In this document: positions 1 through 64,000 of the stretch, in pieces
Layout: each line of letters starts with the position of its first letter
Numbering within the stretch: position 1 is the first letter of the stretch
Source: Halarcobacter sp.
Lineage (GTDB): Bacteria; Campylobacterota; Campylobacteria; Campylobacterales; Arcobacteraceae
Direction: 5' to 3'
NCBI GenBank assembly: GCA_048571215.1
Contig: CP182352.1
Location: 384,001-448,000 of the forward strand
DNA: 64,000 bases
Notes under the pieces: generated by a model
The model's input: the letters and a program-made list of their open reading frames with translations, nothing else
What the model was told of the DNA's origin: nothing
Databases searched by the model: none
Translations under genes and position numbers: made by a program

Positions 1-508
1 ATTGTAATTCAAACTCTTTTATCAAATAGCTTTTATCTTTTTTTGCTTTTAAAGCAGCTATATGGTTTTTAGTTATAACTTGTTGTTTAATAATTAATTT
101 ATATCCAGAAATAAGCTCTTTTAATTCTTCTTCTATGGTATCTACAATAGGTATTTTAATATCTTTATCTTTAGCTGTAACAATCATTTTAGATAAAAGC
201 TGTGCATCTTTTATATCATTTTTATTTCTATATCCCATTACTTTTGCAAAGCTAGCACTTTTTTTAGGATTTACTATAAAGCTTTTTATATTTTTGTTTG
301 CACAAAACTGTTTTAAAAGAAATGAATAATTAGCTGTTGGTTCATAAACAAATACTAATTTATCTATCTCTTTTTTATAAAGCTTTTTTAGTTTAGAGTA
401 CAAACTTTTTATTCCATTTAAACTATTATCAATAATTAAATCTAAATCATTTATTGGAATATAAACATTAATTGTTGACTTACTTACATCTAATCCGATA
501 GAATACAT
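1..508 (-). CDS. IS110-family recombinase (copy 1), N-terminal part; runs off the window start
   Basis: 1-783 is near-identical to 41341-42123 (offset 41340; differences seen at positions 1 and 301). ATG at 508, same MYSIGLDVSK start as the copy 2 ORF. Confidence 0.95.
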   Translation of the reverse strand, partial: MYSIGLDVSKSTINVYIPINDLDLIIDNSLNGIKSLYSKLKKLYKKEIDKLVFVYEPTANYSFLLKQFCANKNIKSFIVNPKKSASFAKVMGYRNKNDIKDAQLLSKMIVTAKDKDIKIPIVDTIEEELKELISGYKLIIKQQVITKNHIAALKAKKDKSYLIKEFELQ

Positions 509-540
509 TTCTAGAACCTTTATTTTAGGATAAAGAGTTC

Positions 541-760
541 GTTAGGGTAGGATTTCTCCTACCTGATAATTGTTATACAAACTTTAGACTTATAAAATAC
601 GAACTAGTTATAAAACTGTTCTTGTTGCCACTCAAATTTAAAGTATAACTATCAAACTCGCCATCAAGCTAATTATAAATTATTTTTTATAATTGCTTTA
701 GTTCCGCAACGATATATTATCTTTCAAACTCTTTGGAAATATATTAACTATATTCCCTTA
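541..760 (-). ncRNA. Putative IS110 bridge RNA (copy 1); ends approximate
   Basis: Minus-strand TATAAT at 766-771. Two internal loops carry target-matching (700-711, 655-662) and donor-matching (624-631, 588-594) segments, each capped by a hairpin. Confidence 0.8.
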
Positions 761-777
761 AATGTATTATATAAGTT

Positions 778-872
778 CCGCAACGTAGTAAATATTTTAT
801 AAATCGGAAGGCACCTTTAGGTTCTGAAGCCGTTGTGGCTTTTTTGCTTCTTTTTTACCACCAAAAAAGATG
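778..872. repeat. Half of a palindromic REP/MITE-like element interrupted by IS110 copy 1
   Basis: Begins CCGCAA. Its tail GGCTTTTTTGCTTCTTTTTTACCACCAAAAAAGA resembles GGTTGCTTTTTGTCTTACTTTTTACAATTAAAAAGT beside IS copy 2. Confidence 0.6.
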
Positions 873-921
873 ATATTATAGAAAAGAGGAAAAGGTGATT
901 GTCCCCTTTTACTCACTCAAT

Positions 922-1035
922 TATTTTATAAATAGAATTGTACTTTTAAGAAAAGGTACCTTTTATCTTTTATCTGTCCTATTTTATCTATCTTAAATTA
1001 TAAAAGTGGAGACTCATCCGCAGGGGTTTTACTTT
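922..1035. repeat. About 110-bp dispersed repeat, copy A, with degenerate tmRNA att-like core
   Basis: Aligns with 4148-4246 (TATTTTATAAATAGAATTG...TAAATTATAAAAGTGGAGAyTCATCCkCAGGGGTkTTACTTT). Confidence 0.85.
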
Positions 1036-1137
1036 GGGTGTTACTTTAAAACTATATAATATTTTATAATGGTTTTAATTGTTTTTATTCTTATAAAAGA
1101 TAAAATAAGAGTAATTTTAAATAATAAAGAGAGATAT

Positions 1138-2955
1138 ATGAAGTTACAATTTTTAAAACCTTATCCTAATTCATCTATTACAGAAAAATTTGAAGATATT
1201 GAAATTAATGATTTTGCCATTATAACAGGTAAAAATGGAGTAGGAAAAACTCACTTACTAGAAGCAATTGTACATAATGATAATTATATAAATATAGATG
1301 GTGGTGTAAATGCAATATATTTTAATTATAATGATTTTGTTGTTGAAAACACTTCATCTAATCAGCAAAAAAATAAATCACAATTAAAGAAAAAAAACAG
1401 TAATGCACATAATATAAATCAAGAGTTACAAAATGTAAAAAATAGAATTAGTCAATCTATACGTACACCATTAATAAATGCTTTTCGTGAAAATAATCAA
1501 TTAATTAATCAAGTTTACTCTTATATTTTAAATAGAGTTGAGTTTTTAAATATTCCTTCATTTGATGAATTTCAAAGTAACTTAATAAGGTATACAAATG
1601 ATATTGAGCTTTTAAATAGTATATATACTCTTTTAAATCAATCAGTTGATGATTTTTCTAAAACAAAAGATAAAAAGTTTAATTTTTATTATAAAAAAGC
1701 AAATAGTTTAAATTTATCTATTCAACAAATAAATAATACTCATTTAGAATATAAAGAAACTTGGCTTGGACAACTTTTAGAGAATGAATTTAAAGGTTAT
1801 ATAAAAGCCTTTGACAAAGCTCAAAGAAAAATTATTAGGAATAGTTCTAAAAACATAACGCAAGCAGAAATTGAAGAAAGAATAATAAAAGAGGTTGGAG
1901 TAGCACCTTGGATTATGCTAAATGAAATATTAGAAATGTATAGTTGTAATGGTTATATTATAGATAGAGATCTTGCATATGGCATAGAAACTTACCAAAA
2001 TATAGACCAACAACCATTAAATATAGTATTGAAAAATTATAAAATTGATAGAACAATTAATTTAGATAGATTATCGTCAGGAGAGAAAACTTTATTTGCA
2101 CTTGCAGTAGCACTATATCGTCAAGAGAAGGACAAAAATTTACCAACAGTATTACTTCTAGATGAAATTGATAGTTCTTTACATCCTTCTATGTGTAGGC
2201 AACTTTTAGATGTTTTAGAAAATGTGTTTGTAAAGAAACATAATTTAAAGATTATTATGGTGACTCATTCTCCTTCAACAGTTGCATTAGCCCCTGATGA
2301 TTCAGTATATGTATTAGAAAATAATAATGGAAAAATTAATTTAGAAAATAAAAATAAAGATGAAGCTATCAAGTTCTTGTCAGATGGTTTTGCTACATTT
2401 AATGATGGACTTTTATTTTTAGATAGACTATTAAATAATGATAAAAAAATATCAATTTTAACAGAAGGTAAGAACACTTTATATATAGAAAAAGCTATAT
2501 CTTTACTTGCTCCTGAAATATCAAATGATATAGAAGTTATAAAGGGAGCAGAATCAAAAAGTGGAAAAACTCAGTTGAAAACTTTGTTTGATTTCATTTC
2601 AAAAATTAAACATAACCAGACAATATTTTTTATTTGGGATGGCGATTGTAGTGAATATACAAAATTAGAAGAAGAAAATAATATTATACCTTTTATTTTT
2701 GAAAAAAATAATGATAATGAAATTTCAAAAAAAGGTATTGAAAATCTTTTTAGAGAAGAATTATTTGAAGGTTTTTATACTGAAATAAAGAAATCAGATG
2801 GAATTATATATAAAACATTCGAAGAAAATAGAAAAAATGATTTTTTTAATTTAATTGAAGAAAGAAATCAAAAAGATGATTTTGAAAAGTTTAAGCCTTT
2901 AGTTCAAATACTAACTGATAAAATAAAAGGAGATTCTAAATTAAAAAATCAATAA
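1138..2955 (+). CDS. ABC/AAA_15-AAA_21-type ATPase with C-terminal TOPRIM-like domain (OLD/PARIS-like, putative defence protein)
   Basis: Walker A GKNGVGKT, signature LSSGE, Walker B LLLDE, H-loop MVTHSP; C-terminal LTEGK...IWDGD acidic motifs. ATG 1138 preferred over 1069. Confidence 0.8.
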   Translation: MKLQFLKPYPNSSITEKFEDIEINDFAIITGKNGVGKTHLLEAIVHNDNYINIDGGVNAIYFNYNDFVVENTSSNQQKNKSQLKKKNSNAHNINQELQNVKNRISQSIRTPLINAFRENNQLINQVYSYILNRVEFLNIPSFDEFQSNLIRYTNDIELLNSIYTLLNQSVDDFSKTKDKKFNFYYKKANSLNLSIQQINNTHLEYKETWLGQLLENEFKGYIKAFDKAQRKIIRNSSKNITQAEIEERIIKEVGVAPWIMLNEILEMYSCNGYIIDRDLAYGIETYQNIDQQPLNIVLKNYKIDRTINLDRLSSGEKTLFALAVALYRQEKDKNLPTVLLLDEIDSSLHPSMCRQLLDVLENVFVKKHNLKIIMVTHSPSTVALAPDDSVYVLENNNGKINLENKNKDEAIKFLSDGFATFNDGLLFLDRLLNNDKKISILTEGKNTLYIEKAISLLAPEISNDIEVIKGAESKSGKTQLKTLFDFISKIKHNQTIFFIWDGDCSEYTKLEEENNIIPFIFEKNNDNEISKKGIENLFREELFEGFYTEIKKSDGIIYKTFEENRKNDFFNLIEERNQKDDFEKFKPLVQILTDKIKGDSKLKNQ

Positions 2956-2981
2956 TATTTCTATCAAGAAATAAAGGGGAC

Positions 2982-3189
2982 AAAATAAAGGAGACAGGCA
3001 CCTTTTTATATAAAACTAATTTGATAAAGATTCATTTTTAAAAAGTAGCTAAAAATTCATACATGGTGGAGATGTCATCCCTCGAAAATAAAGGAGACAG
3101 GCACCTTTTTATATAAAACTAATTTGATAAAGATTCATTTTCAAAAAGTAGCTAAAAATTCATACATGGTGGAGATGTCATCCCTCGAA
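2982..3189. repeat. Tandem duplication, 2 x 103 bp, each unit carrying a copy of the tmRNA 3' end
   Basis: 2982-3084 matches 3085-3187 with one mismatch seen. TGGTGGAGATGTC at 3064-3076 and 3167-3179 equals tmRNA 7695-7707. Confidence 0.95.
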
Positions 3190-3276
3190 GTTTAATTTAT
3201 ATGGGAGGTTTGAGAGTATATTTTTTTAAAGACCCCTTAAATAGTATCTTAAAATTTATATATATAGAAATATTTT

Positions 3277-3711
3277 TTAGTCTTTCCAATCTCTATCATT
3301 ATAAAAATCTCTTAAACTTTTGCCATGAAGCATTAATCTTGCATGGTTTACTTCTTTTACAACATCACAGTTAGGGTTTTGTAAACCGGAAAATATACCA
3401 CTTTCATCTTTTATATAGTCATAATTATGTTTATTAATAATTTCTTTTATTGAAATATTTAATTTATTATATCTGTCTTGATTAGAAATTTCTTTTTTGA
3501 TTTCATAGCTTTTTATTTTTTGGCAATTTAATCTATACCTGTAATAATCAACTTTTTTTTGTAAAGTTAATTTTACTTTTAATTTATTTTCTAAGTCTAT
3601 ATATTCTTCTTTGTCAGCATAGTTATCAGGGAAACTATTTCTTAATTCAACAATACTATGATTAATACCTAATATCTCAAGGTCTAAATTCATTAATTCT
3701 CTTTTATCCAT
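3277..3711 (-). CDS. Hypothetical protein (island)
   Basis: 144-aa ORF with ATG start and normal composition; no recognised motif. Confidence 0.6.
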   Translation of the reverse strand: MDKRELMNLDLEILGINHSIVELRNSFPDNYADKEEYIDLENKLKVKLTLQKKVDYYRYRLNCQKIKSYEIKKEISNQDRYNKLNISIKEIINKHNYDYIKDESGIFSGLQNPNCDVVKEVNHARLMLHGKSLRDFYNDRDWKD

Positions 3712-3734
3712 AAAAAATTATATCTAAAAAAAGA

Positions 3735-3900
3735 TTATATTTTTTTATTCATCCAATTATTAACTTTTTCCTCTTCCCAAACAGTAACCCTAGGGCTTAA
3801 TTTTATTGGTTTAGGAAATTTACCTTCTTTAACCCATAACCAAATGGTACTTTTAGCAAGTCTAGTTTTTTTATATCTAATTTTTTTAATAATAAAAAGA
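3735..3900 (-). pseudogene. alpA: AlpA-family regulator / recombination directionality factor remnant
   Basis: KKTRLAKSTIWLWVKEGKFPKPIKLSPRVTVW is a typical AlpA motif. The N-terminus is eroded and abuts a repeat element. Confidence 0.75.
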
Positions 3901-3920
3901 TAATTTAAATTGTTGGCAGT

Positions 3921-4110
3921 TGTCTTGTAGAGCAAAGCTCTCCGCTTTCATACTTTTTAATTGTAAAAAGTATGGCTTGTGCTTGCACTCTCTTTGAGAA
4001 AAAGCAACCAGACACGTTGTTGAAGCTAAAGTTCCCTCCCACTTTACTTTTTTAAAGCTAGTCTGCGAAACTCTTTGCTACTTTCTTTTTTACAAAAGAA
4101 AGTCGGAATA
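3921..4110. repeat. Palindromic REP/MITE-like element, unoccupied member of the IS110 target family
   Basis: 3921-4040 aligns with the reverse complement of 42147-42245 (CGCTTTC..ACTTTTTAATTGTAAAAAGTA..AAAAAGCAACCAGAC..GTTG.TGAAG). Several hairpins present. Confidence 0.8.
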
Positions 4111-4147
4111 AGTTAAGACGTACAGTAAAAATATATTTGAAATCAAA

Positions 4148-4246
4148 TATTTTATAAATAGAATTGCACTTTTAAGAAAAGGTGCTTGACCCATTATATC
4201 TATCTAAATTATAAAAGTGGAGATTCATCCTCAGGGGTGTTACTTT
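4148..4246. repeat. About 110-bp dispersed repeat, copy B
   Basis: Aligns with 922-1035. Confidence 0.85.
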
Positions 4247-4368
4247 CACCAAAGGTGACAAATGAAATAAAAAATATTTGAGAATGTATTTATTTTGATT
4301 ACAATTTGCAATAGAATTTATAAACATATAAATTATTTGATAAAATATCTTAATTAAAGGAGAAAAAT

Positions 4369-5709
4369 ATGATATTTACACAATATGATTTTGAAAAGTT
4401 TAGAGACGATCCCTCTAAGTTTATGGAAGAGGTTACAAAAAAAATCAATCAAGGTGACACAAAAATGATTCTTGCAAAAGAGCCAATTAATGATAAGTAT
4501 CCAAAAGAAGAAGGTATATTTTTTATTCATAACAAATTAATGAATTTAGAAGATATTTCAACAAATAATATTGCTGAGTCATTAAAAGATTACACTGATT
4601 TTATGAAAAAACATAAAATAAAAGTTATAAAAGAATATGATTCTGAATGTTCTTTAGCATATAAAGGTGAAATTCCAAAAATAAAAGTTGAAAACTTTGA
4701 AACACAATCCTTTTATAATTATGATAAATTTCAAATCATCGATGGATATACATTAAGTAGAAACGATAATCAAGATATCTTAGGGTATTTAAAACCAATT
4801 GATTATAGTTATGCCTTAGATAGTAATGCTGCATCTTTCTTTGCAAGATATATTAGCAATAATGATCTTAAATATAAGGACTTATATAATCAAATTATTT
4901 CAGACGAAAATAATATTGATATAGCACCATATATTTTCGAAACAGTTCTACATGGATTAAAAGATTTTGGTATAAATTATAAACTTAATAAGAAAAATAA
5001 AAATAAAACGCAGGCTGGTTTTTTTGAAACACTTAAAATTTTACATAGAGAAGGATTATTTAAAGAAAAATTAGGAAAGATATTTATCAATAATATTATA
5101 AATGGTACGAATCCTCTCATTAAATACTATGGAATATTAGGTTTTCAGTCACATTTATTTTTGCTTTATTTGTTAGAAGCAAGATATAAATTTGGGAAAG
5201 CTCCTAATAAAATAAAAGATTATGTTTATGATGAAATGAGGAAAACAAATATTCCAATAGAAAATAGATTTAAAGCACTAATATATCTTTTTTGTGATAA
5301 TCCTGGTCATAAATTCTTTGAAAAAGTTATAAACTTTCCTAAAAAAGCTTCGAATCTTGAGAATTACATGAAAAATGTAGATAATACAGGAAGAGATATT
5401 GCATTAATTTCGTTAGAAAAATATGTATATGGTAAATTGAATATTTACCCTTTTATGGCATCTGATGATGAAGGCTTAATAGAAATGTTTAAAGATACCA
5501 AGCCTGATTATGTTTTTATATTTGATGGTATGGCAAGTCCTATGTATAAAAAGATAAATAATGAAATGCAGAAAAAACATTTAAACTATTTTGAAACTAA
5601 TAATCCTAAAGATACAATTAAGTATCAAGAAGGAACACTAGAAGATCTAATTAAAACATATAAAGATAGAAAAAATTCTTTTATAAGCTTAATTGCTGAA
5701 AATAAATAA
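4369..5709 (+). CDS. Hypothetical protein, possibly PIN-like nuclease fold
   Basis: 446-aa ORF with AAGGAG RBS. YALDSN and RDIAL...FMASDDEGL motifs resemble PIN acidic residues (weak). Confidence 0.6.
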   Translation: MIFTQYDFEKFRDDPSKFMEEVTKKINQGDTKMILAKEPINDKYPKEEGIFFIHNKLMNLEDISTNNIAESLKDYTDFMKKHKIKVIKEYDSECSLAYKGEIPKIKVENFETQSFYNYDKFQIIDGYTLSRNDNQDILGYLKPIDYSYALDSNAASFFARYISNNDLKYKDLYNQIISDENNIDIAPYIFETVLHGLKDFGINYKLNKKNKNKTQAGFFETLKILHREGLFKEKLGKIFINNIINGTNPLIKYYGILGFQSHLFLLYLLEARYKFGKAPNKIKDYVYDEMRKTNIPIENRFKALIYLFCDNPGHKFFEKVINFPKKASNLENYMKNVDNTGRDIALISLEKYVYGKLNIYPFMASDDEGLIEMFKDTKPDYVFIFDGMASPMYKKINNEMQKKHLNYFETNNPKDTIKYQEGTLEDLIKTYKDRKNSFISLIAENK

Positions 5710-5776
5710 AGACAATATCTATAGAGAAAATGCACAATTTATAAATCAAGAAGGCAAAAAGAATAAAAGGATTATT

Positions 5777-6418
5777 GTGAAACATAGAAAAAATAAAAAT
5801 TTAAATAAAAAGAACTCTAATTTTCATATTATGGATAATCCTTTTAATGGATTATCGGAAGAACAAAGAAAGCAAGTGTTTGAGGATGTATCAAAAAAAG
5901 CTGAAGAAAAATATGAGCCAACAAAAGAAAAAATATTTGCTATTTTAAAAGAATATGATTTTAGACTTATATTATCATTCTTAGCTACTTATAATCTAAT
6001 GGCTAGTGTAGGAAGAAAGGGGATAAGTAAAGATAAAGAACCTTTCCTAACACAAGCTCATATTGAAATTTGTCAATCATTTATATTAACTATTCCTGAA
6101 GAAGAAATGAAATTCAAAGTTCCTCCTCATAGCATATACAAAGAACTAATGGATTTGTTAAAAGAACTTTTAGAATCTATACATTATAAAAATATGAAAG
6201 CTGATTTTATTGATTTAGAAGCAGAAAAGAAATCTCAAAAAATGATTCAAGAATTTGTTAAAAGTCATACTCAAGTTGTTCGTAATTGGGGCTCATTTTC
6301 TCAAGTAAAACAAATCACTAGTGAAATCTACTCAAAATTTGATGAAGAATTACAAAAAAACTATAATTATACTTGTAATAATTTAATTGAATTTTTCCAA
6401 TATCTGATAGGAAATTAG
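5777..6418 (+). pseudogene. Hypothetical protein, probably C-terminally truncated at a repeat junction
   Basis: GTG 5777 follows AAAAGGA. The stop codon lies within the first bases of the 170-bp repeat that starts at 6411. Confidence 0.55.
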
Positions 6419-6579
6419 GGGTCATGCGATAACGATAACCTAGAAAAAAGATTAGAGGTACTTTTTATATATAAAAACTTACTGTGATACTTTTAGAAAA
6501 TTAAACGATAAAAATGATATAAGGACTATTGGACTTTTATTTAAGTAATAAAGTAATGGTGGAGATGTCCTGAATTGAA
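6411..6579. repeat. About 170-bp direct repeat copy 1, ending in a tmRNA 3'-end copy (attR-like, 6557-6579)
   Basis: High identity to 7550-7717. TGGTGGAGATGTCCtGAATTGAA differs from the tmRNA at 1 of 23 positions. Confidence 0.95.
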
Positions 6580-6730
6580 TTTTATTCTTTAAGAGCTTAA
6601 TATAAGCCTTTTATGATTTTTTTAAACTAGTGATATGCCATTAAATATGCCACTTGGACTATACGTTGAAAAATAAAAGGTTTATGTAGTTCAATGTGTA
6701 TTTCTTAAAGTCAAAAGTTATACTTCAAAA

Positions 6731-7348
6731 TCAACTAAAAACTTTATTTAGACCTTTTTGTAGAATTGTTTTCATTTTTTCACAATCAGCAATCATGCAA
6801 TCAATTGATGCTTTTATATAGTCATCATTTTCTAAAGTATCTTCATAATTTATATATTCATAACCATTAAAAGTTACTATCATATCAAAAAATAGTCTTA
6901 ATGCTCGTCCATTTCCTTCGTTAAAAGGGTGTAATACATTCAATTCGCAAATATAAAAAGCAAGCTTATCTATAAACTCATCTTTTTTTGATATGTCTTC
7001 AAAGTCTTTTAAAAAATTGTCATTTTTTAATTTTATAAAAATCTCATTAGAAAATGACGATAGATTTGAGTAAGGACAAAACATACTTTCATCTTTTGAT
7101 ATGTTAACAGTTCTAAATTTTCCTGCCCAATCATATAATTGAAAAAAGATTTGTTCATGAACTTTACAAAGGTATTTTTCATCAAATTTTATATTTTCAT
7201 CTAGTTCTGTATGAAGATGTTCATAAGCTCTAGCTAATAATTCTTTTTCAATCTCAGTTATAATCTTAAGTTCTTTGATATTTAGTTTATTTATAGGAAT
7301 ATCACTATTTTCATAATAAATGTGATTTGAAGGAGGATAATATTTCAT
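6731..7348 (-). CDS. fic: Fic-domain toxin (AMPylase, class I)
   Basis: Canonical HPFNEGNGRALR motif; DWAGKFRTVNISK segment. Confidence 0.92.
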   Translation of the reverse strand: MKYYPPSNHIYYENSDIPINKLNIKELKIITEIEKELLARAYEHLHTELDENIKFDEKYLCKVHEQIFFQLYDWAGKFRTVNISKDESMFCPYSNLSSFSNEIFIKLKNDNFLKDFEDISKKDEFIDKLAFYICELNVLHPFNEGNGRALRLFFDMIVTFNGYEYINYEDTLENDDYIKASIDCMIADCEKMKTILQKGLNKVFS

Positions 7349-7482
7349 TATTTAAGTAAAGATAAATATTGTTTCACTTTTTTTAATATTTCTTTATCCT
7401 TAGTAGGCTTATAACCCTCAATTTGATTTGAAATTGAAGCTGTTTTTAAAGCTTTTTTTCTAGAAAAAGGTGGTTTACTCAT
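7348..7482 (-). CDS. VbhA/FicA-like antitoxin, 44 aa (absent from the ORF track)
   Basis: MSKPPFSRKKALKTASISNQIEGYKPTKDKEILKKVKQYLSLLK contains the SxxxEG inhibitory motif. AAGGAG RBS, TAATG overlap with fic, and TGnTATAAT at 7509-7517. Confidence 0.88.
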   Translation of the reverse strand: MSKPPFSRKKALKTASISNQIEGYKPTKDKEILKKVKQYLSLLK

Positions 7483-7549
7483 AACTTAACTCCTTATACA
7501 ATTCTAATATTATACCAGATTATTTAAATTAAATCTATATTTACCTATA

Positions 7550-7717
7550 GAAATTAGGGTTATGTGATAACGATAAGCTAGAAAAAAGATGAGAGGTACT
7601 TTTTATATATAAAAATTTACTGTGATACTTTTAGAAAATTAAATGATAAAAATGATATAAGGACTATTAGACTTTTATTTAAGTAATAAAGTAATGGTGG
7701 AGATGTCCGGAATTGAA
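7550..7717. repeat. About 170-bp direct repeat copy 2, overlapping the tmRNA 3' end
   Basis: Aligns with 6411-6579. Confidence 0.95.
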
Positions 7718-8093
7718 CCGGAGTCTTAAAACAGCTATTACTAGCGTCTACATGTTTAGAAAAGGTTGAAAAATTTCACTTTGCAACTACTCAACCTGCA
7801 AGGCAATTGCGAAGCTAAGATTTAAAGTGTCTCAAATTAGCCAAATCAACTCTAAAATGATAATCTATCTAGGGTGAACCCACTAAAATCTACTTAGATA
7901 GAATCAGTAGTGTGAGCCTCCGAGGTCTCAAGCCGTAAGGCGAGTCCTATAAGTTGTTAAACTTACGCAGCTTTTGCGTAAGCTGGAGCGTAATTAGTAT
8001 TATTTGCGTCTAAAAAAAATGAACCGCGTAACGGCATGTTCAGGCCGACATGCAACTAATCCTCACTGCTCTAATCGATACCAAGTCATCCCC
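7695..8093 (-). ncRNA. ssrA: tmRNA
   Basis: 5' GGGGATGAC, 3' T-arm CCGGTTCAATTCCGG followed by ACATCTCCACCA. Tag frame 8007-7963 encodes ANNTNYAPAYAKAA*. Confidence 0.97.
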
Positions 8094-8110
8094 ATAAAAA
8101 TTGGAAGCGA

Positions 8111-8119
8111 ATTATATCA
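8111..8119 (-). promoter_or_regulatory. Extended -10 promoter of ssrA
   Basis: TGATATAAT on the minus strand just upstream of the tmRNA 5' end. Confidence 0.6.
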
Positions 8120-8207
8120 GAATTTTTTGAGTTTTACAAATAAAAACTGTGACCAGATTTAAATAATACTTAGATAGAATACAGAATATTTTAATTGGAG
8201 TTTTTAA

Positions 8208-9425
8208 ATGAGTAAAAAAGGTATTCTTATTATTGGTGCGGGTGGTGTTAGTAGAGTTGCAACAGTAAAATGTGCTATGAATATTGATACATTTGAAAAA
8301 ATCACTTTAGCTTCTAGAACTGTTTCTAAATGTGAAGCAATTGCAAGTGATATTAAAAAAAATCAAGGTGTAGATATTGATGTTGCTTCTGTAAATGCAG
8401 ATAGTGTTGAAGAGTTAGTAAAATTGATTGAAAAAGTAAATCCAAAACAAGTTTTAAATGTGGCATTGCCATACCAAGATTTAACTATCATGGATGCTTG
8501 TACAAAAACTAAAGTTGATTATGTTGATACTGCAAACTATGAACACCCAGATGAAGCTAAATTTGAATACAAAGAGCAATGGGCAAGAGATGGTCAGTTT
8601 AAAGATGCTGGAATCATGGGACTTTTAGGTTCTGGTTTTGACCCAGGTGTTACAGGTGTTTTTTGTGCTTATGCTCAACAAAATCTTTTTGATGAGATAC
8701 ACTATATAGATATTATGGATTGTAACGCAGGTGATCATGGATACCCTTTTGCAACTAATTTTAATCCAGAGATTAACTTAAGAGAAGTATCTGCAAATGG
8801 AAGATACTGGCAAAAAAATGATGAAGGTGTTGGGGAGTGGATAGAGACAAAGCCCTTAGAAATAAGAGTTGAACATGATTATCCAGAAGTAGGGGTTAAA
8901 CCATCATATCTACTATATCATGAAGAGTTAGAGTCTTTAAGTAAAAATATAAAAGGGCTAAAAAGAATTAGATTTTTTATGACTTTTGGAGATTCTTATA
9001 TACAACATATGAATTGCTTACAAAATGTTGGTATGCTTGGAATTGAACCTGTTATGCACAAAGGTGTTGAAATTATTCCAATAGAGTTTTTAACTACGCT
9101 TTTACCAGATCCTGCATCACTTGGACCTAGAACTGTTGGTAAAACAAATATTGGTTGTATTATTGAAGGGCTTAAAGATGGAAAGAAAAAGAAAGTTTAT
9201 ATCTACAATATTTGTGACCATCAAGAGTGTTATAAAGAAACAGGAGCACAAGCAGTTAGTTATACTACAGGGGTTCCTGCAATGATTGGTTCAAAAATGC
9301 TTTACAAAGGTATTTGGAAAAACCAAGGAGTGTTTAATATAGAAGAGTTTGATGCAAAACCTTTTATGGATGAACTTATGACTCAAGGTCTACCTTGGAA
9401 AATTTTAGAATTAGATGTGGACTGA
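8208..9425 (+). CDS. Carboxy(nor)spermidine dehydrogenase (saccharopine dehydrogenase family)
   Basis: IIGAGGV Rossmann motif, YVDTANYE, GFDPG, FATNFNPEINLRE; adjacent to nspC. Confidence 0.93.
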   Translation: MSKKGILIIGAGGVSRVATVKCAMNIDTFEKITLASRTVSKCEAIASDIKKNQGVDIDVASVNADSVEELVKLIEKVNPKQVLNVALPYQDLTIMDACTKTKVDYVDTANYEHPDEAKFEYKEQWARDGQFKDAGIMGLLGSGFDPGVTGVFCAYAQQNLFDEIHYIDIMDCNAGDHGYPFATNFNPEINLREVSANGRYWQKNDEGVGEWIETKPLEIRVEHDYPEVGVKPSYLLYHEELESLSKNIKGLKRIRFFMTFGDSYIQHMNCLQNVGMLGIEPVMHKGVEIIPIEFLTTLLPDPASLGPRTVGKTNIGCIIEGLKDGKKKKVYIYNICDHQECYKETGAQAVSYTTGVPAMIGSKMLYKGIWKNQGVFNIEEFDAKPFMDELMTQGLPWKILELDVD

Positions 9426-9590
9426 TTTTTTTTACACTTTTAATTCCTTATTTTTTTAAGAATCTTTCAATCTATTATTATAGATTTTAAGATTTTTAAA
9501 ATTAAATTTACTTCTAAATATAAATTTCAAAGTTAATTTCAAATATAATTTATTTTTCTATTATATAATTATTATTTTAATAAGGAGACT

Positions 9591-9758
9591 ATGATGCAAA
9601 AATATATTTGTACAGCTTGTGATTATATTTATGATCCTGCAATTGGTGATGAAGATAGTGGAATTGCTCCAGGAACTTCATTTGAAGATATTCCAGAAGA
9701 TTGGACCTGTCCAGATTGTGGTGTAGGTAAAGAGGATTTTGAACCCTATAATGAATAA
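9591..9758 (+). CDS. Rubredoxin, 55 aa (absent from the ORF track)
   Basis: [55 protein letters not shown] has two CxxC motifs; AAGGAG RBS. Confidence 0.96.
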
Positions 9759-10890
9759 AACAATAAATAGTATTGAAGAACTCCCAAGTCCATGCTTTGT
9801 ATGTGAAGAAGAGTTACTAAAAAAAAACCTTGAACTTTTAAAAAAGGTGCAAGATGAAGCGGGAGTAAAGATACTTTTAGCTTTAAAAGGATTTGCCCTT
9901 TGGTCAACATTTGATATATGTAAAGAGTTTTTGCAAGGGTGTTGTGCTAGTGGCTTACACGAAGCAATATTAGCAAAAGAGGAGTTTGGAAAAGAGGTTC
10001 ATACTTATAGTCCTGCTTTTAAAGATGAGGAGATAGATGAGATAATACACCTATCTCATCACCTTGTTTTTAACTCTTTTAATCAGTTAAATCAATTTAG
10101 ACAAAAAGCTATGGGTAAAACCTCTATAGGACTTAGAGTAAATCCTGAGTATTCTTCTGTAGAAGTTGATTTATATAATCCTTGTGCTCCTTTTTCACGA
10201 CTTGGAATCACAAAAAAGAATTTTCAAGAGGATTCTTTACAAGGTGTTGATGGTCTTCACTTTCATGCTTTATGTGAACAAAATGTTGATGCTTTAGAGG
10301 GAGCTTTAAAAAACTTTGAGAAAAATTTTGGTAAATATTTATCAAATATGAAGTGGGTAAACTTTGGCGGTGGTCACCATATTACTAGAGCTGATTATGA
10401 TGTTTTAGGTTTGATAAATTTATTAAAAGATTTTAAATTACGGTATCCACATTTGACAGTTTATTTAGAGCCAGGTGAAGCTGTTGGTTGGAAAACAGGA
10501 TTTTTAATTGCAACTGTCTTAGATATAGTGGATAATGGCATGAACCTAGCTATTTTAGATACTTCTGCTGAAGCTCACATGCCTGATACCTTAGCTATGC
10601 CTTATAGAGCAGATATAAGAAATAGTGGAAAAGAAAATGAAAAAAAATATACTTATAGATTAGGTGGAAACACTTGTTTAGCTGGGGATATAATAGGAGA
10701 TTACTCCTTTGATGAACCCCTAAAAATAGGCGATAAGATTATTTTAGAGGATATGATTCATTATACAATGGTAAAGACTACAACCTTCAATGGAATTAAG
10801 TTACCATCAATTGCACTAAAAAGTGAACACAATTGTTACCAAATTGTAAAAAACTTTGGATATAATGAGTACAAATCAAGACTTTCTTAG
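9751..10890 (+). CDS. nspC: Carboxynorspermidine decarboxylase
   Basis: LLALKGF PLP lysine, [41 protein letters not shown]. Confidence 0.95.
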
Positions 10891-10911
10891 ATTTATTTAT
10901 AAAGGGTACAT

Positions 10912-11841
10912 ATGACAATGGGGCAAGATAGACAAATTATTAACGAAGAGTTTAAAGACGAGGAAGAGATAGATACAAAGAAAAATCTAAAACACAAAAG
11001 CAATAATTTTGATAGAGTTAGAGAAGAGTTAAAAAAGAAAGGCAAAAAGGTTCAAATCTGGGTTAAAAAAGAGACCTTAGAGTATGAAAAAGAATTAACC
11101 CTTTTACAAATAGAACTTTTGAAACTTCAAAATTATGTAAAAGAAAAAGGACTAAAAGTTCTTATGATTTTTGAAGGAAGAGATGCAGCAGGGAAAGGTG
11201 GTACCATAAAAAGAATCACCGAACATATGAATCCAAGGGGTGCAAGAGTGGTTGCCTTGGAAAAACCAAGTGATAAAGAAACAACTCAATGGTATTTTCA
11301 AAGATATACAAAACATCTTCCTAGTTCTGGTGAGATAGTATTATTTGACAGATCTTGGTATAACAGAGCTGGTGTTGAACCTGTAATGGGATTTTGTACT
11401 CCTGAAGAGCATCATGAGTTTTTAAAAGAGGTTCCTGAGTTTGAAAATATGCTAGTAAAATCTGGAATTATTTTGATGAAATTTTATTTTTCAGTATCAA
11501 AAAAAGAGCAAGCAAGAAGGTTCAAAAAAAGGGAAACTGACCCATTAAAACAATACAAACTATCTCCTGTAGATAAAGAGTCTCAAAAATACTGGGATAA
11601 ATATACAGTTGCAAAGTTTTCTATGTTAATGTCTTCAAATACAGATATTGCTCCTTGGACTGTTATTAGAAGTGATGATAAGAAAAAAGCTAGAATAAAC
11701 TGTATTAAATATATTTTATCGCAAGTTAATTATAAAAGTAAAATTGATGAAAATTTGATAAAATTTGATAAAAAGATTTTAATTTCTGGTACTGAAGAGT
11801 TAGAGACTATGGAACAAGAAAATAAATTTGCAAAGGCGTGA
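10912..11841 (+). CDS. ppk2: Polyphosphate kinase 2
   Basis: FEGRDAAGKGG, LFDRSWYNR. Confidence 0.96.
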   Translation: MTMGQDRQIINEEFKDEEEIDTKKNLKHKSNNFDRVREELKKKGKKVQIWVKKETLEYEKELTLLQIELLKLQNYVKEKGLKVLMIFEGRDAAGKGGTIKRITEHMNPRGARVVALEKPSDKETTQWYFQRYTKHLPSSGEIVLFDRSWYNRAGVEPVMGFCTPEEHHEFLKEVPEFENMLVKSGIILMKFYFSVSKKEQARRFKKRETDPLKQYKLSPVDKESQKYWDKYTVAKFSMLMSSNTDIAPWTVIRSDDKKKARINCIKYILSQVNYKSKIDENLIKFDKKILISGTEELETMEQENKFAKA

Positions 11842-11847
11842 TTTAAA

Positions 11848-12963
11848 ATGAATTTAAGTGATTTTGAAAAAACAAATTATAGCGGACTTTATATTTCAAA
11901 AGTTCCACATCCTGCATTTGGTAGAAAATATATTGCAAGATTTCAATACGATAAAAAAAGATACGTGAAGGTATTAGGATATACAAAAAAAGACAATTTA
12001 ACAAAAAAGGCAGCCTTAGAATTAATGCAAAAATTTAAAGAATCAATTGTTGTTACAAAAGAAGAAAATGAACAAGCAGATGAAAATCAAATAGCAATAG
12101 AAAAAGATAAATATCAAAAATTATTAGAAGAGAATAGAGAGTTAAAAAAAATATTAGGTGATTATAAAACTATTGACCCAGATATTTTAAAAGATGGTGT
12201 TCAAAAAATATATGATTTACAAGAGCTAAAAAGTTATCAAATTGAGTTAATCAAACTTCAAAACTATTTGGAAAATGAAAATAAAAGAATGATTATTTTA
12301 TTTGAAGGTAGAGATGCATCTGGTAAAGGTGGAGCTATTAGACGAATAACAAGATATATGAATAACAAACACTACAGAGTTGTTGCCTTAGGTAAACCAA
12401 CTGATACTCAAAAAAACCAATGGTTTTTTCAAAGATATATTCAACATTTTCCAACAGGTGGAGAGATAGTTTTATTTGACCGTTCTTGGTACAATAGAGC
12501 TATGGTAGAACCTATTTTTGGTTTTTGTACAAAAGAAGAGTATGAAATCTTTATGGAAGATGTGGTTAATTTTGAACAAGATTTAGTTAGACAAGGTATG
12601 ATTCTAATCAAACTTTATTTCTCAGTTTCGAAAGAGGAACAAAAAAGAAGATTTGATAGAAGAATAAACGATCCTTTAAGACATTGGAAATTTTCAGAAG
12701 TTGATATGCAAGCTCAAGATTTATGGAGTGAATTTTCTGAAAAAAAATATGAGATGCTTAGACGTACTTCTTCAAGAGCAGCACCTTGGCATATCGTAAG
12801 AAGTGATGATAAACATAAAGCAAGATTAGAGGCTATGAAGATTATTCTTAATTCTGTTGATTATGATGGAAGAAACTATGCCTTAGACTTTGAAGCTAAT
12901 GAGAGAATAAATATCTCAGTTCAAAGAGAGCTAATGCAAATGAGAAAAACTGCTAACTACTAA
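11848..12963 (+). CDS. ppk2: Polyphosphate kinase 2 with extra N-terminal domain
   Basis: FEGRDASGKGG, LFDRSWYNR; about 120-aa N-terminal extension. Confidence 0.93.
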   Translation: MNLSDFEKTNYSGLYISKVPHPAFGRKYIARFQYDKKRYVKVLGYTKKDNLTKKAALELMQKFKESIVVTKEENEQADENQIAIEKDKYQKLLEENRELKKILGDYKTIDPDILKDGVQKIYDLQELKSYQIELIKLQNYLENENKRMIILFEGRDASGKGGAIRRITRYMNNKHYRVVALGKPTDTQKNQWFFQRYIQHFPTGGEIVLFDRSWYNRAMVEPIFGFCTKEEYEIFMEDVVNFEQDLVRQGMILIKLYFSVSKEEQKRRFDRRINDPLRHWKFSEVDMQAQDLWSEFSEKKYEMLRRTSSRAAPWHIVRSDDKHKARLEAMKIILNSVDYDGRNYALDFEANERINISVQRELMQMRKTANY

Positions 12964-12965
12964 TC

Positions 12966-14782
12966 TTACCAAGGAGTTGAAGGTGAATCACCTTCAAGCT
13001 CTTTTGTAGGAACTTTTTTTAATAATACAGGTGTTTTCTGGTTTTGAATTTTATCTAACCATTTTTTCTCTTCTAAAGGTGAGATATCTGTAGTTTTATT
13101 CATTTGTTGATTTTCTTGATTTTGCTTATCTGGTTTTTTATTTTTCTCTTTATTTTTGTTTTGCTCTTGATTTTTTTCTTTATCTTTTGAATTATTTTTT
13201 TGCTCTTGATTTTTTTTATTTTCTTTTTTCTTATCTTTATTGTCTTGTTTGTCCTGATTTTTTTTATCTTTATTGTTTTTATTGTTCTGATTTTTTTTGT
13301 CTTTATTATCTTTATTATCTTTATTATCTTTATTATCTTTATTATCTTTATTATCTTTATTATCTTTTTTGTTTTGCTTATTGGAGTCGTTTTTTGGTTT
13401 TTCTTTTGTAAAGCTTTTTTTACTTTTTTTAAGTTCTCTTTTGTATCTTTATCATCTTTTATTTTAAGGGCATTTTCATAGGATTTGATAGCATTTTCAA
13501 AATCTCCTGTTTTTGCATAACTATTACCCATATTATGTAGTTTTTTATACTCTAAATCTTGGTTTGAGGTGATTACATTTTTGTACTCTTGTAAAGCTTG
13601 TTTATATTTCCCCTCTTTGTATAGTGAGTTTGCTAGGTCATATTTAGCTTCTGAACTATTAGCAACTTTTTCAAAGTTTTTTGAAGCTTCTTTAAAATTC
13701 TTTTGTTTATAAAGTTCATTGGCTTTTTCTATAGTTTGAAAATCAAATATTGAAGCTTTTAGATTATTTTGCACAAATAGTATTGAAAAAAGTATTAATA
13801 TATTTGCAGTATTTTTTTTACCAAATTTTGGAAAAGATGAAAAAGCAATAAGAAGAATAAAGATAGCTAAACCCAAAGGGTAATAAAAAAGTTCAGTATA
13901 TGTTTTGAATTTTTTTGATTCTAACTCTTTTTTTGAACTTTTTTTATCAATATCAGCAATAATTTGTTTTATATCACTATTTGAGTTAGAATATTGTATA
14001 TATCCACCATTTGTTTTCATACTTAAGTTTTTGATTTTTTCATTTAATTTTACAGTTACTATTGAACCATCTTTTTTTGTCATAAAGTTTCCATCATTTA
14101 GTTTTATTGGTGTTGGTTTATTAGTTGCAACAGCTATGGTATATATATTTATATTATGTTTGTTTGCATACTCAATCTCTTTTGTATAATCTTGTTCATT
14201 TCCCCCATCAGTTAATAAAATCAAGTTTTTATTTTCATAATCTTTTAGAAGTTTATTTGTAGCTTCAAGGGTTGAAAATATATTTGAACCATTTTCAAAA
14301 TCCCCTTGGGTATTTAAATTGTTTACTAAAATCTTCAAAGAGTTAAAATCTTGAGTAACAGGAGAGAGTATATATGAGTATTTTGCAAAGAGTATAACAG
14401 CCAAAGCATTTTTTTTCGAAATTTCTATAATATCAAGAAGTTTTTGCTTTGCAAAAGTTAATCTATTTGGATAAACATCAGTTGCTAACATAGATTTTGA
14501 TACATCAATTGCTATTACTATTGAGGCAACTTCTTGTTTAAAACTATGCTCTTTTTCATCTATAACTGGACGAGATAATGCTAAAGTCATTAGAATAATA
14601 GCTATAAAAAAAAGTATATTTCTAGTTGTGTTTGTTATGGCATTACTTGATACAGCAAGTTTTGATAGACATTCTTTATCAAAATATTTTTGGAAAGTAT
14701 CTTTATTTGTCATTATAAGATACATTAAAATTAGGGTTGGTACTAATATTAAAAACAGTACGTTATGGTATAGAAATTGCAA
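12966..14782 (-). pseudogene. BatB/BatC-like VWA + TPR protein with an apparent frameshift near 13390-13395
   Basis: MIDAS DVSKS, LTDGG and TPR repeats. One extra A in an A6 run would restore a D/N/K/Q-rich linker and the tail EEKKWLDKIQ...PW* ending at 12966. Confidence 0.8.
13301..13363. repeat. 9-bp tandem repeat (CTTTATTAT) x7, encoding (DNK)n in the corrected frame
   Basis: Counted directly. Confidence 0.95.
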
Positions 14783-14873
14783 TGTATTTTACTCCTTGAA
14801 TCGTATTTTATAAAATACTTAGTAACTTTTAGATAAAATCACGGTTAAATTATAATTATTCGGAGTAGATTTA

Positions 14874-16175
14874 ATGGAATTTAATGCAAATAGAGTTGAT
14901 GATGCTAATGTAGAAATTGCTTCAACAATCTCAAAAGAGACTATTGAAAAAAACATAGACAAGGTAGCTAAACAAGCTGCAAAGACGATGGATATTCAAG
15001 GATTCAGAAAAGGTAAAGTTCCTTTAGCTGTTGTAAAACAAAGACATGGTCAAAAGTTAAGAGAAGAAGCAGAAGGTGAAGCACTTAGAGCTATTTTAAA
15101 TGCTGGTTTAGCAGAGTTAAAAGTTGCAAATGAAGATGTAATTGGTGAGCCTTCAATTACTAAATTCGATAAAAAAGATGATGAATCTATTGATATTGAG
15201 ATAAAAGTTGCTTGTAAACCTAATGTTGATTTAGGGGATTATAAATCTTTAATTCCTGAAGTTAAATTAAACGAGGTAGATGAAAAAGAGATCGATTCAA
15301 GAATTGAAACTATGGCAAAACAATCTGCACCATTAGAAAAAATCAAAAGAAAAAGAATGGTTAGAGATGGTGATTTTGCAGTGATTGATTTTGAAGGATT
15401 TGTTGATGGTGTAGCATTTGAAGGTGGAAAAGCTGAGAAATATCCACTTGAAATTGGTTCTGGTTCATTTATTCCAGGATTTGAAGAACAAATCATTGGT
15501 ATGAAATATGAAGAAGAAAAAGATGTTACTGTTACATTTCCTGAAAGTTATCAATCAAAAGATTTAGCTGGTAAAGAAGCAGTATTTAAAGTAAAACTTC
15601 ATGAGATCCAAGAAAAAGTTGCTGAAGAGATTACTGATGAATTCGCTAAAAAAATGTTACAAGGGCAAGAAGATGCAACTGTAGAAACATTAAAAGAGAA
15701 GATTAAAGAACAAGTTGAGGCTGAGCAAAAAGGTGCATATTATAGAGAAGAGTTAAAACCTGCATACTTAGATAAATTAGTGTCAGAATTAAACTTTGCT
15801 TTACCAACTTCTGTAGTAGACCAAGAGATTAACTTTGCGCTTAATAACAAAGTTAGAACTATGAGTGAAGATGAAATCAAAGCTTTACAAGAAGATACAA
15901 CAAAAGTTGAATCTTTAAGAGAAGAGTTAAGAGAAGATGCTGAAAAATCAGTAAAAGCAACATTTATTGTTGATGCTTTAGCAAAAGCTGAAGGTGTTGA
16001 AGTAAATGATCAAGAAGTAACTCAAGTAATTTACTACGAAGCTATGCAATCTGGTCAAAATCCACAAGATGTTTTAAAACAATATCAAGAAGCTGGATAT
16101 TTACCTGCAATTAAAATGTCTATGATTGAAGATAGAGTTATCTCAAAATTATTAGATGAAAAACTAGGGAAATAA
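14874..16175 (+). CDS. tig: Trigger factor
   Basis: GFRKGKVP ribosome-binding motif, FKBP domain. Confidence 0.97.
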   Translation: MEFNANRVDDANVEIASTISKETIEKNIDKVAKQAAKTMDIQGFRKGKVPLAVVKQRHGQKLREEAEGEALRAILNAGLAELKVANEDVIGEPSITKFDKKDDESIDIEIKVACKPNVDLGDYKSLIPEVKLNEVDEKEIDSRIETMAKQSAPLEKIKRKRMVRDGDFAVIDFEGFVDGVAFEGGKAEKYPLEIGSGSFIPGFEEQIIGMKYEEEKDVTVTFPESYQSKDLAGKEAVFKVKLHEIQEKVAEEITDEFAKKMLQGQEDATVETLKEKIKEQVEAEQKGAYYREELKPAYLDKLVSELNFALPTSVVDQEINFALNNKVRTMSEDEIKALQEDTTKVESLREELREDAEKSVKATFIVDALAKAEGVEVNDQEVTQVIYYEAMQSGQNPQDVLKQYQEAGYLPAIKMSMIEDRVISKLLDEKLGK

Positions 16176-16194
16176 ACCTAAAATAGGATAGAAG

Positions 16195-16779
16195 ATGAGT
16201 TATATACCATATGTAGTTGAAAAAAGTGGAAGAGGGGAGAGAAGTTACGATATCTATTCAAGACTTCTAAAAGATAGAATTATTATGTTAAGTGGTGAAG
16301 TAAATGATGCTGTTGCATCATCTATTGTTGCACAACTTCTTTTTTTAGAAGCTGAAGATCCAGATAAAGATATCTATTTATATATAAACTCTCCAGGTGG
16401 AGTAATTACAAGTGGTATGTCAATATATGATACTATGAACTATATCAAACCAGATGTTTGTACTATATGTATTGGTCAAGCTGCTTCAATGGGAGCTTTC
16501 CTTTTATCATCAGGTGTTAAGGGTAAAAGATACTCTTTACCACATTCAAGAGTGATGATTCACCAACCATTAGGTGGTGCACAAGGACAAGCAACTGATA
16601 TCCAAATCCAAGCTAAAGAGATTCAAAGAATGAAAGATACTTTGAATAATATTTTAGCTGAGCAAACTGGGCAACCATTAGAAGTTATCGAAAAAGATAC
16701 AGATAGAGATAACTTTATGAGTGCAGAAGAAGCACAAAAATATGGTTTAATTGATGAGGTAATTAGTAACCACAAATAA
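16195..16779 (+). CDS. clpP: ATP-dependent Clp protease proteolytic subunit
   Basis: [25 protein letters not shown]. Confidence 0.98.
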
Positions 16780-16787
16780 AGAACACA

Positions 16788-17300
16788 ATGATTAGAGAAG
16801 TAATAACATATCCAAATAAACTACTTAGAAAAAAATCTAAAGATGTGGAGAAGTTCGATGAAGAACTTCACACTCTTTTAGATGACATGTATGAAACTAT
16901 GATGGCACAAAGTGGAGTAGGACTTGCAGCAATACAAGTAGCAATTCCACTAAATGTACTTATAATCAGTCTTCCAAATGAAGAGGATATACAAGAAAAA
17001 GCAGATTTAATAGAAGCGATAAACCCAGTGATTACTCACAAAGATGGGGAGCAAGTTTTTGTTGAAGGGTGCTTAAGTGTCCCTGGATTTAATGAAGAGG
17101 TTAAAAGAGCACAACATATTATAGTTGAGTATTATGATAGAAATGGAAATAAAAAAGTTATGGAGGCAGAAGATTTTCTAGCAGTTGCTTGGCAACATGA
17201 GATGGAACATCTATCTGGACATCTATTTATTGAGAACTTATCTATCATAAAAAGAAAAAAGTTTGAAAAAGAGTGGAAAAAAAAGTTAAAAGCTAAATGA
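16788..17300 (+). CDS. def: Peptide deformylase
   Basis: GVGLAAIQ, EGCLS, QHEMEH. Confidence 0.97.
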   Translation: MIREVITYPNKLLRKKSKDVEKFDEELHTLLDDMYETMMAQSGVGLAAIQVAIPLNVLIISLPNEEDIQEKADLIEAINPVITHKDGEQVFVEGCLSVPGFNEEVKRAQHIIVEYYDRNGNKKVMEAEDFLAVAWQHEMEHLSGHLFIENLSIIKRKKFEKEWKKKLKAK

Positions 17301-17354
17301 TGAGCTTTTCCTACTCTTTTTTAAATAATATCTTAAAAATAAACTAATAAAAAT

Positions 17355-19610
17355 ATGAAAAAAACTAATATAAAATTCTTACTGTTAGTTTTTTTAATAC
17401 AAAATATACTATTTGCAAATAATCAAAAACAAATATCTTTTCAAAATGATATTCAGCCCATATTGGATAAAAGATGTGTAGTATGTCACTCTTGTTATAA
17501 CTCCCCATGTCAATTAAAACTAAGCTCTTTTGAGGGACTCATTAGGGGTGGAACAAAAGAAGAAATTTATGTAAATAGAATCGAACCAGCAAAACCATCA
17601 AGACTTTTTATAGATGCAACAAATGAAAAAGAGTGGTCAAAATTAGGATTTTACTCTATTTTAAAAGATTATAATCAAAATAATATAATGTCAAAACTTC
17701 TGATACAAAAACAAGAGAAACCTGAAAATATAGGCAATTATGCTCCTGAAACAGATGATTTACAATGTAGTAAAGATATGGAAGAACTTGAAAAATATTT
17801 AGATAAAAATCCCAATCATGGTATGCCTTATGGTTTTCCTGCTATAGATAAAAATGAACATAATATTTTAATAAAATGGTTAAAAGGTAAAATTATTGAT
17901 GATAGGGTTGAAAAAGTAGGGGAATCTGCTGATTTAATAACTTTTGAGAAATTTTTAAATAAACCAGATATTAAACATCAAGTAACTGCTAGGTATCTTT
18001 ATGAACATCTTTTTTTAGCACATATAAAGTTTGAAGATGATGACAATTTTTATTCTTTGGTAAGATCTTATAATAAAGATGGCTCAGATATTGTTAAAAC
18101 AAGAGTACCTTATGCAAAAACAAAAAAGAAGTTTTATTATAAGTTTAGAAAAATAAGTTCAACAATTGTATATAAAACCCATATGGTTTATAACCTAAAT
18201 AAACAAAAACTACAAAGATACAAAGAGTTGTTTATCAAGCCAAAGTGGGAAGAAAAACCTTATATGCCAAGTCATGAGAGTAAAATTGCATCAAATGCAC
18301 TTACTGCTTTCAAACAAATACCTTTAAAATCTAGGTATCTGTTTATGTTAGATGATATTCATTATTTTATTATGACATTTATTAGAGGTCCTGTATGTAA
18401 GGGTCAAGTAGCATTAAATGTTATAAATGATCAATTCTGGGTTGCCTTTAAAGACCCAGAATATGATTACACCATAAAAGATAAAGAGTTTTTAAATCAA
18501 AATCTAAAAAATCTATCTTTGCCAAATGAATATGGGGGAGATAGTAATCTTTTTGATGTATTTACAATCTATAAATATAATAAGGACACAATTAATTATT
18601 ATAAAAATAAAAATAAACTTTATAAAAAATATAAAAACAGATTAGATTTTAATACCATTTGGAAGGGTAATAATTTTGGAAAAGAAAACAATGATGCAGT
18701 TCTAACAATCTATAGACATTTTGATTCCTCTTCTGTCCATAAGGGAGCTTTAGGGGATGTGCCTAAAACTATGTGGATTATTGATTATCCTTTACTTGAA
18801 AGATTATATTACTCCCTTGCTGCTGGTTTTGATGTATATGGAAATACACAACACAAAGTTTTAGTTAGAAAATACATGGATAGACTAAGAATCGAGGGGG
18901 AGAGTAATCTTTTAGAATATTTACCAAAAGATAAAAGACAAAATAGATTCAATAGTTGGTATAAAGGTACTTTGGCAAAATACTTGGTTACTTATACTCC
19001 TTCAGACTCTCAATCAAGTCTAAATTACAACTATAATGATTTTGTTGTTAAACTTTTAGAGTATACTAAAACAAAAAAAGACCATATAAACTTTATTGAT
19101 AAAAAAAATATAGTTGCTAAAGATATATTAGAATATAAAACAAAAGCTGATATTGAAACTGCTCTAAGGGATATCACCTACAATAATCATATGGATAAAT
19201 TTAAAAACTTCTCAAGTAATAATTTCAATTTAATATATATACGATTTAAAATGCAAAATGAAGATTTAGTTTATACTATGGTAATAAATAGATGGCATGA
19301 TAGTGTTGCTTTTATGTTTAATGAAAAAGAAAGACTTGATGTAACAAAAGATAAAATTAATTTTATCGAAGGTTTTATAGGTTCATATCCAAACTATTTT
19401 GTTGTTGTAGAACAAAAAGATATAAAAGAGTTTTTTGAGCTTTTAAAAGATGATGTAGATGAATCAAAACTTTTTAAATTTTTTATTAATAGAAACAATA
19501 AAGATTTTTGGAATGTTTATGATTGGTTTCAAGATAGATTTAATAAAAACAATCCAATAGAATCAGGTCTTTTTGATTTAAATAGATACCATAAAAAAAG
19601 TATTAACTAA
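17355..19610 (+). CDS. cti: Fatty acid cis/trans isomerase (periplasmic c-type heme protein)
   Basis: Signal peptide, CVVCHSCYNSPCQLKL, YLYEHLFLAH, FIRGPVCKGQVALNVI. Confidence 0.9.
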   Translation: MKKTNIKFLLLVFLIQNILFANNQKQISFQNDIQPILDKRCVVCHSCYNSPCQLKLSSFEGLIRGGTKEEIYVNRIEPAKPSRLFIDATNEKEWSKLGFYSILKDYNQNNIMSKLLIQKQEKPENIGNYAPETDDLQCSKDMEELEKYLDKNPNHGMPYGFPAIDKNEHNILIKWLKGKIIDDRVEKVGESADLITFEKFLNKPDIKHQVTARYLYEHLFLAHIKFEDDDNFYSLVRSYNKDGSDIVKTRVPYAKTKKKFYYKFRKISSTIVYKTHMVYNLNKQKLQRYKELFIKPKWEEKPYMPSHESKIASNALTAFKQIPLKSRYLFMLDDIHYFIMTFIRGPVCKGQVALNVINDQFWVAFKDPEYDYTIKDKEFLNQNLKNLSLPNEYGGDSNLFDVFTIYKYNKDTINYYKNKNKLYKKYKNRLDFNTIWKGNNFGKENNDAVLTIYRHFDSSSVHKGALGDVPKTMWIIDYPLLERLYYSLAAGFDVYGNTQHKVLVRKYMDRLRIEGESNLLEYLPKDKRQNRFNSWYKGTLAKYLVTYTPSDSQSSLNYNYNDFVVKLLEYTKTKKDHINFIDKKNIVAKDILEYKTKADIETALRDITYNNHMDKFKNFSSNNFNLIYIRFKMQNEDLVYTMVINRWHDSVAFMFNEKERLDVTKDKINFIEGFIGSYPNYFVVVEQKDIKEFFELLKDDVDESKLFKFFINRNNKDFWNVYDWFQDRFNKNNPIESGLFDLNRYHKKSIN

Positions 19611-19701
19611 TTTTTTTTCAAAATATCTAAAAAAATATACTTAAGATAATTCAAACAATTATTTATATAAAATATAATTAATTATATTATTAAGAGTACC
19701 C

Positions 19702-21201
19702 ATGAAAATTATAAAATCTGCAACATTAAATGAGATCGATGCAAAAGAGGTAGAAGTAGAAGCTACCTTTACGAAAGGTTTGCCAAGTTTTACTATAGTA
19801 GGGCTTGCTACAAATAGTATTCAAGAGTCAAAAGATAGAGTAAAATCAGCATTGCTTACAAATGATTATAAATTTCCACCTAAAAAAATCACTGTAAATT
19901 TAGCTCCAAGTGAGATAAAAAAGGGTGGAACACATTTTGATTTGTCCATTGCGCTTTTAATTTCACTTTATGAAAATAAAAATATAAAATTTGAGGATTT
20001 TCATATTTTTGGAGAATTATCATTAAATGGACAGATAAATGATAGTAGTCAAATCTTTCCTATAATCTTATCTTTAGCTAAGCAAAAGAGTTTGAAAAAA
20101 GTACTTGTATGTAAAAAAAGTGCAAAAAAAATATCAAAAATACCAAATATAGAAGTATATTGTGTAGAGAGTTTAGTTGAAGCTATCAAATTTTTTATAA
20201 GTGATAAAAAAAGTGAATATAGGTACAAAAATGAAAAGTTTGAGTATAAAAAGATTATTATAGATAATAAAGAGTTTTACTATACAAATAGTTATGCCTT
20301 GGATTTTAAAGATGTAAAAGGGCAAGAAAATGCAAAAAGAGCAGCTTTAATAAGCAGTGCAGGAAACCATAATATACTTTTTGAAGGAAGTCCTGGATGT
20401 GGTAAATCTATGATTGCAAAGAGATTGCAGTATATTATGCCCCCTATGAGTATAGATGAGATACTAGAGATTGCAAAGTTACAAGCACTTGATTTAAAAG
20501 AACCAGATTTTAAACCTATTAGGGTTTTTAGAAGCCCACATCAATCAAGCACAAAAGCTTCTATAATAGGTGGAAATAATATAGGAGAGATAGCTTTAGC
20601 AAATAACGGAATACTTTTTTTTGATGAAATACCCCATTTTAGTAGTACTATTTTAGAAGCTTTGAGAGAGCCTTTGGAGGATTATAAACTTTTAGTTAGT
20701 CGTGCAAGCTCAAAAGTAAAATTTGATACAAAATTTTTATTTATAGCAGCTATGAACCCTTGCCCTTGTGGAAATCTATTATCTTTAAACAACAGTTGTA
20801 GATGTAATGAGTTAGAGATAAAAAGGTATAAAAACAAGCTTTCTGAACCATTTTTAGATAGGATAGATTTATATATAGTGATGAATGAATCAGATATTAA
20901 ACAAAAAGCTTCATATAGCTCAAAGCAATTTCATATGGAAGTTATAAAAGCCTTTGCCAAACAAAAACAAAGAGGACAAAAAGAGTTAAATGGTAAACTA
21001 AGTGATGAAGAGATTTTGAAGTATTGTCTCTTGGATGAAGAGTGTAAAAATATTTTAGATAAAGCAACAATGAACTTTAATTTATCTTTTAGAAGTGTAA
21101 ACAAGGTTTTAAAAGTATCAAGAACTATTGCAGATTTACAAGGGTGTTTAAATATTGAAAAAAATCATTTGATGGAAGCCTTAAGTTATAGAAGAAGATA
21201 G
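19702..21201 (+). CDS. comM: YifB/ComM Mg-chelatase-like AAA+ ATPase
   Basis: ITVNLAP, GSPGCGKS, AAMNPCPCG. Confidence 0.92.
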   Translation: MKIIKSATLNEIDAKEVEVEATFTKGLPSFTIVGLATNSIQESKDRVKSALLTNDYKFPPKKITVNLAPSEIKKGGTHFDLSIALLISLYENKNIKFEDFHIFGELSLNGQINDSSQIFPIILSLAKQKSLKKVLVCKKSAKKISKIPNIEVYCVESLVEAIKFFISDKKSEYRYKNEKFEYKKIIIDNKEFYYTNSYALDFKDVKGQENAKRAALISSAGNHNILFEGSPGCGKSMIAKRLQYIMPPMSIDEILEIAKLQALDLKEPDFKPIRVFRSPHQSSTKASIIGGNNIGEIALANNGILFFDEIPHFSSTILEALREPLEDYKLLVSRASSKVKFDTKFLFIAAMNPCPCGNLLSLNNSCRCNELEIKRYKNKLSEPFLDRIDLYIVMNESDIKQKASYSSKQFHMEVIKAFAKQKQRGQKELNGKLSDEEILKYCLLDEECKNILDKATMNFNLSFRSVNKVLKVSRTIADLQGCLNIEKNHLMEALSYRRR

Positions 21202-21252
21202 ATTAAGTTATATATTTATCATAATATTGTAAAATTTTTTTAAAGGAATAAT

Positions 21253-21879
21253 ATGGAGTTTAATGTCTGGTTGACCATGTTTTTAGCTTCAATTGCAATT
21301 TCTATTTCACCTGGTGCAGGAGCTGTTGTTTCAATGAATCATGGACTGAAATATGGACTTAAAAAATCATATCCTGCAATTTTTGGCTTGCAACTTGGGT
21401 ATTTAGTTCAAGCATTTATTGTAGTTATTGGATTGGGTGCAATTATTGCTAAATCAGTTTTTATTTTTAATATTATCAAATGGATTGGTGTAGCTTATTT
21501 AGTATATTTAGGACTTAGTAAAATCTTTGAGAAGGTTGAAGTTTTAGATGAAGGTGAGATAATAACTTCATATAATCCTAAAAAGGCTTTTTTAAATTCT
21601 ACTTTTGTTAATCTAACAAATATCAAAGCAACTGTTTTTTTAGTGGCATTTATACCCCAATTTATAAATCCTAATCTATCAATATTTTTACAATTTTTAA
21701 TTATCTCTTTAACTTTGTGTATTGTAGATATTATTGTTATGACAGGATATTCTTCCCTTGCCTCAAAATTAAAGTTTTTATTAAAAGATAAAAAGGCAAT
21801 AAAAACCCAAAATAGAATCACAGGGATAATGCTTATCTTGGCTGCTATTTTTATGTCAAATGCTAAAAAACTAAATTAA
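21253..21879 (+). CDS. LysE/RhtB-family amino acid efflux protein
   Basis: ISPGAG motif, KWIGVAYLVYLG, hydrophobic profile. Confidence 0.9.
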   Translation: MEFNVWLTMFLASIAISISPGAGAVVSMNHGLKYGLKKSYPAIFGLQLGYLVQAFIVVIGLGAIIAKSVFIFNIIKWIGVAYLVYLGLSKIFEKVEVLDEGEIITSYNPKKAFLNSTFVNLTNIKATVFLVAFIPQFINPNLSIFLQFLIISLTLCIVDIIVMTGYSSLASKLKFLLKDKKAIKTQNRITGIMLILAAIFMSNAKKLN

Positions 21880-21986
21880 GATTTATTAGGAAATATATGG
21901 TTTTGAATTTACTAATATTTATTGTATAATTCAAAAAATTTAGATTTTACGAAGATAAACTTCGTATTGATTACAAAAGGAAAAAA

Positions 21987-22871
21987 ATGACAAGATGTGG
22001 ATATGTTTCAGTAGTTGGACGTCCAAATGCAGGTAAAAGTTCACTTTTAAACTGGCTAGTTGGAGAAAAGATAGCGATGGTTTCACATAAAGCCAATGCA
22101 ACAAGAAAAAGATCAAATATAATAGTGATGCATAATGAAGATCAAATAGTATTTGTAGATACTCCAGGGCTTCATGAAACAGAAAAACTTTTAAATCAAT
22201 TTATGCTTGATGAGGCATTAAAGGCTATTGGAGACTGTGATTTGATTTTATTTTTAGCTCCAATAACAGATAAAATACACCATTATGAGAGTTTTTTAGA
22301 AAAAAACAAAAAAAATACTAAACATATATTGTTACTTACAAAAATTGACAATGTAACAAACAACGAAGTTCTTGAAAAAATAAAAGAGTATGAAGAGTAT
22401 CAAGATAGATACGAATCTATTATTCCTATATCAATTAAGAAGCAAACAAAACAATCAGATATTTTAGATGAGGTTGTAAAGCACCTTCCCGAATATCCAT
22501 ATCTATTTGACCCAGAGATTTTAACAACAGAACATTTACGAGATATATACAAAGAGTTTATTAGAGAATCTATTTTTGAAAATATTTCCGATGAGATTCC
22601 TTATGAAACTGATGTTCTAATAAATAAAGTTGAAGAGAAAAAAGACTTAGATGTTATCAAAGCTACAATCATAGTACAAAAAAGTACTCAAAAAGGGATG
22701 ATTATAGGTAAGGGTGCAACTGCTATAAAACGTATTGGAAAAGATGCTAGAATTAAAATCGAAAAACTAACTGGAAGAAAGTGTTATTTAGAACTTTTCG
22801 TATCAATTAAAAAAGGGTGGACTAAAAATAAACAAGGTCTAAAAGAGCTTGGTTATGATGTAACCTTTTAA
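21987..22871 (+). CDS. era: GTPase Era
   Basis: GRPNAGKS, DTPG, TKID, C-terminal KH domain. Confidence 0.97.
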   Translation: MTRCGYVSVVGRPNAGKSSLLNWLVGEKIAMVSHKANATRKRSNIIVMHNEDQIVFVDTPGLHETEKLLNQFMLDEALKAIGDCDLILFLAPITDKIHHYESFLEKNKKNTKHILLLTKIDNVTNNEVLEKIKEYEEYQDRYESIIPISIKKQTKQSDILDEVVKHLPEYPYLFDPEILTTEHLRDIYKEFIRESIFENISDEIPYETDVLINKVEEKKDLDVIKATIIVQKSTQKGMIIGKGATAIKRIGKDARIKIEKLTGRKCYLELFVSIKKGWTKNKQGLKELGYDVTF

Positions 22872-22953
22872 AATAATAAAAATATATATTTATTTAAACT
22901 TATTTAAAACAATTTGATAATAAAATCTATTATAAAAAACTATAAAAGGTTTT

Positions 22954-23760
22954 ATTATTGAAGTTTATTATATAAAAGCAAGTGAAGAGATCTCTTCAAA
23001 ACTATTAAAAGATTTTTTTCTAACAAATTTAAAAAGTCAAAATATAGTATTTAGTAAAAAAACTTATATCTATTATAGATTTATAGAAGAGTTCAAGCAA
23101 TATTTACTTTTAGTATTTGAAAAGTATAATGATGAAACTCCCTCATTTTTATTATATGAAAGTAGTGAAAATGAGATTTTTTTTGATGAAAACTATTTTG
23201 TTTTTTATAAAAATGGCTTAGCTTATTATTTTCAAAAATTAAGTAAAAACTACAATAAAGATGAGTTAATAGAGTTTATAAAAAGTAGGTTTAGTCTAAA
23301 AAATTTAAAAATCTCAGACTCAAAACAAGCAAAAATAAATAACTCAAATATTGACAAGCTTCCACTTCTAAAAACTAAAAATTCAAATATCTTTAAATCT
23401 TATTTACTCTATTTAGTTTTAATGCTTTTAGTAGTTGTTTTTTTAAACTATCAAAATAGAAGTTCAAAAAATACAAGTTTAGGAAGTATAAATAAAAATA
23501 TCTCATATATAAAAAAAGAGAATAATTTTGTTTCCATATCTAAAACCCTATTTGATATAGAACAAAAAGCAAAAGATAGCAAAGTTGAAATACTCTCTTT
23601 TATTTTAAAAAATTCGAAAATATCTATAGTGTGTGAAAGTAAAAAAAAGCAAATGGCATATGCTTTTCTAAAGAATTTTAAAAATAGTTCGATAGAGAGT
23701 ACAAATTTTGATAAAAATAAAAAAAAGTATATAACAAATGCAGTTTTTAGAATCTATTGA
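22954..23760 (+). CDS. Competence/T4P-T2SS assembly protein (PilM/PilN-like); longer than the ORF-track call, probable ATT start
   Basis: Frame of ORF 23422-23760 is open back to 22936. AAAGGT followed by ATT ATT at 22954/22957; one TM segment; first gene of the gspE/F cluster. Confidence 0.6.
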   Translation: MIEVYYIKASEEISSKLLKDFFLTNLKSQNIVFSKKTYIYYRFIEEFKQYLLLVFEKYNDETPSFLLYESSENEIFFDENYFVFYKNGLAYYFQKLSKNYNKDELIEFIKSRFSLKNLKISDSKQAKINNSNIDKLPLLKTKNSNIFKSYLLYLVLMLLVVVFLNYQNRSSKNTSLGSINKNISYIKKENNFVSISKTLFDIEQKAKDSKVEILSFILKNSKISIVCESKKKQMAYAFLKNFKNSSIESTNFDKNKKKYITNAVFRIY

Positions 23761-24379
23761 ATCAAAATTTGAAAAGCTATCAACTTTTATAAAAATTGAA
23801 CTATTTATAAGCCCTTGTATATTAGTTTTAATCTTTTATTATTTTCAAGAACCTAAGAAGCTTATCTCTAAAAACTTTATAAATAGTGGTGTTGAAGTCA
23901 ATAAATTACATATGAATATAAACATGCTTGAAGTATTAAACGATATAGAAAAATTTGCAATAAAAAACAATATAAAACTTTTAAATATATCAAATACACA
24001 AGATAGAGTGAAAGTATCTATAAAAACAAAAAGTTTTTATGACTTTATTATATTTCTAAATTTTTTAGAACACTATAACTCATTTTCAAAAATTATTAGT
24101 ATAGAAGATAATTCTATTTTAAAAGAGATAGAAATAGGTTTTGATAGATTTTATGTAAAAAAAGACTCAGACTTTATAAAACAAATTGATAAAAAAACTA
24201 CCCTAAATAAAAAGTTTAATTTAAAAGCAATTGTAAATAAAAAACTTTTCATAGATAATAGATGGCTAAAAATAGGGGATACCTTAGGAAAATACAAAAT
24301 AGTCGAAATTGATAAAAATAGTATTTATTTAAAAAGTGAAAAAAGTGTTTTAAAGTTGGAGGTATTTAATGGAAAGTAG
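23738..24379 (+). CDS. PilO/PilP-like assembly protein
   Basis: N-terminal TM segment; C-terminal WLKIGDTLGKYKIVEI motif; operon context. Confidence 0.6.
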   Translation: MQFLESIESKFEKLSTFIKIELFISPCILVLIFYYFQEPKKLISKNFINSGVEVNKLHMNINMLEVLNDIEKFAIKNNIKLLNISNTQDRVKVSIKTKSFYDFIIFLNFLEHYNSFSKIISIEDNSILKEIEIGFDRFYVKKDSDFIKQIDKKTTLNKKFNLKAIVNKKLFIDNRWLKIGDTLGKYKIVEIDKNSIYLKSEKSVLKLEVFNGK

Positions 24380-25721
24380 TTTTGATTATGTTGTTGATTA
24401 TAAGCTTGTTTCAAATTATGATTATGAGAAATTGAAAAGTTCTTTAGTGCTTCCCATAAAAAGTGAGGGTGTATACCTAAACTGTTTTGTCTGCAAACAA
24501 AGCAATTTTGAAGAGCTTGATATTAAGCTTTTGATAAAAAAAATAACTCTTAATAAAAATGAGATTCTATTTTTTTTAGATGATATAAAAATAAGGACAA
24601 AACTATATAACCTAAGTCAAATATGCATGAAAAGTAACCAAGTTGATGGTAGTTATATAAAAGAGTTTATTAATATTTTACTAAATAAAGCTATTGCTCT
24701 TAGGTGTAGTGATATTCATATAGAAAGTTTTGAAAATAGCGTTTGTTTTAGATTTAGAATAGATGGAGTACTAAAACTTTTTTATGTTTTTGACAAAGGT
24801 TTTTTTAAAATAATAAGTTCTTATATAAAGGTCTTATCAAAACTTGATATGACTCAAATTCGACTGCCACTTGATGGAGCTTTTAATTTATATTTAAATA
24901 ATAGAAAATATGATTTTAGAGTTTCAACTATGCCAACTATATATGGAGAATCTATTGTTTTAAGGGTTTTAGATAGTAAAAAAGTAAAAAAAGATTTAAA
25001 AAGTTTAGGATTTTCAAATCATACTTTTACTGAGATATCACAGTTCTCAAAACTCAATCAAGGATTAGTTTTAGTATCAGGACCTACAGGTTCAGGGAAA
25101 AGTACGAGCCTTTATTCTATTATCAACACCTTAGATAAAAAAACAAAAAAGATTATAACAATAGAAGACCCAGTAGAGTACAAAATAGAACAAGTTCAAC
25201 AAATCAATATTCAAGAAGAAATTGGACTTAGTTTTGATAGGGTATTAAAAAACATATTGAGGCAAGACCCCGATATCATCCTTATTGGAGAGATAAGAGA
25301 TAGTTACTCTTTACAAATCGCCTTGCAAGCTTCTTTAACAGGTCATTTGGTTTTTGCTTCAGTTCATGCAAATGATTCTGTAGAAACTCTTTTTAGGCTT
25401 ATTGATTTAAAAGCAGATAAATATTTACTTGCAACAACTTTAAAATATATCTTATCCCAAAGACTTGTATTAAACTTATGTGAAGAGTGTAAAGGTGTAG
25501 GGTGTAGCAGGTGCAATTATAGTGCTTATTATGAAAGAAGTTGTGTAGCTGAGGTTTTGAAAATAGATACAACTATAGCTTCACAAATTTTACAAGAAAG
25601 CTGCATATCTGAGATTAAAGATTATTTGAAAACTATTAATTTTAAAACTATGCTTGATGATGGGAAACAAAAAGTAAAAGAAAATAAAACAAGTTTAGAA
25701 GAACTTTATAGGGTAATATGA
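24369..25721 (+). CDS. GspE/PilB-family secretion ATPase (CtsE-like)
   Basis: SDIHIE, GPTGSGKS, TIEDPVEY, LRQDPD, LTGHLV. Confidence 0.93.
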   Translation: MESSFDYVVDYKLVSNYDYEKLKSSLVLPIKSEGVYLNCFVCKQSNFEELDIKLLIKKITLNKNEILFFLDDIKIRTKLYNLSQICMKSNQVDGSYIKEFINILLNKAIALRCSDIHIESFENSVCFRFRIDGVLKLFYVFDKGFFKIISSYIKVLSKLDMTQIRLPLDGAFNLYLNNRKYDFRVSTMPTIYGESIVLRVLDSKKVKKDLKSLGFSNHTFTEISQFSKLNQGLVLVSGPTGSGKSTSLYSIINTLDKKTKKIITIEDPVEYKIEQVQQINIQEEIGLSFDRVLKNILRQDPDIILIGEIRDSYSLQIALQASLTGHLVFASVHANDSVETLFRLIDLKADKYLLATTLKYILSQRLVLNLCEECKGVGCSRCNYSAYYERSCVAEVLKIDTTIASQILQESCISEIKDYLKTINFKTMLDDGKQKVKENKTSLEELYRVI

Positions 25722-26908
25722 TGAAATATACTGTTTTTTATCAAGAGGATTCAAAAATAAAAAAAGTTATCCTTAGTAAAAAGCAATTAGAAGAGAATAA
25801 GCTACCCGAAAATATAATTAAAATAAAAAAAAGATTTACTCTTTTGGCTTGGGATTTACATTTAAATAAAACAGTTCCAGAAAAAAAACTAAAAAATGTT
25901 TTTTATGAGTTATCTGTTATGTTAGAATCAAAAATTCTACTAAATGAAGCTCTTGAGATTTTGATAAAAAATGAAAAAAATATCAATACAAAAGAGTTTC
26001 TAAAAGCATTAAATAGCTCTTTTTCTTCTACGGGAAATTTAAATGTTGTATTAAAAAAGTTCAAAGTACCAGTTTTAGTAAAATCATTTTTTACTATTAT
26101 TTATGAGAGTGGAGATTCTATATCAAATATAAAAATTTTAAGTCAGATATTAAGTGAAAACTATGAGATAAAAAAAGAGTTTAAAAAAGTGATGTTTTAT
26201 CCCTTGATATTATTAATAAGTTTTATTCTTGCACTAATTGGAATATTTAAATTTGTGGTTCCTAAGTTTGAAGTTATGTTTACCCAATACTCTATGGAAC
26301 TTTCCATTTGGACAAGAACACTTTTTTTTGTTAAAGATATTTATGAAAACTATCTACTCTTGATTGTTTTTCTAATATCACTTGTATCTTTCCTTTTTAT
26401 TTATATCTATAGAAAGTTTTCCAAGTTTAGGTATTTTGTTTGTTATATTATTGCTAAAAAACTTTGGCTAATAAGTGATATTTATATGGCAAAAGTTTTT
26501 TATGAATTTTTCTTTTCTATGGAGAATCTTTTGAAAAATAGGTATAAATTTCATCGATGTTTAACAAAATCGAAAGTTTTAATTGAAAATTATTACCTTT
26601 TAGATAGAATTACTCAAATTGAAAACTTATTAAAAAGTGGAAAAAGTATTGAGTTTTCAATGTCACAATCAAAACTATTTGATGAGCTTGTTTTAAGCCT
26701 GATTAGAACAGGGGAGATATCAAACTCCTTAGAGCTTATGATTAGTGAGATAAAGAATATATATATAAAAAGATTTAATGATAGATTGAAACTTTTTTCA
26801 TTGGCTATAGAACCTATATTTTTCATGATTATTATGATACTAATTGTATGGATAATATTAGCAATTTTTGTACCCTTGTGGAGTATTGGTGATATGCTTA
26901 AAATTTAA
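25718..26908 (+). CDS. GspF/PilC-family inner membrane platform protein (CtsF-like)
   Basis: YP...FVVPKF, GEISN, AIEP motifs; follows the gspE-like gene. Confidence 0.9.
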   Translation: MMKYTVFYQEDSKIKKVILSKKQLEENKLPENIIKIKKRFTLLAWDLHLNKTVPEKKLKNVFYELSVMLESKILLNEALEILIKNEKNINTKEFLKALNSSFSSTGNLNVVLKKFKVPVLVKSFFTIIYESGDSISNIKILSQILSENYEIKKEFKKVMFYPLILLISFILALIGIFKFVVPKFEVMFTQYSMELSIWTRTLFFVKDIYENYLLLIVFLISLVSFLFIYIYRKFSKFRYFVCYIIAKKLWLISDIYMAKVFYEFFFSMENLLKNRYKFHRCLTKSKVLIENYYLLDRITQIENLLKSGKSIEFSMSQSKLFDELVLSLIRTGEISNSLELMISEIKNIYIKRFNDRLKLFSLAIEPIFFMIIMILIVWIILAIFVPLWSIGDMLKI

Positions 26909-26919
26909 GAGGATAATAA

Positions 26920-27492
26920 ATGAGTAAAGAATTAGAGTTTGAAAACTCTGTAAAAAATATTTTAGAATATATTGGTGAAGATATTAGCAGAGAGGGTTTA
27001 GAAAAAACTCCAAGTAGAGTTAGAAAAGCTTTTGAATTTATGTGTGGTGGTTATAGGCAAGATCCAAAAGAGATTATAAATCAAGCCTTATTTACAAGTA
27101 CAAATGATGAGATGGTAGTTATAAAAGATATTGAGTTTTATTCTATGTGTGAACACCATATGTTGCCAATTATAGGGAAAGCTCATGTGGCATATATCCC
27201 AAATGGAAAGGTTGTGGGACTTAGTAAAATACCAAGAATTGTTGATGTATTTGCAAGAAGATTACAAATTCAAGAGCAAATGACAGAACAAATCTGTGAT
27301 GCACTTAATGAAGCCTTAAACCCAAAAGGGGTTGCAGTGATGATTGATGCAAGACATATGTGTATGGAAATGAGAGGGGTTGAAAAAATCTGCTCTACTA
27401 CTGTAACATCAGCTCTAAGAGGCTTATTTAAACGTGAGAAGAAAACAAAAGATGAGTTTTTATCTATAGTTGCTCAGTCTTTGCATAAGTAG
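26920..27492 (+). CDS. folE: GTP cyclohydrolase I
   Basis: [28 protein letters not shown]. Confidence 0.97.
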
Positions 27493-27497
27493 TAACT

Positions 27498-27815
27498 TTG
27501 TTAGATAAAATAAAAAATTTAGAGTTTAAATATTATGATGTAAATGGATATATTTATCCTTTTGTGATGTTAGATGGAACAAAAGAAAAAATAGGTGAAG
27601 ATGAATACAGTTTTGATATGGTTTGTACTGCTACAAACTTATCTGCAAATGGGTCTGTATTTTTAAGATTGAAAATTATTGAGGATGAAGTATATTTTAG
27701 GACCAATTATTTTGCAAATAGTACAGAATATACGAAACTAAAAAAAATTGATGAAAACAATTACAATGTTGATTTCAATGGGGATACCTTAGAGCTAAAA
27801 GTTATCCTTTTATAA
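27498..27815 (+). CDS. Hypothetical protein
   Basis: 105-aa ORF filling the gap after folE. Confidence 0.6.
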   Translation: MLDKIKNLEFKYYDVNGYIYPFVMLDGTKEKIGEDEYSFDMVCTATNLSANGSVFLRLKIIEDEVYFRTNYFANSTEYTKLKKIDENNYNVDFNGDTLELKVILL

Positions 27816-29174
27816 AAGGATAACTTTTGCCAACATTAGAAAACTAAAAAATCCAACAATATCTGTTACTGTTGTAAGTAATACGGTACTTCCTATAGCT
27901 GGGTCTATATCAAACTTTTTAAGTAAAAGTGGAATAGATGCTCCAAAAAAACCTGCACTAAATAGATTTATAACCATGGACATAGCTATTACTAATCCAA
28001 GTAAAGCAGTGTTGAACCATACCCAAGCAATTAGACCAATAAGTATTGCAAAAAGTAACCCATTAAATAAAGAGATAAAAACCTCTTTTTTTATAGCATC
28101 TTTACTATTATCAAAATCAATATCCCCTAAGGCTAACTGTCTAACCATAACGGCAAGGGTTTGAGTACCTGCATTTCCACCCATAGAGGCAACTATTGGC
28201 ATTAAAATAGCTAAAGCAACAAAAGCCTCTATAGTTTTATCAAATAAACCTATTACCAGTGAAGCCAAAATTGCAGTTCCTAGGTTTAAAAACAACCACA
28301 AGGCTCTTTTTTTTGCTGTTGTAAAAAGATTGTCATCATGCTCAAATTCATCATTTACCCCAGCTAATTGGTACATTTGTTCTGTTGCATTCTCTTCAAT
28401 TACATCAAGAATATCATCATTTGTGATTCTTCCCATTAGCATATCTTGATATCCTACAACTGCTACAACACTTAAGTCATATTTCTCAAATTGTTTTGCA
28501 ACTTCATCAATATCCTCTTTGTCATTTACAACATAAGGTTTAAATCTATTTTTTTCATGGGAAGAAATAATTTCATTATAAGTTTTTTCAAAATCAAAAA
28601 GAATTAAATCTTCAAGTAAAATTGAAGCTACTAAACTTTTGTCTTCATTTACAATATATACTTGATGAATATTTTCCAATTCATCTTCATCTTTACTCTG
28701 TTTTAGTCTATTTAAAGACTCTTGAATAGTCTCATTAACACTTGCAGAGAAAAGTTCTGTTTGCATATAAGAACCAGCTTCATCTTCATCATATCTTCTA
28801 AGCCAGTTTATCTCTTTTTGGTCATTTTCTTCTAGACCTTCAAAAACCTCTTTTGCTTTTTCTTCATTTAACTCTTCTATCTCTTGGATAATATCTGTTG
28901 CATCATCTGATTCAAGTTCATCAACTATATCTGTAAGTTTTTCAATTGAGAGTTCTTCATAAACATCATCTCTTAGGTTATCGGGTAATTCTAAGATAAC
29001 TTCACCTAAGAGGTCTTCAGGTATAGATTTTACAACTCTGAAGAAATCTTCTGTACTGTGTTTTTCAATTTTTTTAAGTGAATAGGCTATATCACTAGGA
29101 TGTAAGTCATTAAGCTTTTTTAGTAGTTTATCAGGATTTTTGATAACTATTTCATGCTTATTATCTTTAGCCAT
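27810..29174 (-). CDS. mgtE: Magnesium transporter MgtE
   Basis: N-domain, CBS pair, MGGNAGTQ, DPA, TTVTD. Confidence 0.96.
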   Translation of the reverse strand: MAKDNKHEIVIKNPDKLLKKLNDLHPSDIAYSLKKIEKHSTEDFFRVVKSIPEDLLGEVILELPDNLRDDVYEELSIEKLTDIVDELESDDATDIIQEIEELNEEKAKEVFEGLEENDQKEINWLRRYDEDEAGSYMQTELFSASVNETIQESLNRLKQSKDEDELENIHQVYIVNEDKSLVASILLEDLILFDFEKTYNEIISSHEKNRFKPYVVNDKEDIDEVAKQFEKYDLSVVAVVGYQDMLMGRITNDDILDVIEENATEQMYQLAGVNDEFEHDDNLFTTAKKRALWLFLNLGTAILASLVIGLFDKTIEAFVALAILMPIVASMGGNAGTQTLAVMVRQLALGDIDFDNSKDAIKKEVFISLFNGLLFAILIGLIAWVWFNTALLGLVIAMSMVINLFSAGFFGASIPLLLKKFDIDPAIGSTVLLTTVTDIVGFFSFLMLAKVILL

Positions 29175-30364
29175 TAAATCTTCCTTGGATTGATTTGTGT
29201 AGCTGAAGCAGTTCTATCAAGTTTCATAGGCTTTAATAAATTAATCTCATCAATACTTGATACTAGCTCTTTAGATAAAGTTTTTGTATAAGTTAAAAAC
29301 TTAGCTTTTTCCTTCCCTTTTAGTTTGCTTTTTGTTACTTTGATAATTTTTAGTGGATCTATTGCTCTTCCATTTTTATATAACCCTAAGTGTAGATGTG
29401 GTCCTGAACTAAGCCCAGTACTTCCCACATAACCAATAAGTTGACCTTTCTTAACTCTACTTCCTACTCTTAATCCACCTCTAAATTTACTTTGGTGGGC
29501 ATACAATGTTCTAAGACCATTTTTATGTTGGATAATTATGGTATTACCATATCCACCTTTTCTTCCCCTAAAAACAATCCTTCCATCAGCAGCAGCATGG
29601 ATTCTTGTACCCCTTGCAGCTGCATAATCAACCCCTAGGTGTGCTCTATATCTTTTAAGTACTGGATGCCATCTTTTTCTTTGAAATCTACTTGATATTC
29701 TTTTATATTTAACTGGTGTTCTAAAAAAGAAATTTGTAAGACTTTTCCCAGTATTGTCATAATATTTATCATCTTTAGGATTTTTAAAAATATAGTTTTT
29801 GTGTTTATTTATCTCAACTAAAGCTCCTATAATATCAGGCTGCCCAAAATATTTACCTAGTCTTATTTTTTGTTTATATTTAATAACAACATGATCACCT
29901 TTTTGCATACCTCTAAAGTTTACACTTGAACTAAAGGCTCTTATTAATTCATTTGCCAAATCTTTGTTATTTGTTTTTTCCATAATATCAAGGTATGGTG
30001 AGTGATGTATCTCTAAAACTAAGGTTTCTTCAATCTCATCGTATTTTATAGGTAAGGTTTGAAAAGTGTATGTTCCATCATCTTTTTTATATACATGAAG
30101 TTGAATATCTTCTGATATAGGTATAAGTACCTGTTTTAATGTTTTTTTATCATCATCTAATAAAAGATGATAAAGAGTTCCTGCTGTAATCTCTGAACAT
30201 AACTCTTTATCCTCTTTTTCTAAGTTAAAATATAAGGATTGTGGGATTGAGTATTTTTGTAAAAATGTTAGAAATGTTTCGCCTCTTGGCCAACTTAACT
30301 CTTGGACTTCCTTTGAAAAACCTAAGGAAATAATAAGTACTAAAAGTAAAATAATTTTCTTCAC
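29174..30364 (-). CDS. M23 peptidoglycan endopeptidase (Csd3/MepM-like)
   Basis: HLGVD, YAH, GPHLH. Confidence 0.93.
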   Translation of the reverse strand: MKKIILLLVLIISLGFSKEVQELSWPRGETFLTFLQKYSIPQSLYFNLEKEDKELCSEITAGTLYHLLLDDDKKTLKQVLIPISEDIQLHVYKKDDGTYTFQTLPIKYDEIEETLVLEIHHSPYLDIMEKTNNKDLANELIRAFSSSVNFRGMQKGDHVVIKYKQKIRLGKYFGQPDIIGALVEINKHKNYIFKNPKDDKYYDNTGKSLTNFFFRTPVKYKRISSRFQRKRWHPVLKRYRAHLGVDYAAARGTRIHAAADGRIVFRGRKGGYGNTIIIQHKNGLRTLYAHQSKFRGGLRVGSRVKKGQLIGYVGSTGLSSGPHLHLGLYKNGRAIDPLKIIKVTKSKLKGKEKAKFLTYTKTLSKELVSSIDEINLLKPMKLDRTASATQINPRKI

Positions 30365-30461
30365 TGTGCTATTGTCTCTTTCTTTATAAAAAAATTAGAG
30401 TTTCTATTATACAATTGCACAACTTAATTAGTTATAAACGTTTATTTAAAGGGATTAATAG

Positions 30462-31421
30462 TTGAAGAAGATTTTAGTATTTTTATTGGTTTTTGTGTCA
30501 TATTCATGTGCAGATTTAGTTGAGCTGTATAGAAGTCAAGGTTTAGAAGCTGTGAAGCAAGAGTTAGAAGCTGAACTTATGAAAAAAGAGTATTGGGATA
30601 GTTATTTAAAAAATAGAAATGTTGATTTAGGTTATTACGAATCAAAAAAATTTGTATTGATTACTCAAAAAGATTCAAAAGAGATAGCTTTATATAAAGT
30701 TGGAAAAAGTAAAAATGATTTACTTTTAAGAGATAGTGTAATAGTTGGAGAAGTATCTGGAGATAAACAAGAAGAGGGGGATATGAAAACTCCAATTGGA
30801 GCTTATGAGTTTACGAATAAACTTACAAAGTTAGATGAGTTTTATGGTCCCTTAGCCTTAGTTACTTCGTATCCAAACAGTTTTGATAAGGCACTAGATA
30901 AAAAAGGTCATGGAATTTGGCTACATGGGATGCCACTAAATGAAAAAAGAGAAGAATATACAAAAGGTTGTATTGCTATAGATAATCCAAAACTTGAAGA
31001 GATTGATAGTTTGATTGATCCTGAAAAATCTGTAATTTTAATTTCAAATGAAAGTGATTTAAAAACTTCAAAAGATGAGATTAGCACAATATTATCTTTT
31101 ATTTTTAAATGGAGAAATGCTTGGAAAGATTCAGATTTAGATGAGTATATAAAGTTTTATTCTAACTCTTTCAAAAGATATAATGGAATGGATTTTGAAC
31201 AGTTCAAAGAGTATAAACAAAGAGTGTTTTCAAAAGATGAAGATAAGGAAATAGAGTTTACAAATATAAATATTATGCCATATCCAAACTCACTAAATAA
31301 AAAAATGTTTAAAGTTTTGATGGATGAGGATTATAGAACTAGAACATATACTTTTGTAGGTACAAAAGAGTTGTATTTGGAGTTAAAAGACAATAAAATC
31401 CAAATACTTTCAGAAGGTTAA
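30462..31421 (+). CDS. YkuD-family L,D-carboxypeptidase/transpeptidase with NTF2-like tail (Csd6/Pgp2-like)
   Basis: EGDMKTPIG, GIWLHG, TKGCIA. Confidence 0.88.
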   Translation: MKKILVFLLVFVSYSCADLVELYRSQGLEAVKQELEAELMKKEYWDSYLKNRNVDLGYYESKKFVLITQKDSKEIALYKVGKSKNDLLLRDSVIVGEVSGDKQEEGDMKTPIGAYEFTNKLTKLDEFYGPLALVTSYPNSFDKALDKKGHGIWLHGMPLNEKREEYTKGCIAIDNPKLEEIDSLIDPEKSVILISNESDLKTSKDEISTILSFIFKWRNAWKDSDLDEYIKFYSNSFKRYNGMDFEQFKEYKQRVFSKDEDKEIEFTNINIMPYPNSLNKKMFKVLMDEDYRTRTYTFVGTKELYLELKDNKIQILSEG

Positions 31422-31486
31422 AACTAACAATAAGAGCATTTTAGATATAATCGCCCCTAATTAACAACCATAATTTAAGGCGAAAG

Positions 31487-33700
31487 ATGCAAAAAGAAGA
31501 GATGAATCTTGAAGAGATAGCACTTGCTCACTCTTTAACACTTGACGAATTAGAAAATATCAAAGAGATTTTAGGAAGAGAACCAAACTATGTAGAGATT
31601 GGTGTCTTTTCTGCTATGTGGTCTGAACATTGTTCATATAAATCTAGTAAGAAGTATTTAAACGGTTTCCCAACTAAAGCACCATGGGTTATTCAAGGTC
31701 CAGGTGAAAATGCTGGTGTTATTGATATTGGTGATGGTTATGCAGCAGTATTCAAAATGGAATCACACAATCACCCTTCATTTATTGAACCATACCAAGG
31801 AGCTGCTACTGGTGTTGGTGGTATTATGAGAGATGTTTTTACTATGGGAGCACGTCCTGTTGCAAGTATGAACCTAATCCAATTTGCTGGAGTTGAAGGT
31901 GATAGTGAAACTGCAAAAAAACATAGATTTCTTTTAAGAGGTGTTGTTGCTGGTATTGGTGGATATGGAAACTGTATGGGTGTTCCAACTATTGGTGGGC
32001 AAACAAACTTTGAAGAGTGTTATGCAGGAAATAATCTTGTAAATGCATTTAACTTAGGTATTGCAAAAGCTGATGAGATTTTCTTAGGGATCGCAGAAGG
32101 TAATGGAAACCCTGTAATGTATGTAGGGTCTAAAACTGGACGAGATGGACTTGGTGGAGCTGTTATGAGTTCTGCTTCATTTGATGAAGATAGCGAATCA
32201 AAAAGACCAACTGTACAAGTTGGAGATCCCTTTACTGAAAAATTACTTTTAGAAGCTTGTTTAGAGTTATTTAAAGAAGATTTGATTATTGGTATCCAAG
32301 ATATGGGTGCTGCTGGACTTACATCTTCATCTTTTGAGATGGCTGGACGATCAGGTTCTGGTATGATTATGCACTTAGATAAAGTTCCAGCAAGGGAAGA
32401 GTGGATGACACCTTATGATTTTATGTTAAGTGAATCTCAAGAGAGAATGCTTATTTGTGCTAAAAAAGGTTGTGAGCAAAAAATTATCGATATCTTTGAA
32501 AAATGGGAACTTGATGTTGCTGTTATTGGTGAAGTTACAAACACTGGAAATATGGAACTATTTTGGCATGGTGAAAAATGTGCTGAGGTTCCAGTACAAC
32601 CAGTATCTGAGCAAGCACCTATTTTAGATAGACCAGTAGCTGAACCTGAATATTTAAAAACTATCAAAGATATTGATATGAGTAAAGAGTTCTCAAATCA
32701 AGAAGCTTTTAATGCCTTATTTACAGATATGGAAGTTGTAGATAAATCTTGGGTTTATAATCAATACGATTCAATGGTACAAACAAATACTGTTCAAGGA
32801 CCTGGTAAACTTGATGGTTCAGTTATAAGAGTAAAAGAAACAGGAAAAGCTTTAGCTATGAGTGCTGATTGTAATACAAGACAGTGTTTTATCGACCCTC
32901 AATTAGGAGCAGCAGCAGCTGTTATGGAATCAGGAAGAAATGTAGCTATGAGTGGAGCTGTTCCAAAAGCAATAACAGATTGTCTAAACTTTGGTAACCC
33001 ACAAAACCCAGAGGTTATGTGGCAGTTTAAAGAAGCTTGTGAAGGTATTAAGTCAGCTTGTAAAGAGTTAAATACTCCTGTTATTGGTGGAAATGTATCT
33101 TTATATAATGAAACAAATGGAGTGGGTGTATTCCCAACACCTGCTATTGCTATGGTTGGTGTAAATGAAGATGCAAATAATGTTTTACCATCATGCTTCC
33201 AAGAAGAAGGAAATTTTGTATATATCCTAGGTGATACAAAATCAGAATTTGGAGCTTCTTTATATCTAAAAAAACTATATGGAAAAGTAGCAGGAGTTCA
33301 TCCAGAAGTTGACTTTAAAAAAGAGTTAAATCTATGGAATACAGTTATTGAAGGGAATACAAAAGGTTTACTAAAAGCTGCAAAAGATGTAAATGTTGGT
33401 GGTATAGCAATAGCATTAGCAAAAATGGCAGTAGTTGGAAACCATGGTGTTGAAGCTAATATAGAACTAGAAAATGAAAAAGATATCTATTCTGAAACTC
33501 TAAGTAGAGCAATTGTTGAAGTTAGTCCAGAAAATGCAAATGACTTTGAAGCTTTATGTTCAAGTAAGTCAATTTCTTGCACTAAACTAGGGCTTGTTGG
33601 TGGAGGAAAAATATCTATCAATGATGTATATGTAGAGTTAGATAAAGCAAAAGATATCTACTTTAATAGATTTAAACAAGTTATTGAACAAGACTTATAA
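31487..33700 (+). CDS. purL: Phosphoribosylformylglycinamidine synthase subunit PurL
   Basis: WSEHCSYKS, ESHNHPS, DMGAAGL, LSESQERM. Confidence 0.98.
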   Translation: MQKEEMNLEEIALAHSLTLDELENIKEILGREPNYVEIGVFSAMWSEHCSYKSSKKYLNGFPTKAPWVIQGPGENAGVIDIGDGYAAVFKMESHNHPSFIEPYQGAATGVGGIMRDVFTMGARPVASMNLIQFAGVEGDSETAKKHRFLLRGVVAGIGGYGNCMGVPTIGGQTNFEECYAGNNLVNAFNLGIAKADEIFLGIAEGNGNPVMYVGSKTGRDGLGGAVMSSASFDEDSESKRPTVQVGDPFTEKLLLEACLELFKEDLIIGIQDMGAAGLTSSSFEMAGRSGSGMIMHLDKVPAREEWMTPYDFMLSESQERMLICAKKGCEQKIIDIFEKWELDVAVIGEVTNTGNMELFWHGEKCAEVPVQPVSEQAPILDRPVAEPEYLKTIKDIDMSKEFSNQEAFNALFTDMEVVDKSWVYNQYDSMVQTNTVQGPGKLDGSVIRVKETGKALAMSADCNTRQCFIDPQLGAAAAVMESGRNVAMSGAVPKAITDCLNFGNPQNPEVMWQFKEACEGIKSACKELNTPVIGGNVSLYNETNGVGVFPTPAIAMVGVNEDANNVLPSCFQEEGNFVYILGDTKSEFGASLYLKKLYGKVAGVHPEVDFKKELNLWNTVIEGNTKGLLKAAKDVNVGGIAIALAKMAVVGNHGVEANIELENEKDIYSETLSRAIVEVSPENANDFEALCSSKSISCTKLGLVGGGKISINDVYVELDKAKDIYFNRFKQVIEQDL

Positions 33701-33725
33701 TAAAAAGAGGTTTACCTCTTTTTAT
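33701..33725. terminator. Bidirectional intrinsic terminator between convergent purL and amt-GGDEF
   Basis: TAAAAAGAGGT-TT-ACCTCTTTTTA inverted repeat. Confidence 0.8.
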
Positions 33726-35542
33726 TAATATACATAAACTCTATTTCTTCCATTGTGTTTTGCTTCATAAAGGGCAGTATCAGCTCTTTTTAAAGCTTCA
33801 TCAAAAGTATCATTATTGTTTTTCAAGCCACTAACTCCAAATGAGGCTGTTATATTTTTTACGATTGAAAAGTTGAAGTTCTCAATATCTTTTCTTAAGT
33901 TTTCACATATATTTTGAGTATCTTCTAAATTATCACTATCAAATATAACAATAAACTCTTCCCCACCCCATCTAACAAACATATCACTCTCTCTAATATT
34001 TTTCATAACTAAAGCTGAAAGCTCTTTTAAAACACTGTCTCCAACATCATGACCAAAGGTATCATTGATATTTTTGAATTTATCTATATCTATAATAGTA
34101 AGAGTATATAGTTCATCTTTTGTTTCTAGGAACTTTAAAAGTCCGTTTCTATTGAATGCTTTAGTAAGGTTATCTCTATATGCTTTTAGTGATAGGTTTT
34201 TATTTGACTTTTTAAGTTCCGCATTGGTTTGTCTTAGCATATTTAATAAGTAGTTAAAGAATTTTGCTACAATCCCAACTTCTGTATCTCTTTCTTCATA
34301 AATTTTTTTATTTATATTGCCTGTTTTCATTATGTTTAAGATACTCTCAATAGTTTCAACCCAAGGAAGTTTTGCATTGTGCTCACTTGTATTTAGACCT
34401 AAAATCTCATGTTTTTTTCTAACTCTTAAAAGATTAACTTTAGATAAAAATAAAAAGATAAGAATCCCTAAACTAAAGGCAAAAACAAATCCCACAACAA
34501 CCCCTAAAGTTTGAACATATATTAAATCAAATCTAGTCATATTTTCAGGTAAGTTTGCAAAAATACCTACAGCTATAGTACCCCAAGCACCAACTAAACC
34601 ATGAACACTAACTACACTTAAAGGATCATCAATCTTAAGTTTATTTGTCAAAATATTATCTGAGTAGTGAACTATAACAGCTGAGATAAAACCAACAATT
34701 GCTGATTGGACTGTGGTTAAATCATTACATCCAGCAGTTATCCCTACAAGTCCTGCAATAATACCAAAACTAAAGATTTCTACTCCAACTTTCTTTTTAT
34801 TGAAAAAAGTAGTAACCCAAGCACCAAAACCACCAAAAACTGCTGATAAAAGAGTATTTAAAAGTATTGAGGTTATTTGAGGTTCAAACCAAAGTAGGCT
34901 TCCTGCATTGAAACCAAACCATGCAAAAAACAAAATAAAAACACCAAAAACTATAAAGTTGTGATTGCTAGGTGCAAAATAGGTTGTTTTGCCTTTTCTA
35001 AATTTCCCAAGTCTAGGACCTAAAACAATTGCTCCTGCTAAACCTATCCATGCTCCAACAGAGTGAACAACAGTTGAACCTGCAAAATCTATAAACCCCA
35101 TTTGGCTTAGCCAACCATCTGTATTCCAAACCCAATGTCCAAAGATAGGATAAATAATAGCACTAACAATAATAGCTACTACAATATAACCATTGAATTT
35201 GATTCTCTCTGCAACTGCACCTGAGACAATAGTAATAGCAGTCGCAGCAAACATTGCTTGAAAAAAGAAAAATCCATTTACATTTAGATCTTTTCCATCG
35301 ATAAGAAATTTATCAGTACCATACAAACCAAAACTATCAGTTCCAAACATAATACCAAAACCTATAATCCAAAAGAAGATAATACTAAATACAGTATCAA
35401 TAAGGTTTTTCATAGCGACATTGATTGTATTTTTACTTCTTACAGCTCCAGTTTCGATTAATGAGAATCCAAGTTGCATCATAAATACTAAAAATGCACA
35501 AACTACTATCCACAACAAATCAATATCATTAAGATTTTCCAA
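33725..35542 (-). CDS. Ammonium transporter (Amt) fused to a HAMP-like linker and GGDEF domain
   Basis: SGAVAER, DFAGSTVVH, WFGFNAGS, DDPLSVVSVH; then DIDKFKNINDTFGH and RESDMFVRWGGEEF. Confidence 0.93.
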   Translation of the reverse strand: MENLNDIDLLWIVVCAFLVFMMQLGFSLIETGAVRSKNTINVAMKNLIDTVFSIIFFWIIGFGIMFGTDSFGLYGTDKFLIDGKDLNVNGFFFFQAMFAATAITIVSGAVAERIKFNGYIVVAIIVSAIIYPIFGHWVWNTDGWLSQMGFIDFAGSTVVHSVGAWIGLAGAIVLGPRLGKFRKGKTTYFAPSNHNFIVFGVFILFFAWFGFNAGSLLWFEPQITSILLNTLLSAVFGGFGAWVTTFFNKKKVGVEIFSFGIIAGLVGITAGCNDLTTVQSAIVGFISAVIVHYSDNILTNKLKIDDPLSVVSVHGLVGAWGTIAVGIFANLPENMTRFDLIYVQTLGVVVGFVFAFSLGILIFLFLSKVNLLRVRKKHEILGLNTSEHNAKLPWVETIESILNIMKTGNINKKIYEERDTEVGIVAKFFNYLLNMLRQTNAELKKSNKNLSLKAYRDNLTKAFNRNGLLKFLETKDELYTLTIIDIDKFKNINDTFGHDVGDSVLKELSALVMKNIRESDMFVRWGGEEFIVIFDSDNLEDTQNICENLRKDIENFNFSIVKNITASFGVSGLKNNNDTFDEALKRADTALYEAKHNGRNRVYVY

Positions 35543-35690
35543 GAGTTAGCTCCCTCTTACAGTATAAAATTATTATAGCATATAAGATAAACACTACTAT
35601 GGATAAATAATATACAATTTCCAATGAAGGGATTCCTAATAGCTTTTTTTGTATAATCGCGCTAACTAAAGACCAAAAAGAGGAATTAAC

Positions 35691-37223
35691 TTGAGAGCAT
35701 TAATCAGTGTAAGTGATAAAAGTGGAGTTGAAAACTTTGCAAAAGAATTAGTAGCATTAGGATATGAAATCATCAGTACAGGTGGTACATATAACAAACT
35801 AAAAGATTCAGGAATAGCAGTAATTGAAGCAAACGAAGTTACAAAATTTCCAGAGTGTTTTGAAGGACGTGTAAAAACTTTAAATCCATATATTCATGGT
35901 GGAATTTTACATAGACGAGATAAAAAATCTCACCTTGACCAAGCAAAAGAGCTAGGTGTTGAAGGTATAGATTTAGTATGTGTAAATTTGTATCCATTTA
36001 AAGCAACAATTGAGAAAACTGATGACTTTGAAGAGATTATTGAAAACATAGATATTGGTGGACCAGCAATGGTTAGATCTGCTGCTAAAAATCATGATAG
36101 TGTTATTATTGTAACAGATGTTGCTGATTATGATGTGGTATTAAACAATCTTAAAAACAATACAAATACTCAAGAGTTTAGAAGAGACTTGATGATAAAA
36201 GCATATGAACACACAGCTGCTTATGACTCAATGATCGCAAACTATATGAACAAAAGATTCAATGGTGGAATGGGTGCAAAACAATTTATCGTTGGTGAAA
36301 AAGTATTTGATACAAGATATGGGGAAAACCCACACCAAAAAGGTGCCTTATATGAGTTTGATAAACACTTATCAAATAAATTTATTACATTAAAAGGTGA
36401 AGCAAGTTTCAATAATATGGGTGATATCTCTGGAGCTGCTAAAATAGCATCTGCTTTTGGTGATGATAATGCCGTATGTATTGTAAAACACGGAAACCCA
36501 TGTGGATTTGCTATTAAAGATACACTTTTAGAATCTTATACCGAAGCTCTTAAATGTGACCCAATCTCAGCATTTGGTGGAGTAGTTGCTGTAAATGGTA
36601 TAGTTGATTTAGACTTAGCTGTTAAGATGAACGAAATCTTCCTAGAAGTAGTATTTGCAGCAGACTTCACACCTGAAGCTGAAGAAGAGTTAAACAAGAA
36701 AAAAAGAATCAAACTATTCAAACAAGGAACATCTAAACTTGAAATGGCAAACGATGCATTTAACTTCAAAATAGTTGATGGTGGATTTGTTTACCAAGAT
36801 GCAGATAAAGTTGAAGAAGATGAGGTAAGAAACTCAGAACTAAAATCAAAAAGAGAAGCAAGCGAACAAGAAATAAAAGATATGGAAATAGCATACAAAG
36901 TAGCAAGCTTAACAAAATCAAACTGTGTAGTATATGTGAAAAACTCAGCTATGGTAGCAGTTGGTATGGGTATGACAAGTAGAGTAGATGCAGCAAAAGC
37001 AGCTCTTAGAAAAGCAGAAGATTTAGGACTAGATGTAACAGGTTCAGTTCTAGCATCTGAAGCATTTTTCCCTTTTAGAGATTCAATTGATGCAGCCCAA
37101 GAAGCTGGTGTAAAATGTGTTATTGAACCAGGTGGTTCAATTAGAGATGATGAGATTATAGCAGTGGCAGATGAGTTTGGTATGGCGTTGTATTTCTCAG
37201 GTAAGAGACATTTCTTACACTAA
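35691..37223 (+). CDS. purH: Bifunctional AICAR transformylase / IMP cyclohydrolase
   Basis: [35 protein letters not shown]. Confidence 0.98.
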
Positions 37224-37367
37224 AAAGGTGATTTAAATAATCATCTTTCTTCATAAATCTGCGTTAGAAAATAAAATATCTTAGTCACTTACTTTAGTAA
37301 GCTCCTACAGATGTTTTATTTTCTGCCTTGATTTATTTTAAAATCTAATCATTATAAATCACTTTTT
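37222..37367. repeat. Long imperfect palindrome (REP-like) immediately after purH
   Basis: Nested arms AAAAAGGTGATTTA/TAAATCACTTTTT, ATAAATC/GATTTAT and AGAAAATAAAATATCT/AGATGTTTTATTTTCT. The right half recurs at 42443-42492. Confidence 0.8.
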
Positions 37368-37424
37368 CTTTTATAATTTACTTCAATAAAGATACAATAA
37401 TAAAAATCTATTTAAAGGATTGAT

Positions 37425-40400
37425 TTGATTGGTAAATTATTTGACTCTTTATCTTATCAAATAGAAAAAAATTTAACAGAATCTACATATATAAATGAAA
37501 CTTATATCGAAAATAAATGGAATATAATAGAAAAATTAGTTATTAGATGGACAAAACAACCTATTTTAACAGTGCTTCTATTAATTATAATTTTCATATC
37601 CAATAGTTTATTTTTATTTTTATTGAGAAATATACTAATAAAGGAATCTTATTCTTGGAATCAATCATGGGAAAAATTAGTAAATTGGCAAAATGATTTT
37701 TTATCTACACAAATTACTATTATTGCATTAATCTTTCCATTAGTTATAGGTTTTGTTGGTTTTTTAATACAAAATAAATCATCACAAAGGGCTCTTTGGA
37801 AAATTTATATGTATTATTCTGGAGTTAAAGTATTAGGATTTAGCAGTATAACACTAAGTGGAGTTATACTATTGGTTCAATTTATTAAGCCTTGGATGGA
37901 CTATCAGTTGGAAGTTGCTATTACAATTAATATTCTATGTTGGTTACTATTTAATATTTCTTTACTTGCTTGGTTTCTCTATGCTACATTTGATTTTATT
38001 TCAACAGAAAAGAGAAGTAAGGTTATTCTAAGATATTGCATAAATGAGATGATAATAAATGAAATAAAATATAGGCTTGCAAATCTATTGCCTCAAACAA
38101 TTTTTGGAAATAGTGAAGATACTCACGATAGACCTAAAGTCTATCCATTTCATTTATTTTCTGAAAAATATCAAGATTATTGCCGTATAGAGTTTTCTAA
38201 TTATAAATACGTCTATGATATAGATTTTAATTTTTTAAAGTTTGCTGGGGTTATTTGGAAATTTAGAAATAAAAATTTCAAAGAAGAAGCTCCTACATTG
38301 TATTTTCCCGTTAGTGGAATATCTAAAGCAAAAATTTATAACTTAGCATATTCAGAAAATACTAATATTAATTTTTTAGAAAAGTTTTTAATTAAAACTG
38401 CATACTCTTTTCGAAGGACATCACGATTAGAAGAATCAAATTTTGATTCGATAATACATGCTTTAATAAGTAATGTAGAAGATTCATTAAAAGAAAAAGA
38501 TGAAAGACTTTTTGAAATAGCTATAGATGAATTAGCTTATTGGATTATACAAATTTTTAAAACAGCATCATTTAAAAATGATAATAAGGAACTTGATAAC
38601 TGGATTTTATTGCCAGATGGAAATTTTTTCGGACGTTCTATAATTCAAAATCTTTCTAGAGAATTTTATAAAATTAATAAAAAATCAATTGATTTATTAT
38701 CATATTCAGATATATACTTTAGAAAAATGTGTTATTTTAATTTAAAAGTCTTTGGTTTTAAGAATGATGTCTTAGCTTCAAAAGTAATTGAAGAGTTATT
38801 ACAAAATCATTACTATTCATGGTCATTATTAATGAAAAAAATTAATAATTTAGAGAATAATGAAGAATATATAAAAACTTATATAGGTAGTTGGGAATCT
38901 TGGACATCAAGTAGTAAAATTAATTTAAAAGATGAAAAAAGTATTGATTATCTTATTGATATTTATTTAGAGCATTTACAAACATCATCTAAGCATATTA
39001 TTAGTGCTTTAAATGTTAATAATGAAAAATCTATTTTACTATCAGTAGATATGTTAATTTACTGGAATTATCAAGCTTTTCATATGTTTAATAAATCAAG
39101 AAATGAATATATATGGCAATCTAAAATTTTAGTGCCATCCGTTTTAAAAAATAATTTTGATTCGGAATATATTAATAAAGAAAAGTTGTGTGAATATATA
39201 TTTCCTAATAATTCAAAAGATGATAAAACAGCATTGGTTGTATCTTTTGAGAATTTATGGAAACAAATTTGTATTATAACAGGTATATATATTTTTTATA
39301 AACATAAAGAAGTCTTTTCTGAAAATATTAAAAAAGTTGTCTTATCACTTTTAAAACAAGAAAGAATTTTTAGTAATGATATGACAATCTTACCACAGAG
39401 AAATAAGGAAATTGCTGTAAGTTCAATTTTCGAATGTTACTTATTTAATGCATACCCATTGAGAGATATATTAAAAAGTGGTAATCCAGCTTATTTAATT
39501 GAATTGTTTGAACGTTTAAGTAAAGAAAGTATGATTTCAAATAGAGTTTATACAGATAGAAGTATTGAATTATCAAGTTTATTACAAACTATCAAATGTT
39601 TTATGATAGGAAATTCAACAAAAATTTGGAACTTATCAAAAGAGTTAAATGATTTTATAAAATCACCATTATTTGAATACGAGGCAAGAGAATCTTTTAT
39701 AAGGGAAATTAATAGTTTTAAGTATCTAGAAAATATTGATGATAAATTATTTGATGATGTTAAACTTCTATTTGGCGATGAAAATATTGAACAAAAAGTT
39801 GAAAATTATAAGACTTCAATAGATGCTATCATAAAAGATATAACTGACTATCATAATGAGGTACTTGTGAATACATCAATTGATAATCAAAAAGTAGATG
39901 AAATGAATAGATATTTTTCAAATGAAATATTCAATGACTTAGATTATATGCCTTATAGTTTATTTAGTAATATTAAATTTGATAGTTTAGAACAGAAATT
40001 TTTAAAAAAAATAAATATAAATTTTGATAAAAAATTTTTAGTAAAAGATATTAATTTTATAGATATAAATAAATATTTTGAACATGAAAACAAATATACT
40101 GTTACAGATATAAGACAGGAAATAGTAAGTTCCATTTTTGATAAGTTTTTGACTGAAATAAATATAAAAGAAGAACAAAGTTTTGATAATATTGAAAATT
40201 TATTGAATAAAATTATTGATAATGCCCAAAAATTAATAAAAAAAGATTTTGTTCCTATTGTTTTTGTTTGTAGTAATGAAATTAAGTGGATGTTAGAAAA
40301 TGAAACCAATGATAAACAATTTAAAGATATTTTAATAGAAAAATTTGATAATAAAGAGGAAAATTATATTTGTCATATAGATAATATTGAAGCATATGAA

Positions 40401-40628
40401 TTAAGTGTTAATGATCGAGATTATTTAATATTAACATCACTTGAGATGTTTGATGAGGTGATATTTAATGAATATGAAAAGGATATTTACTCTAAAATTG
40501 AGATTCAGAATAGTGAACGAAAAATTGAAAAAATCGTTTCTTTTAATTATAGAATGAAAATAAATTTTAAAAAAGTGAATTCTTATAAATATAATTTTAA
40601 AGATAAAACAAATACTCAGGTTTTCTAG
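37425..40628 (+). CDS. Large hypothetical membrane protein (N-terminal TM helices, large soluble region)
   Basis: 1067-aa ORF, TTG start after AAAGGA; about four hydrophobic segments in the first 190 aa. Confidence 0.8.
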   Translation: MIGKLFDSLSYQIEKNLTESTYINETYIENKWNIIEKLVIRWTKQPILTVLLLIIIFISNSLFLFLLRNILIKESYSWNQSWEKLVNWQNDFLSTQITIIALIFPLVIGFVGFLIQNKSSQRALWKIYMYYSGVKVLGFSSITLSGVILLVQFIKPWMDYQLEVAITINILCWLLFNISLLAWFLYATFDFISTEKRSKVILRYCINEMIINEIKYRLANLLPQTIFGNSEDTHDRPKVYPFHLFSEKYQDYCRIEFSNYKYVYDIDFNFLKFAGVIWKFRNKNFKEEAPTLYFPVSGISKAKIYNLAYSENTNINFLEKFLIKTAYSFRRTSRLEESNFDSIIHALISNVEDSLKEKDERLFEIAIDELAYWIIQIFKTASFKNDNKELDNWILLPDGNFFGRSIIQNLSREFYKINKKSIDLLSYSDIYFRKMCYFNLKVFGFKNDVLASKVIEELLQNHYYSWSLLMKKINNLENNEEYIKTYIGSWESWTSSSKINLKDEKSIDYLIDIYLEHLQTSSKHIISALNVNNEKSILLSVDMLIYWNYQAFHMFNKSRNEYIWQSKILVPSVLKNNFDSEYINKEKLCEYIFPNNSKDDKTALVVSFENLWKQICIITGIYIFYKHKEVFSENIKKVVLSLLKQERIFSNDMTILPQRNKEIAVSSIFECYLFNAYPLRDILKSGNPAYLIELFERLSKESMISNRVYTDRSIELSSLLQTIKCFMIGNSTKIWNLSKELNDFIKSPLFEYEARESFIREINSFKYLENIDDKLFDDVKLLFGDENIEQKVENYKTSIDAIIKDITDYHNEVLVNTSIDNQKVDEMNRYFSNEIFNDLDYMPYSLFSNIKFDSLEQKFLKKININFDKKFLVKDINFIDINKYFEHENKYTVTDIRQEIVSSIFDKFLTEINIKEEQSFDNIENLLNKIIDNAQKLIKKDFVPIVFVCSNEIKWMLENETNDKQFKDILIEKFDNKEENYICHIDNIEAYELSVNDRDYLILTSLEMFDEVIFNEYEKDIYSKIEIQNSERKIEKIVSFNYRMKINFKKVNSYKYNFKDKTNTQVF

Positions 40629-40730
40629 TTTTGGAATAAAAGGTGTATAAGGACATTTCCATTTTTGATTTGTTTAGATTTCTAATTTCTATTTAGTAAA
40701 TTTACAAATGATAGTTTGAACTTTTTTTTT

Positions 40731-40829
40731 CCAGACTTTGATGAAGCCGGAAGTTTTGAAATAATTTTCGGAAAAGCCTGAGGACTGTTTGAGGAGAGAA
40801 AAGTCCTAAACGGACTTTTTCGACGAGTT
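40731..40829. repeat. Left part of the palindromic element split by IS110 copy 2
   Basis: CCAGACTTTGATGAAG and AGTTTTGAAATAATTTTC are inverted partners of 42130-42179 on the far side of the IS. Confidence 0.85.
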
Positions 40830-40876
40830 GCCACCTTAAAAGAATATAAAAATTCCATATAAAATTTATAATAAAA

Positions 40877-41848
40877 TTAAATTTTTTCTGAATCATATGG
40901 TACATTATTTTTATATACGGCATGAGCAATAACTAATAGTTTTCTCATAATTGCTACTTGTATAACTGTAGTATGTTTTCCATTTTCTTTTAGTCTATCA
41001 TAAAACTTTCTTAATCTTTCGTTATTTCTTATTGATGTCATTGCTGGCATAAACAAAGTACCTCTACATATTTTTGAACCTGCTTTTGATATTTTTGTTT
41101 TTCCATTAACTGATATACCTGAACTTTTTTCTATTGGATCTAATCCTGCTAAAGATACTATCTGTTTTTGATTAGCATTTTTATATTGAATAAAATGTAT
41201 AAGTAATACAATTGAAGATATTTCTCCTATACCATCAATTGTTTGCAAATTATTAAATGATTGTTGAAGTTTCTCATCTTTTTTTATGATTGATTTTATT
41301 TTTTTGATAATTTTTTGTTCTTGTTTTTTTAAAAATTGATTTTGTAATTCAAACTCTTTTATCAAATAGCTTTTATCTTTTTTTGCTTTTAAAGCAGCTA
41401 TATGGTTTTTAGTTATAACTTGTTGTTTAATAATTAATTTATATCCAGAAATAAGCTCTTTTAATTCTTCTTCTATGGTATCTACAATAGGTATTTTAAT
41501 ATCTTTATCTTTAGCTGTAACAATCATTTTAGATAAAAGCTGTGCATCTTTTATATCATTTTTATTTCTATATCCCATTACTTTTGCAAAGCTAGCACTT
41601 TTTTTAGGATTTACTATAAAGCTTTTTATATTTTTGTTTGAACAAAACTGTTTTAAAAGAAATGAATAATTAGCTGTTGGTTCATAAACAAATACTAATT
41701 TATCTATCTCTTTTTTATAAAGCTTTTTTAGTTTAGAGTACAAACTTTTTATTCCATTTAAACTATTATCAATAATTAAATCTAAATCATTTATTGGAAT
41801 ATAAACATTAATTGTTGACTTACTTACATCTAATCCGATAGAATACAT
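40877..41848 (-). CDS. IS110-family DEDD recombinase/transposase
   Basis: GLDVSK, YEPT, KNDIKDA (DEDD); TIDGIG, AGLDP..KSSG, ISKAG, AIMRKL. Confidence 0.96.
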   Translation of the reverse strand: MYSIGLDVSKSTINVYIPINDLDLIIDNSLNGIKSLYSKLKKLYKKEIDKLVFVYEPTANYSFLLKQFCSNKNIKSFIVNPKKSASFAKVMGYRNKNDIKDAQLLSKMIVTAKDKDIKIPIVDTIEEELKELISGYKLIIKQQVITKNHIAALKAKKDKSYLIKEFELQNQFLKKQEQKIIKKIKSIIKKDEKLQQSFNNLQTIDGIGEISSIVLLIHFIQYKNANQKQIVSLAGLDPIEKSSGISVNGKTKISKAGSKICRGTLFMPAMTSIRNNERLRKFYDRLKENGKHTTVIQVAIMRKLLVIAHAVYKNNVPYDSEKI

Positions 41849-41880
41849 TTCTAGAACCTTTATTTTAGGATAAAGAGTTC

Positions 41881-42100
41881 GTTAGGGTAGGATTTCTCCT
41901 ACCTGATAATTGTTATACAAACTTTAGACTTATAAAATACGAACTAGTTATAAAACTGTTCTTGTTGCCACTCAAATTTAAAGTATAACTATCAAACTCG
42001 CCATCAAGCTAATTATAAATTATTTTTTATAATTGCTTTAGTTCCGCAACGATATATTATCTTTCAAACTCTTTGGAAATATATTAACTATATTCCCTTA
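41881..42100 (-). ncRNA. Putative IS110 bridge RNA (copy 2); ends approximate
   Basis: Identical to copy 1. Guides at 42040-42051, 41995-42002, 41964-41971 and 41928-41934. Confidence 0.8.
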
Positions 42101-42117
42101 AATGTATTATATAAGTT

Positions 42118-42245
42118 CCGCAAGGCAGAAAACTTATTTTAAAACTAGAGGGGAGCTTTGCCTTCATCAACTCGTCTGGTTGCTTTTTGTCTTACTTTTT
42201 ACAATTAAAAAGTGAGAAAGCGAAGAGGTTTATCTCTTCAAGAGC
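42118..42245. repeat. Right part of the palindromic element split by IS110 copy 2
   Basis: Pairs with 40731-40829; homologous in inverted orientation to 3921-4040. Confidence 0.85.
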
Positions 42246-42703
42246 GTAAAATAAAGTGCAATATAAATCTGGAAACAAGATATTAATAGTATATATCAAT
42301 AAGAAGATTTATATTCTATAGTTGCTAAACTTATCGATATTTACAACTAGTAATTAAATGTATTAATAGGAGATAATAATTAATGAAATTTGGATTTTAA
42401 GTGGTCACGATTAAATAAAAAGGTGTTAGACACCATTTTCTTGTAAGCTCCTACGAATAAAGTTTTTTTTGCTTTGATTTATTTTGAAATCTCACTCAAA
42501 AAAACAATTCACAGAAAACCCAATACAATAAAATAATGATTTACTTATTTAATCTCATAATAAAATAATTAAATAAAAATTCAAACTATCGATATGCATA
42601 ATAATTAATAAAATATTAAGTAAAAAACTAGTTAATTAATTTTATTTTATATACCTTAGGTATATAATAGCTAAATATAGGATTAAAAACAGAAGGAACG
42701 ATT

Positions 42704-44920
42704 ATGAATTTAGGAAAAAGATTATCAATATTGATAATAAGTATTTCATTTATTGCATTAGTAATAAGTTTTATTGTATTGAATCAATACAAATCAGAAA
42801 TAAAAAATAATGTGTATGAGAATACGAAAGCCAATTTAATAACTAAATTAGACGATAAAATAGCAGGAAGATTAGAAGTTGGAATTACAAATGCTATTGC
42901 CTTTGCTAATGATCAATATATTGTTGATGCCTTAAGGACAAATAACAGAAGTTTGGCAATTAAAGAGTTGAATGTCATCGCTGATAAGTTTAGCAAGGAA
43001 GCAAATTTTAAAAAACTTAAAATTCATATTCATACAGCAGATATAAAATCTTTTCTAAGAGCATGGAAACCAAAAAAGTTTGGTGATGATTTAAGTGGTT
43101 TTAGACACACAATTAGTAAAGTTAAAGAGACAAAAAAATCACTCACAACCATTGAGATTGGTAATATAGGAATATTTCTGGTTGCCATTACTCCTGTAAT
43201 AGAAAATGGCACATATTTGGGTTCTTTGGAAATTTTACAACGTTTTAATATCCTTATTAATCAATTTAAAAAAGACAAAGAAAATCTTTTGGTGTTGTTG
43301 GATAATAAATTTGAATCAACTGCAAAATTGATGAAAAACAAAGTAAGAATAGGTAATTATATATTAAGTCAGTCTAAATATGATAAAGATTTTCTAACGG
43401 CAGCTCGAAAAATAGATTTTTCAACCCTTTTAAAAGAGGGCTATATTTTAGATGATAAATATTTTTATACATATAAAACAATTCAAGATTTTGAAGGTAA
43501 AAATATTGGGATCTCTCTTATAAGTGAAGATAAAAAAGTTGTTGATAATATTATTGATGATACTTCAAGTATTATCAATACTGCCTTATTGATAATTGTA
43601 TTATTGATTGTAGTTTTAACAACTACGATATTAATAAGTTTAAAAAAAGTTGTTTTAAATCCTTTAAATGATTTTCAACAAGGTTTATTGGAATTCTTTA
43701 AATTTCTTAATAAAGAGACAAAAAGTTCACCATTAATCAATATAAATACAAATGATGAAATTGGGGTTATGACAAAAGTTGTAAACCAAAATATTGAAAA
43801 TACTAAAACACTTATGGAGGAAGATGCCAAATTAATCGAAGATGTTAAACGAGTCGTTTCCTTAGTGGGTCAAGGAAAATTAAATCAAAGAATAGAAAAG
43901 TCAACCAAAGATGAGAATCTCACTGAGCTTAAAGATATTTTTAACAATATGCTTGATATTACAAGTAAAAATGTTTGTGAAGATATTAATAAAATTACTG
44001 CCGTTTTTGAAAGCTTTGCAAAATTAGATTTTAGACCAAGAGTAGAAAATGATGAAGGTGCTATTGCTAAAGGTATCAATAATCTTGCTGATATCATTAG
44101 CCAAATATTGATTGAAAATAAATCAAATGGCTTAACCTTAGAAGATAGTTCACATATGTTGATTAAAAATGTCAATACCTTAAATCAAAACTCAAATGAA
44201 GCGGCAGCTGCTTTAGAAGAGACAGCCGCTGCTTTAGAGGAGATTACGGGAAATATCTCAAATAATACCAACAATATTATAGAGATGTCAAATCTAGCTT
44301 CCCATGTTACAAGCTCAGCTTCCAATGGAGAAGAGTTGGCATCTATTACTACAAAAGCGATGAATGAAATTGATGTAGAAGTCAATGCCATTAATGATGC
44401 GATAACTGTTATTGACCAAATTGCATTCCAAACCAATATTTTAAGCCTTAATGCTGCAGTTGAATCAGCAACAGCAGGGGAAGCGGGAAAAGGGTTTGCT
44501 GTTGTTGCAGCTGAAGTACGAAATCTTGCTACAAGAAGTGCCGATGCTGCAAAAGAGATAAAAACTCTTGTTCTAAAAGCAACAGAAAAAGCAAATAATG
44601 GGAAAAAAATATCTGATGATATGATAAATGGGTATGTAACACTCAAGGATGATATCTCTAAAACGATACAATTAATTAAAAATGTAGAGATGGCATCTAA
44701 AGAGCAACTTGCTGGAATTGAACAGATTAATAATGCTGTAAATTCTTTAGATCAGCAAACGCAACAAAATGCAATGGTAGCTTCACAAACGCATCATATA
44801 GCTCAAGAAACTGATAATCTTGCAAAACTCATTGTTAATGATACCAATGCAAAAGAGTTTACAGGAAAAGAGGAAGTTAAAGCAAAACCTTCAAATAATC
44901 CACTTCAAGAAACAGCATAA
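42704..44920 (+). CDS. Methyl-accepting chemotaxis protein with Cache-type sensor domain
   Basis: Two TM segments, periplasmic domain, [27 protein letters not shown]. Confidence 0.96.
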
Positions 44921-44949
44921 AAAATAGGACATTTAATATTTTTTACTCT

Positions 44950-44978
44950 ATAAAAGCAACTTTATAAGTTGCTTTTAT
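44950..44978 (+). terminator. Intrinsic terminator after the MCP gene
   Basis: ATAAAAGCAACTT-TAT-AAGTTGCTTTTAT. Confidence 0.75.
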
Positions 44979-45158
44979 TCTAAATTGAAAAAAAGGTAAC
45001 AGGCACAATTTTAAGGGTTTTGAGAATTATTTATTATAAATGAGTTAGGATTTATTATTACTATTAGTTTTTTATATGGTTCGTTAAATGGTATTTTTCT
45101 ATCAAGAAGTATTGTTATAATGCAATCAAAAATATATAATAAAACATTGGAAAATGAA

Positions 45159-45677
<519 letters not shown>

Positions 45678-45704
45678 AATTAAAAATTTAGTATATAAAG
45701 ATGT

Positions 45705-45869
45705 ATGTTCCCAAGGAATATAATCTTTAATTGTTGGAAAAATGCTGGTGATGTGATTCATCATCCTTCCAATGTAATTCATTCTGTAAAAGCAGCTAAT
45801 GAACCGGTTTTGATACTAAACTTGTGGAGAGGTGGTAGTTTTGAAATGCCCGTAATTACAAATAAATAG
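45705..45869 (+). pseudogene. C-terminal cupin fragment resembling the DMSP-lyase family
   Basis: AGDVIHHPSNVIHSVKAANEPVLILNLWRGG fits cupin motif 2; motif 1 is absent. Confidence 0.55.
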
Positions 45870-45936
45870 AGCATAAAATCATTGAAACATGATATTTCAT
45901 CTTACTAAATATAGCTTAAATAAAGGAGATATAGAT

Positions 45937-47100
45937 ATGGAAAGTATTCTTAACTGCACTGGACATGAATTAAAAATTCCAAATATTGTAAAAAGTGATG
46001 GGGTATATCTATTTGATGCCAATGAAAAACGATATATGGATTTGGAGTCTGGTGTTTGGTGTACATCCTTAGGACATAAAAATCGTAGAATTAATGGTGT
46101 CATTAAAGAGCAGATTGATCAAATCATGCACGCAGGCTTTTGTTACTCTAGTGAAATAGTTGATAAAGCGGCAAAATCAATTCTCAATATTGTGGGGTTT
46201 AACAAGGGGAAAAGTGTATTCATAAGTTCAGGTAGTGAAGCGGTTGAGATATCAAGACAGATGGCTAAACATCTTACTGAAAAACATATATCATTGACAC
46301 TTCATGACTCTTATTTAGGGGCATATTCTTCACTAATTGAGAAAACTAGTAATTGGTATTTAGTAAATTGGGAGCAATGTAAAGTATGCCCTGATAAAGA
46401 AAAGTGTAATTTATCATGTAAAGTGCTTCAAGATATACCCAAAGATGTGTCTGAATTCATCTTTGAACCAGGTAGTTCTTCTGGATTTGTTAGATTCCCT
46501 CCAAAAGCTTTAATCCAAAATATTGTCCAAATTGTACGAGACAATGGAGGAAAAATTATTGCAAATGAGGTAACAACAGGTATTGGACGAACTGGTAAAT
46601 GGTTTGGGTTTCAGCATTATGATATCATTCCTGATTTTGTAGCTGTTGGAAAGGGAATTGGTAATGGCTACCCTGTTAGTATTACTCTCATTAATGAAGC
46701 TAGCAGTAAGCAGTTAGAGTTAAAACCATTTCATTATTCTCAATCTCATCAAAACGATCCCTTAGGTGCTGCAGTAGTTAAAGAGGTTATTCAAACAATA
46801 AGAGATGAAAATCTCATAGAGCGTGCACAAAAAAATGCAGAGATATTTAATGCTCAACTCCATTCCATTGTTGATGGAGAAGTTATTACAGCAATTCGTG
46901 GAAGAGGTTTGATGTTTGCCATTGATTTGGCAAGCGAGAAAATAACAAATGAGATATATGATAAATTGTTAGAACATGGCTATATTGTATGTAATCGAGG
47001 CTCTTTTCTTAGACTTGATCCACCTCTTATTATAACTGAGAAACAGTTTAGCGAATTTATAGATACACTCTCTTTTATTGTTGCTTCAATAAAAAAGTGA
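45937..47100 (+). CDS. Class III PLP aminotransferase family protein
   Basis: GVYLFD, SGSEAVE, EVTTGIGRTG, GKGIGNG, RGRGLM; AAGGAG RBS before ATG 45937. Confidence 0.9.
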   Translation: MESILNCTGHELKIPNIVKSDGVYLFDANEKRYMDLESGVWCTSLGHKNRRINGVIKEQIDQIMHAGFCYSSEIVDKAAKSILNIVGFNKGKSVFISSGSEAVEISRQMAKHLTEKHISLTLHDSYLGAYSSLIEKTSNWYLVNWEQCKVCPDKEKCNLSCKVLQDIPKDVSEFIFEPGSSSGFVRFPPKALIQNIVQIVRDNGGKIIANEVTTGIGRTGKWFGFQHYDIIPDFVAVGKGIGNGYPVSITLINEASSKQLELKPFHYSQSHQNDPLGAAVVKEVIQTIRDENLIERAQKNAEIFNAQLHSIVDGEVITAIRGRGLMFAIDLASEKITNEIYDKLLEHGYIVCNRGSFLRLDPPLIITEKQFSEFIDTLSFIVASIKK

Positions 47101-47645
47101 AGAATTAAAACTTATTTCTAATAATATTAACTATTTACTAATAATCTTCATTATAAAAATATAATAAATTAATATATTTAAGTGCTTTATTTATATAATA
47201 TATATCAAAAAATAGTTATAATATAAAAATAAATATTATTTTAATAGTCATACAAATTTATCAAAATATAATATAGTTTTTATATTAGAGAATAAAGAAT
47301 TATTATATCCATTAACAAAGAATGAAAGGGTATAAAATTTTATGATTTAACATCAAAAATGATGAAGTAAAATGTTAGAGATTGAAAATATAAATTGGCA
47401 AAAAACATATTGAATATTAATCATTATATACAATTATTTCAAATGATAGATTTAAAGGAGTAGTTATTATAACAAAACATAGTAGTCATCTTATTGGCTA
47501 CTATGTTTTGTTATCTCGGACGTTTAGTATCTGAGATAACAGCAGTGTGGGTTAAATCTCACTAGTTAAGTTTTGGTGTTTAAAGGAGTGTCGCACCATA
47601 GAGCTAATACTTTTAGATGCTCTAAAAATATTAAAGGAATATATA

Positions 47646-48113
47646 ATGGAATCACAAGTGGTAAATGAAACGTTTACGTCATGCCCAGTTATTTGGAAAA
47701 AGGAATATGAAGGTAAAATAGCTGTTGTTCATTGGTCTGGACTTGGATCTTTAGAAAAATGTGGAGATAAATTTTATATGCAAGTTGATGTGTTAGTATT
47801 TGGAACTCATCATAGATTTAAATTGCCCGTAATAGGAAATGAAGAAAAATATATAACTATTGATGGAATAAGAGGATGGTATAAAATCAGTGGTTTTAGT
47901 TTAACAGATCAATCAATTCGTTTTCATATTGAAATTCAAGTTCAATTTGTATTTTGGTATAAAGTAGTTAGTGATTGGGTTGTAGCATCTTTTCCTAAGT
48001 TAAATTCCTACAAATTATCAAGTATTATTTTAGAGCAGGCAAAAGATATTGATAATCTAACTGGCTTAGAAAATCTATCAAATGAAAACTGGACAAAACA
48101 AGACCCTCAATAA
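47646..48113 (+). CDS. Hypothetical protein
   Basis: 155-aa ORF with AAAGGA RBS; no recognised motif. Confidence 0.7.
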   Translation: MESQVVNETFTSCPVIWKKEYEGKIAVVHWSGLGSLEKCGDKFYMQVDVLVFGTHHRFKLPVIGNEEKYITIDGIRGWYKISGFSLTDQSIRFHIEIQVQFVFWYKVVSDWVVASFPKLNSYKLSSIILEQAKDIDNLTGLENLSNENWTKQDPQ

Positions 48114-48327
48114 CCAATCACAATTGGTTTTTTTGGAGAATTAATATAGCGATTAGGTGAAGTAGGTGTGCTAAAGCATACACGCTTTACCTAAGCATTA
48201 TTTGACACTCTACATTCCAAATAACAGCAACGTAGAAAAATAATATAGAATTCTGAGGAGATGATAACTAATTAAGAAAAATATAAAAATAAATAGGAAG
48301 AATAATACTAAATTTATATCCTAAAGG

Positions 48328-48651
48328 TTGAATTCTCACTTTCAAGACCCATGGGTTGCTTTTTATTTTACTTTTTTCAATAAAAAAGTGAATATTCAAA
48401 ATGTATCTCTCATAATATTTGCTAAAAAATGGACAAGAATTTGTTTAAATATATTTGGTATTATTGTTATTTTAATGTTAGGAATAATACTAATTGTAAA
48501 AATGGGTGATTTACAATTTTCTGAAATTGAAGTAAAAATTGCTATTGTTCTTGTTTTAAGTAGTTTATATTTTTTGAAATTTCGTTATGATAATTTTAAG
48601 ATAAGACAAGAATATAAAAAATTATATCAAACATATAAAATACTTATTTAA
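48328..48651 (+). CDS. Small hypothetical membrane protein or remnant
   Basis: Two hydrophobic segments; start uncertain. Confidence 0.45.
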   Translation: MNSHFQDPWVAFYFTFFNKKVNIQNVSLIIFAKKWTRICLNIFGIIVILMLGIILIVKMGDLQFSEIEVKIAIVLVLSSLYFLKFRYDNFKIRQEYKKLYQTYKILI

Positions 48652-48889
48652 GGGCTTTGAGAATAACATTAAAAATATTTCTTATTAGGTGAATTTATAT
48701 ATTATTTATATATAATGTCTTACTAATAATTGCTTATATAAAGGTCAAATATGAAGCAATGTCCTAATTGTAATAGATTGAATTTTATTCCATCAAATGA
48801 AACAAAATGTGAATAAAAAGGATTGACAAAAACTCAAGCCTTTTTTTCATTTACTAGGAGACAAATCTTATATTAAAAAAAGGAAAAAT

Positions 48890-49552
48890 ATGCTTGAATC
48901 AGATGTTTTTGCCAGAACAAAAACCACTGCTGAAATTATTTCAGATGTTAAATATAATCTAGCTATAGGGCTAGTTTTATGTTGGGGTTTTTTTGTAAAT
49001 TGGTTATTAGTAACTAATGTTGATCCAAATTATTTACGAAGTATAAATATTTGGGTTTTTTTAATAGGATATTTTGCTTCATGTTTTTTTGGAGTATATC
49101 TATTTAACAAATCAGATAAAGCATTTGTTAGTTTCGTAGGTTATAACTTTGTTGTTGTTCCTTTTGGATTGATTGTAAATATGGTAGTATCCCAATATGA
49201 TACGGCGTTAGTTTTGGATGCCATAAGGATTACTGCTTTTGTAACTATTATTATGATGATTTTAGGTTCTATGTTTCCAAGTTTTTTTAAAAGCATAATT
49301 AGTGGCCTAACTATGGCATTATTAGCTATGATTGCGATTGAGCTTTTTCAAATCTTTGTATTAGGAATTCATCAAAATTGGATAGATTGGGCTGTTGCTA
49401 TTATTTTTTGTGGATATATTGGTTATGATTGGGGACGTGCAAATCAAATACCAAAAACATTAGATAATGCAGTTGATAGCGCAGCTGCACTATATATGGA
49501 TATTATCAATTTGTTTTTAAGAATTTTAAGAATTCTTGGTAGAAGAAGATAA
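48890..49552 (+). CDS. Bax inhibitor-1 / US12 family membrane protein
   Basis: About seven TM segments, YIGYD, AAALYMDIINLFLRILRILG. Confidence 0.9.
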   Translation: MLESDVFARTKTTAEIISDVKYNLAIGLVLCWGFFVNWLLVTNVDPNYLRSINIWVFLIGYFASCFFGVYLFNKSDKAFVSFVGYNFVVVPFGLIVNMVVSQYDTALVLDAIRITAFVTIIMMILGSMFPSFFKSIISGLTMALLAMIAIELFQIFVLGIHQNWIDWAVAIIFCGYIGYDWGRANQIPKTLDNAVDSAAALYMDIINLFLRILRILGRRR

Positions 49553-49639
49553 AATACAACAAATTAATTGAGACAATAAATTACCTGTGTGGAAATTTAT
49601 TAGCTCATTTTAAACGTATTTTAAGGGAGAAAACAAACA

Positions 49640-50236
49640 TTGAAACAAATATTTGAGATTACAAATAAAGAAATAATAAATGAAGTATTAAACAATGCAG
49701 AATATGGGACATTAGCACTATGCGATAACAACAAACCATATAGTTTACCTATAAATTTTGTAGAATACAATGATGAGATTTATTTTCATGGTTCGAAAAA
49801 AGGTAGAAAAATGGATATTTTAAAAAACAATCAGTTTGCTTCATTTTCTGTAGTTGAATCATATTCTATGATACAGTCTTACTTTAGTTCAAATGATGGT
49901 TTAGCTTGTCCGGCTACTCATTTTTTTAAATCAATAATAATTGATGGTGAAATCAAGTTTATTGAAAACTATGATGAAAAAGTTCAAGCTCTATCAGAAC
50001 TCATGAAAAAACTACAAAAAGAGGGTAAATACAAACCTCTTAGTGATGAAGTTTATCAAAAATCAATAGATGCTACAACAATTTATAAACTAGTTCCAAA
50101 TAAAATAAAAGCAAAATTTAAATTTGGACAACATCTAAATCAAGATAGATTTAATATGATAATTAAACATCTTGAAGAAAGAGGAAATAAAAAAGATATT
50201 TTGACCATCAAATTAATGAAAGAGTTAAAAGATTAA
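49640..50236 (+). CDS. Pyridoxamine 5'-phosphate oxidase-like / NimA-family flavin-binding protein
   Basis: YGTLAL, PYSLPINF, IYFHGSKKGRK. Confidence 0.85.
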   Translation: MKQIFEITNKEIINEVLNNAEYGTLALCDNNKPYSLPINFVEYNDEIYFHGSKKGRKMDILKNNQFASFSVVESYSMIQSYFSSNDGLACPATHFFKSIIIDGEIKFIENYDEKVQALSELMKKLQKEGKYKPLSDEVYQKSIDATTIYKLVPNKIKAKFKFGQHLNQDRFNMIIKHLEERGNKKDILTIKLMKELKD

Positions 50237-50314
50237 TATTAAAGAAAAAATGTGAAAGATATATGAGTTTTCAATCTTTTACAAATATATAATAAATTAT
50301 GGAGAGAAATATTT

Positions 50315-50800
50315 ATGAAACAAAAAGGAACGCTCACTTTTTTTTGTGGAAAAATGGGAGCTGGAAAAACTACAAAATCAAAAACATTATCAATAAAAAA
50401 GAATGCAGTACTTCTTTCAGAAGATGATTGGCTCGAAGCTCACTATCCTAATCAGATAAACTCTTTTGATGATTTTATAAAATTTTCTACACTTATAAAA
50501 CCTTTTGTAAAGTCGCATGTACAACAGATTTTAAAAACTGGTACAAATGTAGTTATGGATTTTCCTGCAAATACAAAAAAACAAAGAAAATGGTTCAAAC
50601 AATTATGTGATGAGATTGAGTGTAATCATGAGCTTATCTTCCTTGATTTGAGTAATCAACAGTGTTTAGAGCATATAGCTAAACGAAGAGAGCAACAACC
50701 ACATAGAGCACAGTTTGACAATGAAGATGTATTTAACCATGTAACACAATATTTTGAAGCTCCATTGGCAGATGAAGACTTTAACATATTAAAAGAATAA
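50315..50800 (+). CDS. AAA_33-type P-loop kinase
   Basis: CGKMGAGKTT, LSEDDW, VVMDFPANT..QR. Confidence 0.85.
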   Translation: MKQKGTLTFFCGKMGAGKTTKSKTLSIKKNAVLLSEDDWLEAHYPNQINSFDDFIKFSTLIKPFVKSHVQQILKTGTNVVMDFPANTKKQRKWFKQLCDEIECNHELIFLDLSNQQCLEHIAKRREQQPHRAQFDNEDVFNHVTQYFEAPLADEDFNILKE

Positions 50801-50870
50801 GATTTGAAACATCGTATAGTTTTAAAGCTTAAAGGTGTGAAATTTTAATTTATTGGGTGGAGTAAATATT

Positions 50871-51572
50871 ATGAAAACAATTGGATTATTAGGTGGTATG
50901 AGTTGGGAATCAAGCTTATCTTACTATAAGATTATCAATCAACAAACCAATAAAATTTTAGGGCATCAAAACAATGCTAAATCTATTTTATTTACTGTAA
51001 ATTTTGAAGAGATAGAAAAACTACAACATCAGAATCGTTGGAATGAGGCTGTTAGGATACTTATTGATGCTTGTTTGTCTTTGCAAAATGGTGGAGCTGA
51101 TTTTATTGTAGTATGTACAAATACTATGCATAAACTTTTACCACAAATTAAAGCGCATATAAAAATACCTTTTTTACATATTGCGGAAGCAACTGCCTCT
51201 GTGATTAAAAAGAAAGATAAAAAAAATATTTTGCTTCTTGGTACAAAATTTACAATGAGTGAAGATTTTTATAAACAAATACTCATAGATGAAGGGATAG
51301 ATGTAATAACTCCTGATGAAGATGATATGAATATTATTCATAAAATTATATACGATGAATTATGTTTAGGAACAATCTCTAAACAATCAAAGCAAATATA
51401 TCTTGATATTATAAATAAACAACAAAATATACAAGGTGTGATTTTAGGATGTACTGAAATAGGACTTTTAATTTCTCAAGATGATTTGGATATAGAAGTA
51501 TTTGATACTACTTATATTCATGCTATTGAGGCAGTAGAATATGCTTTATCAAATTATAGGGATAAGATCTAA
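50871..51572 (+). CDS. Aspartate/glutamate racemase family protein
   Basis: MKTIGLLGGMSWES, CTNTMH, LGCTE. Confidence 0.93.
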   Translation: MKTIGLLGGMSWESSLSYYKIINQQTNKILGHQNNAKSILFTVNFEEIEKLQHQNRWNEAVRILIDACLSLQNGGADFIVVCTNTMHKLLPQIKAHIKIPFLHIAEATASVIKKKDKKNILLLGTKFTMSEDFYKQILIDEGIDVITPDEDDMNIIHKIIYDELCLGTISKQSKQIYLDIINKQQNIQGVILGCTEIGLLISQDDLDIEVFDTTYIHAIEAVEYALSNYRDKI

Positions 51573-51589
51573 ATATAATGGAAGTCTTA

Positions 51590-51619
51590 ATATACCAATA
51601 GTTTTAAAGCTATTGGTAT
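51590..51619. terminator. Bidirectional terminator between the racemase and BCCT genes
   Basis: TATACCAATAGTTT-TA-AAGCTATTGGTATA. Confidence 0.7.
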
Positions 51620-51626
51620 AAATTCT

Positions 51627-53627
51627 CTAATCTATAGGTATAACAGGATTTAATCCTGCAGTAATATGTAAAAAGTGTCTGTGTTTTTCAAATTGATCAA
51701 TAATATCATTTGCAACAACATCCATCTCATACCCATAAATATCATAGGCTTTATTACCATCTTGTAAATAAACCTCTGCTCTAGCATATTTCTTTTGTTC
51801 ATGAGTAGGATTAACTATCTCAGGAAAAGCATATGTAGGGGTATCATATCTACTGAATCTTACTTCATAAATAAAGTCTAAATCACCATTGTGTTCTACT
51901 GTTAAAACAGAAACACTTTTCTCTTTATTATTGGTAACTTCTACATTCCATCCATGTCTTTCAAGCTCTTCTTCTACAGTTTTCATGGCAGTAATTACAT
52001 CCTCATTGATGTATCTTCGTGTCTCTTCTGGTGGTGGAAATTCAATAAGTCTTGAAAGTCTATTTTGCCAAGTCCCAGATATTTTTCCATGTCGTCCTGC
52101 ATTCATATGATGTTGAAGTGACTCATATCTTATAGATTCCAAATGTAAGGCTTTATAAAGTCCCCAACACGCAATAAGCATAATAATAGCAAAGGGTAAA
52201 GCAATAACAATAGAGGCTGCTTGTAAGGCTGCTAATCCACCAGCTATTAGTAATGCTGCTGCAACTACACCTTCAAGTAGTGCCCAAAATATTCTTTGCC
52301 ATACCGGATTATTTTCTCTTCCTCCACTTGAAATAGTATCAACTACCAATGAACCTGAATCTGAAGAAGTTACAAAGAAAGTAACAACTAAGATAATAGC
52401 AAGGATTGAAACAATACCAGAAAAAGGAAAGTGTTCTAAAAATTTAAATAAAGCAGTTGCAACATCTGCTGATACAGCTGAACCTAGATTTGTAAATCCC
52501 TCTTTCATAATTGCATGTAGTGCACTGTTTCCAAAAACTGTCATCCAAACTAAAGTAAATCCAACAGGAACAAATAACACTCCAAGAACAAACTCTCTTA
52601 TGGTTCTACCTCGTGAAACCCTTGCAATAAACATCCCTACAAAAGGTGCCCAAGCAATCCACCAAGCCCAATAGAAAAATGTCCACCAGCCCATCCATTG
52701 TGTATCTAGATAAATGTATTGGTTGAAAGTCATTTGTACAACATGTGATAAGTAATTTCCTATATTTTGAACTAAAGCTCCAAGTAAGAAAAAGCTTGGA
52801 CCTGCTATAAATACAAATAAAACAAGTGCTATTGCAAGATAAAGGTTTAGTTCAGATAAACGTTTGATCCCTCCATCAAGTCCTAAAACAACAGAAACTG
52901 TTGCCATAGTTGTAATAATAGCAATCAAAATAATTTGTGTGGTAAGCCCAACAGGGATATCGAAAATATAATTAAGTCCTGCATTTACCTGTAATACTCC
53001 TAGTCCCAATGAAGTTGCAACCCCAAAAATAGTTCCAAGTATTGCAACTGTATCAACACTATGTCCTATTTTTCCATAAATCTTGTCACCTATCATAGGA
53101 TAAAGTGCTGATCTAATAGAAAGGGGTAATCCATGTCTAAAAGAAAAATATGCTAGGACTAAACCAACAACAGCATAAATTGCCCAAGCGTGTAATCCCC
53201 AGTGAAAAAAAGTAATCCTCATAGCTTGTTTAGCAGCTTCAATTGTTTCTTTATCACCCACAGGAGGTGCACCATAGTGCATAACAGGTTCTGCTACACC
53301 CCAGAACATAAGTCCAATTCCCATACCAGCACTAAAAAGCATGGCAAACCATGAAAGATTACTATAAGCTGGCTTTGATTGGTCAGGTCCAAGTTTAAAT
53401 CGTCCAAAGGGAGAAATTGCTAAAGATATCACAAATATAGTGAAAATTCCAACGCTTAACATATAAAGCCAACCAAATTTATCGGCTATAAATTGTTTCA
53501 TACCATTAAAAGTTTCACCTGCTATTTGAGGCATTGTTATTGCAAATATCACAAGTATTACAATAATTGCAACAGATGGATAAAAAACAGGTTTTAAAAT
53601 AGTTGATTTTTTTTTCTTGTTTTCCAT
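51627..53627 (-). CDS. betT: BCCT-family choline/glycine-betaine transporter with long C-terminal domain
   Basis: WFAMLFSAGMGIGLMFWGVAEP, WTFFYWAWW, RGRTIREF. Confidence 0.93.
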   Translation of the reverse strand: MENKKKKSTILKPVFYPSVAIIVILVIFAITMPQIAGETFNGMKQFIADKFGWLYMLSVGIFTIFVISLAISPFGRFKLGPDQSKPAYSNLSWFAMLFSAGMGIGLMFWGVAEPVMHYGAPPVGDKETIEAAKQAMRITFFHWGLHAWAIYAVVGLVLAYFSFRHGLPLSIRSALYPMIGDKIYGKIGHSVDTVAILGTIFGVATSLGLGVLQVNAGLNYIFDIPVGLTTQIILIAIITTMATVSVVLGLDGGIKRLSELNLYLAIALVLFVFIAGPSFFLLGALVQNIGNYLSHVVQMTFNQYIYLDTQWMGWWTFFYWAWWIAWAPFVGMFIARVSRGRTIREFVLGVLFVPVGFTLVWMTVFGNSALHAIMKEGFTNLGSAVSADVATALFKFLEHFPFSGIVSILAIILVVTFFVTSSDSGSLVVDTISSGGRENNPVWQRIFWALLEGVVAAALLIAGGLAALQAASIVIALPFAIIMLIACWGLYKALHLESIRYESLQHHMNAGRHGKISGTWQNRLSRLIEFPPPEETRRYINEDVITAMKTVEEELERHGWNVEVTNNKEKSVSVLTVEHNGDLDFIYEVRFSRYDTPTYAFPEIVNPTHEQKKYARAEVYLQDGNKAYDIYGYEMDVVANDIIDQFEKHRHFLHITAGLNPVIPID

Positions 53628-53776
53628 AATTCTCCTTCAATTAGTACCTATTATATCAAGATGTCCCAAAAAACAGCTTTACTGCAAAAAACCTAAGATT
53701 TAAAGTGTATTTTGTTATACCTATCAGTTATATCATTTTTGTTATAATTCAAAATCTTAAGTACAAGGTAAATAAT

Positions 53777-54697
53777 ATGAGTATGCTAGTAATCACAAAA
53801 GAAAAAGGTATAGAGTCTTGGATAGAAAGTTTAAAAAAACTAAACCCAAATATTGATATTGAAGTCTATCCCAATGAAAAAGATAAAGATAAAATCACTT
53901 TAGCACTTGTTTGGTCAAAACTTGATATAGATTTTAAAGAGTACAAAAATCTAAAAACAATCTCTTCAATGGGAGCAGGGGTAGACCATATTTTAGAGAA
54001 TAAAACAATAGCCAAAGATGTATATATTACGAAAATAGTTGATGAAAAACTTGTCTCTTCTATGTGGGAATATCTTTTATGTACAGTATTAAATATAGTT
54101 ACAAATCATTATAAATATATATCTCAACAAAAAGAAATAAAATGGGAGCAGTTACAGTTAAATTCAGTTAGTGATTACACTATTGGAGTTTTAGGTTTAG
54201 GACAATTAGGAAGTGAAGTTGCAAAAAGATTCAATGGGTTTGGATTTAAAGTAAAAGGATACTCAAATTCAAAAAAAGATTTTAAAGATATAGAAACTTT
54301 TACAAATCTTGATGAGTTTTCAGTTGATGTAGATATTTTGATAAACCTTCTTCCTCTAACTAAAGATACAAAAGGTATTTTAAATAAACAGTTGTTTTAT
54401 AAGTTAAATAAAAATGCTTATGTTATAAATGTAGGAAGAGGTCAACATCTTGTGGAAGAAGATTTATTAGAAGTTCTTGATAAAAACCACTTAAGTGGTG
54501 CAATACTTGATGTTTTTGAAAAAGAGCCTTTATCAAATGAGAGTTTATTTTGGACTCACCCAAATATAATTGTTACTCCTCATAGTGCTTCTTTAACAGA
54601 CCCAAATTCAGTTGCAAAACAAATTGTAAATAATTATGAAAGAATAAATGCTAATTTAATTCCTTTAAATACTATAGATAGAAATAAAGGTTATTAA
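53777..54697 (+). CDS. D-2-hydroxyacid dehydrogenase (GhrA-like)
   Basis: GAGVD, GLGQLG, NVGRG, LDVF..EPL, TPH. Confidence 0.9.
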   Translation: MSMLVITKEKGIESWIESLKKLNPNIDIEVYPNEKDKDKITLALVWSKLDIDFKEYKNLKTISSMGAGVDHILENKTIAKDVYITKIVDEKLVSSMWEYLLCTVLNIVTNHYKYISQQKEIKWEQLQLNSVSDYTIGVLGLGQLGSEVAKRFNGFGFKVKGYSNSKKDFKDIETFTNLDEFSVDVDILINLLPLTKDTKGILNKQLFYKLNKNAYVINVGRGQHLVEEDLLEVLDKNHLSGAILDVFEKEPLSNESLFWTHPNIIVTPHSASLTDPNSVAKQIVNNYERINANLIPLNTIDRNKGY

Positions 54698-54838
54698 ATA
54701 GATAAATAAAAACATTAGAACTATAAATTAAAAATATAAAGTGATTGGGATAAGAATGGTGTAGAAAAAAAGTAAATTAAGCTAACAATTGTAATCTATA
54801 GCACAAATCTTGCATATATAAAACAAAAGGGACAAAAC

Positions 54839-55357
54839 ATGCTTGATAATAAACAATATTTAGAGGAAGAATTTATTATTTGGAATAATAAACTTGGTAT
54901 TCGTGACTTTGTAACTATAGGTGAAATAGATTCTAAAAAAAATCAAGCTTGGCTAGATGAACCTTATGAAATGGTTGGTCCTTTTTGTTTGGAAGAGCTT
55001 TTTTTAAAAGGACAGATATCTTTTGAAGCTTGCAGTGTTATGTCTTTGAAGTATTGGAATACAAATCAAAATAGATTATCTAATGAGGCTTTTGAAAACC
55101 AATTTATATCTCAAAAACAATTTCAAAAAGATATAAACAATCACAATAAAAAAAGAAAAAAGATTCAGGAAAATTTAGAACAAACTAGCGAAAAAGTACA
55201 TAGAGAATTGTTGTGTTTGCCTCTTCATGGTATTTTAGAAGCTTCACAAATAAAGGCTGCTTTTAAAAAAATAGCTAAAACAGCCCATCCAGATGTTGGT
55301 GGAAGTCATGAGTTATTTGTTGAGATTACAAATGCAAAAGATAGTTTGCTTAAGTAG
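54839..55357 (+). CDS. Protein with C-terminal J domain
   Basis: IKAAFKKIAKTAHPDVGG. Confidence 0.85.
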   Translation: MLDNKQYLEEEFIIWNNKLGIRDFVTIGEIDSKKNQAWLDEPYEMVGPFCLEELFLKGQISFEACSVMSLKYWNTNQNRLSNEAFENQFISQKQFQKDINNHNKKRKKIQENLEQTSEKVHRELLCLPLHGILEASQIKAAFKKIAKTAHPDVGGSHELFVEITNAKDSLLK

Positions 55358-55407
55358 TTTTAATGTTTTTATTTTGCAATATTTAAATACACAAATCAAA
55401 TTTCAAT

Positions 55408-56169
55408 CTAATATCTTTTTAATTCTTCACTTACTTTTTTATACCCCTCTTGCAAAACAAAATCAAAACTTTTAAAATCAAATAACCTTACTTCTGAAAT
55501 GCTATCTATATTTATAAAATAGTCTGCTCTTTTTTTAGCTCTTCTCATTGCACTTTGGGTCAATATAAACAATGACCTTCTATGTAATACATCTTTTTTA
55601 TATGAAAATTTTTTTGGTAAATTATTTACATTTACACTGATGTTTGGGTATTTCATTTTTGATAAATTCTTATTTGGTAAGTTATCACTATAACCACCAT
55701 CTACATAGTGTTTATTAATTATCTCTACAGCTGGAAAATATGGTAAAAGACTACATGAGGCAATGGTTGATTTTACTAAATCATTTTTTGAATGGTATTC
55801 TGCTTTTCCCGTTTCTATATTTGTTACACATATCTCTATAGGTATTTTTAATTCTCTGTCTTTGATAAAGTCTTTTAATTTTTTTTCTATTTTATTTAGG
55901 CTAAGAATTGATTTAAATCTAAATCTAAAACTAAACAAATCCCATTTATTTATAGTAAAAAAGAACTCTTCTATCTCTTTTATTGTAAAACCATATGCGT
56001 AAAGCAAAGCTATAATAGCTCCCCCACTAGTTCCAGATATCTTCTTTATACTATAATTGTTTTCTTCTAAGTACTTAATCACCCCAAGTGAAGCAGCAGT
56101 TCTTATTCCTCCACCAGATAGTGTTAATGTAATATTTTTACTCTTTAAATTCTTTTGCTCTTTTGCCAT
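55408..56169 (-). CDS. Patatin-like phospholipase
   Basis: LSGGGIR, GTSGG, DGG. Confidence 0.93.
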   Translation of the reverse strand: MAKEQKNLKSKNITLTLSGGGIRTAASLGVIKYLEENNYSIKKISGTSGGAIIALLYAYGFTIKEIEEFFFTINKWDLFSFRFRFKSILSLNKIEKKLKDFIKDRELKIPIEICVTNIETGKAEYHSKNDLVKSTIASCSLLPYFPAVEIINKHYVDGGYSDNLPNKNLSKMKYPNISVNVNNLPKKFSYKKDVLHRRSLFILTQSAMRRAKKRADYFINIDSISEVRLFDFKSFDFVLQEGYKKVSEELKRY

Positions 56170-56375
56170 TTTTACTTATCTTGTTGAATTCTTGTTAATT
56201 ATATTTAATTGTATCTAAATCTACAAATTAGAAAGCAATAATTAATAAAGTTAAATAAATAGACTATTAGAAAAAGCTTTCATAAAGGGCTATTAAACAA
56301 TCATTAAGCAGTTTAAATGTTAAATGAAGATAACCTATTAATATAATAGATATATTTAATTAAAAGGACAATGCC

Positions 56376-57179
56376 ATGCACTTGCAAACTAGTTGTGAAA
56401 TGAGATTTGATATTACAGTACCTACACCTTTTATTCTGATGTTAAGAATGCGTAGTGGTGCTCAACAATGGGTGATGCGTGAGGAGTATAGACTCAAACC
56501 ACACACTTCAGTTTTTGAGTTTACAGATGGTTATGGTAATCTTTGTCAACGATTAATTGCACCTGTTGGTCCTTTTAGTATTTATACTGCAGCTGATGTG
56601 ATAACTTCTGATGGAGTTGATCAATCTTTTGGTGCTCCCTTTGTTGAGATTCAAAATCTACCAGATGGGGTTCTTAATTATTTATTACCTAGTAGATATT
56701 GTGAATCTGACAGATTTGGTCAGATGGCATCATCTATTGTAAGTGGTTATAATATGGGTTATGATCAAGTAAAAGCTATAGAGAATTGGTTGCGTGATTC
56801 TATCCGTTTTGAACCAAATAGTAGTGATATACCAGTATCTGCTGTAGAGGTTAATTTAAGAGGTTCTGGAGTTTGTCGTGACTTGGCACATTTAGGAATA
56901 GCTCTATGTAGAAGCCTTAGTATTCCAGCACGATTAGTTGTAGGTTATTTATATGAACTTGAACCTATGGATTTACATGCTTGGTTTGAAGCTTATGTTG
57001 GGGGTCGTTGGTATACTTTTGATGCAACACAAAGTGAATTAAAAGGTGGATATGTAGTGATTGGTTATGGTAGAGATGCTGCTGATGTAGCTATTTATAA
57101 TCAGTTTGGTCCTAGTGTATATCCCATTTACAAAGATATTCAAGTGAAGCTTATTGATGAGAATGAAGAACAAAAATAA
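56376..57179 (+). CDS. Transglutaminase-like protein
   Basis: [28 protein letters not shown]. Confidence 0.92.
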
Positions 57180-57199
57180 GCATATCTAAGATACACCTT

Positions 57200-58108
57200 T
57201 TATTTTAATTCAAAAGGTGTTTCTTGATATACAAAATAGTTAAGCCAATTTGCAAATAGTAGATGGGCTGATGAACGCCATTTTACTTTTGGCTCTTTTG
57301 TTACATCATCATTTTTAAAATAGTTTTTAGGAATATCTACTTCAAGATTTTTTTCAACATCTCTAAAATACTCTTTTTGTAAAGAATCATAATCATATTC
57401 CAAATGACCACTCATAAAAACATGTTTTCTATTTTTTGAAGCTACTAAACATACCCCTGACTCTTCCGAATAAAGTAATAATTCTAAGTCATCAACTTTA
57501 TCTATATCCTCTTTTAAAACTGTTGTATATCTTGAGTGGGGAATATATGCTTCATCATCAAATCCTCTAAGTAGTGGGTTAGTTTTATTGAAAAGGTCAT
57601 GTTCAAAAACACCAAATGTTTTTTTATCTTGCTCATATTTTGGTATTTTATGATGATAATATAAACCAGCTTGTGAACCCCAGCATATGTGAAGAGTTGA
57701 GGTTACATTAGAATTTGAAAACTCCATTATTTGTGTTAACTCATCCCAATAAGAAACCTCTTCAAAAGGCATTGTTTCTATTGGTGCACCTGTGATTATT
57801 AGTCCATCAAAGGTATGTTCTTTTATCTCATCAAAGGTCTTATAAAAACTTTCTAAGTGATCTTCAGATGTATTCTTAGATTGGTATGTTGCTGTTTTTA
57901 AAAGAGTAATCTCTGTTTGTAATGGGGTATTACCTAATAGTCTTAATAGTTGTGTTTCTGTTTCTATTTTATTTGGCATTAAATTTAAAATTATAATTTT
58001 TAAAGGTCTAATATCTTGATGTCTTGCTCTAGTGTCATTCATCACAAAAATATTTTCTTGTTGTAAAATATCAACTGCGGGTAGTTTTTTTGGGATAACT
58101 ATTGGCAT
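57200..58108 (-). CDS. metA: Homoserine O-acyltransferase (MetA family, likely acetyltransferase)
   Basis: LNLMP, ITGAPIE (Glu at the acyl-specificity position), HICWG, PHSR, GHLEY. Confidence 0.95.
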
Positions 58109-58160
58109 ATTATCTCCTTGAATTTTTGAAAGATTATATCATTTATTAATAAAAGTTTAG

Positions 58161-58203
58161 ATTTAAAGCCGTAGGAAAGGAAGAGAGAAGTACGGCTTTA
58201 AAT
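58161..58203 (-). terminator. 13-bp perfect hairpin with a C/U-rich loop; probable 3' end of a small RNA
   Basis: ATTTAAAGCCGTA / TACGGCTTTAAAT flanking a 17-nt purine-only tract. Confidence 0.65.
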
Positions 58204-58385
58204 ACACATGATTAATACTAAACTGTAAAAATACTAATCAAATAAATCAAATTCATTTAGTACATGAGTCCAAAATGTAACTATATGAGAGAAATTATTA
58301 TATAGTGAGCATATGACAATAACATGAGATTTTTCTATTTTTATATGTGATTGGCTATAATTTAACAAATATGAAAGAATGAGAT

Positions 58386-59039
58386 ATGAATAAAAAAGAT
58401 TTTAAAAAATTTATAAAAAATTTACCATTAAATATAAATGTTATGGGGAGAGATAGATATTTTAACTCTGCTGTATTAGTTCCTTTGATAAAAATAGAAA
58501 AAGAGTATTATCTATTATTTCAAAAAAGGGCAGCTCACATTAGGCAAGGTGGTGATATCTGTTTCCCTGGTGGTGGTTATGAAGATTGTGATAAATCTTT
58601 TAAGCATACAGCCTTAAGGGAGACCAAAGAGGAGTTGGGGATTAAGAAAAAAGATATAAAGATTCTAGGACAACTTGATACTTATGTGGCTCCAATTGGT
58701 GCAGTTATAGAAACCTTTGTGGGAGTAGTTAAAAAAGAAGCATATGAAAATATGAAAGTAGATAAAAATGAAGTTGAAAAGACTTTATTGATTCCTATGA
58801 AGTTTTTTAAAGAGCATGAGCCAGAAGTTTACACCTTGAAATATGAAGTTCATCCATATACTATAAATGATGAAGGGGAAAAAGAGGTACATTTTCCTGT
58901 TGAAAAGTTGGGTTTGCCAAAAACTTATCATAAACCTTGGGGTCACAAAAGACACAAGGTTTGGGTATATAAATATGAAGATGAAATCATATGGGGTATT
59001 ACAGCAGTTATAATAAATGATCTTCTAAAAAAATATTAG
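58386..59039 (+). CDS. Nudix hydrolase, CoA pyrophosphatase-like
   Basis: SAVLVPL, ICFPGG..ALRETKEELG, IWGITA. Confidence 0.92.
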   Translation: MNKKDFKKFIKNLPLNINVMGRDRYFNSAVLVPLIKIEKEYYLLFQKRAAHIRQGGDICFPGGGYEDCDKSFKHTALRETKEELGIKKKDIKILGQLDTYVAPIGAVIETFVGVVKKEAYENMKVDKNEVEKTLLIPMKFFKEHEPEVYTLKYEVHPYTINDEGEKEVHFPVEKLGLPKTYHKPWGHKRHKVWVYKYEDEIIWGITAVIINDLLKKY

Positions 59040-59380
59040 ATGGTCATTACACTATAACTTTCATCCTTTAAAGCTTTTGTTAAAAGCTCACCTGTATGGT
59101 TAATCTCTATATTTAGTTTTTCAAGAGTTTCAATCAAGTTGTAATCTTCAACACAAACAATACAAGCACTCATCTCTACCCCTGTTTGTTGTATCTCTAA
59201 GATTTTATCTTGTATTTGAGTATTTTCTCCTAAAAGTTTTATTGATGGACCCCAAAACATTAAATGGCAAGTTTTCCAATACTCTCTTTGCAAAACAACA
59301 GAGGAGTATAAAAGTGGGAACTTTGTAGCAACATCAAAATCACCACTACTTAAAACTATTAGTAAATTTTCTTTAGACAT
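59036..59380 (-). CDS. DsrE-family protein
   Basis: LMFWGPS, ACIVC. Confidence 0.8.
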   Translation of the reverse strand: MSKENLLIVLSSGDFDVATKFPLLYSSVVLQREYWKTCHLMFWGPSIKLLGENTQIQDKILEIQQTGVEMSACIVCVEDYNLIETLEKLNIEINHTGELLTKALKDESYSVMTI

Positions 59381-59430
59381 TTTATTACCTTTATTGTATG
59401 ATACAAATTATATTAAACTGAGGAATTATA

Positions 59431-60045
59431 GTGAATTCAATAATAATAAACAATAAAAAAATATACCCATCAAAGGTTGTTTGTATAGGGAGAAACTATA
59501 CAGAACATATTGCAGAGTTAAACAATGAGACACCAGAAGAAGCTGTGTTCTTTTTTAAACCAAACTCATCAGTTAGTGAAGATTTGATCTTTCCAAAGGG
59601 TGCAAGTAGTTGCCATTATGAAGCTGAAATCTCGTTTTTAATAGAAGAAAATAAGATAAGTGCAGTTGGATTTGGTCTTGATTTAACCCTAAGAGAGGTA
59701 CAAAGTAAATTAAAGAAAAAAGGTCTACCTTGGGAGAGAGCAAAAGCTTTTAATAATGCTGCTGTCTTTTCTAAGTTTGTTAGTTTTACAGAAGATACCT
59801 CAAATTTAGAGCTTGAATTATATATAAATGGAGAACTTAAGCAAAAAGGTGGTGTATCTTTGATGATAAATAAACCCCAAGAGATTATTGAGGAGTTATT
59901 AACTTTTTCAAGTTTTGAGGATGGCGATGTTTTGATGACTGGTACTCCAAAAGGGGTAGGGGAATTTAAACTTGGAGATGTTTTTATAGGTAAAATTTTA
60001 TATAACAATAAAGTTTTATGTGAAAAAAGGTTTGAAGTTCTTTAA
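59431..60045 (+). CDS. Fumarylacetoacetate hydrolase family protein
   Basis: CIGRNY, HYEAE, GLDLTLR, PWERAK, TGTPKGVG. Confidence 0.93.
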   Translation: MNSIIINNKKIYPSKVVCIGRNYTEHIAELNNETPEEAVFFFKPNSSVSEDLIFPKGASSCHYEAEISFLIEENKISAVGFGLDLTLREVQSKLKKKGLPWERAKAFNNAAVFSKFVSFTEDTSNLELELYINGELKQKGGVSLMINKPQEIIEELLTFSSFEDGDVLMTGTPKGVGEFKLGDVFIGKILYNNKVLCEKRFEVL

Positions 60046-60128
60046 AGTAAAAACTTATATTTTAAATTAATAGTTAGTTTTTTTTCTTTGGCTAAAATTC
60101 TTTTATATTTAGTAGCCAAGAGGGGAAA

Positions 60129-60983
60129 ATGGATTATAAAGAATTAACACCAGAAGAGATATATGTTATAGAAAAAAAAGGTACAGAAAGACCATATTCT
60201 GGGAAATATAATGATTTTTATAAAAAAGGTATATATAGATGTAAAAAGTGTAATGCACCTTTATATAAATCAGACGCAAAATTCAAATCAGAGTGTGGCT
60301 GGCCAAGTTTTGATGACGAAATAGAAGGTGCTGTTAAAAGAGTACCCGATAGAGATGGAAGAAGAGAAGAGATAATTTGTGCAAATTGTAATGGACATTT
60401 AGGACATGTTTTTGAGGGTGAACAGTTTACACCTAAAAATACAAGACATTGTGTAAACTCAATTTCACTTAAATTTGAAAGTGAAGATAAATCTTGTAAA
60501 GACCATGCCGTAGCATATTTCGCTGCTGGTTGTTTTTGGGGAGTTGAATACTATTTTAAAGAAGTAGAGGGTATCTACTCTGTAGTTTCAGGTTATATGG
60601 GTGGTCATATTGAAAATCCTACATATTCAATGGTATGTTCGGGAAGTACAGGTCATTTGGAAGCGATAAAAGTTGAATTTGATGAGTGTCAAGTTCCATA
60701 TGAAGATTTACTTAAATTATTTTTTGAAATCCATGATTTTACACAAACAAATGGTCAAGGGCCTGATATAGGTTCCCAATATCTTTCTGCGATATTTTAT
60801 TTAGATGAAAAACAAAAAAATAAAGCTTTAGAATTGATAGATAAATTAGAAGATTTAAACTATAAAGTAGCTACTTCTTTACATGAAGCTTCAAAATTCT
60901 ATGAGGCAGAAGATTACCATCAAGATTATTATGAAAAGACAGGCAAAACTCCATATTGCCATACAAGAAAGAAAATATTCTAA
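60129..60983 (+). CDS. msrAB: Bifunctional methionine sulfoxide reductase MsrB-MsrA
   Basis: GTERPY, GWPSF, GHLGHVF, RHCVNS (MsrB); GCFWG, EAEDYHQDY (MsrA). Confidence 0.95.
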   Translation: MDYKELTPEEIYVIEKKGTERPYSGKYNDFYKKGIYRCKKCNAPLYKSDAKFKSECGWPSFDDEIEGAVKRVPDRDGRREEIICANCNGHLGHVFEGEQFTPKNTRHCVNSISLKFESEDKSCKDHAVAYFAAGCFWGVEYYFKEVEGIYSVVSGYMGGHIENPTYSMVCSGSTGHLEAIKVEFDECQVPYEDLLKLFFEIHDFTQTNGQGPDIGSQYLSAIFYLDEKQKNKALELIDKLEDLNYKVATSLHEASKFYEAEDYHQDYYEKTGKTPYCHTRKKIF

Positions 60984-61003
60984 TCATTCAATTAACCTAA
61001 AGG

Positions 61004-61720
61004 TTAATTGAGATAATAATTAAAAGGTATTGTTAATATCACATCTTTTTGGGGAGCTTCAAACTCTCTTGAAGCTTTTTTTAGTATATCTATACTATTT
61101 TGATTTAATATATCAAATTCAGATTTTTCCATTATTTTTATATCTTTTAGTTTCCCATCTTTTGTGATTATACACCAAATTATAACTCTACCTTCCATCC
61201 CTCTTTTTTTTGCTTGGTATGGATAGTTTTTATATTTTTTTATTGCTGCTATTATATGTGCTAAATTGTTTTTGATATATTTTTGTTGATAATTTTCTCC
61301 ACTTTTTATACGTTTTTTACTTTCATCTTTTTTGAGTGTATTGTTTTTTTCTACTTTTTGAAGCTCTTTTTTAATCTCTTTCTTTGGTGGTTTTATTTCA
61401 TCTTTTATTTGTTTGGGTATTTTCTTTTCTGGTTTTACTTTTTTAATCACTTTTTTTATAATTTTTTTCTTTTTTTTAGGTTTTTGGATTTTTTTTATTG
61501 TTTTAGGTTTTTTTTCGATTTGTTTTTTTTGCTCTTTTGTATTTGTTTGTTGTTTTTTTTCAGTTTGTTTTTTTATTTGTGTTATCTCGTTTACCATATT
61601 CATATTTAGAACAATAATCTCTTTTTTTTTCTCCTTAAAAGTTTCAAAATTGATTATTGTTGCAAATACAGATACATGGATTAATAAGGAGATTATAAAA
61701 GCTTTAAAAGAGTAGGTCAT
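61004..61720 (-). CDS. tonB: Energy transducer TonB
   Basis: TM with SxxxH, Lys/Pro-rich linker, YPYQAKKRGMEG. Confidence 0.92.
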   Translation of the reverse strand: MTYSFKAFIISLLIHVSVFATIINFETFKEKKKEIIVLNMNMVNEITQIKKQTEKKQQTNTKEQKKQIEKKPKTIKKIQKPKKKKKIIKKVIKKVKPEKKIPKQIKDEIKPPKKEIKKELQKVEKNNTLKKDESKKRIKSGENYQQKYIKNNLAHIIAAIKKYKNYPYQAKKRGMEGRVIIWCIITKDGKLKDIKIMEKSEFDILNQNSIDILKKASREFEAPQKDVILTIPFNYYLN

Positions 61721-62097
61721 CTTTTTAGTTCCGTTACTATTGATATTTTTTCAAGTTTCAACTCTTTGAAGATATCAATTACTTGAACAAAAGTTTTAAA
61801 AGGTGTATTTTCATCCGCTCTTAAAGAGATGTTTGTTTCTTTTGATAAAGCGGATAAAATTTCTTTTAGATTATCAAGTTTTATAGGGGTTTTGTCAAAA
61901 GTTATATTTCCTTTTGCATCAATAACTAACTCTTTTAACTTCAGGTTTTTTTGTTCTGTTGTAGTTGACTTTGGCAAAGTTAATTCAACACGACCTTGTG
62001 CAATAAATGTTGAAAAAGTTAAAATAATTGCTAATAAAACTAACATAATATCTATAAATGGGATTACATTCATAGAGTCAAATTTTTTAATTCTCAT
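61717..62097 (-). CDS. exbD: ExbD
   Basis: NVIPFIDIMLVLL. Confidence 0.94.
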   Translation of the reverse strand: MRIKKFDSMNVIPFIDIMLVLLAIILTFSTFIAQGRVELTLPKSTTTEQKNLKLKELVIDAKGNITFDKTPIKLDNLKEILSALSKETNISLRADENTPFKTFVQVIDIFKELKLEKISIVTELKR

Positions 62098-62515
62098 TTA
62101 AATCTTCCCATTTAGTCATTAGAACTTCCACTTTTCTTGCAAGACCATTATAAATAACAGTTGCAAAAATAGCAACCAAAATACCTATAGCAGTGGCTTT
62201 TAAAGCCAAAGCCAATCCTAGCATTACACTACTTGTATCAAAATTTGAGTTTTCAGATATTTTATAAAAAGTTATCATGATTCCACATACTGTACCAAAT
62301 AGACCTATATAAGGAGCATTTGATGCTATTGTTGAAATAGTAGTGAGATTGTTTGTCAAACTATTTTCTAATTCACCTTTTTTCTCAAATTTAGCAAGAT
62401 TGATTTTAGATAGGAAAAAATATCTTTCAAGGGCAAACCATAATGTTAAAAAACTCATAAATGCCAAAAGTCCTATTATGCTGTATTCAATATAGAATTT
62501 AATTGTATCAATCAT
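62087..62515 (-). CDS. exbB: ExbB
   Basis: APYIGLFGTV, ALKATAIG. Confidence 0.94.
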   Translation of the reverse strand: MIDTIKFYIEYSIIGLLAFMSFLTLWFALERYFFLSKINLAKFEKKGELENSLTNNLTTISTIASNAPYIGLFGTVCGIMITFYKISENSNFDTSSVMLGLALALKATAIGILVAIFATVIYNGLARKVEVLMTKWEDLNEN

Positions 62516-62524
62516 CCATCAATC

Positions 62525-64000
62525 CTAAAATTTTATTTCATAACTAATACCAAAGATTGCACCTATATTTTCCCAACCAATTTTGGTCATATATCTTTCA
62601 TCTGTAATATTTTTTCCATAAAGTGATACTATGGCATCATAATTATATAGTTTATGATGATAATCAATTCCCATATCGATAACAGTAAAATCACCTACAT
62701 TATGGTACTTATTGTCGGTTGTAAAGAAGTTTGATTCAAAAGAACTAACATATTTTGCACTTATATTTGAATAGATTTTGTTATATGTATAACCTAGTTT
62801 CAATGAGAGTAAGTGATTTGGAATTTCATTGTTTTTAGTATCTGCTTTTACGTAAGAATAGTTTAGAAGATAATCAAAATTATCCATCTTCCCATCAAAT
62901 GAAATTTCTGCTCCATATCTTTTTTGGTCATATTGGCTAAAAACTATCTCAGGGTTAGTAGGTGTTCCTATATAATAAGGAAATTTCAAATTTTTAATAT
63001 CATAATAAAAAGCATTAACTTTTGATACAAGATTTTTTAGTGTATTCTCATACCCCAATTCATATCTAAACTGCTCCTCTTTATCTAAAGAATAACCATC
63101 ACCTTCACTTATGCTATTTGCAGGAGAATTTGAAGCATAAGCAAATTTCCCTGTTAATGCATTTGACTCATTAAGTTTATATAAAGCTCCCAAAGAGGTA
63201 TTTAATGTTGCTTTAGTCCAGGTATTTTCTATCATTGATACTTTTGTATTGTTTACCATACCTCCAAATGAGGTAGAAACATTTGGACTATATCTTTCTA
63301 GTAATGAATCAATATGTTTTTTATCCACTCTAATAGCTTCATCAATAATTAATTTATCATTTATAAAATGTTCAGCTTGAAAAAATGCTCCATAAATTTG
63401 TTCTTTTCTTTCATAACCTTCATAAAATAGTTCTCCATTTGGAGAATCATACCAAATAGCCTGACCCCCAACTTTATATATATTATCATCATATTTCATT
63501 GTATGTTTAATATTGATTGAATCATTGGTTTGAGAACCCACAAAATAGGCATTTGTCACACCTATTGTATCTTGGTTGTGATGCCAGTTTGATTTTGCAT
63601 GGGATAGGGTGATATCTGTAATTTGGTTTTCATTCCATTTTTTTGATATAGAGAGATTTATGAATCTATTTTCAAATGGTTCATATTTCCAATAAGCATT
63701 GTAAAACTTACTGATAGGTAGATTTGCTTTTTGAATCTCTTGAAAATATTTTGAATAAAAACCACTTAATTCAATAACAAAATCGTTTTCTTCTATTCCC
63801 ACTTTAAAAAAACCACTTCCCCCTTCATTTGCATTGTTATATCCATCTTTCCCTTGAGTATCTAAGCTATTTACTGAGAGAATATAATAGATGTTATTGT
63901 TAATTCCACTGTAATAAGCACTGGCTTTCTTTGTATTAAAGCTCTCATAGGCAAGTTTTATTCCTCCTATATTTTCAATTGGCTTTTTAGTTTTTATTAC
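62525..64000 (-). CDS. TonB-dependent outer membrane receptor, C-terminal part; start lies beyond the window
   Basis: Frame open to 64000 (VIKTKKP plug end), beta-barrel pattern, terminal YEIKF; upstream of exbBD-tonB. Confidence 0.9.
   Translation of the reverse strand, partial: VIKTKKPIENIGGIKLAYESFNTKKASAYYSGINNNIYYILSVNSLDTQGKDGYNNANEGGSGFFKVGIEENDFVIELSGFYSKYFQEIQKANLPISKFYNAYWKYEPFENRFINLSISKKWNENQITDITLSHAKSNWHHNQDTIGVTNAYFVGSQTNDSINIKHTMKYDDNIYKVGGQAIWYDSPNGELFYEGYERKEQIYGAFFQAEHFINDKLIIDEAIRVDKKHIDSLLERYSPNVSTSFGGMVNNTKVSMIENTWTKATLNTSLGALYKLNESNALTGKFAYASNSPANSISEGDGYSLDKEEQFRYELGYENTLKNLVSKVNAFYYDIKNLKFPYYIGTPTNPEIVFSQYDQKRYGAEISFDGKMDNFDYLLNYSYVKADTKNNEIPNHLLSLKLGYTYNKIYSNISAKYVSSFESNFFTTDNKYHNVGDFTVIDMGIDYHHKLYNYDAIVSLYGKNITDERYMTKIGWENIGAIFGISYEIKF

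What the first reader, a model, noticed from the sequence alone, without database searches (positions are those of the whole stretch)
41849..42117. IS110 left end encodes a complete bridge RNA whose four guides match the actual donor and target sites
Seen: removing the IS at its AGTT junctions gives, in IS orientation, target TTGCGG-AACT-CGTCG and circle/donor junction GGTGGC-AACT-TATATA. The non-coding end, read on the minus strand from TATAAT at 42106-42111, contains in order: CGUUGCGGAACU (42051-42040, same sense as left target plus core); a hairpin (AAGC.AATTATAAA/TTTATAATTGCTT); GGCGAGUU (42002-41995, antisense to the right target with one G:T); GUGGCAAC (41971-41964, same sense as left donor); a hairpin (GAAC.AGTT/AACTGTTC); and UAUAAGU (41934-41928, antisense to right donor). 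Basal stems (TATC/GATA, TATAC/GTATA) close both loops. Known: this is the target-binding loop / donor-binding loop layout of IS621-type bridge RNAs. Inference: this is an RNA-guided recombinase from a low-GC Campylobacterota host with a 323-aa enzyme. Its core lies within AACT and may be AC rather than the CT of IS621, because the two donor guides overlap only at AC.
Basis: partly seen in the sequence, partly recalled or inferred. Interest (0 to 1): 0.9.

Follow-up and report, generated by a model that had tools for sequence, protein, structure and literature searches.

The report
Bridge-RNA insertion sequence in an Arcobacter relative
This is a small jumping gene of the IS110 family whose non-coding left end encodes a guide ("bridge") RNA that matches both the element's own ends and the spot where it landed; the mechanism is already known from E. 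coli IS621, so this is a well-supported new example, not a new kind of system.

Summary
Window 40826-42113 (minus strand) is a 1288-bp IS110-group element flanked by CT cores. Its 323-aa recombinase aligns end to end with IS621 and keeps the catalytic DEDD and Ser residues.

I added four tests:
- The genome holds 3 near-identical copies (A) and 4 copies of a 63%-identical sister element (B). The B guide loops differ exactly as its target and left end differ.
- Uninterrupted target sites exist in the same genome and in another strain.
- Across about 70 related left ends, every guide covaries with its DNA partner (0 of 10000 shuffles). LD matches LDG 7/7 in 55 of 57 elements.
- The fold is supported: 52 pairs, 31 with compensatory changes, and 96.7% of cells paired against 29-41% when the partners are slid.

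A covariance model built without any A-type sequence finds the A RNA at E 8.6e-21.

The suggested AC core is not supported. Target position 7 varies across the family while CT is conserved, so the core is CT as in IS621.

Expression and activity were not tested. Verdict: a new member of a known kind, of moderate interest.

The parts
40826..42113 (-). IS element body (type A copy A1), 1288 bp, counted from the first base after the left core to the right core CT
   Evidence: Three copies with 1-2 differences. Empty sites in the genome. A contig of run X9 joins 40825 to 42114.
42114..42115 (-). Left copy of the core dinucleotide CT (target-derived); AACT 42114-42117 is shared with the right end by coincidence of target and donor
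40826..40827 (-). Right copy of the core CT (donor-derived)
   Evidence: All 65 unique right ends of the family end in CT
42106..42111 (-). -10 box TATAAT at the tip of the left end, the presumed bridge-RNA promoter element
   Evidence: Read. CGTATAAT/TATATAAT is conserved in the family alignment. No -35 was called in the integrated context.
42075..42097 (-). 5' stem-loop GGGAAUAUA...UAUAUUUCC
   Evidence: MFE fold. Relatives carry a hairpin AUAGC...GCUAU at the same place.
42066..42073 (-). 5' strand of the long-range closing stem AAGAGUUU, pairing with 41873-41880
   Evidence: RNAalifold helix 1, 92.1% of cells paired
41990..42054 (-). Target-binding loop module: basal stem UAUC/GAUA, LTG, inner hairpin 42006-42038, RTG
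42040..42050 (-). Left target guide GUUGCGGAACU, same sense as left target plus core
   Evidence: Identical to the flank in 10/11 (A1), 10/11 (A2) and 11/11 (A3) positions. Family covariation 0/10000.
41997..42002 (-). Right target guide GGCG-AG, antisense to core CT plus CGCC
   Evidence: Pairs with CT-CGTC (A1) or CT-CGCT (A2, A3) with one G:T each. Family covariation 0/10000.
41995..41996 (-). Handshake guide UU of the target-binding loop, complementary to donor positions 6-7 (AA)
   Evidence: Family: UU with AA in 27 elements, UC with GA in 11, of 54. Role taken from PMC11208158.
41912..41989 (-). Donor-binding loop module: basal stem GUUAUAC/GUAUAAC, second stem, LDG, inner hairpin 41941-41961, RDG
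41964..41971 (-). Left donor guide GUGGCAAC, same sense as the right-end tip GTGGCAA + C
   Evidence: LD equals LDG 7/7 in 55 of 57 elements, with five covarying variants
41929..41934 (-). Right donor guide UAUA-AG, antisense to core CT plus TATA of the left-end tip
   Evidence: Variants CTTATA, CTCGTA, CTCATA, TTTGTA and CTAGTA covary with the RDG
41927..41928 (-). Handshake guide UC of the donor-binding loop
   Evidence: In A only the U can pair, with target A7.
41886..41903 (-). 3' hairpin GGUAGGA/UCCUACC downstream of the donor loop
   Evidence: All 7 pairs show compensatory changes
41873..41880 (-). 3' strand of the closing stem GAACUCUU
40877..41848 (-). Recombinase gene, 323 aa (D7, E56, D98, D101, S243)
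   Evidence: PF01548 and PF02371. Full-length alignment to IS621, E 1.4e-29, with catalytic residues aligned.
40828..40834 (-). Left donor (LD) GTGGCAA at the tip of the 51-nt right end
1..773 (-). Part of a second type A copy (A3) that runs off the window start; its bridge RNA core lies at 570-716

Best explanation
Window 40826-42113 (minus strand) is an intact, recently active insertion sequence of the IS110 group that works like E. coli IS621.

Its 265-nt left end is transcribed in the sense of the recombinase gene, starting behind the TATAAT at the element tip. The product is a bridge RNA of roughly 220 nt. One internal loop reads the landing site (consensus CGTTGCGGAA-CT-CGCY). It uses a same-sense left guide that pairs with the bottom strand and an antisense right guide that pairs with the top strand. 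The second internal loop reads the joined ends of the excised element (GTGGCAA-CT-TATA) in the same way. Both loops cover a shared CT core. The 323-aa DEDD/Ser recombinase, guided by this RNA, exchanges strands next to the core and inserts the element without other duplication.

The landing site lies just upstream of a hairpin in a ~600-bp non-coding repeat unit of the host.

Shown here: the element boundaries, the guide-DNA matches, guide-DNA covariation across the family, the conserved RNA fold and its strand, and the catalytic residues. Inferred by homology with IS621: transcription, RNA binding, the chemistry and order of strand exchange, and the circular intermediate.
For: 1. Protein. PF01548 (E 4.3e-14) and PF02371 (E 9.6e-18) both hit. 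Residues 4-321 align to IS621 transposase 8WT6 at E 1.4e-29 and to ISCro4 9T56 at E 3.1e-28. D7, E56, D98, D101 and S243 sit opposite IS621 D11, E60, D102, D105 and S241.

2. Boundaries.
- The three A copies differ at 1-2 of 1288 positions and lie in related flanks.
- There are 2 uninterrupted sites, CGTTGCGGGA-CT-CGCTAAAAG, in the genome.
- A contig of run X9 bridges 40825 to 42114.

3. Guides of A.
- The LTG is identical to the flank in 10-11 of 11 positions.
- The RTG pairs with CT+4 with one G:T.
- The LDG equals the right-end tip.
- The RDG is antisense to CT+TATA.
- The 10-mer shared by LTG and flank is expected 0.00 times by chance.

4. Natural swap. Sister element B (4 identical copies, 63.4% aa identity) has the same stems. 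Its LTG is GGGUGGUU, its RTG is GUAAAGA-AG and its RDG is UACG-AG. These fit its own target GGGATGG-TT-TCTTTGC (about 20 empty copies) and its left end CGTA.

5. Family covariation.
- RTG-RT: 4.95 of 7 pairs in 39 cognate pairs against 3.05 +/- 0.20 shuffled, 0/10000. At class level 5.06 against 2.30, with the cognate best in 10 of 13 classes.
- LTG-LT: 5.52 of 9 against 3.67 +/- 0.17, 0/10000, 54 pairs.
- LDG-LD: 7/7 in 55 of 57, five variants.
- RDG: five covarying variants.
- The target-loop handshake guide fits donor positions 6-7 in 38 of 54.

6. Fold.
- 52 consensus pairs, 31 with compensatory changes.
- 96.7% of cells are paired against 29-41% when the 3' partners are slid by 1-3 columns.
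- 0/500 shuffles reach the observed values.
- 245 G:U cells against 20 A:C cells place the RNA on the IS-sense strand: 96.7% paired there, 84.2% on the opposite strand.

7. Leave-out test. A covariance model built from 32 relatives with no A-type sequence hits window 41910-42056 (-) over its full length at 107.4 bits, E 8.6e-21. It hits exactly the 7 IS copies in the 3.6-Mb genome.

8. Layout. A 5' stem-loop is followed by a variable first loop and a conserved second loop, which equals the published IS110 consensus (PMC11208160, passages).
Against: - No transcript, RNA-protein binding, circle junction or recombination was observed here.
- Only the -10 box is evident. The consensus promoter scan does not call a promoter at 42106-42111 in the integrated context. 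By my reading the right end offers no good -35 either.
- Rfam 15 gives no match. I could not tell whether it holds a bridge-RNA family at all.
- The LDG is mismatched at the second core base (A opposite the position of T9).
- The handshake guide UU can also pair with the target's own AA. In IS621 such cognate pairing locks the complex (PMC11208158).
- L012, which carries the same RTG, sits at a site whose right target (CCTA) fits poorly.
- At class level the cognate left target is the best-scoring one for only 11 of 41 LTG classes. The LTG register differs by one base between subfamilies.
- The related elements are kin, so the shuffle tests overstate independence.
Confidence: 0.9

Rival explanations
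1. The element and its RNA are as described, but the crossover core is AC (positions 7-8) rather than CT.
For: In copy A the perfect matches of LDG (GUGGCAAC) and of RDG plus the next U (UAUAAGU) overlap only at AC. All 66 donors carry A at position 7.
Against: - Target position 7 is free across the family (A 17, C 24, T 8, G 4 of 53), while 46 of 54 left junctions and 65 of 65 right ends have CT.
- In B the target is GG-TT and the donor AA-CT, so position 7 differs between the partners.
- The U after the RDG sits at the handshake-guide position of IS621.
- In a subfamily the LDG reads GUGGCAACU, covering CT.
Confidence: 0.03
2. The guide-like strings act at the DNA level, as subterminal protein-binding repeats or copies of the ends, and no guide RNA is involved.
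For: No RNA evidence was obtained, and no full promoter was called.
Against: - Eight helices are kept by compensatory changes: 31 of 52 pairs, and 96.7% of cells paired against 29-41% when slid.
- There is a strong strand asymmetry: 245 G:U against 20 A:C cells. Double-stranded DNA sites would not show this.
- The recombinase is a full-length homologue of IS621, whose RNA dependence is established (PMC11208160).
Confidence: 0.03
3. The RNA and enzyme are relics. The copies are fixed and no longer move, and the guide matches only record a past insertion.
For: Only 3 copies, and few further sites: 4 unoccupied sites within 3 mismatches of 15.
Against: - The copies differ at only 1-2 of 1288 positions, the reading frame is open, and all five catalytic residues are present.
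- In run X9 the element's contig has depth 219.9 against 21-55 for flank contigs, and an uninterrupted site is present as well.
- Near-identical elements occur in other assemblies: L042 at 97% and L012, L043 at 83% aa identity.
Confidence: 0.04

Closest known systems
IS621 (E. coli) recombinase and its 177-nt bridge RNA (Durrant et al. 2024, PMC11208160; Hiraizumi et al. 2024, PMC11208158)
   Same: - IS110 group, with a long left end and a short right end.
- DEDD RuvC-like domain plus Tnp domain with catalytic Ser, aligned over the full length at E 1.4e-29.
- RNA in the left end behind a -10 box at the element tip.
- 5' stem-loop, then a variable target-binding loop, then a conserved donor-binding loop.
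- Left guides pair with the bottom strand and right guides with the top strand.
- CT core, a 4-nt RTG, and handshake-guide positions 3' of the core complement.
- Insertion into a host repeat.
   Different: - No nucleotide similarity was detected to any Rfam model, and the protein is only distantly related.
- The RNA is enclosed by an extra long-range stem (42066-42073 with 41873-41880) and carries a further covarying 3' hairpin (41886-41903). I did not check whether IS621 has counterparts.
- The LDG is mismatched at the second core base.
- Donor and target share AACT, so the handshake guide UU fits both cognate and non-cognate DNA.
- No recognisable -35 in the right end.
- AT-rich host of the Campylobacterota.
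ISCro4 bridge recombinase (PDB 9T56)
   Same: Full-length homologue (E 3.1e-28); a bridge recombinase.
   Different: Distant in sequence. Its RNA was not compared here.
REP-targeting IS110 elements ISPpu9 / ISPpu10 of Pseudomonas putida (PMC12288879 and bioRxiv 10.64898/2026.03.19.712850, search listing and abstracts only)
   Same: All copies sit in copies of one conserved intergenic repeat of the host.
   Different: The repeat here is a ~600-bp unit that often lies in tandem, not a short REP. Two sister elements, and relatives in other species, use different positions of the same unit.
IS1111-group elements with seekRNA / right-end bridge RNA
   Same: Same recombinase family and the same guide logic.
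   Different: In those elements the RNA lies in the right end and long subterminal inverted repeats are present (PMC11208160). Here the RNA is in the left end, and no terminal inverted repeat was found between the tips.

Membership tests
IS110 family, IS110 group insertion sequence | N-terminal DEDD RuvC-like domain | tested here: met
   PF01548 E 4.3e-14. D7, E56, D98 and D101 are aligned to IS621 D11, E60, D102 and D105.
IS110 family, IS110 group insertion sequence | C-terminal Tnp domain with the catalytic serine | tested here: met
   PF02371 E 9.6e-18. S243 is aligned to IS621 S241.
IS110 family, IS110 group insertion sequence | Long non-coding left end, short right end, no terminal inverted repeats | tested here: met
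   Left end 265 nt (42113-41849), right end 51 nt (40876-40826). No inverted repeat joins the two tips among the 25 longest pairs listed.
IS110 family, IS110 group insertion sequence | Site-specific insertion at a short core, with the element flanked by the core on both sides | tested here: met
   Three copies lie in related sites. Empty sites exist with a single CT, and a contig bridges the site.
IS621-type bridge RNA | [quoted passage not shown] | tested here: met
   Consensus fold of 35 left ends: 52 pairs, 31 compensatory, 0/500 shuffles. G:U asymmetry fixes the strand.
IS621-type bridge RNA | First loop: LTG same sense as left target plus core, RTG antisense to core plus right target, covarying with targets | tested here: met
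   Caveats: subfamily-specific register, and the cognate is best in only 11 of 41 LTG classes.
IS621-type bridge RNA | Second loop: LDG and RDG matching the joined right-end/left-end junction, covarying with the ends | tested here: met
   LD equals LDG 7/7 in 55 of 57 elements. Five RD variants covary with the RDG.
IS621-type bridge RNA | Shared core dinucleotide (CT) covered by the guides | tested here: met
   CT at 65 of 65 right ends and 46 of 54 left junctions. LTG, RTG and RDG of A cover CT. The LDG covers C only.
IS621-type bridge RNA | Handshake guides complementary to positions 6-7 of the non-cognate DNA | tested here: inconclusive
   The target-loop guide fits donor positions 6-7 in 38 of 54 elements. 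The donor-loop guide fits only in part, and in A only U:A7 pairs. In A the target-loop guide also fits its own target.
IS621-type bridge RNA | [quoted passage not shown] | not testable with these tools
   Only a conserved -10 box is seen.
Rfam RNA family | Match to a curated covariance model | tested here: not met
   0 matches at E <= 1 in 40600-42400. Whether Rfam 15 contains any bridge-RNA model is unknown to me.

The most novel reading that the evidence does not exclude
The family records, in natural insertions, which strand decides the product.

Sister element B carries a bridge RNA whose LTG is written for a TT core (GGGUGGUU), while its donor core is CT. About 20 empty sites read TT and none CT. 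All 4 insertions have TT at the left junction and CT at the right.

Across the family, non-CT dinucleotides occur at 8 of 54 unique left junctions and at 0 of 65 right junctions. This is what exchange decided by the top strand alone predicts. It fits cleavage after T9 (PMC11208158) and the single-strand, copy-and-paste model of a 2026 preprint (10.64898/2026.08.31.748434, abstract only). Random resolution of a core heteroduplex would not give this pattern.

In addition, A and B would form a natural orthogonal pair of bridge systems in one cell. They use two positions, about 370 bp apart, of the same ~600-bp repeat as landing pads.
Probability: 0.35. Interest if true: 0.55.

Novelty: new member of a known kind. 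Interest (0 to 1): 0.35.

Why it matters
It shows that a bridge RNA can be read from raw sequence alone and then confirmed without experiments. The genome itself supplies the controls: a sister element with swapped guides, empty target sites, and dozens of relatives.

For the field it adds a well-annotated, AT-rich Campylobacterota subfamily of bridge recombinases with many natural guide variants. Two diverged systems coexist in one genome. The subfamily also includes a natural case of unequal donor and target cores. These are useful starting points for orthogonal or AT-rich-target bridge editors, and for testing the strand-exchange model.

It does not change what is known about how these elements work.

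Tried and rejected
- RNA evidence: the look-up of sequencing runs listed no RNA holder of the stretch. The four runs laid were contigs only, so expression, transcript ends and circle junctions could not be examined.
- Rfam: no match to the left end.
- Plasmid collection: no similar DNA.
- Promoter scan: it does not call the TATAAT at 42106-42111, because no -35 lies in the flank. I found no convincing -35 in the right end by eye either, so circle-dependent promoter reconstitution remains an assumption.
- First parse of element B as a TTC duplication with a shifted core. I rejected it because the 18-mer without the extra T has no copy in the genome, while the 19-mer has about 20.
- A single fixed register for the LTG across the family. 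I rejected it because a subfamily ending ...CC|G fits one base further on.
- RNAalifold also pairs GUGG of the LDG with UUAU/UUAC 5' of the RDG (helix 6). None of its 4 pairs has a compensatory change, so I do not count it as structure.
- Earlier notes of this scan: nothing near the finding, and nothing similar by sequence.
- Literature: no paper holds both 'IS110' and 'Arcobacter'. The 7 papers holding 'bridge RNA' and 'Campylobacter' are, by title and abstract, unrelated to such elements.
- The supplementary tables of Durrant et al., which list predicted bridge RNAs, were not opened. This element could be in them.

Full report
**What is at the locus**

Read on the minus strand, the window shows ...GCCTTGCGG-AACT at 42117-42114, followed by TATATAATACATT. 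About 1.29 kb further on it shows ...TTTTAAGGTGGC-AACT at 40829-40826, followed by CGTCGAAAAAG. Between these lies one ORF, 40877-41848 (-), of 323 aa.

The ORF carries both IS110-family domains: PF01548 at E 4.3e-14 and PF02371 at E 9.6e-18. It aligns over residues 4-321 with the IS621 transposase of PDB 8WT6 (E 1.4e-29) and with ISCro4 9T56 (E 3.1e-28). D7, E56, D98, D101 and S243 stand opposite the IS621 catalytic residues D11, E60, D102, D105 and S241. The PDB chain numbering is offset by two.

The left non-coding end is 265 nt and the right end 51 nt. No inverted repeat joins the two tips.

**Check of the observation**

All four guide strings, the TATAAT and the basal stems are at the coordinates given. 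Two hairpin arms were quoted with one A missing.

The 10-mer shared by the left flank and the RNA (TTGCGGAACT) occurs four times in the window. These are two flanks and two guides, because the window also holds part of a second copy at 1-773. The expectation is 0.00 in 100 shuffles. The left end folds 4.17 sd better than its shuffles.

**Copies and empty sites**

The genome is one 3.61-Mb contig. It holds three copies of this element (A1 in the finding, plus A2 and A3), which differ at 1-2 of 1288 positions. It also holds four identical copies of a sister element B, 1300 bp, whose 327-aa protein is 63.4% identical.

The A flanks are:
- A1: CCTTGCGGAA-CT ... CT-CGTCGAAAAAG
- A2: CGTTGCGGGA-CT ... 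CT-CGCTAAAAGAG
- A3: CGTTGCGGAA-CT ... CT-CGCTAAAAGAG

Two uninterrupted sites, CGTTG(C/T)GGGA-CT-CGCTAAAAGAGTGAG, exist elsewhere in the genome. In public run X9, from another strain, one contig joins 40825 directly to 42114, skipping 1288 nt with a 4-nt ambiguity.

The element is therefore 40826-42113. It inserted at a single CT. The four-base identity AACT arises only because this target happens to share AA with the donor.

**Guides of A against its DNA**

- LTG GUUGCGGAACU (42050-42040) equals the left target plus core in 11/11 positions (A3) or 10/11 (A1, A2).
- RTG GGCG-AG (42002-41997) pairs with CT-CGCT or CT-CGTC, with one G:T each.
- LDG GUGGCAAC (41971-41964) equals the right-end tip GTGGCAA-C.
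- RDG UAUA-AG (41934-41929) is antisense to CT-TATA of the joined ends.

This is the arrangement published for IS621: left guides pair with the bottom strand, right guides with the top strand, and both include the core (PMC11208160, passages read).

**A natural guide swap**

Aligned with A, the left end of B keeps every stem and differs in the loops.
- Its LTG is GGGUGGUU, its RTG GUAAAGA-AG, its RDG UACG-AG and its LDG unchanged.
- Its left end begins CGTATAAT and its right end is the same GGTGGCAACT.
- Its flanks are GGGAT(GG/AA)-TT and TCTTTGCTAC.
- The genome has about 20 uninterrupted copies of GGGATGG-TT-TCTTTGCTAC within 3 mismatches. It has none of the 18-mer lacking one T.

So B reads a different target with different target guides, and a different left-end tip with a different RDG. 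It shares the LDG for the shared right end.

**Family-wide covariation**

The recombinase recovered 30 loci from genome contigs and 56 from metagenome contigs. They come from Arcobacter, Sulfurimonas, Sulfurospirillum and other Campylobacterota, at 42-97% aa identity. A profile of the left end matched 75 of the 93 sequences searched. Guide segments were extracted by anchor columns from 72 left ends. Right ends were located by a fuzzy match to the conserved tip.

Results:
- RTG against right target: 39 unique guide/site pairs, 4.95 Watson-Crick pairs of 7 against 3.05 +/- 0.20 after shuffling the sites, 0 of 10000 shuffles as high. At the level of 13 distinct RTGs the figures are 5.06 against 2.30, with the cognate best in 10 of 13.
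- LTG against left target: 54 unique pairs, 5.52 identities of 9 against 3.67 +/- 0.17, taking the best of three registers for real and shuffled pairs alike, 0 of 10000. In register 0 alone the figures are 3.52 against 2.45. The A copies score 8, 8 and 9 of 9 in register 0. The cognate target is the best one for only 11 of 41 LTG classes, and a subfamily needs a register one base further on.
- LDG against right-end tip: 7/7 in 55 of 57 elements. Five tip variants (GTGGCAA, GTGGCGA, GTAGCGA, GTGGTAA, GTGGAAA) are each mirrored in the RNA.
- RDG against left-end tip: CTTATA, CTCGTA, CTCATA, TTTGTA and CTAGTA are each mirrored.
- The two bases after the RTG core complement fit donor positions 6-7 in 38 of 54 elements (UU with AA 27 times, UC with GA 11 times). 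This is the handshake-guide position described for IS621 (PMC11208158, passages).

The elements are relatives of one another, so these shuffles overstate independence. However, the same guide positions change repeatedly, and always together with their DNA partner.

**The RNA fold**

An alignment of 35 distinct left ends gives a consensus of 52 pairs in 8 helices, 31 pairs with compensatory changes. In the pair count, 96.7% of 1802 cells form standard pairs, against 86.0% in column shuffles (0/500) and 29-41% when the 3' partners are slid by 1-3 columns.

Mapped to the window, the helices are:
- closing stem, 42073-42066 with 41880-41873
- target-loop basal stem, 42054-42051 with 41993-41990
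- target-loop hairpin, 42038-42030 with 42016-42006
- donor-loop basal stem, 41989-41983 with 41918-41912
- a second donor stem, 41978-41974 with 41925-41921
- donor hairpin, 41961-41955 with 41948-41941
- a 3' hairpin, 41903-41897 with 41892-41886, in which all seven pairs covary

A helix that pairs part of the LDG with bases 5' of the RDG has no compensatory change, and I do not count it.

G:U cells (245) far outnumber A:C cells (20). The structure therefore exists on the IS-sense strand (96.7% paired) rather than the opposite one (84.2%). This argues for an RNA and against a double-stranded DNA site.

The layout is a 5' stem-loop, then a variable first internal loop, then a conserved second one. 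It is the published IS110 consensus.

**Leave-out test**

A covariance model of the two-loop core (149 positions, 36 pairs) was built from 32 relatives, without A1, L012 or L042. It matches window 41910-42056 (-) and 570-716 (-) over its full length at 107.4 bits, E 8.6e-21. In the whole genome it matches exactly the seven IS copies. In a sample of 151 genomes of the phylum it matches 4, the window's own genome included, in 4 of 38 genera.

**The core**

Junction sequences alone cannot separate AC from CT in A. The family can.
- All 65 unique right ends finish in CT.
- 46 of 54 unique left junctions have CT. The others are TT 5, CA 1, CC 1 and GT 1.
- Target position 7 is unconstrained (A 17, C 24, T 8, G 4), although donors always have A there.

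The dinucleotide shared by donor and target is therefore CT, as in IS621. There T9 is nearly invariant and C8 less so.

**How it most likely works**

By homology, the left end is transcribed from the TATAAT at the element tip. The RNA binds the recombinase. One loop holds the target and the other holds the joined ends of the excised element. Top strands are cut after the core T and exchanged, helped by the handshake bases, and the junction is then resolved.

Not shown here:
- Transcription. Only a -10 box is seen, and the simple scan calls no promoter in the integrated context.
- Binding, chemistry and the circular form.

One point differs from the IS621 rule. In A the handshake bases UU fit the target's own AA as well as the donor's, and in IS621 such cognate pairing locks the complex. 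Since both partners carry AA here, the pairing is the same before and after exchange. I expect this to be neutral, but it is untested.

**The landing site**

Both the A and B targets lie in one ~600-bp non-coding unit. An example is G000:C1:2744150-2744760, with the A site near unit position 135 and the B site near 510. The unit gives 56 BLAST segments across the genome and often stands two or three times in tandem. It has no significant Rfam match (best E 0.026, below the gathering score) and no ORF over 75 aa.

The flanks of relatives L012, L016-L020 and L028 in other Arcobacter genomes resemble parts of the same unit, with insertions at yet other positions. Insertion into host repeats is usual for IS110 elements.

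**Comparison and verdict**

Every sequence-level feature that defines an IS110-group element and an IS621-type bridge RNA was tested and met. The handshake-guide rule is met only in part. Expression and activity could not be tested.

Bridge RNAs were already predicted for 85.7% of IS110-group elements. I found no paper on such elements in Arcobacter or Campylobacterota, and I did not open the published supplementary lists.

This is a new member of a known kind and is convincingly annotated. Its added value lies in the sister pair A/B and in the junction asymmetry described under the novel reading.

Noticed in passing
G000:C1:2744150-2745352 (locus L098 251-1453); in the window the flanks 42118-42243 and about 40700-40825 are a diverged copy: A ~600-bp non-coding unit, often in tandem, gives 56 BLAST segments genome-wide. 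It has several hairpins, no ORF over 75 aa and no significant Rfam match. It carries the landing sites of both IS types, and similar sequence flanks related IS copies in other Arcobacter genomes. Its nature is unknown.
   Followed up: partly
G000:C1:2826477-2827774, 2521362-2522659, 1705059-1706356 and 1467508-1468805 (loci L004-L007): Sister element B: four identical 1300-bp copies and a 327-aa recombinase 63.4% identical to A. It has its own bridge RNA with different target guides and RDG. Its target GGGATGG-TT-TCTTTGCTAC has about 20 empty copies.
   Followed up: yes
Family-wide (loci L004-L097); B copies in the genome: Non-CT dinucleotides occur only at left junctions (8 of 54 unique sites) and never at right junctions (0 of 65). 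In B the target core is TT and the donor core CT, and all four copies have TT on the left and CT on the right. This fits an outcome decided by the top strand. Caveats are selection on the donor core and the way right ends were located.
   Followed up: partly
window 41873-41903 and 42066-42073: The two-loop RNA is enclosed by a conserved long-range stem and followed by a hairpin in which all 7 pairs covary. Whether these belong to the bridge RNA or to the recombinase mRNA leader is open.
   Followed up: partly
window 1-773: Part of a second type A copy (A3) runs off the start of the window. Its left junction is at 774-777.
   Followed up: yes
L023 around the right end (contig JANTGR010000166.1): The right end GGTGGCGACT is followed directly by CGTATC..., which looks like the tip of a left end. 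This could be a tandem copy or a junction of the circular form in a metagenome assembly.
   Followed up: no
L064 (metagenome contig Ga0256827_10077745): Its RTG is identical to that of element B (GUAAAGAAG), but it sits at a right target GTTTCTC that fits the RTG of L033. This could be a recombinant left end or an off-target insertion.
   Followed up: no
L012 (Arcobacter MAG contig NZ_JBNKON010000009.1): An 83%-identical element has the same RTG as A. Its left target fits the LTG (8 of 9), but its right target (CCTA) fits the RTG poorly. This is a natural example of tolerance on the right side.
   Followed up: no
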